From the NCBI GenBank assembly GCA_016783505.1, contig JADHWK010000021.1, forward strand, positions 1 through 34,881: a DNA stretch of 34,881 nucleotides. The letters run 5' to 3'. The translations under genes and the position numbers were made by a program. The stretch's first letter is position 1. Each line of letters begins with the position of its first letter. The notes beneath the pieces are model-generated. The model did no database searches and was not told the DNA's origin. It saw only the letters and a program-made list of their open reading frames with translations. This document shows, one piece after another, positions 1-34,881 of this stretch. Source of the stretch: Candidatus Zhuqueibacterota bacterium. GTDB taxonomy: Bacteria; BS750m-G25.

Positions 1-672
1 TTTTTTGCAGATCTCAATGTCCGTGAACCAGGCGCTTACGTAGATGACCATAATATCCGGTTTCATCCTTCGGGCCTGGGCCACAAAGTCAAACCCGTCA
101 AGCCCCACCATGCGGATGTCCGTCACAACAAGCTCCGGCCCAAATTGGCCAAAGACATTCAGGGCTTCTTGCCCATTGGCGGCCGTTCGAATGTCAAAGT
201 CCTCCATTTCAAGCATATCTTTCATGAGCTCAAGCATCTCACTCTCATCGTCCACTACCAGAATACGACGGCGTACTGGGATCTTTTGTTGGGTCTGGTC
301 CCCAGCAGGCTCTTCAACCCTCTTTTCAGGTATTGATGGTATGGTTTTTGGGGGTGTCGGGGTTTCCTGGGGCGGGCCAGGCCGCCCGAGTTTAACCCGT
401 TCTCCTATGATATCCGCTATATCCTGTGTCGGGGTTTCCCAGGCCGGGCCGCGTCGCCTGAGAGTTCTTTCCTCCCTTATCTTCTCTTCTTGTAGGACCT
501 TCTTGATGATTGTTTTTTCCTGGTAACGACGCCAGAATTGTCGTTCCCTTTCCTCCTTCTCCTCCCTTTGCTTTCTTAAAACCAGAAGGATCTGGGGAAC
601 GAGGCCGAGAAAGATCCAAAGGGTAAATCCGGAAGCGAGAAGAAAAGCTATGGATTTAACAGTATCGGACAT
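1..672 (-). CDS. Membrane-anchored response-regulator receiver (REC) protein, 3' end truncated by window edge
   Basis: Not in the ORF track; hand translation from ATG at 672 is open to position 1. It gives MSDTVKSIAFLLASGFTLWIFLGLVPQILLVL (TM), a charged helix and Pro-rich linker, then RILVVDDESEM...AANGQEAL...PELVVTDIRMVGLDG...VIYVSA (REC acidic pocket, phospho-Asp, Ser/Thr). Confidence 0.85.
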   Translation of the reverse strand, partial: MSDTVKSIAFLLASGFTLWIFLGLVPQILLVLRKQREEKEERERQFWRRYQEKTIIKKVLQEEKIREERTLRRRGPAWETPTQDIADIIGERVKLGRPGPPQETPTPPKTIPSIPEKRVEEPAGDQTQQKIPVRRRILVVDDESEMLELMKDMLEMEDFDIRTAANGQEALNVFGQFGPELVVTDIRMVGLDGFDFVAQARRMKPDIMVIYVSAWFTDIEICKK

Positions 673-864
673 GATTTCACAGCCCTAAAGAGCTTATTCA
701 TTCTCAAAATTAACAACTGCATCTTGGAACGTCATTACAAACCAAACAAAGGCAGATGGGCTAAGGGACGGCCCACGACGACATTTTCCCTTCGGGGGCA
801 TAGCCAAAAAAACATCTAATTACTAAACCGTTGTATTTTTCAGTTTGTCGTGTTTTATACCCAA

Positions 865-964
865 TGTCATTCCCGCCATGCCTGGTAGGGCAATCATTAA
901 GCGGGAACCTATTTCCAAACCTATGGATTCCTGTTAATCCCGAAGTTTCGGGACAGGAACGACA
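865..964. repeat. Degenerate REP-like element (TGTCATTCCCGC...GCGGGAA...GGATTCC...GGAACGACA) with an internal TCCCGA-N4-TCGGGA palindrome
   Basis: Terminal inverted repeat TGTCATTCC/GGAACGACA (1 mismatch); TTCCCGC/GCGGGAA stem; palindrome at 938-953. Confidence 0.6.
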
Positions 965-1083
965 GGTTTTATTCAAATGGCTAACGGTTTACGATTTTTA
1001 CAATAGTTTTGTAATTAGTGAAAACTTGTCTATATGAGTCACCCAACGTGGGAGAATTGACCCCGTTTTTGTAGCTAAACCGC

Positions 1084-1127
1084 CCTGATTAAGAGTCAGT
1101 TGCTCTGCTTGGTTGAGCTATGGACGC
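1084..1127 (-). pseudogene. Decayed 5' half of tRNA-Lys(CUU)
   Basis: Minus strand reads GCGTCCA-TA-GCTC-AACCAAGCA-GAGC-A-ACTGA-CT-CTT-AA-TCAGG. D-stem and anticodon arm are present; the D-loop GG is lost; no canonical T-arm or 3' acceptor strand. Confidence 0.7.
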
Positions 1128-1128
1128 T

Positions 1129-1204
1129 TGGTGAGGGTAGGGAGAATCGAACTCCCGACCAACGGCTTAAAAGGCCGCTGCTCTACCAGCTGAGCTATAC
1201 CCTC
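1129..1204 (-). tRNA. tRNA-Lys (anticodon UUU)
   Basis: GAGGGTATAGCTCAGCTGGTAGAGCAGCGGCCTTTTAAGCCGTTGGTCGGGAGTTCGATTCTCCCTACCCTCACCA: 76 nt, full cloverleaf, TTCGA T-loop, encoded CCA. Confidence 0.97.
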
Positions 1205-1355
1205 TTACTGAGATCAAAAATGATTCTTTCCAAATTTCATTTGAGAAAAATCCGATCAGTCCGGTATCATCAGACGGGCCTGTTGCAGAACTATCGCACA
1301 GGAATAAATTCCTATGCTAACCCTAAGAAAGTATGTTGAAACATACTGTTATTAG

Positions 1356-1371
1356 TCCCGATGCTTCGGGA
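1356..1371. repeat. Short palindrome TCCCGA-TGCT-TCGGGA (family with 938-953 and 12104-12119)
   Basis: Three intergenic copies with the same 6-bp arms and variable 4-nt loops. Confidence 0.6.
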
Positions 1372-1579
1372 CAAAATCCTAAACAAGACAATTTGGAAGG
1401 TTTTTTCCTTGCTTTTTGCGAAAGAGTCGGTAACGTTTTGAATCCGCCTGCGGCGTGACGATATTTGTGTTTTGGGTTTATTTCAATAGAACACTACAAA
1501 TTTCTTACACGGAATGAATAACATTAAAATCACAAGCAATTTAAATATAACAAAAAAAGGAGGTTTTATCAACAGAATA

Positions 1580-2857
1580 TTAATCTATCAGAATAGTTTT
1601 TTTTCGGTCTGAACCAAGGGATAGGATGTTGATTTTTACACCGAGGAGGTCTTCTAAAAAGGAGACATATCTCCGGGCCTGAACCGGTAGGTCGGGGAAG
1701 GCCCTAACTCCGGTGGTGTCATGACGCCATCCCTCAAAATCCACATACTGGGGATGGCAGGAATCAAGGATGTTGGGGTCACCGGGGAAATAGTCAAGGT
1801 TTTTCCCGTTGACCTGATAGGCCGTGCAGACCTTTATTGTTTCCAGTTGGTCGAGGACGTCCAGTTTGGTCAATGCCAGCCCGGTTACGCCGTTAATCAG
1901 GACGGAATGGCGTGTCAGGATCCCGTCAAACCAGCCGCAGCGCCTGGGTCGGCCCGTGGTGGCCCCGTATTCGTGGCCCATCTCCCTTAGCTTATCCCCA
2001 AGTTCATCCCGGACTTCGGTGGGAAAAGGGCCGTTTCCCACCCGGGTGGTGTAGGCTTTGACAACACCGACGACCCGGTTGATACGGCTGGGGGCCAGGC
2101 CCAATCCGACGCAGGCTCCCCCCGAAGTGGGATTGGAGGAGGTAACGTAGGGATAGGTGCCCATATCAACGTCCAGCAGGGTGCCCTGGGCACCCTCAAG
2201 TAGTATTTCCTCGCCTTCCTCTATGGCCTTATTTAACAGAATCGTAGTGTCGGCAAGGTAGGGCTTAAGTTTACGGGCATACTCAACATAGGATAACAGG
2301 ACCTCCTCCTCTTCCAGACCCGGGATCCCGTAAATGCGATCCAGGAGGAGATTTTTCTCCCGGATATTCCTAACTAGTTTATCCTCGAAAAGTTTGATAT
2401 TATCAAAATCCCCGATCCGAATACCCCGGCGGCTGATCTTATCCTCGTAGGCGGGGCCGATCCCCCTGCCGGTGGTGCCGATACACCCGGAACCATCCCC
2501 CCGCTCGCGGGCGGCGTCCAGCAGCTTGTGATGGGGGAGGACGAGATGGGCCCGGTCGCTGATCCAGAGCCTTCCCTCGGGGCTTATACGCCTCTTTTGG
2601 AGAAGATCAATCTCAGCCAAAAGCTCCTCCGGATCAACCACCACCCCGTGACCGATGAGGCATGTTACACAGGGATGGAGGATGCCGGTGGGGATCAGGT
2701 GCAGGATGATCTCTTCACCGTTAACCACTACCGTGTGCCCGGCGTTGGCCCCCCCTTGGTAGCGAGCCACGACATCAACGTTATCACTTAAGAAATCAAC
2801 GATCTTTCCCTTCCCCTCATCCCCCCACTGAAGACCGACAACGACGGTGACGGACAT
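1580..2857 (-). CDS. purA: Adenylosuccinate synthetase
   Basis: QWGDEGKGK, RYQGGANAGHT, EGAQG, GTYPYVTSS and GATTGRPRRCGWFD motifs; 425 aa. Confidence 0.99.
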   Translation of the reverse strand: MSVTVVVGLQWGDEGKGKIVDFLSDNVDVVARYQGGANAGHTVVVNGEEIILHLIPTGILHPCVTCLIGHGVVVDPEELLAEIDLLQKRRISPEGRLWISDRAHLVLPHHKLLDAARERGDGSGCIGTTGRGIGPAYEDKISRRGIRIGDFDNIKLFEDKLVRNIREKNLLLDRIYGIPGLEEEEVLLSYVEYARKLKPYLADTTILLNKAIEEGEEILLEGAQGTLLDVDMGTYPYVTSSNPTSGGACVGLGLAPSRINRVVGVVKAYTTRVGNGPFPTEVRDELGDKLREMGHEYGATTGRPRRCGWFDGILTRHSVLINGVTGLALTKLDVLDQLETIKVCTAYQVNGKNLDYFPGDPNILDSCHPQYVDFEGWRHDTTGVRAFPDLPVQARRYVSFLEDLLGVKINILSLGSDRKKTILID

Positions 2858-2939
2858 AATTTGAAGTTTTTGTTATTTTAATGAAATTGAAAGGCGGACA
2901 ACCAAAATCCAAACCTTGTTCTTTTTTTTATCATTCTAA

Positions 2940-3054
2940 ATGTAGCCGCAGGTCACGCCATAGGCGGATCTGCCTCAGGCACGACTTCATGCCTGCGGTC
3001 GGTTAGGTGCTCGACCGAACGGTAATTCCGCACCCATAAAGGGTGCGGCTACAT
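2940..3054. repeat. GTAG-type REP doublet (REPIN-like) with nested small repeats
   Basis: 11-bp terminal inverted repeat ATGTAGCCGCA/TGCGGCTACAT; right hairpin CCGCACCC-ATAAA-GGGTGCGG; left hairpin CGCAGG...CCTGCG interrupted by an insert. Confidence 0.7.
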
Positions 3055-3102
3055 CTATTAAATTCTCATCTTCTCAACAAACACAGTTATAGTGTAATAG
3101 AC

Positions 3103-3135
3103 AACAAAAAGCTCCGGCAGTTCTTACCGGAGCTT
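3103..3135 (-). terminator. Rho-independent terminator after secF
   Basis: Minus strand AAGCTCCGGTAAGAACTGCCGGAGC-TTTTTGTT, about 25 nt downstream of the secF stop. Confidence 0.8.
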
Positions 3136-3161
3136 ATCCTACCCCCTGTTTTGGATAGGAC

Positions 3162-4220
3162 TTAGGGTCTTCTCCCTTTTGCCTCGGCCCTTCGCTGCCA
3201 TTCCACCAGAATGGGGCTGGCCACAAAGATGGAAGAATATGTGCCCACTACCACCCCGATAAGCAGGGCGAGGGCGAAGTTGTGGATGACCTCACCCCCG
3301 AAGAGGAACAATATTACTACCACCATTAAGGTGGTCAATGAAGTAATGATCGTTCGACTTAAGGATTGATTGATGCTGGCGTTGATAATGACCTCATAGG
3401 GGTCTTTTCGCATTGCCTTTACGTTCTCCCGAATGCGGTCGAACACCACAATGGTATCGTTCAATGAATACCCCACGATGGTCAGGAAGGCGGCCACGAT
3501 GGCCAGGGAGATTTCCAGATTAAGCAGGGAGAAGATGCCCAGGGTGATGAGCACGTCGTGGAAGAGAGCGGTGATGGCGGCCAGGGAATATCTGAGGTTG
3601 AAACGGATGGAAAAGAAAACTACCAGAATAATGGAGACTACAATCAGATAGCCGATCCCGATGGTATTCCGAATAAAGGGCCAGAAGGAAAGCGCCAGGA
3701 TGATGAACAAAAGAATAATCAGTGTGATGATCCCGACAAGGGATTCCTTTTCAAACCTAAGTGAGATGTAGATGGAGATCAGGATAATGGCCCCCAGAAA
3801 GGCCAAAAGGGCGTTTCCCCGCAGCTCGCTGCCGATCTTGGGTCCCACCTTTTCGGACCTTAGCACCTGAAAGGGGTTGTCGGGAAAGGCATCTTTTAGT
3901 GTTTGTTGAATATCCTCGCGGGTTTCCATACCCCTTTCTGTTTCTTCAGCCCGGACGAGAAATTCCCCCCCGGAGCCGAACTCCTGTATTTCACTCCTCC
4001 CCAATCCGATTTTTGTCAGGGCCTCCCGAATCTGACCGACGGTCACCGGCTTATCAAACTGGATTTGCAGGAGGGTTCCCCCCTGAAAATCTATACTGTA
4101 ATTAGGACCATTATGTAAGATCAGGGAGACCAGTCCGATCAGGATCAGGGTGCCGGAGACTAAGAAGGCAAAGGTCCGTTTTCCCTGAAAGTCAATGTGG
4201 GGTTCTTTAAAAAAGCGCAT
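3162..4220 (-). CDS. secF: Protein translocase subunit SecF
   Basis: IDFQGG, VGPKIGSEL, HDVLITLG, GYSLNDTIVVFDRIRE and GTYSSIFVA motifs. Confidence 0.97.
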   Translation of the reverse strand: MRFFKEPHIDFQGKRTFAFLVSGTLILIGLVSLILHNGPNYSIDFQGGTLLQIQFDKPVTVGQIREALTKIGLGRSEIQEFGSGGEFLVRAEETERGMETREDIQQTLKDAFPDNPFQVLRSEKVGPKIGSELRGNALLAFLGAIILISIYISLRFEKESLVGIITLIILLFIILALSFWPFIRNTIGIGYLIVVSIILVVFFSIRFNLRYSLAAITALFHDVLITLGIFSLLNLEISLAIVAAFLTIVGYSLNDTIVVFDRIRENVKAMRKDPYEVIINASINQSLSRTIITSLTTLMVVVILFLFGGEVIHNFALALLIGVVVGTYSSIFVASPILVEWQRRAEAKGRRP

Positions 4221-4528
4221 AATTTAGTTATTAGGTTATTAAGTCATTAAAAAATAATTAATTTTTGCCATTTAGATTAAAATCATGTCATTAGAAGAAT
4301 AGGGATATAACAATTAACTGGAGCGGGAGTTTAACAATCGGTCAGGTCAGTCTTGTCAGTTAGGCGCCCGACCGATGTGAATTTGCAATTCTAGCCCACG
4401 ATCTTACGATCCAACAACCTAACAGCTTAATTACTTAATGACTTAATGACCAAATGACCCGATGATCTTACCAAAACCGACCTTTTACAATTAAGAACAA
4501 CATTATTAATTTTTGGGGGACACTCAAC

Positions 4529-6454
4529 TTAGATACTGAGCGTCTTGACCTCCATCCGGTCGGTCATGTAATCAAAGATCACCCGGGTGACTACCAGGGC
4601 GGTGAACATTGAGGCGATGATCCCGATCATCAGGGTGAGGGCAAACCCCTTGATGGGGCCGGTGCCGAACTGGTAGAGGACGATGCCGGCGATAAAGGTG
4701 GTCACGTTGGCGTCCAGGATGGTTCTGAAGGCCCTCGAGTAACCGTTGGCGATGGAAGCACGGATGGTCTTACCCGTACGTAGCTCCTCCCGGATACGCT
4801 CAAAGATGAGGACGTTAGCATCCACCGCTATACCGATGGTAAGGATGATGCCGGCAATTCCGGGCAGGGTCAGGGTGGCGTGGAAGCCGGCCAGGACAGC
4901 AAAGATGAAAAGGATGTTTAAAAACAGGGCCAGGTCGGCGATTAGTCCGGCTATCTTATAGTAAAAGAACATAAAGCACACCACCAGGACGAGGCCGATG
5001 ACGGCCGCGTTTTTGCCCATCCGGATGGAATCGCGTCCCAGCGAGGGTCCCACGGTTCTTTCCTCGACTATGTTTACCGGAGCCGGCAAAGCCCCGGCCC
5101 GGAGGACGATGGTCAGGTCCCTAGCTTCGTTCATGGACTCGGACCCCTCAATAATGGAGCGGCCGTCGGGGATCTTTACCTTGATGACCGGGGCCATGTA
5201 GACCTTGTTGTCCAGAATGATGGCCAGCCGTTCCCCAATGTTGGCGCCGGTTACCCGGGAGAAGATGCGGGCCCCCTTGCGGTTCATATTAAGGGCTACG
5301 ATAGGCCGCCCGGCGGTTTTGGGATCGTAACCGGAACCGATCTCCACCCGGGCCTCGGCCACAGCAGAGCCGGTTAGCTCGGGTTTGGGATTAACGACGT
5401 ATAATGTATAGTAAAGATTGCCATCCCCGAGGAGATCAGTCTTACTGGACCACAGGAATTCAGCCTCCCTCTCATAAAGTTTTCGGATATCTTCTCGTTC
5501 TATGATAGCCCGTAGGGCAGCGGCGTTCTTTTCGGGTACCTTGATGTCGTTTTGAAAACCCCGGACCAGGGCGGAGAAGGGCCGATCCTCAAAGATGCGC
5601 TCGTCCACCACCAGGGTAGCGTCTTCCCCTTTTTCGAGGGGGATCTTCGGGGTCTCCCCAAAAAGTTCCTCCACTGAGATTTCCTTGTCCTGGCTTTCCA
5701 CCGCTGGCTCCTGTTCGGCTTCCTGGGCTTTTGCGGTGTCGGGGGCTTCTTTTTCTTTAAGGGTTTCCACCGCTTCCGGGATGCCCTCTTCTCCACGCAG
5801 GACGTCGTCTATGGAGGAGATGAGATTTTGCGTATACTGGGCGGGTTTTAAAAGTTTAAACTCTAACAAGGCTGTTTTTCCGATTAGCGACTTGGCCCGG
5901 TCGGGGTCGGTTATCCCGGGGAGTTCGATGATCAACCGCCGACTTCCCTGCCTCTGGAGCAGGGGTTCGGATACCCCGAACTGGTCCACCCGGTTTCGGA
6001 GGATCTCAAGGGTGCGGTTGATAGCATCCTTGGCCTCCTTGTCAATCCAGTCCAGGATTTCTCCCTCGGTATCGCCACCCTCGTCAAAGTAACGGACCAG
6101 GTTGACCCCCGCATCCCTAAAGGTGCGGTTTAAAATAGAGAAGAAGTCCTCATCTGAGGTCGCCATCTCCCCTTCAATCTGCTCTTTCAGCCCGGAGAAT
6201 TTTTCATCCTTGTTCTTGACCAGGTTGTCAATCAGTTGGACCAGGTCAACCTCAAGCACTAAGTGCATCCCACCCTGAAGGTCCAGCCCCTGTTTGATGG
6301 TTTTGGCCTTAAGCTCCATCAACTCCGCCTGATCAAGCTCAGCCAGTTCATCCTCGCTCAGGGTGCTGTAGCGGTAGGCGGGATAGAGGAAATATAAAGA
6401 GAGGATGATGAATAGGGAAATCAGTATAATCCGAAAGGTGTAATTTCGCTTCAT
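4529..6454 (-). CDS. secD: Protein translocase subunit SecD
   Basis: GLDLQGG, RVDQFGVSEP, LRAGALPAP, VGPSLG, AVDANVLIFERIREE and GPIKGFA motifs. Confidence 0.98.
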   Translation of the reverse strand: MKRNYTFRIILISLFIILSLYFLYPAYRYSTLSEDELAELDQAELMELKAKTIKQGLDLQGGMHLVLEVDLVQLIDNLVKNKDEKFSGLKEQIEGEMATSDEDFFSILNRTFRDAGVNLVRYFDEGGDTEGEILDWIDKEAKDAINRTLEILRNRVDQFGVSEPLLQRQGSRRLIIELPGITDPDRAKSLIGKTALLEFKLLKPAQYTQNLISSIDDVLRGEEGIPEAVETLKEKEAPDTAKAQEAEQEPAVESQDKEISVEELFGETPKIPLEKGEDATLVVDERIFEDRPFSALVRGFQNDIKVPEKNAAALRAIIEREDIRKLYEREAEFLWSSKTDLLGDGNLYYTLYVVNPKPELTGSAVAEARVEIGSGYDPKTAGRPIVALNMNRKGARIFSRVTGANIGERLAIILDNKVYMAPVIKVKIPDGRSIIEGSESMNEARDLTIVLRAGALPAPVNIVEERTVGPSLGRDSIRMGKNAAVIGLVLVVCFMFFYYKIAGLIADLALFLNILFIFAVLAGFHATLTLPGIAGIILTIGIAVDANVLIFERIREELRTGKTIRASIANGYSRAFRTILDANVTTFIAGIVLYQFGTGPIKGFALTLMIGIIASMFTALVVTRVIFDYMTDRMEVKTLSI

Positions 6455-6490
6455 TTTTCAGTTTAAAATTAAGTTTGAACCACGGGGGAA

Positions 6491-6519
6491 AATATAAGGC
6501 AATTTTTCTTAAAAGTCAA
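6491..6519 (-). promoter_or_regulatory. Sigma70-type promoter for secD
   Basis: Minus strand TTGACT-N17-TATATT, about 36 nt upstream of the secD ATG. Confidence 0.6.
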
Positions 6520-6656
6520 TGTTTTTTTAAGTTCGTGTTTTCCAAAAAACTGACAGACCTGACAAAGATGACAAAAAATCTTGTCACTTTAATTTAATCA
6601 AAAAACCCTCTATTTTCAACAAAAAATCCGTTATCCAATTGTCGAAACAATGTTTT

Positions 6657-7070
6657 TTATCCAAAAGCCTTCTTGAAATCTTCGGGAACCGGGACGGGTT
6701 TGTTGTTCCCGTCCAGAAAGACCGCCGTGATCTCGGCGTCTAAAATTTCCAGGTTGCTCTTTGGGTTTCTTATCTTCTGTATCAAGGTAATGCTGCTGTT
6801 TCCAAACCTTTTGACATAGCCGCTGATCTCCAACACATCCCCCATAAAGGCCGGAGCTTTGAAATCCAGACGGGCAGACGCAACAACGAAGTAAATGCCC
6901 CTCTTGAGAAAGTATTCAAACGAAAGCCCCACCTGTTCGAGGTACTCCACCCTGGCCTGTTCCAGGTAGTTCATGTAGACGGCGTTGTTCACGTGACCGT
7001 AGAGGTCCACCTCATAAGATCGGACTTTTATGGTAGTAGTGAATCGTTTTGCCATTCGTTTATTCTTCAT
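6657..7070 (-). CDS. Acyl-CoA thioesterase, YbgC/4HBT hot-dog fold
   Basis: VRSYEVDLYGHVNNAVYMNYLEQAR signature; 137 aa. Confidence 0.9.
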   Translation of the reverse strand: MKNKRMAKRFTTTIKVRSYEVDLYGHVNNAVYMNYLEQARVEYLEQVGLSFEYFLKRGIYFVVASARLDFKAPAFMGDVLEISGYVKRFGNSSITLIQKIRNPKSNLEILDAEITAVFLDGNNKPVPVPEDFKKAFG

Positions 7071-7107
7071 CCCTTAATTTTTGGTATCAATTCAGTCCCT
7101 CAGGTCA

Positions 7108-7139
7108 CCCTGGGAGCGTAGCCTCCTATGGACCGGGCA
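7108..7139. repeat. Dispersed ~32-bp repeat (second, inverted copy at 10626-10673)
   Basis: CCCTGGGAGCGTAGCCTCCTA (21 bp) and GGACCGGGCA (10 bp) both recur reverse-complemented at 10626-10673. Confidence 0.75.
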
Positions 7140-7222
7140 GGCGAAGACACCAAGATTCACCAGCTGGCGGATTCTTTTAATAAGGGTTTAAAACCTGTGT
7201 CTTTACTTTGTGTCTTGGTGCC

Positions 7223-8068
7223 TTAGTGGCGGAGCTGTTTCAATTTTTGAATCTGCTTCTTCACCCAATCCGCTTCTTCATGGTCTGGATGGTTTAACAA
7301 AAATTTTTCGTATTCGGCAATGGCCCTTTCCTTGTCCCCGGCCTTCTGGTAGGTATAGCCGATATATTCCTCGGCCTCAACCGCCAGTTCGCTTTCCGGG
7401 TAAAGTGATAGTAATTCCCGGAATTTTCTTACCGCCTCCTCATAGAGTTTTCCCCTCAGTCGCTGGCGAGCGATCTGGAACAGGGCGTCATCGCTTTTTC
7501 CGAGATTGTTTTCAGGATCGAGGTCAACAACCTTTTGGTAGATGGCATCCGCCTTTTCCCGTTCCCTCCGGCCGGAGTATTTCTCGCCAATCTCCATTAG
7601 TAAGTCCAGACTGTCAGGACGTTCCTTTTCCGATTCCAGCAAGGCGGCCAGGGTGCCCTTCCCTTGCTGGTAGTCGCGAATCTTTTGGATGAATTCCTGG
7701 GGGGGAAAGTAACCGTACAGCCGGTCCACCTCCTGGCCGTTTGGGTCCAAATAAACGATAGTTGGATAGCCGGCAATCCGGTAATTCTGTGCCAAAATCG
7801 TATCTTCTTTGGCGTTGACCTTCAGCATGACGAAGTCTTTGGAGAATTTGATAAATTCCTCATCGGTAAAAGTGGAGTCCGCTAATCTCTGGCACCATGA
7901 ACACCGGTCGGTATAGAAATCAATCAGGATTCCCCTTCCTAACTGTTGGGCTTCCTCTATCGCTTGATCGTATGACGATGCCCAGCGGATTTCCTCAACC
8001 CCTGATTTTTGGCAGCCCCATACGGACAGTAAAATTATCAAAAGGATTATTCTATTCTCAAGCTTCAT
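7223..8068 (-). CDS. Lipoprotein with thioredoxin-like (CxxC) domain and C-terminal TPR repeats
   Basis: Lipobox VWGC; IDFYTDRCSWC and GYPT cis-Pro loop; TPR-like helices (AIYQKVVDLDPEN, ALFQIA...LLSLYPES, YIGYTY...FLLNHPD). Confidence 0.85.
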   Translation of the reverse strand: MKLENRIILLIILLSVWGCQKSGVEEIRWASSYDQAIEEAQQLGRGILIDFYTDRCSWCQRLADSTFTDEEFIKFSKDFVMLKVNAKEDTILAQNYRIAGYPTIVYLDPNGQEVDRLYGYFPPQEFIQKIRDYQQGKGTLAALLESEKERPDSLDLLMEIGEKYSGRREREKADAIYQKVVDLDPENNLGKSDDALFQIARQRLRGKLYEEAVRKFRELLSLYPESELAVEAEEYIGYTYQKAGDKERAIAEYEKFLLNHPDHEEADWVKKQIQKLKQLRH

Positions 8069-8178
8069 GTTGACCCATTTCTTAAATTTCAGAACTCATG
8101 ACAAATCAATTTTAAAGATGGCTCTTCCCACATGAAAGGGTGATTACCACCCAGCCTACACTTCATCCTTTTTACAAG

Positions 8179-8214
8179 TCCCCCATATTAAGGGGGGATT
8201 TAGGGGGGTGTTAA
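8179..8214. repeat. Left palindromic arm flanking the DUF559 gene
   Basis: TCCCCC-ATATTAA-GGGGGGA-TTTA-GGGGGGTGTTAA. Confidence 0.7.
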
Positions 8215-8609
8215 AACCTATTAAACGTTATTAAGACGTTATCCCTACTTTCCTCCCTCTCAATCCAATCCCTAATAAATGCCATTACACCTTCCATGTT
8301 GTTTTTTATATCAGAAACATAAAACCCTAAAAATTTTATACCTTGTTTTTCGATTTCCCTCTGTCGTATCTTATCCCCTTTGAATTTATTTTCATGACTG
8401 ATGCTATCAATTTCAATCGCCAAACGAAGTCTGCTGCAATAGAAATCTACAATGTAATTCCCAATAGGCTTTTGCCGGGTGAATTTATAGACTTTTACCT
8501 GTCTTCCTTTGATTTGCATCCAAATTAGAACTTCAGACAAGGTGCCTTCCCTACGCAATCTTCTTGAAAGTGCTTTCAGTTTTGGATTGTAATAAGTTTT
8601 CTTTAGCAT
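8211..8609 (-). CDS. DUF559 / Vsr-like endonuclease-domain protein
   Basis: RRLRR..T.SE..IW, KFTRQKPIGNYIVDFYC and LAIEID..H motifs; AT-rich. Confidence 0.85.
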   Translation of the reverse strand: MLKKTYYNPKLKALSRRLRREGTLSEVLIWMQIKGRQVKVYKFTRQKPIGNYIVDFYCSRLRLAIEIDSISHENKFKGDKIRQREIEKQGIKFLGFYVSDIKNNMEGVMAFIRDWIEREESRDNVLITFNRF

Positions 8610-8612
8610 GTC

Positions 8613-8651
8613 TTAAACACCCCCCTTTCATTCCCCCCTTCTTAGGGGGGA
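8613..8651. repeat. Right palindromic arm flanking the DUF559 gene (inverted relative to left arm)
   Basis: Reverse complement reads TCCCCCC-TAAGAA-GGGGGGA-ATGAAA-GGGGGGTGTTTAA. Confidence 0.7.
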
Positions 8652-8778
8652 TGACCACTTCACCCATCGCCATCCATGAACAGGAAATCTTACAAGTCTT
8701 ATTAGTGGGAAAGAACTTTTGGAACCTTTATGAACAGGTATCGAATATTTGATTACCCACACAAAGTCGGGAAGAACC

Positions 8779-10329
8779 TTAAAAATCTTCATGTAATTCT
8801 TTAACAACATCAATGACGGTTCCATCACGGAATTCTATCAGAGCGACGATGCGATCGCCGAAGGTAGGTTTGGCCGGGGTGCCCGTCATGTCATGGGCTA
8901 TTTTTTTAAGCTTTTCGATGGGCATGATGGGCAGGGTGCTCCCTTTGAGCCTATCCAGCAGGTCCTCACGGCGGGGGTTAATGGCGATGCCCCTTTCGGT
9001 GACGATAACATCTATCATCTCCCCGGGGGCGGTCACCGTGGTCACCTCGTCCACGACAATGGGCAGCCGGCCCCGAATCAGGGGAACCGTGATCATGGTA
9101 AGCTGGGCGTCGGCGGCGTCGGTGAAGCCCCCGATGCCGTGCAGGAGCCAGCCGTCGGAGTGGGTGTTTACGTTGACGTTAAAATCAAGATCAATCTCCG
9201 TTCCCCCGAGGACGGACACTTTCACTAGGGAAGCAAAGCACCCCTTAGTATGGTAATTATAGGACACGAATGGATTGGTCTCAATGTGGAAGGGGTTATC
9301 CCTTAGGGAGCGAACACCGGTCAGGTCGAAGGCCTGACCGTCGAGGATGTACTTCACCCGCCCCTCGTTCAACAGGTTAACTAACACCTCGGTTGATCCC
9401 CCCCGGGCGAATGCGGCGGTGACTCCCTTCCGCCCCATGATCTCGGCTAAGTATTTGATGAAGGCCAACGATACCCCCCCGGCTCCGGCCTGGAACGAGA
9501 AATCCGGTTCATCAAGAAGCCCCGAGTCTTCCACGAATCGGGCGGCGTACTGGGCGATCAGAAGCCGGGTGGGGCTGCGGGTGATGCGAGTGGTCCCCGA
9601 GACAATCTGGGCCGGGTCGCCCAGAGAGTCAATCTCGACCACATAATCAATGTTTCCCCCTTCGATGCTCCAGGGGAAGCAGGGGAAGGGGACTAAGTGG
9701 TCGGTGACCACCACCACCCTATCGGCATATAAAGAGTCTGCCAGGGCGAACCCTAATGGACCGCAGGCCGAAGGGCCGTTTACTCCGTTGGCATTCCCGT
9801 GGCGATCGGAACAGGGGGCGGCGATAAAGGCCACATCAATGGGAAGGTCCCCGTCCTGGATGGCCCGGTAGCGACCTCCATGGGAGCGCAAAATGGCCGT
9901 TCCCCTCATCTTTCCCAATGAGCAGGCTTTTCCCACCGGTCCGTTCATGGAACCCTCGATATGGTGGATCACACCGCTTTCGATATGCCGGACCAAGGGT
10001 TCGTGGCAGGGGAACAGGGCCGATGGGGCCGGGACCAGATCCTTCAGCCCCCGCTGGGCCAGCTTGTCCATCACCAGATTGACCAGCCGATCCCCGTTCC
10101 GCAGGTGATGATGAAACGAAATGGTCATACCGTCCTTGATGTCACAGGCATTGATGGCCTCGTCCAGAGAGGTTAACAGCTTGTCCTGGTATTGGCTGGC
10201 GGCCCGAATCGGAGGGCCGATCTTTCTTCCACCGCCCTCATCGGAGTTTGCTCCACCAAAGGGCTTCAGCTTCCTGCCGTCAATCTCCTCGGGGATCAAC
10301 CTGCCGACGGCGTTTTCGATTATTTTCAT
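8779..10329 (-). CDS. citF: Citrate lyase alpha subunit / citrate CoA-transferase family
   Basis: DGMTISFHHHLRNGD, RSHGGR, FQAGAGG, EIDLDFNVNV, TERGIAINP and EFRDGTVIDVV motifs; 516 aa. Confidence 0.92.
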   Translation of the reverse strand: MKIIENAVGRLIPEEIDGRKLKPFGGANSDEGGGRKIGPPIRAASQYQDKLLTSLDEAINACDIKDGMTISFHHHLRNGDRLVNLVMDKLAQRGLKDLVPAPSALFPCHEPLVRHIESGVIHHIEGSMNGPVGKACSLGKMRGTAILRSHGGRYRAIQDGDLPIDVAFIAAPCSDRHGNANGVNGPSACGPLGFALADSLYADRVVVVTDHLVPFPCFPWSIEGGNIDYVVEIDSLGDPAQIVSGTTRITRSPTRLLIAQYAARFVEDSGLLDEPDFSFQAGAGGVSLAFIKYLAEIMGRKGVTAAFARGGSTEVLVNLLNEGRVKYILDGQAFDLTGVRSLRDNPFHIETNPFVSYNYHTKGCFASLVKVSVLGGTEIDLDFNVNVNTHSDGWLLHGIGGFTDAADAQLTMITVPLIRGRLPIVVDEVTTVTAPGEMIDVIVTERGIAINPRREDLLDRLKGSTLPIMPIEKLKKIAHDMTGTPAKPTFGDRIVALIEFRDGTVIDVVKELHEDF

Positions 10330-10397
10330 AGCTCTGTTATCTCTTTAATTTTTGTAAATGTAAAAGGTGCGTTTAATCTTTAATCATTTACTCCTCA

Positions 10398-10461
10398 TGG
10401 AATACGAGTAAAACATAATTTACTAACATTGGAATGTGAGTAAAATATATTTTACTAACAA
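10398..10461. repeat. Tandem 32-bp repeat with palindromic core AGTAAA-N6-TTTACT (operator-like)
   Basis: TGGAATACGAGTAAAACATAATTTACTAACAT followed directly by TGGAATGTGAGTAAAATATATTTTACTAACAA. Confidence 0.7.
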
Positions 10462-10697
10462 TCCAAGAAAACCCTCATTCAAGAAAAAAGACGGGCACTA
10501 GCCGTCTATATGAGACAACTTCTTAAAAATTGGTCAGACGCCTGACTGATTTACACTTTGCATTTTACATTTTGCAATTTGAAGCTTCGCCAAATTTATG
10601 TTGTTTCCCCTCTCGTCGGGTTGCTTGCCCGGTCCGCCGTGCCCGGCTAGGGTAGGAGGCTACGCTCCCAGGGGGGCGAAGCTTCGCTAGATGAATT

Positions 10698-11885
10698 CTA
10701 TTCTGATTCTAACAATCCCATTCTTTTTGCCAATTCCAGTGTCCTTCGGGCCCGGGCAGCCACCGGGGCATCTATCATCTTCCGGCCCAACGAGGCGACT
10801 CCAGATCCCTTTTCTTCCGCTTCCCTTAAGGCGGCCAATACCTTCTGGGCGTGCTCAATTTGCTTCGGGGTGGGAGCAAAAGCCCGGTGAACCGGCTCAA
10901 TCTGACCGGGGTGGATCAAGCCCTTGCCGTCGAAGCCCAGGGAGATGGCCTCTTTAGTGCTGGCGATCAGGCCCTCGGTGTCGGCCACATCCGAGAAAAC
11001 GGTGTCAATGGCCTGGACGCCGGCGGCCCGGGCAGCCAACACCAATTGACAGCGGGCCAGGTAGCTTTCCCGGCCCTCCTTGGTCCGGTCGGTCCCGATG
11101 TCGGCGGTGAAGTCCTCAGCCCCGAAGCAGATGGCCACCACCCTGGGGCTGGCGGAGGCGATCTCAAAGGCGAGCAGTACCCCCTTAGCCGACTCAATGA
11201 TGGGCATCAAGAAGGTCTCCTTTTTCTGATCGAACCTCTTCTCAATACTGGCGATCCGTTCTTCAACAGCCTGTACATCTTCCTTTCCCTCGCACTTGGG
11301 GATGAGGATGGTGTCCGGTCCGGCGGGGATGATCTGCTCTAAATCATCGGCCCCAAACGGGGTCCTAAACGAATTAATCCTCACCATACGCTCGGAGCTT
11401 CCGAAATCCACCGCCCGGAGGGAGTTACGAACTAAAATCCGGGCGTCGGGCTTGTCGGCTGGGGCCACCGAGTCCTCCAGGTCCAGGATGATGGCGTCAG
11501 CACCGAACAGCCCGGCATTCAGCATCAGGTCGGGGTTGTTGCCGGGGATGTAGAGCCTTGATCTCCTTAACCGATCCCTGGTCACTTGAGGCTGGGGCCC
11601 CTTTGCCGGGGGCAGAACCCCGGGACCCTCGATGGGTAAAAGCTCGCGGGCGGCGTCCTCGACCCGGGCCATAATGACGTGGTCCAAGGCCCCCCGATCA
11701 TTCGCCTTTACGTGTACATGTTGGATACCCAGTTTTTGAAGGGTGTTCTGAATGGTCGCCTTTATTTGTTCCCCAAACAGTGTCTGCACAGAGCTGGTCA
11801 GGTCAATCCCAATAACTCCGGTCTCCCGTTTTTCCAGTTCGATGAGAATATCGCCCTTTTCGGCCCGTCCGGATGTTACCGTCAT
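10698..11885 (-). CDS. citE: Fusion of a citrate lyase ACP-like (CitD) domain and citryl-CoA lyase beta subunit (CitE)
   Basis: aa 1-85 match the CitD pattern (SSVQTLFGEQI, DRGALDHVIMARV). aa ~105-395 match CitE (RRSRLYIPGNNP, ILDLEDSV, IIESAKG, GAEDF, GKGLIHP, MIDAP). Confidence 0.9.
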   Translation of the reverse strand: MTVTSGRAEKGDILIELEKRETGVIGIDLTSSVQTLFGEQIKATIQNTLQKLGIQHVHVKANDRGALDHVIMARVEDAARELLPIEGPGVLPPAKGPQPQVTRDRLRRSRLYIPGNNPDLMLNAGLFGADAIILDLEDSVAPADKPDARILVRNSLRAVDFGSSERMVRINSFRTPFGADDLEQIIPAGPDTILIPKCEGKEDVQAVEERIASIEKRFDQKKETFLMPIIESAKGVLLAFEIASASPRVVAICFGAEDFTADIGTDRTKEGRESYLARCQLVLAARAAGVQAIDTVFSDVADTEGLIASTKEAISLGFDGKGLIHPGQIEPVHRAFAPTPKQIEHAQKVLAALREAEEKGSGVASLGRKMIDAPVAARARRTLELAKRMGLLESE

Positions 11886-12095
11886 GATTCACACCTTTAA
11901 TTTTTTATTGCTCTTCCTGGATTAGCGTGTATAAGCATAGGTGATACGCTGTTACATAATTAGGATAAATCCCAAATTCCAAACAATATCAAATGACCAA
12001 AATTCCAATTAGTCGGGCGACCGATTGCGAAGCTCGTCTCGTTATTCGGAGGACGGTTGCCGTCAATGTTACACAAACCTTATTCACACGACTGA

Positions 12096-12119
12096 CCTGT
12101 TAATCCCGAAGATTCGGGA
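12096..12119. repeat. Copy of the CCTGTTAATCCCGAAG(A/T)TTCGGGA repeat
   Basis: 23/24 identical to 930-953. Confidence 0.75.
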
Positions 12120-12141
12120 TAACCGAAAACCGCACCACGAT

Positions 12142-12183
12142 GCGAGCCCTGTTAAATGCTCCTAACCTGTTTAACAGGGCGAG
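12142..12183. repeat. Hairpin GCCCTGTTAAA...TTTAACAGGGC bounded by direct GCGAG repeats
   Basis: 11-bp inverted arms at 12146-12156 and 12170-12180; GCGAG at 12142-12146 and 12179-12183. Confidence 0.6.
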
Positions 12184-12387
12184 TAGCGTAACCGTGGGAC
12201 GTTTTATGCAACCTAACTAATTTTTTGTTGTAGTCAATTCTTAAAAATTCCAAGACGTTTAGTTACTGTTTAACCAACAGAAATCCGATCATTTGGGGTG
12301 GAGGAAAGCGAAGAATCAAAGGGTACCCTCCATCTTCTCTGCTCCCCTGCTCCCCAGCCCCTCTGCTAACATTAATACTAAGATACC

Positions 12388-12972
12388 TCAACTTTCACTG
12401 ATTTTACGACTACCCGGCTTGACAAGTTCTATCCCCTGCTGACACAGGGGACAGTCTTCGGGGGAATAATTTCTGACATCCATCTTGATTAAAGAAAAAG
12501 TGGGAATATCAAACTTGGCTTTTCCCCCGCTGCGGTCCACCAGACAGCCGAACCCCACCACATCCCCACCCATTTCCCTGACCGCATTCATTACCTCCAA
12601 GGCCGACCCCCCGGTGGTGGTCACATCCTCCACTACCAAGGCACGTTCCCCTTTTCGGATCTCAAATCCCCTCCGCAGGGTCATCTTCCCCCCCTCCCTT
12701 TCGGCGAAGATAGCCCTTCTCCTCAGCGGCCTGCCCACCTCCTGGGCCACCACGATCCCCCCGATGGCCGGAGCGACGACCACGTCAACCTTGGAATCCG
12801 AAAAATAGTTAGCAATCTCCCCGCACAATCGTTCCGCATGCCAGGGATACTGCAGCACCTTAGCGCACTGGAAATATTGGGGGCTGTGCAGGCCGGAGCT
12901 CAGCAGGAAGTGGCCGTTCAATAAGGCCCCGGTCTCCTTAAATACTGATAATATCTCTTGTTTACTTAACAT
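12388..12972 (-). CDS. pyrE: Orotate phosphoribosyltransferase
   Basis: GHFLLSSGLHS and PRPP-binding LVVEDVTTTGGS motifs; close to pyrF. Confidence 0.96.
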   Translation of the reverse strand: MLSKQEILSVFKETGALLNGHFLLSSGLHSPQYFQCAKVLQYPWHAERLCGEIANYFSDSKVDVVVAPAIGGIVVAQEVGRPLRRRAIFAEREGGKMTLRRGFEIRKGERALVVEDVTTTGGSALEVMNAVREMGGDVVGFGCLVDRSGGKAKFDIPTFSLIKMDVRNYSPEDCPLCQQGIELVKPGSRKISES

Positions 12973-14222
12973 TAGGGCTCCGTGGTAAATGAAAACGAAA
13001 ACGTTGCTGACAATCGGTCTCCACCCTGGGCCCGGCAGGTGGTATCAATTTCGATTTCATAGAGGGTGTTACGAACCAGGTTGTCTACTGGATCAAACGA
13101 AAATCGGACGTAATTCGTCCATTCAAAATTCCCATCAACTCCCGGGGAAATGGAAAAGGCATCTTCAACAGATTGTTGATCCATCAGGGTGTTAAACACC
13201 ACATAAGGGCTGTAGTTAATACTCACCCCCGTAGCCCCGTTGGCTGGCCAGTAGTATTCGACCCTCAACGGCTCCGTGGTAAACGAAAAGCTAAAGGTCT
13301 CTTCTAAGTGAAATCCATTTACGTCTTCCGCGGAGGTATCAATCGTTATAGTATAGAGGGTGTTGGAAAACAAATAACGTTCCCACGGTTCAAAATACAT
13401 AGTGGCAGTACGATGGTAAGAGGAGAATGTAAGATTGCCGGGGTTTTCGGGATTGATACCAAATGCCTCTTCCAAACTACTCGGTTTCATCTGGGTGTTA
13501 AAATACATGATAATATGATAACAATGCGTTGATACGTAACTCGAACCATCCTCCGGACGTGTATTTACCCTGATGGGTGCCGTTGTAAAAGAGAAAGAAT
13601 AATCGAATGACAGGCTATCACCGTCGAGGGTATGGGCACCCATGCCCAATGTTACCGTGTATTCGGTGTTAGGATAAAAGGAATAGGATGCAGAATAGAT
13701 ACAGACACTACGAAACCCATTCCAATCAAAGATGACTTCAATTGATGGATTAATATCAAAGGCATCTTCAACGCTCCCTTGGTCCATATCCTCCCGAAAC
13801 GAAAAACAAATAGAGGTATTTGGACGAACATCCCGTTGTCCGTCAGAAGGGGAGACAGACCATATTTGATCCGGAAATGGGGAGAGCTCAATTTCCGACA
13901 CCGCCGTTGTGCTCCCATCGTAAACGATCACATCATACCTTTGTGTGGTCCCGTAACCCTCGGCCGAGACCTCAAGGATATAGACCCCCGGCGGCAGGTC
14001 GTCAATCCGATAGCGACCCTCCGAGTCAATCACATCGCTCCCCACCGCCGTCTCCTGAACGGCATCCACCCGGGCGTTGGAATCTGCGGGCTTCACCGTT
14101 CCCACAATAGTCCCGTTTTCCTTTTCAACCATCACCGTATACTTATCCTCGCATCCGAAAAACACCCCCATAAAGGCCAGCAGAAGAACGGCCAACCAGA
14201 AAGAGGATTTTACTCGCAACAT
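12972..14222 (-). CDS. Lipoprotein with carboxypeptidase-regulatory-like domain and three SbsA/Big_5-type Ig-like repeats
   Basis: Lipobox FFGC; GRYRIDDLPPGVYILEVSAEGY; three repeats of P.(D/N)G...V...F...M...S(V/L)E.AF.I.P...FSFTT(A/E)P; SD GGAGGAGG. Confidence 0.8.
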   Translation of the reverse strand: MLRVKSSFWLAVLLLAFMGVFFGCEDKYTVMVEKENGTIVGTVKPADSNARVDAVQETAVGSDVIDSEGRYRIDDLPPGVYILEVSAEGYGTTQRYDVIVYDGSTTAVSEIELSPFPDQIWSVSPSDGQRDVRPNTSICFSFREDMDQGSVEDAFDINPSIEVIFDWNGFRSVCIYSASYSFYPNTEYTVTLGMGAHTLDGDSLSFDYSFSFTTAPIRVNTRPEDGSSYVSTHCYHIIMYFNTQMKPSSLEEAFGINPENPGNLTFSSYHRTATMYFEPWERYLFSNTLYTITIDTSAEDVNGFHLEETFSFSFTTEPLRVEYYWPANGATGVSINYSPYVVFNTLMDQQSVEDAFSISPGVDGNFEWTNYVRFSFDPVDNLVRNTLYEIEIDTTCRAQGGDRLSATFSFSFTTEP

Positions 14223-14304
14223 TTCCCCTCCTCCTTTTTTAGGGTACGATGCATCGTGCCTCTACATTTATCCACTTATCATTGAATTTCCCGACCCACC
14301 CCTA

Positions 14305-15120
14305 TTACTTAATTTTTCTTATCCGATTTATCGCATCCCTCAATTCAGCCGCCTTCTTCCTGGCTGCCCTTGCAAAATCCTTCCCTGATGAGGCGTAAAT
14401 AATAGACCGAGAGACGTTAATCAGGGCCAGTTCCCCGTTTTTGTCCGTGCCAACCTTAACAGTTGCCTCCAGATCCCCCCCCTGGGCCCCGATACCCGGT
14501 ATTAAGATGGGCATCCCAGGGGCCAACCCCCGGATCCTTTTCAATTCCTGGGGCCGGGTGGCCCCCACCACCAGCCCACAGTTATCCCTTACGTTCCATT
14601 CACGAACCTTTTCTATTATCCGCTCATATAGGGGAATGCGGCCGTCAGAAAAATACTGAAAATCCCGGGCTCCTTTGTTTGAGGTCAGAGCCAGGATAAA
14701 CACCCCCCTATCTTCATGTTCGAGAAACGGGGCCACCGAATCGGCCCCCAGAAACGGGTTCACCGTTACCGCATCGAACCCCAAAGAATCGAAAAAGGCC
14801 CTGGCATATTGCTTAGCCGTGTTTCCGATGTCCCCCCGCTTACCGTCGGCGATGGTGATGATGCCGGGGGGGATCAGCTTGACTGTTTCCTCCAACCCTT
14901 TCCACCCCCCGGCCCCCCGGGCCTCGTAGAAGGCGGTGTTCAACTTATAGGCACAGACTAAGTCTGCAGTGGCCTCCACGATTGCCCGGTTAAAGGCCAG
15001 AACAGGTGCTGTTTCTTTCCCAAAGAAGGGGGGGATCTTTTCTATATCCGTATCCAGACCGACACAAAGGAGAGAGTCATTGTCTCGGGAAATACGTTTT
15101 AACTTTTCCAGAAATTTCAT
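14305..15120 (-). CDS. pyrF: Orotidine-5'-phosphate decarboxylase (type 2)
   Basis: LCVGLD, DGKRGDIGNT, LTSN, LVVGAT, PGIGAQGG and SRSIIYA motifs; ATG at 15120 preferred to TTG at 15135. Confidence 0.96.
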   Translation of the reverse strand: MKFLEKLKRISRDNDSLLCVGLDTDIEKIPPFFGKETAPVLAFNRAIVEATADLVCAYKLNTAFYEARGAGGWKGLEETVKLIPPGIITIADGKRGDIGNTAKQYARAFFDSLGFDAVTVNPFLGADSVAPFLEHEDRGVFILALTSNKGARDFQYFSDGRIPLYERIIEKVREWNVRDNCGLVVGATRPQELKRIRGLAPGMPILIPGIGAQGGDLEATVKVGTDKNGELALINVSRSIIYASSGKDFARAARKKAAELRDAINRIRKIK

Positions 15121-15198
15121 GTTGGCTCGGGGCAAATGGTATTTTTCTTTAAATTTAACATATTTTGGATAATAATCAATTAAAAAATAAAAATTTTA

Positions 15199-15295
15199 TT
15201 GACTAATTTTGTAAAAAGTCTTATTTTACCAAGTAGTATAATACCGAACGGTAAAATATTATTACACCGGTCGGTATTATACCAACCGGTAAAAT
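15199..15295 (+). promoter_or_regulatory. Putative promoter (TTGACT-N17-TATTTT) followed by three TACCGNNCGGTA-like palindromic operators
   Basis: TACCGAACGGTA (15242), CACCGGTCGGTA (15265), TACCAACCGGTA (15280). Confidence 0.6.
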
Positions 15296-15346
15296 CTACT
15301 GCCTGGTTTTTAAGAAATGGACTCCTAAATTGTAAAACTTGATGCG

Positions 15347-16432
15347 ATGCTAACTACACTGAAAAAATATCCGGCTATTTTGAAATTCTTCTACCAAAAC
15401 TTATCAGGACCTTTTGAGGAAAAGTTAGATGAATTGCATCCTCTAATGAAAGCAATTATTCATAACTCTCCCTATCTAAAATTTGTGAATAACTTTCTCG
15501 AAAATTTTACTTTTTTGGGAAAAGAATATCACAATAAAATTGAAGAAATTTTAAAACGGCCCATTTCTGACCCTAACGGAAACGCTGGTATTGTAGCCTG
15601 GCATAATATTTTGGCCGAGTTAACGGCCTTATATATTCTATCAAACAAACTGAATCTCAAAGTAACAGGACTTGAAAGAGTTTCACACCGATATTCTGTA
15701 CAAAACAGGGGGAAATGTGATTTTAGGGTCGAAAACAATCATAGAGAAATTTACTTTGATGTAAAGGACAAAAGTAGTGAATTAAAGCAAACACCCCCAC
15801 CCCGTCTTGATAGAAAATTAAAGGAAATAAAAAGCCCCTTTGTGATCAGTCCTCAATTAAGGAATCGTAATTATAAATGTGATAACCTCGATCAAAAAAT
15901 CGAAACCATTAAAAATGGAATTAATCAAAAGAAAAAAGAGGCAGCTCAGCTAAAAAGACCTTTATATGGATTCAGGTTGGACCTGGAAGATTTCGAGGTT
16001 TTTCTCACCCCCAAAAATAAGGACTTGGCAGATAATTATTATGGATCCGATTTTTTTAACCCTGATGATTCAATTGAGGATTCTTCAAATTGGCTATTCG
16101 GCGAAAATAGCAAGGTAAAAGAAAGTGAACCAAAAAAGCCTATGGTTAAAATTGCTGAAGAAAAGGGCGCGGACTACTTGATGTGCTTAATAAATCCATG
16201 GATCGGAAATGGGATTAAGACATTTGATGATTTCATAAAAGGTCTATTCTCTAACAATGTCAAGACGGCCTACATATTAAAACCCACAAGTGAAAAATGT
16301 AAAAGAATAAGAATTTATGAAAGCACCGACATAAGGTTAGGAACAAAAATTTCAGGTATCATAATCTTTTTGTCTAAAGGTCACTTTCGCATTATTAATA
16401 ATTTGAATAGCAAATATGGATTCTATATATAA
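15347..16432 (+). CDS. AT-rich hypothetical protein, possible PD-(D/E)xK nuclease fold
   Basis: 361-aa ORF; ILAEL...KCDFRV-x7-IYFDVK pattern; spot-counted lines 22-38% GC. Confidence 0.6.
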   Translation: MLTTLKKYPAILKFFYQNLSGPFEEKLDELHPLMKAIIHNSPYLKFVNNFLENFTFLGKEYHNKIEEILKRPISDPNGNAGIVAWHNILAELTALYILSNKLNLKVTGLERVSHRYSVQNRGKCDFRVENNHREIYFDVKDKSSELKQTPPPRLDRKLKEIKSPFVISPQLRNRNYKCDNLDQKIETIKNGINQKKKEAAQLKRPLYGFRLDLEDFEVFLTPKNKDLADNYYGSDFFNPDDSIEDSSNWLFGENSKVKESEPKKPMVKIAEEKGADYLMCLINPWIGNGIKTFDDFIKGLFSNNVKTAYILKPTSEKCKRIRIYESTDIRLGTKISGIIIFLSKGHFRIINNLNSKYGFYI

Positions 16433-16475
16433 AACCCGAATATTATTGCGTGATTAGATATTGGAAGAAATTATA

Positions 16476-16682
16476 ATGAAACTTCCCAAGCTTCAACTTT
16501 CCACCCAGATCTTCATCGGAATTCTCATCGGCATCATCGTCGGTGTGCTTTTTGGCGAAAACCTCCAAATCGTCAAATCACTTGGCGATATCTTTATCCG
16601 ACTTTTAAAAATGATTGTCGTACCCCTGGTTATCATACCCATCACCACCTTCGTCATTACATCTAAAACAGTCCTAAGTTAA
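16476..16682 (+). pseudogene. N-terminal remnant (TM1-TM2) of a dicarboxylate/amino acid:cation symporter
   Basis: LSTQIFIGILIGIIVG...LGDIFIRLLKMIVVPLV is the typical GltP/DAACS N-terminus; similarity then ends and the frame stops after about 68 codons. Confidence 0.8.
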
Positions 16683-16696
16683 GGAGGCATTAACAA

Positions 16697-18325
16697 ATGG
16701 TCAAAAAAGACTCTCCAAAATCCTACAACCAATCTGCTAAGTCCGCCTCCCCTAACGAAGGCAACGGAAAACACCGACGCATCCTCTTCGGTATTATCAT
16801 TGCCATTATCGTCGGCACCCTTATGGGGGGTTGGCTTCCGGATCTCGCAGTGAAAACCTCAATTCTTGGCGAGATTTTCCTAAATTCACTCATGATGATC
16901 GTAGTCCCACTCGTTATGTTTTCAATGATCGTTGGGATTACGGGTCTGGGTGATATTCGCAATCTTGGCTCGATTGGGGGGCGTACTATCCTTTATTATA
17001 TGGTGACAACAGGAATTTCGGTTCTCATCGGCATTATCTTGGTCAATATCGTCCAGCCGGGTAAGGGGATTTCCCACGGTGAGGAACACGCAGAATTTAC
17101 TTATCTAATTGGTGGCGTGAACAATCGCACAGTCACGTTAACAAACGGAACCTGGGAAAAGACGCGTTATAACGAGAAGTATTTGTTGATTCTACAGGAT
17201 CAGCAGGTTCAGGGCACCATTGAATCTATTTCCGAGAATTCTGCGACGGTGAAGTTGTGGGAATCACGTCAAGCAGGCGATGTGTTCTATATCCCCGCAG
17301 AGGATGGCACACGCTTGCCGTTTCGTCGTGTTAGGGGACGGCTTGTGTCTGCCGAACCAGAGCTTGTCCCTTCTGGGAAGGGTGTTGAAATCGCCTTACC
17401 CGTTGTCCAGAAATTGCGTGGCAAGAAAGAGAGGGGTATCGGTAACACGCTGAAGGAGGTCTTGGTCGGAGACAAAGCAATCGGAAAAGAGGGAATGATT
17501 CCACGCAACATTTTCAACGCGATGGTGCGTATGGACATCCTCCCATTGATTGTTTTCTCACTTTTGTTGGGTGCGACGCTTTCCGTCCTTGGTGAACGAG
17601 GACGCTCTGCCATTGATGTGATCTCGATTCTAAATGATGCTGTAATGCGACTTGTCCACTGGATTATGGTCGTCGCGCCAATTGGCATTTTTGGATTAAT
17701 CGCAGCGCGTATTGGTCACGCCGGAGGATTTAGCGGTTTTCTGCCGGAACTGCTTGCACTGGGGAAATATTTTTTCACCGTTTTGCTGGGGCTCGCAATG
17801 CATGGTTTCATTGTACTGCCACTCATCCTCCTGCTCATCGGACGACGAAATCCTCGACTGTATGTAATAGGTGTGGGTTCAGCTCTGCTGAACGCTTTCT
17901 CCACAGCGTCGAGCTCTGCCACTCTGCCGTTGACCATGGAGGGCGTCGAGAAGGAAAATGGGATCTCAAATCGGACGGCAAGTTTTGTTCTGCCACTTGG
18001 CGCCACAATTAACATGGACGGTACTGCCCTCTACGAAGCCGTCGCCGCGATGTTCATCGCACAAGTTTATGGAATATCATTAGGGCCGCTGGAACAAATG
18101 GTCATTTTCCTGACGGCGACGTTGGCGGCTATCGGTGCAGCAGGGATTCCCGAAGCGGGACTCGTCACAATGGTAATTGTCCTTAGAGCCGTTGGGTTAC
18201 CGATCGAAGGTATTGGGCTCATCCTAACGATTGATTGGCTCCTGGACCGATTCCGCACGACCGTCAATGTCTGGGGTGATAGTGTCGGCGCAGGTGTTAT
18301 CGAGACACTTGAAATGAAACGATGA
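16697..18325 (+). CDS. Dicarboxylate/amino acid:cation symporter (DAACS, GltP/GltT family) with a large extracellular insertion
   Basis: FSTASSSATLP, LGATINMDGT, IGAAGIP and DWLLDRFRTTVNVWGD motifs; SD AAGGAGG. Confidence 0.93.
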   Translation: MVKKDSPKSYNQSAKSASPNEGNGKHRRILFGIIIAIIVGTLMGGWLPDLAVKTSILGEIFLNSLMMIVVPLVMFSMIVGITGLGDIRNLGSIGGRTILYYMVTTGISVLIGIILVNIVQPGKGISHGEEHAEFTYLIGGVNNRTVTLTNGTWEKTRYNEKYLLILQDQQVQGTIESISENSATVKLWESRQAGDVFYIPAEDGTRLPFRRVRGRLVSAEPELVPSGKGVEIALPVVQKLRGKKERGIGNTLKEVLVGDKAIGKEGMIPRNIFNAMVRMDILPLIVFSLLLGATLSVLGERGRSAIDVISILNDAVMRLVHWIMVVAPIGIFGLIAARIGHAGGFSGFLPELLALGKYFFTVLLGLAMHGFIVLPLILLLIGRRNPRLYVIGVGSALLNAFSTASSSATLPLTMEGVEKENGISNRTASFVLPLGATINMDGTALYEAVAAMFIAQVYGISLGPLEQMVIFLTATLAAIGAAGIPEAGLVTMVIVLRAVGLPIEGIGLILTIDWLLDRFRTTVNVWGDSVGAGVIETLEMKR

Positions 18326-18474
18326 TTTGTTTTAAAACAGGTGAACCTCACGCTTGAAGGAATCGGCATCATCACCGCTGTGGATAGAATCCTCGATAGG
18401 TGCCGAACCACTATGAATGTCTGGGGTGATCGGTGGGCACCCGGATTATTGCCCATCTGGAAGGAAAAAACTGA
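18326..18474 (+). pseudogene. C-terminal remnant (HP2b-TM8) of a second DAACS gene, with a frameshift
   Basis: Not in the ORF track. Hand translation gives [34 protein letters not shown], then after a 1-nt shift (S)[13 protein letters not shown]. Confidence 0.8.
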
Positions 18475-18591
18475 AATGGAATAATGGAAGGATAGGGGAA
18501 AGCCCATATTCTCCTACCCTCTCTTGTTAACTTACATATTCATTTTACGACAAATTTGTCGTATACATTTTTATCGTAATAAGGAGGAAAT

Positions 18592-19230
18592 ATGCTTAAT
18601 TACATCTGGCTTGCTCTCATGGTAATTGCAATAATCGTCGGAGCAATCAATGGACGTATTGAGGAAGTCACAAAAGCCGCTGTGGAAAATGCCAGTACTG
18701 CTGTGGATATTTCTCTGGGGCTCATCGGTATAATGGCTTTGTGGTTGGGAGTCATGAAAATCGCTGAGAAAGGGGGAATTATTCAAATTCTATCACGGGC
18801 AATTCGTCCTATTGCGCGTTTTCTATTTCCAAGGATACCCAAAGACCATCCAGCTATCGGAGCAATGCTAATGAATATCATAGCTAATTGGCTGGGACTT
18901 GGAAATGCGGCTACACCCCTTGGTTTGAAAGCGATGGAAGAGCTACAGACCCTCAACAAGTCCAAGGATACTGCTACCAACGCCATGGTTGTTTTTCTCG
19001 CTCTAAATACGGCAAGCATTACTATTATACCAATGACTGTCATCGCTGTTAGAGCAAAACTTGGTTCAGCCAACCCCTTTGAAATTATCAGCACTGCAGT
19101 ATTTGCGTCTACATGTGCTACAATTGCAGCAGTGACAGCTGCTAAGTTGATGCAAAAGCCACGTGTAATACGAAGATCCGATCCGGATCTCACAGACAGA
19201 GGCAGGAAGAAAGGAGAAGAAGATGCTTGA
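18592..19230 (+). CDS. spmA: SpmA-like membrane protein (nucleoside-recognition Gate domain)
   Basis: MLNYIW, LWLGVMKIAE, NWLGLGNAATPLGLKAMEELQ motifs; SD AAGGAGG. Confidence 0.9.
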   Translation: MLNYIWLALMVIAIIVGAINGRIEEVTKAAVENASTAVDISLGLIGIMALWLGVMKIAEKGGIIQILSRAIRPIARFLFPRIPKDHPAIGAMLMNIIANWLGLGNAATPLGLKAMEELQTLNKSKDTATNAMVVFLALNTASITIIPMTVIAVRAKLGSANPFEIISTAVFASTCATIAAVTAAKLMQKPRVIRRSDPDLTDRGRKKGEEDA

Positions 19231-19840
19231 TTCCCTCTCTACCGCAGCAGCTATAGATACAATAAATCAGGTAGTCCAAACAGCTACTGGTGGTTCAGAG
19301 TCCCTTTTTGTTATCATTATGAAGGGATTCTCAAACTATGCTATACCTTTTCTATTGCTTGTAATTCCGATTCTTGGATTCGCTAAAAAAGTAAAGGTAT
19401 ACGAGGCATTTGTTGATGGCGCCAAGGAGGGATTCCACGTGGCAGTGCGAATTATCCCCTACTTGGTAGCCATCTTAGTGGCCATTGGGATGTTCCGGGC
19501 TTCAGGGGCCATGGACTTCTTCGTCAAGCTCCTTTCGCCCCTCACCAACCTGGTCGGCATGCCCGCCGAAACCCTGCCGGTGGCCCTGATGAGACCGCTG
19601 TCGGGCTCGGGGACGTTGGGGCTGGTCACCGAATTGATGAATCAATTCGGCCCCGACTCCTTCATCGGACGGCTGGCCTCAACCATGTTTGGCAGCACCG
19701 AGACCACCTTTTACGTGCTGGCGGTTTACTTCGGTTCCGTGGGCATCCGTAGGACCCGCCACGCCGTGGCCGCTGGCCTGATCGGCGACATCACCGGACT
19801 TTTAGTAGCGGTGCTCATCTGCCGGGTGGTCTTTTTGTAA
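19223..19840 (+). CDS. spmB: SpmB-like membrane protein
   Basis: YEAFVDGAKEGF, MFRASGA, LMRPLSGSG and GSTETTFYVLAVYFGSVGI motifs; overlaps the spmA stop. Confidence 0.9.
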   Translation: MLDSLSTAAAIDTINQVVQTATGGSESLFVIIMKGFSNYAIPFLLLVIPILGFAKKVKVYEAFVDGAKEGFHVAVRIIPYLVAILVAIGMFRASGAMDFFVKLLSPLTNLVGMPAETLPVALMRPLSGSGTLGLVTELMNQFGPDSFIGRLASTMFGSTETTFYVLAVYFGSVGIRRTRHAVAAGLIGDITGLLVAVLICRVVFL

Positions 19841-19872
19841 TTTGGGGACATCAAAACAATTAAAAAAAATCC

Positions 19873-19919
19873 TTGACTTTTTTGTTTTTTTTTATTATAA
19901 TATGGTCGAATCGGTTCGA
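19873..19919 (+). promoter_or_regulatory. Consensus sigma70 promoter with an adjacent LacI-type operator
   Basis: TTGACT (19873)-N17-TATAAT (19896); near-palindrome TCGAATCGGTTCGA at 19906-19919; weaker copy TAAAACCGTTTCGA at 19983-19996. Confidence 0.75.
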
Positions 19920-19998
19920 TTTTATTCTTTTATACTTACCCATAGATCGTCCCTCCAGTTACCGCAATTTCCTTTTATTTTATAAAACCGTTTCGAAA

Positions 19999-21045
19999 AT
20001 GACGGTAACGATCAAGGATGTTGCCCGCCGAGCCGGGGTCGCTCAATCCACTGTCTCTTTGGTTTTAAACCAAAAAGAAAACATTCATGAGCAGACCCGT
20101 CTTAAGATCCTTAAAGCGATAAAAGAGCTCAACTACCATCCCCGCAGGTCCGCCCGCGGACTGGCTACCCGCAAGAGCAACAATATCGGTTTTATCCTTA
20201 ATACCCAATTCTTTACCCAGACCGAACCCTTCTACACCAAGGTTTTTTTGGGGGCCAGTTTTGAAGCAATCAAGCACGGTTATTATGTTCTGCTGGCCTC
20301 GGTGGACGATAATTTCGATCCCAAAAAGTCCCTTCCCAATTTTCTGTTAGAACGGCATGTGGATGGGGTTGTTCTGGCGGGGCGAGTACCCGATAGCATC
20401 ATAACCTACATTCGGCAACAGGATATTCCCATCGTACTGGTTGACTATCGAGTGGATCATTTTGCCACCCATGCCGTCCTGATTGACAACCTTAATGGGG
20501 CCTACGAAGCCGTCTCCCACCTCATCAATCAGGGACATCGAAGAATCGCCTTTGTGGGTGGATCTTGCCACCACCCCAGCATCCAGGAAAGATATGATGG
20601 ATATAAGAAGGCCATAGGGGTTTTGGGATCACATAATGAACTGAACGATAAGTTGGTAGACCTGCGAGAGGAGGAAAGTTCCCCCCAGATCGGCTTTGAT
20701 TCCACCAAAAAACTTTTGAGCCTGAAACCGAGACCAACGGCCTTCTTTACGGTGAACGATGCGGTCGCCATCGGGTGTATCAAGGCTTTAAGACAGTCCA
20801 GCCTTCGGGTCCCCGAGGATGTGGCCGTGATCGGATTTGACGACGTGGAATGGGGCTTGCACATGGACCCCCCCCTATCCACCGTGCGGGTGTTTAAAGA
20901 GGAACTGGGTGCAACGGCAGCCAGGAAGATCATCCACATCATCCAGAATAAGACTACCGTTATCGAAAAGACGATCATTGGGACCGAGTTGGTAATACGA
21001 GAATCCTGCGGTGGAATGAGAACCAAAGACAAATATGAATTTTAA
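19999..21045 (+). CDS. LacI-family transcriptional regulator
   Basis: MTVTIKDVARRAGVAQSTVSLVLN HTH, LNYHP, VPEDVAVIGFDD and LVIRES motifs. Start moved to ATG 19999 because the track start is the -35 box. Confidence 0.95.
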   Translation: MTVTIKDVARRAGVAQSTVSLVLNQKENIHEQTRLKILKAIKELNYHPRRSARGLATRKSNNIGFILNTQFFTQTEPFYTKVFLGASFEAIKHGYYVLLASVDDNFDPKKSLPNFLLERHVDGVVLAGRVPDSIITYIRQQDIPIVLVDYRVDHFATHAVLIDNLNGAYEAVSHLINQGHRRIAFVGGSCHHPSIQERYDGYKKAIGVLGSHNELNDKLVDLREEESSPQIGFDSTKKLLSLKPRPTAFFTVNDAVAIGCIKALRQSSLRVPEDVAVIGFDDVEWGLHMDPPLSTVRVFKEELGATAARKIIHIIQNKTTVIEKTIIGTELVIRESCGGMRTKDKYEF

Positions 21046-23005
21046 GAACACCTGTTTCCAGGATAAAGAAGGGAATCCCCTTTTCTTAATCGGCATCAAC
21101 TATTGGCCCAGGAAAACCGGCCCCCTCATGTGGTCCCGATGGAATCCGGGGGAAATTCGGGCTGAGCTAAAGCAGATGAAATCGCTGGGGATAAACGTCT
21201 GCCGCTTCTTCCTTTTCTTCCCTGAGTTTATGCCGTCACCGGACAAAATAAACCCTCAAATGGTAGCGAGGTTAAGACAATTCCTGTCAATCTGTGATGA
21301 TGAAGGGCTTTATACCCTCCCCACTTTTTTTGTGGGACACATGTCAGGTGAGGACTGGGACGTGCCCTGGCGGGATGGCCGAAATTTTTACAGTGATCCC
21401 TGGATGGTGGAGAGGGAAGTGGCTTTTGTCCAAGAAATAGCCGGGCAATGTAAAAACGAAAAAAGTGTAGTGGGCTGGATTTTATCCAATGAGATCCCCA
21501 ATTACGGGGGCTATGGTAATGACGGTGAGATTACCCCCTGGGCGAAAACACTGATTCAAGCCATTCGAGAGGTTGATCCCGGTCATCCCATTTCCATCGG
21601 GGACGGTTGCTGGAGCCCGGAGGTCTATGGGGAGGCTACCCGTTTCTATCTCAGGGAGCTAAAAGAGGTTGAGGACTTTTTCGGGCCTCATTTTTATCCG
21701 GAGGAGGAGGATGAACTACGGCATGCTTACTATCCCTCCTTTGTCATCAAGATGTGTCAAAGCTGGGGTCGGCCGGTGCTTCTGGAAGAATTTGGCACCT
21801 CCAATACCATGGCCTCGGAGGAAAATCAGGGGGGCTATTTCCGTTCCATTTTGAGTAGCGGTTTTTTAGCCGGAGCCGTGGGGGCCTTAGGATGGTGCTA
21901 TTCCGATTACAATTTAACCCGCCAGCGTCCCTACACCCACCATCCCCACGAGCTTCGATTCGGGGTAACCCGCAGTAACGGATCGGTGAAACCGGCAGGA
22001 CAAGAGTTGGTCCGGTTCCGTAGGATTATGGACGTTTTAAATGATGAAGACTGGACTCTCTGGGAAGACCCAGTGGGGTTGCTTATTCCCAGTTATTATT
22101 ATTATGAATATCCTTATTCCAATGACAACAAGCCGTTGATGTTTCGTATCTTTTTGCACACCTACACCCTGATGAAAAAAGCCCACCTGAACGGGTGTTG
22201 TTTCCCAGAACCGCCCCTTAACGACCAGGATATAGAAAGCCCTCCCCCGGCGGCCATTCCTGAAGATATTAGGCTGCTGGTTTCGCCTTATACCCAGAAA
22301 CTAACCGTTCCCTTCTGGGAAGAGATTTTGAGATATGTGGAAAGGGGAGGGGTGTTTTACTCCTCCCATGCCCCCGATGGATGGGTTCATGTGTTTGAAG
22401 AACTCTATGGGGCGAGGCACCATCTGCGTCCCGGTCTGGTGGATTTACCCGGGGAGAAGATAAGGCTGGTGTTTGTCAAAAACTTCGGTCAGCTAAAAAA
22501 GGGGGATGAGCTGGTATACCATTTTACCCCCGGTAAAAGGGAAGGGGCTTTCTGTCCCCTAGAGCCAACTACCGCGGAAGTTTTGGCCGTTGATTCCGAA
22601 GACCGGCCAGCAATCATATCAAACAAAATTGGAAAAGGCAAGGTCTTTTTTTCCGCCTTCCCCATAGAATACTATCTTTCCCAGATTCCGGACCAATCCC
22701 AAGATGATAACAGCCATCGCTTTTATGATTCATTGGCCTCATTAGCGGGCGTTAAGGCCCTTTTTTCTTTATCAAACCCCTTAATTGAACTGGGGACTTT
22801 ACATTCCTTTAGCAATGGAGATTATATTCTTTATCTGATCAACCAGGGATGGAGGGAAGAAAGGACGGAAATTCATTGCAGGCGTCAAATTTCTTTCGCC
22901 AAGGATATAGAAACCGATCAGGTAATTCCAGCTCAGAACTCTGAATTAGAACTTACCCTTCCCCCCAAGGGGGTAAAGGTTCTTCGGATAACTCCGACCC
23001 AATGA
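21035..23005 (+). CDS. Clan GH-A glycoside hydrolase (GH5-like, probable cytoplasmic beta-mannosidase) with a C-terminal GH42-like accessory region
   Basis: GINYWPR, VGHMSG, acid/base LSNE, HFYP, nucleophile LEEFG, WCYSD and HELRFG motifs; no signal peptide. Confidence 0.75.
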   Translation: MNFKNTCFQDKEGNPLFLIGINYWPRKTGPLMWSRWNPGEIRAELKQMKSLGINVCRFFLFFPEFMPSPDKINPQMVARLRQFLSICDDEGLYTLPTFFVGHMSGEDWDVPWRDGRNFYSDPWMVEREVAFVQEIAGQCKNEKSVVGWILSNEIPNYGGYGNDGEITPWAKTLIQAIREVDPGHPISIGDGCWSPEVYGEATRFYLRELKEVEDFFGPHFYPEEEDELRHAYYPSFVIKMCQSWGRPVLLEEFGTSNTMASEENQGGYFRSILSSGFLAGAVGALGWCYSDYNLTRQRPYTHHPHELRFGVTRSNGSVKPAGQELVRFRRIMDVLNDEDWTLWEDPVGLLIPSYYYYEYPYSNDNKPLMFRIFLHTYTLMKKAHLNGCCFPEPPLNDQDIESPPPAAIPEDIRLLVSPYTQKLTVPFWEEILRYVERGGVFYSSHAPDGWVHVFEELYGARHHLRPGLVDLPGEKIRLVFVKNFGQLKKGDELVYHFTPGKREGAFCPLEPTTAEVLAVDSEDRPAIISNKIGKGKVFFSAFPIEYYLSQIPDQSQDDNSHRFYDSLASLAGVKALFSLSNPLIELGTLHSFSNGDYILYLINQGWREERTEIHCRRQISFAKDIETDQVIPAQNSELELTLPPKGVKVLRITPTQ

Positions 23006-24012
23006 AATGCATTGTCCTTTATGCACCCCACCAATTAGGGGTCGAGGAAAGAAAAATAGCCCAAGCCGGTCCGGATGAGGTTTTAGTCAGGGTCAAAGCC
23101 TGCGGGGTGTGTGGAACCGACATCCATATTTTCGAAGGAACGGCACCAGCCAACCCGCCGGTGGTCTTGGGCCATGAATTTGTGGGCGTAATCGAGGATG
23201 TCGGTTCCGGCGTCCGTTCTTTGAAAAAAGGGGATCGGATAGCCGTTGATCCCAACCTTAGCTGCGGCGGTTGTTATTACTGCCGCCGGGGATTAGGACA
23301 TTTATGTCAAAACCTGAAGGCCCTGGGGGTGACCATGGATGGGGGGTTCTCCGAATATTGTCTCGTTCCCCAATCCCAGGCCTACCGGCTTCAACCTGAT
23401 CTTAATTTAGAATGGGGATGCTTTTTAGAACCCCTATCCTGCGCCGTCCACGGGATTGATCTGGTTAATCTGCAGGTCGGTGACAGCGTGGTCATCCTGG
23501 GGTTAGGCCCCATTGGACTAATGATGGTGCAATTGGCGAGACTTAAAGGAGCGACTAGAATCATTGTGGTGGAACCCGTTGGGGGACGGCGGAAACTGGC
23601 TGAAAGGTTAGGATGCGACAGGGTGATTGATCCCGGGGATGGGGACCCCGTATCGGTGGTGATGGAAAACACCGTTGAAGGGGCTGATGTCGTTCTGGAG
23701 TGCTCGGGAACCCCCCAGGCGGCCGGACTTTCCCTAAGGTTGGCACGGCGGGGGGGGACGGTGCTGTTCTTCGGGGTATGCGACATAGATGCCACCATAC
23801 CCTTAAAACCTCAACAGATTTATTTTAAAGAACTGACAGTGTTGGGTTCCTACATTAATCCCCATACCTTTTCCCGGGCGCTGGACCTGCTGGAGGCGGG
23901 AAAAGTCAGGGTTGATTCCTTTTCCATCGAGAAATTTCCCCTGGAAAGGGTACTGGATGCCTTTGAATTTCATCGGTCGGGAAAGGTACCGAAAACACTG
24001 GTCATACCTTAA
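23002..24012 (+). CDS. Zinc-dependent polyol dehydrogenase (mannitol/sorbitol dehydrogenase-like)
   Basis: CGVCGTD, GHE, CxxCxxCx7C, GLGPIG, ECSGT and GSYINP motifs; ATGA overlap with the GH gene. Confidence 0.85.
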   Translation: MKCIVLYAPHQLGVEERKIAQAGPDEVLVRVKACGVCGTDIHIFEGTAPANPPVVLGHEFVGVIEDVGSGVRSLKKGDRIAVDPNLSCGGCYYCRRGLGHLCQNLKALGVTMDGGFSEYCLVPQSQAYRLQPDLNLEWGCFLEPLSCAVHGIDLVNLQVGDSVVILGLGPIGLMMVQLARLKGATRIIVVEPVGGRRKLAERLGCDRVIDPGDGDPVSVVMENTVEGADVVLECSGTPQAAGLSLRLARRGGTVLFFGVCDIDATIPLKPQQIYFKELTVLGSYINPHTFSRALDLLEAGKVRVDSFSIEKFPLERVLDAFEFHRSGKVPKTLVIP

Positions 24013-24036
24013 TGGGGTAAAAAATCTAGGCCAAAA

Positions 24037-25014
24037 ATGGTGAACAGGCCCCGGGTCATCTGTCTGGGCGAAGCCCTGATTGACTTTGTCTCGGCAAAGA
24101 GTGGAGTCAGTTTAGGTGATGCCGATCAATTTATCAGAGCACCCGGGGGAGCACCGGCCAACGTTGCCGTGGGACTTTCCCGGCTGGGGGTACCCACCGC
24201 CTTTATAGGTAAAGTGGGGGACGACCCCTTCGGCAGGTTTTTGAAAAAGACCCTGAAAGAGAACGGGGTGGATGTTTCCAACCTTCTATTTGACAAAACC
24301 CACAAAACCCGCCTGGCGTTTGTCTCCCTGACACCAGATGCGGGAAGGGATTTTGAATTCTTTGGGGATCCCGCTGCCGATTCCCAATTGAGGGAAGAGG
24401 AAATAAATTCTGGTCTTTTCGAAAAACTCAAGCTCTTTCACTTTGGCTCCATCTCGCTAATCTCAGAACCCAGTCGTGGGGCCACCTTTTCTGCCGTATC
24501 AAAAACCCAACAGTCCGGGGGAATGGTTTCCTTTGACCCCAACCTGAGGCTAGCGTTATGGAATGATGGGACTCAGGCTCAAGCCTGGATTATTAAAGGG
24601 ATAAGGTGTGCGGATGTGGTTAAAGTTAGCGGGGATGAATTGGATTTTATCGCTGGCGGCGAAGACCTTAATGAAGGCTGTCAAGAAATCCTTGGGTATG
24701 GGGCCAAGTTAGTCATAGTCAGCCTGGGGGCGGAGGGGTGTTATTTTCAGACCCCAAAATGCCGAGGATCGGTGGAAGGATTCCCGGTAAATGCGGTGGA
24801 TACGACCGGGGCCGGGGATGGATTTGTGGCCGGGCTTTTAGCCATGATTGCCCATGCCGATCAGCCCATTGAGGAAATGTCTAAGAAATGCTTGTGGAAC
24901 ATCTGTCGGTTTGCCAATGCTGTCGGGGCTTTAACCACCACCAAACCGGGAGCCATTCCGGCGCTGCCCGCCAAAGACGAAGTGACGGAATTCCTGACCG
25001 GAAAAATAGAATGA
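24037..25014 (+). CDS. PfkB-family carbohydrate kinase (fructokinase-like)
   Basis: GEALIDF, PGGAPANVA, FDPNLR and DTTGAGDGF motifs. Confidence 0.9.
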   Translation: MVNRPRVICLGEALIDFVSAKSGVSLGDADQFIRAPGGAPANVAVGLSRLGVPTAFIGKVGDDPFGRFLKKTLKENGVDVSNLLFDKTHKTRLAFVSLTPDAGRDFEFFGDPAADSQLREEEINSGLFEKLKLFHFGSISLISEPSRGATFSAVSKTQQSGGMVSFDPNLRLALWNDGTQAQAWIIKGIRCADVVKVSGDELDFIAGGEDLNEGCQEILGYGAKLVIVSLGAEGCYFQTPKCRGSVEGFPVNAVDTTGAGDGFVAGLLAMIAHADQPIEEMSKKCLWNICRFANAVGALTTTKPGAIPALPAKDEVTEFLTGKIE

Positions 25015-25164
25015 AGACGGCTATGCAAACTATAACAAAAAGGAGGAATTTAAAGGGGCTATTTTCAAAAGATCATCAGGTTTTCAGCAACTGCGTTAGG
25101 AATGTTTCGGGCAATTTTTACGTTAATCCCACATACAATCCAAAAGTAAAGGGGGGGTAATATA

Positions 25165-27966
25165 ATGATTAGAAAAACATTTTGCATTTGGGTAATAATT
25201 TCGATATCGTTGATTATCTCTGGCCGGGTCTCCTTCTCCCAGGATCCAAATGTCGGTGACCCCATGTACACTAAGTGGGGCTGGATGGACGGGAATCAAA
25301 TCCGTATCCAGTTTGCCAACCACTCTGAAGTTGGCCACTGGCCCGATCCTCTATCCGGGGAATGGCCGCGGGGGTCTGGCACAGCCTACATTGACGGGGT
25401 GGCTTTCATAGTGGCCGCAGAAGCGGTTGATGTTAATGGGAACACCTTTCACACGGCGGAGACCCAATACCGGGAGTTCATGGACAATATGGCTGTTCTG
25501 CCCTGGGGTTTTTATCCCCTGCCCGGATACTGTAATTCCTTGGGAAATTCCCCAGCCATAAGCGATGATCCATACACCTGGCCGGATCATTGGCCCGGTC
25601 AGCCGGATAGTATGGACGGGCACTGGAATGGGTATTTCGGTATGGACAATTTTTATCCTAATCTGGAATCCTATTTTGTAATAGATGATGATAAAGACCT
25701 GGAATTTGATTTTTACCCGGATTCTACCGATAGCTCACGAAGGGGACTGGGTATAGAAGTATCTATTCGGGGTTTCCAATGGGACCATCAGCTGGCCGAA
25801 GATATTCTAATCTGGCAGTATGATATTATTAATGAAGGAACGACAGACTATGACCAGGTACATGTGGGAATTTATTTCGATTCAGGGGTTGGAAATGACG
25901 CCGGGTCGGATGACTGTGGGTTCTACGACGAAATGTTGGATTTAGCCTACGCTTGGGATTACGATAATATTGGGGGACATCCACCAAACACTTGGAGTCC
26001 AGTAGCTTACACAGGGTTTTCCTTTTTGGATACCCCGGATCAGTCAGGTCTAACAGGATTTCAATGTTTTCCTGTACATTATATTGAACTTGATGATGAT
26101 GAATTGGTCTGGGAAGCCTTTTCAGGTCCTCCTGCTGCAGATCCAGTTTTAAACGTGAATCTTGGCATGCTTGCTTCATCAGGGCCTTTCTCACTAAGCG
26201 CCGGAGAAACTAAGCGGGTTACTATGGCCATACTATTTGGATGGGACTTGGATGACCTCTGCAACAACGCCTATTTTGCCCGGGCTTTCTGCAATGGGGG
26301 ATACAGCTTCGACGTTCATTACGTAACAGTAACTTACCCCAACGGGGGTGAAAACATATCCGGGGAAACTACTATTACCTGGACCACAGATGGCTTAGAA
26401 GATACATCGAAAGTCACTATCTTAGTAAGTCCGGATAATGGGGATAGTTGGGATTGGTTGGCTGGGGGGGAAGAAAACGATGGGGTTTATGACTGGAACA
26501 CCACCGATCTTGAGGATGGGGTTCTTTACCGTGTTCAAGTATTTGCAATGGACGAAAATGGCGTGGGTGGGGATATTTCTAATTCCTTCTTTACCATAAA
26601 CAACCCCGGCCCCGCCAGCCCCAACGTGGATGTGCTAACCCCCCAGAATGGGGAGGAGATTCAGGGAACCTATGACATCACCTGGGTGGCCGGGGATGCC
26701 GATGGGGACAGCGTGTGGCTGACGTTATATTACAGCTACGATTGGGGTTATTCCTGGCAGCCCATCTCTGTTAATGAACTCAATGACGGGATTTATGAAT
26801 GGGATACCGGGCCTTATCCCAACACCAACAACGGGAAGATTAAAGCAGTGGTGACCGATGGGGAACTTTTTGGCGAAGATTTATCCCCAGGTTTTTTTCG
26901 GTTAAATAATTTCCATCCTATCTTAGCGGATTCCCTTCTGGAACATATTTCCGGGTTCAGCGATGGATATATTTCCGTAAATGTCGTTGATGCAAGTGTT
27001 CTTACCGGCCACCAGTATGAGATCATCTTTGATGATACGTCAGATACAATGACAACCTATGATATTTACGATTTAAACGATGGTCAATATGTAGTGGAAA
27101 ACGCCGACGAAATTTATGGTATGGAGGGTCCCTTTTTCGATGGACTTCGCCTCTGGATGGAAGATATTATTGATATTGTCCCCAAAGATTCACTAATTGA
27201 ATGGATTGTCGGTGATTGTAATTTAGAGTTGCAAGTAGGATTAGATCTTGCTTATAGCAGCGAAACTAATCCAATGCTTGATTTTAATGTTGCCTATCCG
27301 GCTGACTATGAGATTAGATACTATGATACAATTGTGGATACCTCAACTAATTTCTTAGGTAGCTTTCCGGCTATTCCCACCTATTTTGAAGTTTGGAACC
27401 TTACCGACAGTGTAAATTCGCTCTTTGCATTTGGTGACGCTGACGGAGATTCCCTATTTTCCCTTGGCGACTCTATTATCATTTTAGTCCCTGATGAATC
27501 ATTCTGGTACGGAATTAGAACTACCTGGAAGATTTCCTTTAGAATGCCGGATACTACATTAATTCCCCCTGATGCCGGGGACGTTGCTTATATCCCCATC
27601 TGGAAGCCGTTCAGCAGCCGCGATGTCTATCGCTTTCAAGCCCCCACAGCCGGGATTCCACAAAGTGGGGGAGATGGTAGCCTACCTCAAGAATACTCCT
27701 TAAGCCAGAACTACCCTAATCCGTTTAACCCGACCACCATAATTAATTATTCAATCCCCGCCCCCGAAAAGGTAAAAATTATCATTTATAATGTCATTGG
27801 CCAGGAGGTTAGGACTCTGGTAGATAAAGATCAAACAGCCGGCATCTATCAGGTTGTCTGGGGTGGAAAGGATGTTTGGGGCCGGGATGTGGCCAGTGGG
27901 GTTTACTTCTGCCGGATGCAAGCGGGGAATTTCTCAAAAGTTATCAAGATGTTGCTTATCAGGTAA
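25165..27966 (+). CDS. Large acidic secreted protein with two Ig-like repeats and a C-terminal FlgD-Ig/T9SS-like sorting domain
   Basis: Signal peptide; two V..P.(G/N)GE.I.G...ITW...S.D.G.SW....E.NDG.Y.W.T repeats; C-terminal LSQNYPNPFNPTT...ASGVYF...KMLLIR. Confidence 0.8.
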   Translation: MIRKTFCIWVIISISLIISGRVSFSQDPNVGDPMYTKWGWMDGNQIRIQFANHSEVGHWPDPLSGEWPRGSGTAYIDGVAFIVAAEAVDVNGNTFHTAETQYREFMDNMAVLPWGFYPLPGYCNSLGNSPAISDDPYTWPDHWPGQPDSMDGHWNGYFGMDNFYPNLESYFVIDDDKDLEFDFYPDSTDSSRRGLGIEVSIRGFQWDHQLAEDILIWQYDIINEGTTDYDQVHVGIYFDSGVGNDAGSDDCGFYDEMLDLAYAWDYDNIGGHPPNTWSPVAYTGFSFLDTPDQSGLTGFQCFPVHYIELDDDELVWEAFSGPPAADPVLNVNLGMLASSGPFSLSAGETKRVTMAILFGWDLDDLCNNAYFARAFCNGGYSFDVHYVTVTYPNGGENISGETTITWTTDGLEDTSKVTILVSPDNGDSWDWLAGGEENDGVYDWNTTDLEDGVLYRVQVFAMDENGVGGDISNSFFTINNPGPASPNVDVLTPQNGEEIQGTYDITWVAGDADGDSVWLTLYYSYDWGYSWQPISVNELNDGIYEWDTGPYPNTNNGKIKAVVTDGELFGEDLSPGFFRLNNFHPILADSLLEHISGFSDGYISVNVVDASVLTGHQYEIIFDDTSDTMTTYDIYDLNDGQYVVENADEIYGMEGPFFDGLRLWMEDIIDIVPKDSLIEWIVGDCNLELQVGLDLAYSSETNPMLDFNVAYPADYEIRYYDTIVDTSTNFLGSFPAIPTYFEVWNLTDSVNSLFAFGDADGDSLFSLGDSIIILVPDESFWYGIRTTWKISFRMPDTTLIPPDAGDVAYIPIWKPFSSRDVYRFQAPTAGIPQSGGDGSLPQEYSLSQNYPNPFNPTTIINYSIPAPEKVKIIIYNVIGQEVRTLVDKDQTAGIYQVVWGGKDVWGRDVASGVYFCRMQAGNFSKVIKMLLIR

Positions 27967-29276
27967 TGACCCACACAACAAAGATATCAGGATCATTCAT
28001 ACTGGTTTTGTTTATAATTGTCCAGATCTTCTTGGGCTGCGGCGCCAAAAAGTCCCAGGAAGATGGGGTGGTCAGGCTTACCTATTGGTGCTCCTCCAAC
28101 CAGTTCGAGATCGAGCTGGCCCAGACGGTAGTTCGGGAATGGAACAGCGCCCATCCCGGGGTTCAGGTAGCCTTCCAGCCCATCCCTGCCGGCCAGTCCA
28201 GCGAGGAGGTGCTGCTGGCCGCCATTGTGGGGAAGACCACCCCGGACCTGTGCTCTAACATCTGGCCGGGCAGCGTGGCCCAGTATGTGGAGGCGGGGGT
28301 GGTGGTGGCCGTGGACACCATGCCCGGATTCCATGAGGCGGTGGAATTAAGGACCCCGGAAAGTCTGGTAAAGGCCTATCGCTCCCGGGACGGACACCAG
28401 TACCAGATCCCCTGGAAGACCAATCCCATCATGATTGAATGCAACCTGGGCCTGTTCCGGGAGGCCGGGGTGGAGTCGCTGCCTAAGACCTACAGCGAAT
28501 TCTATGAGGCGGCTGAGAAATTGGTCCGGGATCGGGACGGGGACGGCTACGCCGACCAGTGGGCCGCCTACCGGGATGTTAAGGTAGACTGGTGGCAACG
28601 CTTCTTTGACTTTTACACCTTCTATGCCGCCGCTACTGATGGAAAGGCCCTTCTGGATGGGAACAGGGTAGCTTTCAATAATGCCGAAGCAGTGGAAGTT
28701 TTTCGGTTCTGGTCCGAAGGATACCGGAAGGGCTATCTGCCCAACGCCCGTTTTGAGGGGGACGCTTTCTTGCTGGAAAAGTACGCCATGCACATCACCG
28801 GACCCTGGAACATCGCCCATACGGAGAAATTCAAGCCGGAGGGATTCGAATACGACTTCATCCCCATCCCGGTGCCCGATGGCCATAAAGGCCCGGTTTA
28901 CACCTATGGAGACCAAAAAAACATCGTCATCTTCAGCACCACCCGACACCCTGGGCAGGCCTGGGAGTTTGCCCGATTCTTAATCTCCAAAGAGAACGAC
29001 CTTAAGTTGCTGGAGTTATGCGGTCAATTGCCCCAGCGGGTCAGCCTGCTAAAAGATTCCACCTTTGCCGACTATTTTGAACGTAACCCGATGATGAGGA
29101 AGTTCGCCGCCCAGGTGCCCTATACGGTAGCGGTGGACAATTCGCCCTACATCCAGGAGGTCTTCGACGCTATCTCCCAGGAATATGACGCCGCCTGCAT
29201 CATGGGGGTAAAGACCCCCGAGCAGGGCATCGCCGATGCCGCCAAACGGTCCCGAACGATTTTGTCCCGGGGATAA
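27966..29276 (+). CDS. Sugar ABC transporter substrate-binding lipoprotein
   Basis: Start at ATG 27966 (TAATG overlap) restores a signal peptide with lipobox FLGC; DGHQYQIPW, LPKTYSEF and ITGPW motifs. Confidence 0.9.
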   Translation: MTHTTKISGSFILVLFIIVQIFLGCGAKKSQEDGVVRLTYWCSSNQFEIELAQTVVREWNSAHPGVQVAFQPIPAGQSSEEVLLAAIVGKTTPDLCSNIWPGSVAQYVEAGVVVAVDTMPGFHEAVELRTPESLVKAYRSRDGHQYQIPWKTNPIMIECNLGLFREAGVESLPKTYSEFYEAAEKLVRDRDGDGYADQWAAYRDVKVDWWQRFFDFYTFYAAATDGKALLDGNRVAFNNAEAVEVFRFWSEGYRKGYLPNARFEGDAFLLEKYAMHITGPWNIAHTEKFKPEGFEYDFIPIPVPDGHKGPVYTYGDQKNIVIFSTTRHPGQAWEFARFLISKENDLKLLELCGQLPQRVSLLKDSTFADYFERNPMMRKFAAQVPYTVAVDNSPYIQEVFDAISQEYDAACIMGVKTPEQGIADAAKRSRTILSRG

Positions 29277-29307
29277 AGACCGGTCAAAGATAGCTAAAAG
29301 TTTACGC

Positions 29308-30189
29308 ATGAAAATCAAGCATAAAATAGAAAAAGGAAATCGGGTAGGATATTTATTCGTATCCCCCTACATTATTTTCTTCCTGCTGTTCACCGCCTAC
29401 CCTTTGATTTTCTCCTTTGTGCTGATCTTTCACAAGTGGAACATTATTGGGCCTATGCGCTGGGTGGGTTTGGACAATTTTATTACCCTCATCCACGACG
29501 CCCTGTTCTGGAAATCCCTGGCCAATACCTTCATCTTTCTGGTCATTCATATTCCCCTGCAGATCGTCCTGGCTCTAATAGCGGCAGAGATGTTAAACCA
29601 AAAGATGCGTCTGAGGGTGTTTTTCCGGGGCGCCTTCTTCCTGCCGGTGGTCATCTCCGGGGTGGTGGTGACCATCCTCTGGCAGCAGTTTTACTCCACC
29701 GACACCGGGTTGTTCAACGCCCTCCTGACCCACATCGGGCTGCCCCGGGTGCCCTGGCTTACCAGCACCAAGGCAGCCATGCCCTCCATCGCCCTCATGG
29801 CCACCTGGAAGAACATGGGGCTGTACATAGTGCTGTTCCTGGCGGGGCTGCAGGGCGTCCCCAGATATTTGTATGAAGCGGCAGAGATTGATGGGGCGGG
29901 AAAGCTCCAGCAGTTTCTGAAGATCACCATCCCCGCCATCAATCCCACCGTGGTCCTGGTGGTTATTATCTCCACCATCGGTGGATTTTCCCTGTTCATC
30001 GAGCCCTACGTGATGACCCAGGGAGGGCCGTTGAACTCCACTATGTCCTGCGTGCTGTACATCTACAAGCAGGCCTTTACCTTCTACAAGATGGGCTATG
30101 CGGCCGCCTTCGGGTTCATTTTAGCCTTCATCATCTTAGGGGTGGTATGGGTGCAGCGTAAGGTGGTGGAGACGGAAGTCTATACTTAG
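29308..30189 (+). CDS. Sugar ABC transporter permease (MalF-like)
   Basis: GYLFVSP, WVGLDNF and EAA loop LYEAAEIDGA; ATG 29308 preferred. Confidence 0.93.
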   Translation: MKIKHKIEKGNRVGYLFVSPYIIFFLLFTAYPLIFSFVLIFHKWNIIGPMRWVGLDNFITLIHDALFWKSLANTFIFLVIHIPLQIVLALIAAEMLNQKMRLRVFFRGAFFLPVVISGVVVTILWQQFYSTDTGLFNALLTHIGLPRVPWLTSTKAAMPSIALMATWKNMGLYIVLFLAGLQGVPRYLYEAAEIDGAGKLQQFLKITIPAINPTVVLVVIISTIGGFSLFIEPYVMTQGGPLNSTMSCVLYIYKQAFTFYKMGYAAAFGFILAFIILGVVWVQRKVVETEVYT

Positions 30190-30202
30190 ATTCAAGATTC
30201 AA

Positions 30203-31027
30203 ATGACCGGTAAAATCATAAAGAAATGGCTCTTCTACATTGTCCTGACGGGAGCGGCGGTGACCTTCATCTATCCCTTCCTGTGGATGGCGGCCGGGTC
30301 GCTGAAGCCAGAAATTGAGATCCCCAACTTTTCTCTGCTTTCCCGCAACCTTTCGGTGAACAGTTATAAAGTGGTTTTGGATAAGATCCCTATCATACGG
30401 GCTTTCTTCAACTCGGTGCTGGTGGCCACCTCGGTCACCGCTTCGGTGTTGGTGTTCAGCTCCATGGTGGGCTATGCACTGTCTCGACTCCGGTTCCGGG
30501 GTCGGGAGCTCATTTTCACCGTCATCCTGTTCACCATGATGATCCCCTTTCAGTTGACCCTCATTCCCCTGTATACCCTGATCGTTAAGTTTGGGTGGAC
30601 GGATACCTACTGGGCACTGATCGTCCCATATATGATCAACGCCTTCGGTATCCTGCTCTTCAGGCAATATTTCAAGGCTGTTCCCCAGGACCTTATTGAC
30701 GCCGCCCGGGTAGACGGGTGCGGGGAGCTCCGGATCCTGTTCCGGATCATCTGGCCCCTGTCCGTTCCGGCCCTGGTCACCGTGGGGATTATTGTCTTTA
30801 TGATGACCTGGAACGAGGTCCTGTGGCCGTTGATCGTCGTCCGCAAAGAGACCATCATGACCATGCCCCAGATGGTAACATTATTTGCCGTGGGGGGGCG
30901 GGTGGAATCCCAGGTGGGGGTGAAACTGGCGGCGGCCATGATGCTGACCCTGCCCATCGTGATCGTCTATCTGTTTTTCCAGCGCCATTTCATCGCCTCG
31001 ATGGCGACCACGGGACTAAAAGGATAG
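30203..31027 (+). CDS. Sugar ABC transporter permease (MalG-like)
   Basis: GYALSRLRFRG, LIDAARVDG, WNEVLWP and FFQRHFI motifs. Confidence 0.93.
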   Translation: MTGKIIKKWLFYIVLTGAAVTFIYPFLWMAAGSLKPEIEIPNFSLLSRNLSVNSYKVVLDKIPIIRAFFNSVLVATSVTASVLVFSSMVGYALSRLRFRGRELIFTVILFTMMIPFQLTLIPLYTLIVKFGWTDTYWALIVPYMINAFGILLFRQYFKAVPQDLIDAARVDGCGELRILFRIIWPLSVPALVTVGIIVFMMTWNEVLWPLIVVRKETIMTMPQMVTLFAVGGRVESQVGVKLAAAMMLTLPIVIVYLFFQRHFIASMATTGLKG

Positions 31028-31055
31028 GGAAAGCAACAGTAGCCAAAACACAATA

Positions 31056-31991
31056 ATGAAAAACAATTATTCCCCAAAAGGAAAATATCTTTGGGATGCT
31101 TGGTTTTTTAAAGTAGATAAAGAATATCATATGTTCTACCTTCAAGCCCCAAGATTAAGAAATCCGGCTAAACGTCATCATATCTCATCTATTGGACATG
31201 CTATCTCAAAAGATCTAATTCATTGGAAGGAATTGCCAACCGCTCTGACACCAGACAAATTAGATTGTTGGGATAATTTAGCTTTATGGACAGGCAGTGT
31301 TATCGAAAAAGACAATAAATACTATCTATTTTATACTGGCAGAAATACTAAAGCTTTCTGGATTCAAAAAATCGGCGTAGCCATATCTACTGATTTAATC
31401 CACTGGAAGAAATATCCTGATAACCCAATTATCGTCGCAGATGAGAGGTATTACCATATGGATAATAAGAAGAATGAACTAAACGTAGCACCAGCATGGA
31501 GGGACCCCTACGTTTTCAAGGATTATAAATCAGACAGATATTATATGACAATTTCAGCAAGTACTCAGGGAAATATCCAAATATACAACGGATGCATAGC
31601 AATAGCTCAATCAACCAATCTTATTGATTGGGAGATTTTATCCCCAATACTTGCACCCGGGAAGTTTGATGAAATGGAAACTTCTCAGGTGATTTTCCAC
31701 AATAGTTATTATTATCTCTTCTTTTCCACATGGGCAAAAAAGTATGGCACACATACTGGACTTCATTGTTATTTTTCAGATAATTTGTTTGGGAACTATA
31801 AACCAGTCAATGGAAATTGTGTAGTGCTTGACAACGGAGAAGAAATATACGATGTTAGGCTGTTAGATAATAATAACAATGAATTCTTAGCAATTGGCTG
31901 GTTAAACGAAGATAAGAATGGGAATTTTATTGGCGAATTATCCCATCCTTTCAAAATCACAATTGAAGGAGATAGAGTATTTAAGCAATAA
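31056..31991 (+). CDS. Five-bladed beta-propeller glycosidase, clan GH-J (GH32/GH68-like beta-fructofuranosidase)
   Basis: LWD nucleophile, HAISKDLIHW, WTGS, WRDP stabiliser and EME acid/base motifs; AT-rich. Confidence 0.8.
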   Translation: MKNNYSPKGKYLWDAWFFKVDKEYHMFYLQAPRLRNPAKRHHISSIGHAISKDLIHWKELPTALTPDKLDCWDNLALWTGSVIEKDNKYYLFYTGRNTKAFWIQKIGVAISTDLIHWKKYPDNPIIVADERYYHMDNKKNELNVAPAWRDPYVFKDYKSDRYYMTISASTQGNIQIYNGCIAIAQSTNLIDWEILSPILAPGKFDEMETSQVIFHNSYYYLFFSTWAKKYGTHTGLHCYFSDNLFGNYKPVNGNCVVLDNGEEIYDVRLLDNNNNEFLAIGWLNEDKNGNFIGELSHPFKITIEGDRVFKQ

Positions 31992-32021
31992 CCAATTTAG
32001 GAAAGGGGAAAAAAGAAGCCC

Positions 32022-33011
32022 ATGACAACCATTACTGATTATGTCGGATTTTCGGAACTTTTTCGGCGCTTTGATAAGAACCCCATTTTAACCCCGGCTA
32101 ACTGGCCCTACCCCGTCAACGCCGTCTTTAACCCCGGCGCCACAAAATTGGGGAATGAGACCTTATTGCTGGTGAGGGTTGAAGACATGGAGGGGTTTTC
32201 CCATCTAACCGTCACCCGTAGTGAGGATGGGAAAACCAATTGGCATATAGACTCCCAACCAACTCTGTTACACGATCTTAAGTCCCATCCCGAGGAGGTC
32301 TGGGGCATTGAAGACCCTCGGATCGTATGGCTCGAAGAACGCCAAGAATACGCTATTACCTATGCCTCTTTCTCCCGTGGGGGCCCCCTCGTTTCCCTGA
32401 CCATGACCAAGGACTTTAAGACCTTCAAGCGGATGGGGGCTATTATGCCGCCCGATGATAAAGATGCTTCCCTCTTTCCCCGACGTTTCGGCGGTCGCTG
32501 GATCCTAATTCATAGACCTATGCCAGTTTCCAATGGTATGGGGGCTCATATCTGGTTTTCCTACTCACCGGATTTAAAGTATTGGGGGGATCACCATGTC
32601 GTGATCGAGGCACGACAGGGGGGATGGTGGGACGCCAACAAGATCGGCCTCGGTCCCCAACCCTTAGAAACGGAGGAGGGCTGGCTCATCCTCTACCACG
32701 GGGTACGACGCACCGCATCGGGCTCCATTTACCGGTTGGGATTGGCCCTTTTAGACTTAGAGGAACCCTGGAAAGTGATTCGCCGGAGCAATGAATGGAT
32801 CTTCGGACCTAAAGAAGTCTACGAACGGATTGGGGGTATCCCCAACGTTATTTTTCCATGCGGTGCTGTTATTGACCGAGAGACGAACGAACTTCGGCTT
32901 TACTATGGAGCCGCCGACACCACCATCGGGCTGGCAATGGCCAAGATGGATGAGCTGCTGGATTACATAAAGTCGTGTCCTGGTCCCAAAGAATGGCGAA
33001 CCAGAGCATGA
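32022..33011 (+). CDS. GH130 beta-mannoside phosphorylase/glycosidase
   Basis: VFNPGA, EDPRI, DKDA, IHRP, KIG.GP, LYHGV, NVIFPCG and YYGAADT motifs. Confidence 0.9.
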   Translation: MTTITDYVGFSELFRRFDKNPILTPANWPYPVNAVFNPGATKLGNETLLLVRVEDMEGFSHLTVTRSEDGKTNWHIDSQPTLLHDLKSHPEEVWGIEDPRIVWLEERQEYAITYASFSRGGPLVSLTMTKDFKTFKRMGAIMPPDDKDASLFPRRFGGRWILIHRPMPVSNGMGAHIWFSYSPDLKYWGDHHVVIEARQGGWWDANKIGLGPQPLETEEGWLILYHGVRRTASGSIYRLGLALLDLEEPWKVIRRSNEWIFGPKEVYERIGGIPNVIFPCGAVIDRETNELRLYYGAADTTIGLAMAKMDELLDYIKSCPGPKEWRTRA

Positions 33012-33020
33012 TCCTGGCTT

Positions 33021-34481
33021 ATGAAAAGTTTGATCCATTGGAATAGGGCTAAATTCCGGGCCCCCTGGCTTTTTTTCATCATCTTCGGATGCGGAGCCCC
33101 ACCCCGGCCCGGGGATTTCTCCCGATTAATTAACCTTTCCCATTTAGATTTTCTAAATGAAGCGGTGGAAATTGGGGGAACCCCCATGCTCATCACCCAC
33201 ATCTATTCTGAATTTCCGGATTATCAATGGGTGGATGCCGAGGGGGAAGGGATCGCCTGTGTGGACGATGTCAGCAGGGCCGTCTTGGTTTATCTTAAAC
33301 ATCATGAACTGTTCAATGATGAAGAAAGCCTCCAGAAGGCTAGCCTGGGGTTGAACTTTGTGATGTATATGGAGGAGGACGGGGAATTCTATAACTTCAT
33401 CCATCAGGATTATACCATTAATAAAACGGGAAGGACCAGCAAAAAGTCCTTTAATTGGTGGGCTGTCCGGGGGCTGAGGGCCCTGTGTTATGGCTACAAG
33501 GTTTTCAAGGATCAGGATGAAGAATATGCCTCAAGATTGAAGGATCATATTGTAGCTACATTTGAACCCCTAAATGAGATTCTGAGTTCTTATGGGTCAT
33601 ACCTTAAATTTTCTGCAGTATCATTAGTATTTGAACCGGATACAACTGACGTTAAATATTTTCAGGGCCCCCCAGCCTGGTTGGTGAACAACGGTGGTGA
33701 TGCCACCGCTGAAGTCGTGCTCGCCCTTTTGGACTACTACGGGATGGACCCCGATCCAAGCGTCAAGGATATGATCGAAAAATTCTCCGAGGGTTTAGTC
33801 CAGTATCAGCGGGGTGACGGGCAGACGTTTCCCTTCGGGGCCCATCTGAGCTGGCGGAATGTCTGGCACGCCTGGGGAAATTCCCAGACCCAGGCCCTGG
33901 CCCGGGCGGGAAGGAGCTTCAACCGGCAAGATTGGATTGAATCAGCCAAAAGGGAGGCGGACAATTTTTACATTTATCTTCTTTCCCAAAATTATCTAAA
34001 CCATATCGAGTTGAGAGAAAGTTGCCAATATCAGATTAAGATTTTTCCCCAGATCAGCTACGGGATACGGCCCATGGTCTCCGGATTGTTGGAACTATAT
34101 AAAACCACTAATGACGAAAAGTACGCCCAATCGGCCGGGCTGGCCGCCTCATGGCTGCGGGGGAATAATCCCGCCGGGAAGGCCATGTACGACCCCGCTA
34201 CGGGCCGTTGCTATGACGGCATTCAAAGCCCGGATGAGATCAACAGGAATTCTGGGGCCGAATCTACCATTGAGGCCTTAATGACCTTATTGGAAATTTC
34301 CCAAAATCCATTAGCATCTTCTTATTACTTTAACGATTTAATTATGACCCAGAAGGACAAAGGTGCCTACCCCGTTCCCGAAAAACGCACTATCATTTAT
34401 AAAGACAAACACGGAAACAGGATAAGGGTTGGCTGGAACGAGAAAAGCCAAAGGTTTTACATAATGAAAGGTGGGGTTTAA
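33021..34481 (+). CDS. Hypothetical lipoprotein, probable (alpha/alpha)6 six-hairpin glycosidase-like fold
   Basis: Lipobox IFGC; ACVDDVSRA, DGEFYNF, WWAVRGL, WLRGNN and CYDG...NRNSGAESTIEAL motifs. Confidence 0.6.
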   Translation: MKSLIHWNRAKFRAPWLFFIIFGCGAPPRPGDFSRLINLSHLDFLNEAVEIGGTPMLITHIYSEFPDYQWVDAEGEGIACVDDVSRAVLVYLKHHELFNDEESLQKASLGLNFVMYMEEDGEFYNFIHQDYTINKTGRTSKKSFNWWAVRGLRALCYGYKVFKDQDEEYASRLKDHIVATFEPLNEILSSYGSYLKFSAVSLVFEPDTTDVKYFQGPPAWLVNNGGDATAEVVLALLDYYGMDPDPSVKDMIEKFSEGLVQYQRGDGQTFPFGAHLSWRNVWHAWGNSQTQALARAGRSFNRQDWIESAKREADNFYIYLLSQNYLNHIELRESCQYQIKIFPQISYGIRPMVSGLLELYKTTNDEKYAQSAGLAASWLRGNNPAGKAMYDPATGRCYDGIQSPDEINRNSGAESTIEALMTLLEISQNPLASSYYFNDLIMTQKDKGAYPVPEKRTIIYKDKHGNRIRVGWNEKSQRFYIMKGGV

Positions 34482-34498
34482 ACATCTAAACTTTATTC

Positions 34499-34527
34499 TT
34501 GACATTTACCCATCGTTTATTTATATT
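34499..34527 (+). promoter_or_regulatory. Sigma70-type promoter
   Basis: TTGACA-N17-TATATT. Confidence 0.7.
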
Positions 34528-34655
34528 ATAGAAAGGAGGTGAAAATAAATTCCCACTACCAAACCAATAAAGAAAGGAGGTGATGGCAGAAAAAAAGCAA
34601 TTCTTTTAAACTGGATGCAGTGAAAAGAAAAACAGAAGTTAAAAAGGAGGTAAAG

Positions 34656-34881
34656 ATGAACAAGGAAAATTGGAAGAAAGTGGTAGCAATCCTGCTCCCC
34701 GTTCTTCTGGTGATGGCGATGCCGCTCTTCGCCAGCGACAATGTCATCCTGAACGCCGATTTAGAGACCGATGCTCCATTTGCCTGGAGCCCTTATCCGG
34801 CGGCGGATGCCGAGTTGATCTGGGCTGAGGATGAAGCCTACACCTATTTCCGGTCCTTCAAGATAGCCAAAACCAGCACCG
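34656..34881 (+). CDS. Secreted protein, possible N-terminal CBM4/9-like domain (truncated by window edge)
   Basis: Not in the ORF track. SD AAGGAGG precedes MNKENWKKVVAILLPVLLVMAMPLFA-SDNVILNADLE...W; frame is open to the window end. Confidence 0.7.
   Translation, partial: MNKENWKKVVAILLPVLLVMAMPLFASDNVILNADLETDAPFAWSPYPAADAELIWAEDEAYTYFRSFKIAKTST

Follow-up and report, generated by a model that had tools for sequence, protein, structure and literature searches.

Genes and features at the locus

The window, a stretch of 34,881 nucleotides (contig JADHWK010000021.1, Candidatus Zhuqueibacterota bacterium), carries a citrate-lyase-like system in which a gene for a carrier domain fused to CitE lies beside citF. 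The features are as follows, with the basis of each in parentheses:

8779..10329, minus strand: citF, 516 aa, citrate lyase alpha subunit / citrate CoA- (ACP-) transferase (Pfam, NCBIfam, BLASTP)
10330..10697, no strand: non-coding spacer between citDE and citF, 368 bp, with short dispersed repeats (ORF scan, repeat search)
10698..11885, minus strand: citD-citE fusion gene, 395 aa, an ACP-like domain, a linker and a citryl-CoA-lyase (CitE) domain (Pfam, NCBIfam, BLASTP)
11574..11639, minus strand: Pro/Gly-rich linker, aa 83-104 of the fusion, with a conserved P-G-x-L-P motif (column counts, model)
11640..11885, minus strand: CitD/MdcC-like carrier domain, aa 1-82 of the fusion (AlphaFold2 model and fold search)
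11856..11858, minus strand: codon AAG, Lys10, aligned to the prosthetic-group Ser14 of E. coli CitD (BLASTP, DNA read, relatives)

The fusion of an ACP domain to CitE, proposed in the initial annotation, is borne out by Pfam, which places ACP (PF06857; aa 2-81, 78.2 bits against a cut-off of 25.1) and HpcH_HpaI (PF03328; aa 108-326, 209 bits, a strong family-level match) in one open reading frame. Assignment of the N-terminal part to the CitD family also holds with the NCBIfam citD profile TIGR01608 (69.0 bits, cut-off 63.5) and with PRK13253 (71.7 bits, cut-off 65). An AlphaFold2 model of the carrier domain (mean pLDDT 87.2) has strands at aa 2-5, 13-19, 26-31 and 57-63 and helices at aa 34-51 and 68-82; by TM-score, its top fold match is MdcC (5vit chain C; TMq 0.74, TMt 0.72, rmsd 2.0 Å over 81 columns), the remaining matches having TMq values of 0.60 or less. 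At the sequence level, the carrier domain has no match in the PDB at E values up to 1. All of the best 120 relatives combine PF06857 with PF03328, and column counts were made on the 117 of these with a length of 390 aa or more. Of the 117, 95 have P88 in the linker, 103 have G89 and 114 have P92, and the pLDDT drops to 70 and then to 49 over the final two blocks of the model.

CitF (PF04223, 505 bits) passes the citF equivalog TIGR01584 over aa 36-513 (558 bits, cut-off 501), is 44% identical to E. coli CitF over its full length and matches 2hj0 (E = 1e-134) and 1xr4 (E = 1e-131) in the PDB. The CitE part is 41% identical to E. coli CitE over 295 aa, and its closest PDB sequences are 5vxc (CLYBL, 2e-48) and 5ugr (malyl-CoA lyase, 8e-44). 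It covers positions 1-287 of the 288 in the citE equivalog TIGR01588 but scores 330 bits against a cut-off of 443, and is thus a CitE-family lyase whose specificity for citrate the profile does not certify.

This shortfall leaves some room for another substrate handled by the same chemistry, such as citramalate, which the initial annotation had entertained, or a different 2-hydroxy-2-carboxymethyl acid; clostridial citramalate lyase has the same three-subunit design as citrate lyase. We found no positive evidence for citramalate. The clear pass of CitF and the full-length identity of both subunits to the E. coli enzyme speak for citrate, as does the gene immediately downstream of citF in 3 of 17 related loci (L004, L005 and L009), an ATP-type PEP carboxykinase (PEPCK_ATP), which as a consumer of oxaloacetate points to that product and therefore to citrate. 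We consider a substrate other than citrate quite unlikely; citrate is the probable substrate, and cleavage would be the direction.

The only conserved neighbor of the fusion gene is citF, found beside it in 14 of 18 loci (the window counted), and the 17 related loci have no conserved accessory gene next to citDE-citF. A link to the hot-dog thioesterase gene at 6657..7070, which had been suggested from its position, was dropped: the protein is of the YbgC type, and such a gene accompanies the system in 0 of the 17 related loci. In relatives, citDE and citF abut or overlap, whereas in the window they are separated by the 368-bp spacer, which contains no notable open reading frame, has a terminator-like hairpin at 10507..10489 and includes pieces that recur in the assembly (24 other matches, 81-100% identity). 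Rfam finds nothing in the citDE-citF region, its sole match being a tRNA at 1132..1204.

A conserved basic residue at the attachment site

Citrate lyase is the textbook case of an enzyme whose dedicated CoA-like cofactor is bound covalently and served by three helper genes: in E. coli CitD, Ser14 bears 2'-(5''-phosphoribosyl)-3'-dephospho-CoA, which is made with CitG, attached by CitX and re-acetylated by CitC. In a BLASTP comparison with CitD of E. coli K-12, aa 5-76 of the fusion match aa 9-80 at 35% identity and with no gap, pairing G6 with G10, E9 with E13, K10 with S14, G11 with G15 and D12 with D16. The DNA at the motif reads GAA AAG GGC GAT, and the replacement of Ser14 by Lys, the central claim of the initial annotation, is confirmed at both levels. 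In a MAFFT alignment, the Lys or Arg of 29 relatives likewise shares a column with the Ser found in three Ser-type CitDs. In the model, Lys10 is located in the loop between strands 1 and 2 (aa 6-12), for which the consensus is G-R-x-x-K-[S/G]-D, with the spacing G-x3-[S/K]-x-D as in canonical CitD. The prosthetic-group serine characteristic of the CitD family is thus replaced by Lys10. The following residue is Gly in the window protein (position 11) and Ser (59), Gly (55), Asn (2) or Cys (1) among the 117 full-length relatives, with Asp, Glu, Ala and Gln also seen in Lys-type family representatives; since this position is variable, there is no conserved Ser nearby in the 117. Among the Arg-type representatives, Ser directly follows the basic residue in 28 of 32.

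The loop is strictly conserved: G6, K10 and D12 are invariant in the 117 full-length relatives and R7, a second basic residue, is present in 101, while D63, G65, R74 and E76, outside the loop, are each invariant as well. Lys is also found in the split, unfused citD of three loci (L012, L017 and L018). Standalone carrier-domain relatives (query aa 1-95) were found by exhaustive search, a word-index search of the shorter proteins having given none. The best 150 CitD-family representatives together with the query have at the Ser14 position Ser (75), Arg (32), Lys (28), Asn (5), Ala (3), Thr (2) or Asp (1), with 5 unaligned. A Ser-type fused protein (P0205) is on record too. Record titles within the set that has the basic residue name Calditrichota, Krumholzibacteria, Zixibacteria, Cloacimonadota, Acidobacteriota and Bipolaricaulota. 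A FastTree phylogeny built from the carrier domain (146 rows by 78 columns) is unresolved, requiring nine changes between Ser and Lys/Arg, only two of which are forced by supported branches.

A survey of the window's own phylum returned only its own genome, and we surveyed instead the phylum of genome G004, from which 114 genomes were obtained with a requested completeness of at least 90% (individual values were not displayed). The ACP domain is present in 44 of the 114, one copy in each, in frames of fused length except for two at contig ends; the 30 loci that were read have Lys (21) or Arg (9) at the attachment position, and none has Ser. The lysine is a trait of the family and not a local accident, its presence in 117 of 117 full-length relatives is more than chance, and the carrier domain is being retained under selection together with a conserved loop.

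Distribution of the cofactor genes

Neither citC, citG nor citX was found in the window by open reading frame and Pfam profile searches, in agreement with the initial annotation, or by profile search in the whole assembly, which is 59.9% complete, contains a single CitD-family domain and has no match to the CitC profile TIGR00124. The wider comparison gives the same picture. Each of 18 genomes examined has one ACP domain and no second citD. CitG and CitX were found by profile search in all three Ser-type genomes (L029, L033 and L035) and in the E. coli control, and in 0 of 33 non-Ser genomes (0/18, 0/3 and 0/12 in the three sets, the Arg-type loci having been collected with the single protein P0224 as query). 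In the phylum of G004, with its 44 carriers, CitG and CitX are found in 0 of 114 genomes, and CitC (TIGR00124) reaches its 262-bit cut-off in none of the 114, the top score being 34.9. Matches to PF08218 in 4 of the 18 genomes were rejected as CitC (22-29 bits, partial profile coverage, frames of 172-181 aa); this profile also matches 7 of 14 controls, some of them merely as a weak cross-match, and TIGR00124 agrees with the rejection. By this comparison of gene content, the presence of citG and citX tracks the serine, and loss of the serine goes with loss of both genes, a correlation that the initial annotation had named as a check. Because citG and citX are present in Ser-type genomes and absent from non-Ser ones, its proposal of a version that works with no prosthetic group stands as the best reading.

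The same data bear on two other explanations. In one, loss of the serine disabled the enzyme and the system is an inactive relic, or citC, citG and citX are merely missing from incomplete assemblies; the window's assembly is indeed far from complete, and the genomes sampled with the Lys/Arg form include metagenome-assembled ones. Yet the reading frames are unbroken and highly conserved (CitF of the window is 70-79% identical to that of nine relatives labeled with different phyla), the 114 genomes of a single phylum include 44 with the system and none with any of the three genes, and the Ser-type metagenome-assembled genomes gave CitG and CitX in 3 of 3 cases in the same scan. We give this explanation almost no weight.

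In the other, the domain is a true carrier modified by an unidentified enzyme, on the Lys or Arg, on the neighboring Ser or elsewhere. A non-homologous modification system would escape profile searches, recognition by a modifying enzyme would suit the strict conservation of the loop, and 59 of the 117 Lys-type proteins and 28 of the 32 Arg-type ones have a Ser right after the basic residue that could in principle serve for attachment. That Ser is not conserved, however, and is Gly in the window protein; Lys and Arg undergo different modifications; CitG, without which the only known precursor is not made, is missing throughout the 33 and 114 genomes; and no accessory gene is conserved next to the operon in the 17 loci. 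A different covalent cofactor thus appears very unlikely.

A proposed lyase cycle on free acetyl-CoA

We propose, with a probability of roughly 0.6, that the system is a citrate lyase that has no covalent prosthetic group and cycles free acetyl-CoA, with a CoA-handling loop in the carrier domain. As no CitG, CitX or CitC is encoded, the thioester that CitF and CitE cycle is most likely one of free CoA. CitF would release acetate from acetyl-CoA by moving the CoA onto citrate, and CitE would split the resulting citryl-CoA into oxaloacetate and acetyl-CoA. Acetyl-CoA would be regenerated in each round and needed in catalytic amounts only, which would make the ligase dispensable. In work by Dimroth and Eggerer from 1975, isolated alpha and beta subunits were reportedly active on acetyl-CoA and citryl-CoA; together with the missing cofactor machinery, this suggests that the enzyme probably works on free acetyl-CoA. 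Comparison of CitF between the Lys/Arg type and the Ser type (n = 4) gives one differing column (G331 versus Val), and hence the CitF sequence does not point to adaptation to free CoA.

The role of the carrier domain is where the accounts diverge. The initial annotation regarded it as kept for scaffolding, that is, the enzyme would use free acyl-CoA with no cofactor, the domain would just assemble the alpha/beta complex and Lys10 would have no part in handling CoA. Absence of citC, citG and citX fits such an arrangement equally well, and the stretches that match the helices forming the MdcC-MdcA interface, as described in the available part of the malonate decarboxylase study (PMC5534430), are well conserved, including the invariant D63, G65, R74 and E76. 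It does not explain, however, why the former attachment site has an invariant Lys, why sister lineages exchange this residue solely for Arg or why most relatives have R7 as a second basic residue in the loop. We regard pure scaffolding as unlikely: an invariant Lys, or Arg in sister proteins, implies a probable role for the domain beyond passive scaffolding, and with the other retained family residues it indicates selection on the loop itself.

In the CoA-handling reading that we favor, the basic tip of the loop would contact one of the phosphates of free CoA, such as the 3'-phosphate, which is missing from the covalent cofactor, and the domain would organize the complex and also keep or pass on the thioester with no covalent bond. 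The pairing of CitD with CitF is textbook knowledge and resembles that of MdcC with MdcA, which has been solved. For the latter, the available text of PMC5534430 describes Ser25 of MdcC, which lies at the tip of the beta2-beta3 loop and points at the MdcA active site, gives ∼10 Å as the distance from it to the ribose 2'-OH of the modeled cofactor, and reports that MdcD-MdcE binds free CoA. By analogy with this one structure, of a different enzyme, Lys10 may be placed to contact CoA. A more specific version, which we offer tentatively and as less likely to be right than wrong, is that the Lys/Arg-type domain is a carrier with no covalent group, in which the basic loop grips the phosphate or phosphates of acetyl- and citryl-CoA and ferries the thioester between CitF and CitE, a non-covalent swinging arm evolved from a covalent one.

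A large and phylogenetically broad set of citrate lyases has exchanged the attachment serine for an invariant basic residue and lost the three helpers while keeping the carrier domain, on which selection is strong. If these enzymes use free acetyl-CoA, annotation and metabolic models, with their label "citrate lyase acyl carrier protein," need another rule for the presence of the pathway; the family would also be a natural experiment on replacing a covalent swinging arm and would supply a simple, helper-free two-gene citrate lyase for engineering. If the non-covalent carrier is real, many uncultured anaerobic phyla would be able to cleave citrate independently of ATP with no CitG, CitX or CitC, and the reaction could complete an unconventional reverse TCA cycle or supply gluconeogenesis via PEP carboxykinase. 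The system also bears on the older suggestion, made in the available part of PMC3362086, of an ATP-independent citrate lyase for the reverse TCA cycle in relatives of green sulfur bacteria.

Comparison with known systems

The window system shares with canonical CitDEF (Klebsiella pneumoniae; E. coli b0613-b0618) the three protein families, the D-E-F order and the SSV, DxGALD and AR.E motifs. The canonical enzyme has an unfused CitD with Ser14, in contrast to the CitD-CitE fusion with Lys described above, and E. coli has six genes (citCDEFXG) in one cluster, whereas the window's genome and related genomes have no citC, citX or citG; of CitG, CitX and CitC, which belong to the canonical holoenzyme system, none was found. 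The fusion itself was already noted in 2012 in Ignavibacterium album, a member of the same broad bacterial group, where IALB_1146 (CitF) and IALB_1147 (a CitE-CitD fusion) form a two-gene ATP-independent citrate lyase of like design (Liu et al., 2012; PMC3362086). Its authors proposed a role in citrate fermentation or in an unconventional reverse TCA cycle, and their account, in the part available, makes no mention of the loss of Ser or of citC, citG and citX; our literature search found no report of either loss.

MdcC of malonate decarboxylase (5vit chain C; available part of PMC5534430) has in common with the carrier domain the PF06857 family, the fold and the attachment loop between the first strands. 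It differs in carrying its cofactor on Ser25, in depending on MdcB and MdcG and in serving a decarboxylase, where the window system is a lyase. On the CitE side, malyl-CoA lyase, CLYBL and M. tuberculosis CitE use the TIM-barrel HpcH/CitE fold on free acyl-CoA, and Hydrogenobacter citryl-CoA lyase is a further CitE-like lyase that acts on a free CoA thioester. Use of free acyl-CoA thioesters by characterized CitE-like enzymes is also described in the available text of PMC3832036. These free-CoA lyases have neither a CitD domain nor a CitF partner, whereas the window system keeps both.

Results

The analysis centers on two genes and the spacer between them:

10698..11885 (minus strand): CitD-CitE fusion ORF (citDE), 395 aa, with matches to PF06857 and PF03328
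8779..10329 (minus strand): citF, 516 aa, scoring 558 bits with TIGR01584 (cut-off 501)
10330-10697: 368-bp spacer between citDE and citF, with short dispersed repeats

By profile search, residues 1 to ~82 of the fusion belong to the CitD/MdcC carrier family (PF06857, 78 bits; TIGR01608 citD, 69 bits vs a cut-off of 63.5) and residues 108-326 to the HpcH/CitE lyase family (PF03328, 209 bits), with TIGR01588 citE at 330 bits, short of the equivalog cut-off (443). CitD, CitE, and CitF share 35%, 41%, and 44% identity, respectively, with their E. coli K-12 counterparts, and CitF of the window is 70-79% identical to that of nine relatives labelled with different phyla; both catalytic subunits are intact and show very strong conservation. 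In relatives, citDE and citF abut or overlap, unlike in the window, where pieces of the spacer (~25-85 bp) have 24 further matches, 81-100% identical, across the assembly, with a terminator-like hairpin at 10507..10489. The operon appears to be split here by a small REP/MITE-like insertion.

The initial annotation placed a lysine where the prosthetic-group serine should be, and both an ungapped BLASTP alignment and the DNA itself bear this out. Residues 9-80 of E. coli CitD align without gaps to residues 5-76 of the fusion, pairing Gly6 with Gly10, Glu9 with Glu13, Lys10 with Ser14 (the residue to which E. coli and Klebsiella attach the cofactor), Gly11 with Gly15, and Asp12 with Asp16. The loop codons read GAA AAG GGC GAT, with Lys10 at 11856..11858 (minus strand). 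As for other serines, Ser5 sits in a variable column (V54/A50/T6/S5/I2 in 117 relatives), and the conserved pair Ser31-Ser32 matches S35 and S36, which are conserved in E. coli CitD too and are not its attachment site. The attachment serine is gone from this carrier domain.

The lysine extends to a large family. Both domains are present in all of the best 120 relatives listed; after removal of three shorter than 390 aa (two without the N-terminus, the third also with Lys), Gly6, Lys10, and Asp12 are invariant in 117/117 relatives of at least 390 aa, Arg7 is found in 101 of the 117, and position 11 is S in 59, G in 55, N in 2, and C in 1. Three related loci (L012, L017, L018) have separate citD and citE genes, with Lys there too. 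An exhaustive search with residues 1-95 returned 440 cluster representatives at E <= 0.001; at the Ser14 position, the query and the best 150 of the 440 together show 75 S, 32 R, 28 K, 5 N, 3 A, 2 T, and 1 D, with 5 unalignable there. Because these sequences were ordered by similarity to the query, the counts are not a census. Arg-type proteins carry the motif x-V-R-S-D, and many are CitE fusions. One 399-aa CitD-CitE fusion (P0205) keeps the serine, in G-S-T-D-S-N-D, so fusion and loss of the serine are separate events; a search of the genome contigs gave no locus for P0205. The Arg-type proteins form a sister class, mostly CitE-fused, with a near-invariant Ser after the Arg (P0139, P0220, P0224, and others), and the Arg-type loci L026-L028, L034, L036, and L038-L040 come from MAGs labelled Acidobacteriaceae and Cloacimonadota.

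Serine loss goes with loss of the helper genes, which were sought with PF01874 (CitG), PF03802 (CitX), and TIGR00124 (CitC), E. coli being positive in the controls of every search. CitG and CitX are absent from all 18 genomes comprising that of the window and the 17 behind related loci (non-Ser; 17 typed as Lys, and L010 with a truncated domain), from three Arg-type Acidobacteriota MAGs, and from the 12 non-Ser members of a 15-MAG scan (7 Lys-type, 5 Arg-type), in which all three Ser-type genomes (L029, L033, L035) have them; taken together, the eight Arg-type genomes just counted (loci L026-L028, L034, L036, and L038-L040) have neither. The totals are 3/3 Ser-type vs 0/33 non-Ser, for which the hypergeometric probability is 1 in 7140; this is not a proper p-value because the genomes are not phylogenetically independent. 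A second, canonical citD serving these subunits was looked for; the 18 genomes carry a single CitD-family domain apiece, which excludes it there.

Because MAG incompleteness could explain missing helpers, the search was widened to 114 genomes of the phylum of G004 (a related genome labelled Calditrichota), with completeness of at least 90% requested, values not being displayed. The carrier domain occurs in 44 of them, once each, in fused-length frames save for two at contig ends; of the 30 readable loci, 21 are Lys-type and 9 Arg-type, and none is Ser-type. CitG and CitX were each found in 0/114, and CitC in 0/114 above the cut-off (top score 34.9 vs 262 bits). One unpublished genome (G143) is among the 114, the 44 carriers, and the 9 Arg-type loci; leaving it out gives 43/113 carriers and 8 Arg-type loci out of 29 and changes none of the conclusions. 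The machinery to make, attach, and re-acetylate the cofactor is absent.

CitX and CitG share one open frame in two of the Ser-type MAGs (491 aa at G021:C4:123556-124908; 447 aa at G025:C156:87-1361) and appear to be CitXG fusions; in the third (G027:C29:5458-5936), the CitX match contains one or two in-frame TGA codons.

The neighborhood holds one conserved partner, citF, seen at 14 of 18 loci (the window and 17 related); at most of the others a contig edge was reached or the gene was masked by the ORF filter. No candidate modifying enzyme recurs beside citDE-citF at these 18 loci. Directly downstream of citF, three loci carry an ATP-dependent PEP carboxykinase (PF01293):

L004:12711-14786: PEP carboxykinase gene
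L005:12784-14721: PEP carboxykinase gene
L009:2982-4925: PEP carboxykinase gene (locus labelled Krumholzibacteriaceae)

This position fits oxaloacetate as the product and suggests a route from citrate through oxaloacetate to PEP at these loci. The suggested link to a thioesterase of the window falls away, with a counterpart at 0 of the 17 related loci:

6657..7070: YbgC-type hot-dog thioesterase

Elsewhere in the window, a DUF559 (endonuclease-like) gene (8211-8609, minus strand) separates citF from a thioredoxin-TPR lipoprotein gene and is missing at the syntenic loci L003, L006, and L007, where secD/secF directly follow citF. A sodium:dicarboxylate symporter family protein (16697-18325, plus strand) matches PF00375 in two stretches (393 bits), the best of which pairs aa 266-536 with profile positions 120-385 and suggests that the first half of the protein contains a large insertion (~140 aa). 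A 361-aa ORF (15347-16432, plus strand) matches no Pfam family at E <= 0.001. A phylum search around the genome of the window brought up no other genome, whether or not completeness was filtered. This genome seems alone in its phylum among those searched; the best protein relatives are 66% identical and named KSB1 or Calditrichaeota.

Discussion

The initial annotation read this as a citrate-lyase-like system independent of the prosthetic group, with its carrier domain kept as a scaffold. Comparative genomics gives good support to cofactor independence; the "scaffold only" view is doubtful, the basic residue being invariant. Both half-reactions would run on a free thioester, CitF converting acetyl-CoA and citrate to acetate and citryl-CoA, and CitE cleaving citryl-CoA to oxaloacetate and acetyl-CoA. 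Dimroth and Eggerer (1975) reportedly saw isolated classical subunits perform these half-reactions on free thioesters. A free cofactor would need no CitC, because deacetylated CoA exchanges with the pool. Characterized CitE-like enzymes act on a free thioester (PMC3832036).

The carrier domain is not a relic in decay, because it keeps the family-conserved residues and the invariant basic residue. Lys and Arg alternate between lineages within the same phylum, and the loop has a second basic residue where Ser-type proteins read G-T-L-E-S; from these patterns we think that positive charge itself is under selection. By analogy, the basic loop would most plausibly bind a phosphate of free CoA at the transferase or lyase site.

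In databases, these proteins go by "citrate lyase acyl carrier protein" or by "citrate lyase subunit beta". A full-text search, covering few subscription journals, found no paper on serine replacement or citC/G/X absence in such systems. The Ignavibacterium album genome paper (PMC3362086) notes a CitE-CitD fusion adjoining CitF and raises the idea of citrate fermentation or of a reverse TCA cycle of an unconventional kind.

The structural comparison is with malonate decarboxylase, whose MdcA is a CitF homologue. In an AlphaFold2 model of residues 1-95 (alignment of 32 sequences; mean pLDDT 87.2), Lys10 lies in a loop (aa 6-12) between strands 1 and 2. The top PDB match by TM-score is MdcC (5vit chain C; TMq 0.74, rmsd 2.0 Å, 81 columns); EF-G and ribosomal-protein matches rank better by E-value, but with TMq <=0.60. 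As described in the malonate decarboxylase structure paper (PMC5534430), MdcC Ser25, the equivalent of the CitD attachment serine, is at the tip of the corresponding loop, aimed into the MdcA active site; free CoA is bound in MdcD-MdcE, and in the modelled cofactor the ribose 2'-OH lies ~10 Å from Ser25.

Follow-up and report, generated by a model that had tools for sequence, protein, structure and literature searches.

In the window, the whole stretch of 34,881 nt analysed here, an intact gene for a DAACS/SLC1-type symporter (hereafter B) is enclosed by both ends of a second, destroyed DAACS gene (hereafter A), a few bases from each, and holds the place of A in the gene order. This arrangement is probably the product of a displacement at a single locus, in which the homologue B took over the position of the resident transporter gene A. 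Displacement at the same locus had been proposed from the sequence alone and is supported by the anatomy of the locus, by the presence of its junctions in separate assemblies and by the different clades to which the two genes belong. Events of this kind are known, but this one is unusually well preserved: in situ displacement is usually deduced from conflicting trees once its traces have gone, whereas here both scars survive.

Pfam recognised the SDF family (PF00375) in three pieces of the locus, a 73-aa ORF, a 542-aa ORF and the frame opening at 18326, which scored 44.3, 393.1 and 35.4 bits respectively, all above the gathering score of 27.9 bits. On the forward strand the 5' end of A is followed by the leader and gene of B and then by the 3' end of A, the two ends keeping their original order and orientation. 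A six-frame search of the whole genome, in which five candidates were scored, placed all four PF00375 matches within this stretch of contig C7, and no further DAACS match was found elsewhere in the genome, a metagenome bin of 89 contigs that is 59.9% complete. Both searches confirm the sequence-only reading that an intact DAACS gene sits between the two ends of a destroyed one; the two motifs quoted in that reading, one of 16 residues and the other DWLLDRFRTTVNVWGD, were also found in the sequence.

The 5' remnant of A (16476..16655, forward strand) comprises the start codon and about 60 codons, covering TM1 and the start of TM2 (profile positions 1-55/57), and is read within a 73-codon ORF (16461/16476-16682). 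The 73-aa product of 16461-16682 matches PF00375 with an E value of 1.6e-11 over positions 1-55 of 387, and the remnant is 53% identical to residues 1-51 of the A-type protein P0039 and 56% identical to P0192. Homology does not reach beyond about 16640-16655; the final ~25-40 bases of the ORF, including its stop TAA (16680-16682), already belong to the 5' leader of B. A contig from a different metagenome record, L025, which is 98.5% identical to the window, and one contig of sequencing run X10 lack positions 16602-16658, a 57-bp deletion.

The leader of B (16659..16696, forward strand) contains a Shine-Dalgarno sequence, AAGGAGG, at 16681-16687, with the stop of the remnant ORF inside it; it aligns with the sequence that precedes the B-type genes of two unrelated contigs, L031 and L027, and is thus conserved upstream of such genes in other organisms. 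Gene B itself (16697..18325, forward strand) encodes 542 aa and matches PF00375 with an E value of 1.8e-117; its transport domain is complete (HP1, TM7, HP2 and TM8), conserved motifs are present and the structural model has the expected helices. Full-length homologues are P0040 (72% identity) and P0041 (63%).

The 3' remnant (18326..18474, forward strand) represents the last ~50 codons of A, that is the end of HP2, TM8 and the C-terminus with the native stop at 18472-18474 (profile positions 343/344-379). The frame opening at 18326 matches PF00375 with an E value of 8.2e-9 (positions 344-379), and over ~34 aa the remnant is 91% identical to P0038/P0192 and 82% to P0039. As had been read from the letters, it begins directly after the TGA stop of B, in the same frame, and it is frameshifted, since beyond GGTGA (18429/18430) the coding match moves into the -1 frame. 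Its cause, the loss of 1 nt between 18429 and 18430, is polymorphic: the window and runs X5 and X6 have this deletion, but it is absent from L025 (which has C there) and X10 (T), in both of which the remnant is open and unframeshifted. The TM8 stretch D..LD..RT..NV.GD, which we take to hold the residues binding acidic amino acids, is kept in both A and B. A encoded an SLC1-type transporter, probably for aspartate/glutamate.

Phylogenetic placement separates the intact gene from the 3' remnant. The remnant falls in clade A, of Fidelibacterota/Marinimicrobia type, with a support of 99, and B in a separate, insert-bearing and EAAT-like clade B with a support of 96-99; the intact gene therefore groups elsewhere in the tree, as had been predicted. 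The claim that the remnants are not copies of the intact gene also held: with clade A the 3' remnant has a mean identity of 74%, against 55% with clade B, the corresponding values for the 5' remnant are 47% and 34%, and a tree constrained to unite both remnants with clade B was 39.3 lnL worse, a marginal rejection (p-AU 0.044). The 57-aa 5' remnant is the harder case. Free searches (FastTree and IQ-TREE quick) placed it with Firmicutes-type proteins, apart from the 3' remnant, these proteins having been chosen for the tree as its own best matches, while holding both remnants together with clade A improved on the free quick tree by 4.69 lnL (p-AU 0.62). Thus, on whether the remnants belong to different subfamilies, which had been named as grounds for discarding displacement, the 3' remnant gives a clear answer in favour of clade A and the 5' remnant an ambiguous one, compatible with clade A and not refuting a common source.

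The two remnants are complementary, one covering codons 1-~60 and the other ~345 to the end. That both come from one gene is an inference, as the sequence-only reading had said, and the trees are compatible with it; the ancestral state is likewise a reconstruction, as no genome or contig was found with intact A at the locus. Among 401 genomes, 114 of which have DAACS genes, a clade-A gene was not found, the best match reaching 59% over a partial stretch and 57% near full length; the window genome is the sole member of its phylum among the genomes compared. A scan of genome contigs with an A-type alignment, using over-specific patterns, returned only two unrelated loci.

Comparison with L025 shows how differently the parts of the locus have fared. 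The 5' remnant differs at 4 of 51 nt, affecting three codons and all non-synonymous, besides the 57-bp deletion; the 3' remnant differs at 5 of 149 nt (three non-synonymous, two synonymous) and by the 1-nt indel. Only 11 of 1629 nt differ in B, seven of them synonymous and four non-synonymous, against 9/200 for the remnants taken together (Fisher p 1e-4). Change in the remnants follows the pattern of non-coding DNA and B is under purifying selection, and strains display successive steps of this decay, as in the in-frame and frameshifted versions of the 3' end and in the 57-bp deletion.

That the arrangement exists in no cell and was put together by the assembler is barely conceivable, even with a genome that is an incomplete bin in many contigs and with runs compared as contigs rather than as raw reads. 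L025 spans the 3' junction, as do contigs of three of four public runs from different studies (X5, X6 and X10); the X8 contig extends only 27 nt past it, where our rule asked for 31 nt. L025 and one of the four runs (X10) also bridge the 5' junction, over which X5, X6 and X8 have no contig, and as the run evidence consists of assembled contigs, neither depth nor absence is interpretable. These copies share the junctions while carrying their own variants (SNPs, the 57-bp deletion, the in-frame 3' remnant and a 1268-bp insertion), and are thus separate assemblies of related strains. Moreover, the junctions do not fall at corresponding points of the homologous A and B sequences, an outcome that a k-mer collapse of paralogues would not yield. 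On this contig evidence, chimeric assembly, which had been named as grounds for discarding displacement, failed outright as a refutation. Within 80 metagenome loci, the neighbours of the window were found only in L025.

A decayed tandem array (A1-B-A2, or B-A plus another gene), in which two separate deletions each reached just as far as the surviving gene, seems to us rather unlikely. Tandem DAACS genes do exist, one of the 80 metagenome loci (L047) having two complete ones in a row; the free tree searches put the remnants in different clades; and the unrelated contig L027 has a 3' remnant only, behind B, as a decayed B-A pair would. Against this, an array needs two resident genes and two deletions falling within a few bases of the B leader and of the B stop, and apart from the window and L025, no B-type locus has an intact second DAACS gene next to B. 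The complementarity of the remnants and the fact that their joint placement is not rejected also speak for one displaced gene.

L027 may be a second case of such displacement and to that extent supports it. It also bears on a further alternative, namely that the A::B composite spreads as an allele, the ends of A serving as homology arms for homologous or homeologous recombination into intact transporter genes of other strains or species, which would explain recurrence without a mobile element. In that contig the 3' end of a D-type DAACS gene abuts its own B-type gene, so that a second B gene is joined to a foreign DAACS 3' end; a 14-codon ORF resembles a DAACS start by eye, but its HMM score of -3.6 lies within the null. 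Synonymous divergence between the window and L025 is also lower in B (7 of ~413 sites) than in the neighbouring Gate-domain genes (21 of ~316; Fisher p 7e-4), as would follow from a recent recombinational import of B. However, the remnant of the window lineage is of clade A and that of L027 of clade D, and of 30 positions each, 20 first, 22 second and 8 third codon positions match. Any arms would therefore be host-specific, and far too dissimilar for the two hosts to exchange them by homologous recombination; no donor-recipient pair was seen. We regard spread of the composite as very unlikely. The codon-position patterns argue for an independent event in L027. P-loop ATPases are encoded behind the remnants in both L025 and L027, with no detectable relation between them (E 2.0).

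Two apparent landings of B next to or within a DAACS gene, in clade A here and in clade D in L027, raise the thought that insertion inside a homologue is a recurrent and favoured route for clade B, whose genes would time and again replace any SLC1-type gene resident in a host, the composite then being able to spread with the ends of the old gene as homology arms; we rate this as unlikely. SLC1-type transporters work as homotrimers. If true, this route would swap one transporter for another without a period of coexistence, in which mixed trimers might be harmful, so that their avoidance could matter. The L027 case, beside a gene of the same clade, makes the question of selection versus targeting testable in metagenome data.

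Returning to displacement at one locus, the simplest course of events would begin with a minimal piece of DNA of ~1.67 kb, carrying only B and its ribosome-binding leader, entering resident A. Some 285 codons from the middle of A would have disappeared at that moment or through deletions that came afterwards, B would have taken over the function, and the ends of A would have drifted as pseudogene DNA, trimmed by small deletions. Insertion into an isofunctional gene was presumably tolerated, and we propose that this was so because B at once makes good the loss of A. B may now be transcribed from the old promoter of A, upstream of 16476, and the 73-codon remnant ORF, ending in the Shine-Dalgarno region of B, may act as an accidental upstream ORF. 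Integration probably took place by illegitimate or microhomology recombination, with no mobile element involved. The absence of a mobile-element scar noticed in the sequence-only reading was borne out: no direct or inverted repeats bracket 16659-18325, the sole pair near both junctions being 19 nt long, 74% identical and AT-rich with one arm 55 nt off, and a Pfam scan of 15 neighbouring gene products gave no match to any integrase or transposase family.

B may be of foreign origin, but the observations point both ways. In favour, the B genes of the window and L027 are far more alike, at 132 of 276 third codon positions, than the remnants beside them, at 8 of 30 (p 0.033), and the codon usage of B is extreme. 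Against this or neutral are the equally atypical codon usage of a neighbouring gene and the relatives of B. A related organism, L029, whose neighbouring genes are 57-84% identical to proteins of the window genome, has a B-type gene elsewhere, and a sister relationship of this gene to B of the window was not rejected (p-AU 0.21), in a tree within clade B in which 9 of 15 inner branches are open. The codon usage of B lies at the 1st percentile of the genome, that of the adjacent Gate-domain gene (18592-19230) at the 0th, and the GC content of the genome is very heterogeneous.

Xenologous (orthologous) gene displacement in situ was reportedly described by Omelchenko et al. in 2003. The locus resembles such cases in that a homologue of another clade occupies the old position in the gene order, with the neighbourhood and presumably the regulation kept; it differs from the usual, tree-inferred cases in that both ends of the displaced gene survive, which makes the junctions readable to within a few (~10) bases. 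The concept of in situ displacement is stated in PMC2374987, together with the usual assumption that both genes must first coexist. An incoming gene that lands inside the native one needs no such phase, and the case shows that insertion into a resident gene lets a homologue take its place in a single step. In a partial literature collection, no paper was found describing the two ends of a displaced gene flanking its replacement.

Like the disruption of a gene by an IS element, transposon or integron cassette, the event split its target into 5' and 3' pieces by inserted DNA; unlike these insertions, it left neither terminal repeats nor a target-site duplication, it is associated with deletion of the central part of the target, and the insert is a single homologue with a ~38 nt leader. 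In natural transformation, homology-facilitated or short-patch illegitimate recombination can replace resident DNA with a short foreign fragment, needs no mobile-element functions and leaves only junctions; such a process may have acted here. The junctions at this locus do not follow the register of the A/B homology.

B defines a bacterial SLC1 subfamily whose sequence is nearer to that of human EAATs than to that of GltPh, and whose TM3-TM4 loop contains an uncharacterised beta domain. Among solved SLC1/DAACS structures its best relatives are constructs of human EAAT1 (5llm, E 4e-87), followed by archaeal GltPh (1xfh/2nwx, ~1e-55), and residues 277-541 of B align without large gaps to residues 219-480 of the EAAT1 construct. 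The A-type P0039 is closest to AncInt (9bgz, 1e-123), with EAAT1 and GltPh both at ~1e-85; AncInt is described in PMC12668577 as a reconstructed SLC1/DAACS transporter. Both proteins score below the NCBIfam cut-offs for GltP (NF008440; B 225 and P0039 290 vs 638), DctA (NF002461/NF009587; 223 and 261 vs 513) and SstT (NF010151; 103 and 138 vs 308), so that these models assign no substrate to B.

The insert between TM3 and TM4 (17069..17491, forward strand) is about 140 codons long, was delimited in alignment A5 and is conserved in clade B. It is predicted to form an all-beta domain of ~140 aa, with strands at residues 128-233 and pLDDT values mostly of 60-90 in the model, and differs in position from the extra loop of eukaryotic EAATs. 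That loop lies further on, between TM4b and TM4c. The insert had no Pfam match and no Foldseek match at E <= 0.001; its best VIA match, the C-terminal domain of a phage tailspike (Z 7.8), is within the range of common arrangements. Nothing specific on TM3-TM4 inserts of prokaryotic glutamate transporter homologues was found in the literature searched.

Upstream, a low-GC ORF of 361 aa (orf361; 15347..16432, forward strand) ends 43 nt before the 5' remnant; its GC content of 0.334 is at the 4th percentile of the long ORFs of the genome, and it had no match in Pfam, NCBIfam or PADLOC, the Atlas giving only clusters of "hypothetical protein". A scan of the locus for promoters and terminators stayed at chance level (promoters, 10 found vs 8.4 +/- 2.7 expected), and the only Rfam match was a tRNA-Lys ~15 kb away. 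Downstream lie two overlapping Gate-domain genes (nucleoside recognition, SpmA/SpmB-like; 18592..19840, forward strand), with PF07670 in both, which are 99% and 98.5% identical to those of L025. Between the 3' remnant and these genes, the palindrome TACGACAAATTTGTCGTA (18546..18563, forward strand), followed by a T-rich run, looks like a terminator; it is duplicated around the 1268-bp insertion in L025, the beginning of which also appears in run X8.

The window is the entire contig C7 of a 2.51 Mb bin (89 contigs, 59.9% complete), the sole member of its phylum in the genome set searched. Between 16461 and 18484 the + strand carries five consecutive elements. A 73-codon ORF (16461/16476-16682) holds the 5' remnant of one DAACS gene, here called A, its first ~57 residues matching PF00375 positions 1-55/57 (E 1.6e-11); it is followed by the 38-nt leader of a second gene, B, with AAGGAGG at 16681-16687, and by B itself, an intact DAACS gene of 542 codons (16697-18325; PF00375 E 1.8e-117). 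The in-frame part of the 3' A remnant opens at the base after the end of B (PF00375 positions 343/344-379, E 8.2e-9), and past a 1-nt deletion at 18429/18430 it shifts to the -1 frame and reaches a natural C-terminus, with the stop at 18472-18474. The sequence-only reading had described two DAACS ends around a complete DAACS gene, the C-terminal one abutting and frameshifted; PF00375 recognizes all three pieces, and the abutment and the frameshift stand as described. Elsewhere in the bin there were no DAACS matches (4 of 5 scored candidates matched, all at this locus). A 361-aa ORF (15347-16432) that ends 43 nt 5' of the 5' remnant has a GC of 0.33, at the 4th percentile for the genome, and matches no family; it is probably an accessory gene acquired separately.

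Divergence was measured between the window and L025, an independent metagenome contig (4570 bp, different metagenome record) which contains both junctions and is 98.5% identical across 16659-18579. B differed at 11 of 1629 nt, 7 synonymous and 4 non-synonymous in 3 codons (crude dN/dS ~0.19). The 5' remnant differed at 4 of 51 nt (3 codons, non-synonymous throughout) plus a 57-bp deletion, the 3' remnant at 5 of 149 nt (3 non-synonymous, 2 synonymous) plus an indel, and the spacer 3' of it at 7 of 105 nt. Substitutions thus amount to 9/200 in the remnants versus 11/1629 in B (Fisher p 1e-4), and the conserved stretch ..DRILDMCRTT.NVWGD of the 3' remnant is mutated in both lineages (M->R in the window, W->G in L025). 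The A remnants are dead and under no constraint, while B is alive and constrained; the order is 5'A-B-3'A, with tight junctions. Synonymous divergence of B (7 of ~413 sites, 16697-18325) is ~4x below that of the two downstream Gate-domain genes (21 of ~316 sites, 18592-19840; Fisher p 7e-4), and the most diverged parts between window and L025 are the remnants adjoining B; the low value may reflect recent recombinational exchange between strains, or codon constraint.

Logan contigs from 4 runs of 4 studies were compared over window 15200-19300. The 3' junction was spanned in X5 (18096-18703, 0 differences), X6 (17762-19300) and X10 (17855-18475), the X8 contig extending just 27 nt beyond it; among the 4 runs the 5' junction was spanned only by X10 (at 16644-16771, and at 16659-16771 plus a part upstream), X5, X6 and X8 having no contig over it. 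An extra base at 18429/18430 (C in L025, T in X10) leaves the 3' remnant open and unframeshifted in both. L025 is without 16602-16658 (57 bp, in frame), as is one X10 contig, judged from a loose end, the remaining X10 contigs retaining it. Since the copies differ yet have the same arrangement, it is common to related strains from several habitats; 5'A-B-3'A is older than the split of the strains sharing it. An assembly artefact, the chimera against which the sequence-only reading had asked for a check, is practically negligible, as the same junctions recur in separate, mutually differing assemblies (both in L025 and X10, the 3' one in X5 and X6).

The best match of the 3' remnant was P0038, a 208-aa partial Fidelibacterota protein (91% over 34 aa) whose 90% cluster includes P0192 (509 aa), followed by P0039 (405 aa, Marinimicrobia; 82%). 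The 5' remnant matched best Firmicutes-type GltP-like proteins (54-64% identity), with 56% to P0192 and 53% to P0039. The sequence-only reading had expected the best hits to be the two ends of one protein; P0192 matches both remnants, and the best matches of the 5' remnant lie elsewhere. We aligned 101 reference proteins in groups A (18 clade-A proteins), B (17 insert-bearing proteins and locus translations), C (5 Latescibacterota-type), D (22 random draws from 98 further database matches), E (20 of the 37 best matches of the 5' remnant) and F (19 hand-picked from 150 representatives of the B-gene search). Mean identities of the 3' remnant were 74% to A, 65% to C, 63% to D, 55% to B and 39% to E; those of the 5' remnant were 54% to C, 51% to E, 47% to A, 42% to D and 34% to B, the low group B values agreeing with the claim that the remnants are not copies of the intact gene. 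With the remnants as separate rows (FastTree, 103 rows; IQ-TREE quick, 39 rows with 37 of the 101 references), the 3' remnant fell within clade A beside P0192 (99) in both trees, and the 5' remnant, which covers just 14% of the alignment columns, fell in both among group E, itself chosen as that fragment's best matches. Constraining clade A with both remnants gave 4.69 log-likelihood units above the free quick tree (p-AU 0.62); constraining clade B with both was 39.3 units worse (p-AU 0.044), which speaks against the remnants deriving from B. The 3' remnant is of Fidelibacterota type, and a single origin of both remnants is compatible with the data, though not proven.

The split placement in the separate-row trees favors a decayed tandem array, in which the ends would derive from different genes, and such arrays exist, as two complete DAACS genes stand in tandem at L047 9587-12293 (unique among 80 metagenome loci). 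We nonetheless consider an array rather unlikely, and spread of an A::B allele through homology arms more improbable still. Displacement of A by B at one locus, as the sequence-only reading proposed, is the probable explanation: A ends surround B with tight junctions, A is decaying and B constrained. The concept of gene displacement in situ reportedly goes back to Omelchenko et al. 2003, and the event in the window would be a case of it, unusual in that both scars are kept and a one-step swap without coexistence is implied. PMC2374987 describes gene displacement in situ, and PMC12668577 the horizontal spread of DAACS genes; a literature search of partial coverage returned no description of a displaced gene's remnants flanking its replacement.

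For the displacement, a short B-bearing fragment would have integrated into A in the same orientation through illegitimate or microhomology recombination, A's middle being lost then or soon afterwards. B would be transcribed from A's promoter, and the remnant ORF would terminate at the TAA 16680-16682, within B's Shine-Dalgarno region; a palindrome with a T-run (18546-18563) is possibly A's former terminator. B would make up for the function lost with A, which may be why the insertion was tolerated. A-type proteins and B both retain the TM8 stretch D..LD..RT..NV.GD, which we take to bind acidic amino acids, and the best solved relatives of both are aspartate/glutamate carriers; the scores of both fall short of the curated GltP, DctA and SstT cut-offs.

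Full-length relatives of B with the same insert are P0040 (72%; its cluster includes a member named Candidatus Poribacteria bacterium) and P0041 (63%), together with the metagenome loci L026-L031 (72-81% identity). DNA similarity of the window to B-relative loci ends at the gene ends, save for the ~38 nt preceding the ATG, where the alignment extends into the L031 and L027 leaders; therefore the imported piece, at ~16659-18325, appears to be one gene plus its ribosome-binding leader and nothing more. Because the C-terminal tail of B (..ETLEMKR) is among the clade's shortest, the 3' junction may lie inside B's last codons. Consistent with the claimed lack of a mobile-element scar, no repeat pairs bracketing the inserted piece were found, and a Pfam scan of 15 neighbouring gene products gave no integrase or transposase match. 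B may be of foreign origin. Its GC is ordinary; in codon usage it ranks at the 1st percentile among 985 long ORFs, but the adjoining Gate-domain gene (18592-19230) is equally odd. Locus L029 (21.6 kb out of a 133-kb metagenome contig) carries its B-type gene (71-73% identity) in a different context. Of the ORFs around it, six share 57-84% identity with proteins scattered across the bin's other contigs, so L029 comes from a relative of the bin's organism; gene order is scrambled between the two. Sisterhood of the window and L029 genes was not rejected (p-AU 0.21), the clade-B tree being unresolved. L029 and L092 look like one organism sampled twice, as B tail and downstream neighbours are identical. 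The clade-B TM3-TM4 loop holds a conserved all-beta domain of ~140 aa (residues ~125-265; window 17069-17491), which matches no Pfam family and has no clear counterpart among known folds (best Z 7.8). Outside the insert, human EAAT1 constructs (E 4e-87) are closer to B in sequence than GltPh is (~1e-55), and clade B is possibly an uncharacterised bacterial SLC1 subfamily.

The flanks of all retrieved loci were scanned. At L027, an unrelated contig whose B gene is 81% identical to that of the window and whose neighbours match bin proteins at <=37% identity or not at all, a decayed DAACS C-terminal piece (11644-11778) opens at B's stop codon (tblastn E 5.6e-6; HMM E 3.7e-7 among 35,118 six-frame pieces; flank score 27.8 versus a maximum of 3.7 across 467 null segments). 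Among 18 B-type locus rows, the downstream flank exceeded the null only in the window, L025 and L027, and the upstream flank only in the window and L025; a 14-codon ORF upstream of L027 B resembles a DAACS start, with no statistical support. The L027 piece is nearest to group D (63%) and 32% identical to L027's own B. Its agreement with the L025 remnant is 20, 22 and 8 of 30 at codon positions 1, 2 and 3 (1+2 vs 3, p 1.2e-4), so the two remnants diverged as working genes; the B genes of the window and L027 match at 244, 267 and 132 of 276, and third-position matches differ (8/30 vs 132/276, p 0.033). The remnants are much more diverged than the adjoining B genes. This fits two separate hosts, the resident transporter gene of each having been struck in an independent event by a B of more recent common ancestry; L027 on its own could also be read as a B-A pair in decay. 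The event is of a known kind, unusually well documented, and the hint of recurrence merits a survey.

Just 5' of the Gate-domain genes lies the palindrome ACGACAAATTTGTCGT (window 18544-18579), which may be an operator or terminator. In L025, a 1268-bp insertion (L025 1975-3242) between window 18579 and 18580 is bracketed by a duplication of it and encodes a 389-aa PF01637-type ATPase with weak PADLOC candidate matches (PDC-S27, 8.6e-9); the X8 contig shows the beginning of the same insertion. Insertion at this spot varies from strain to strain.
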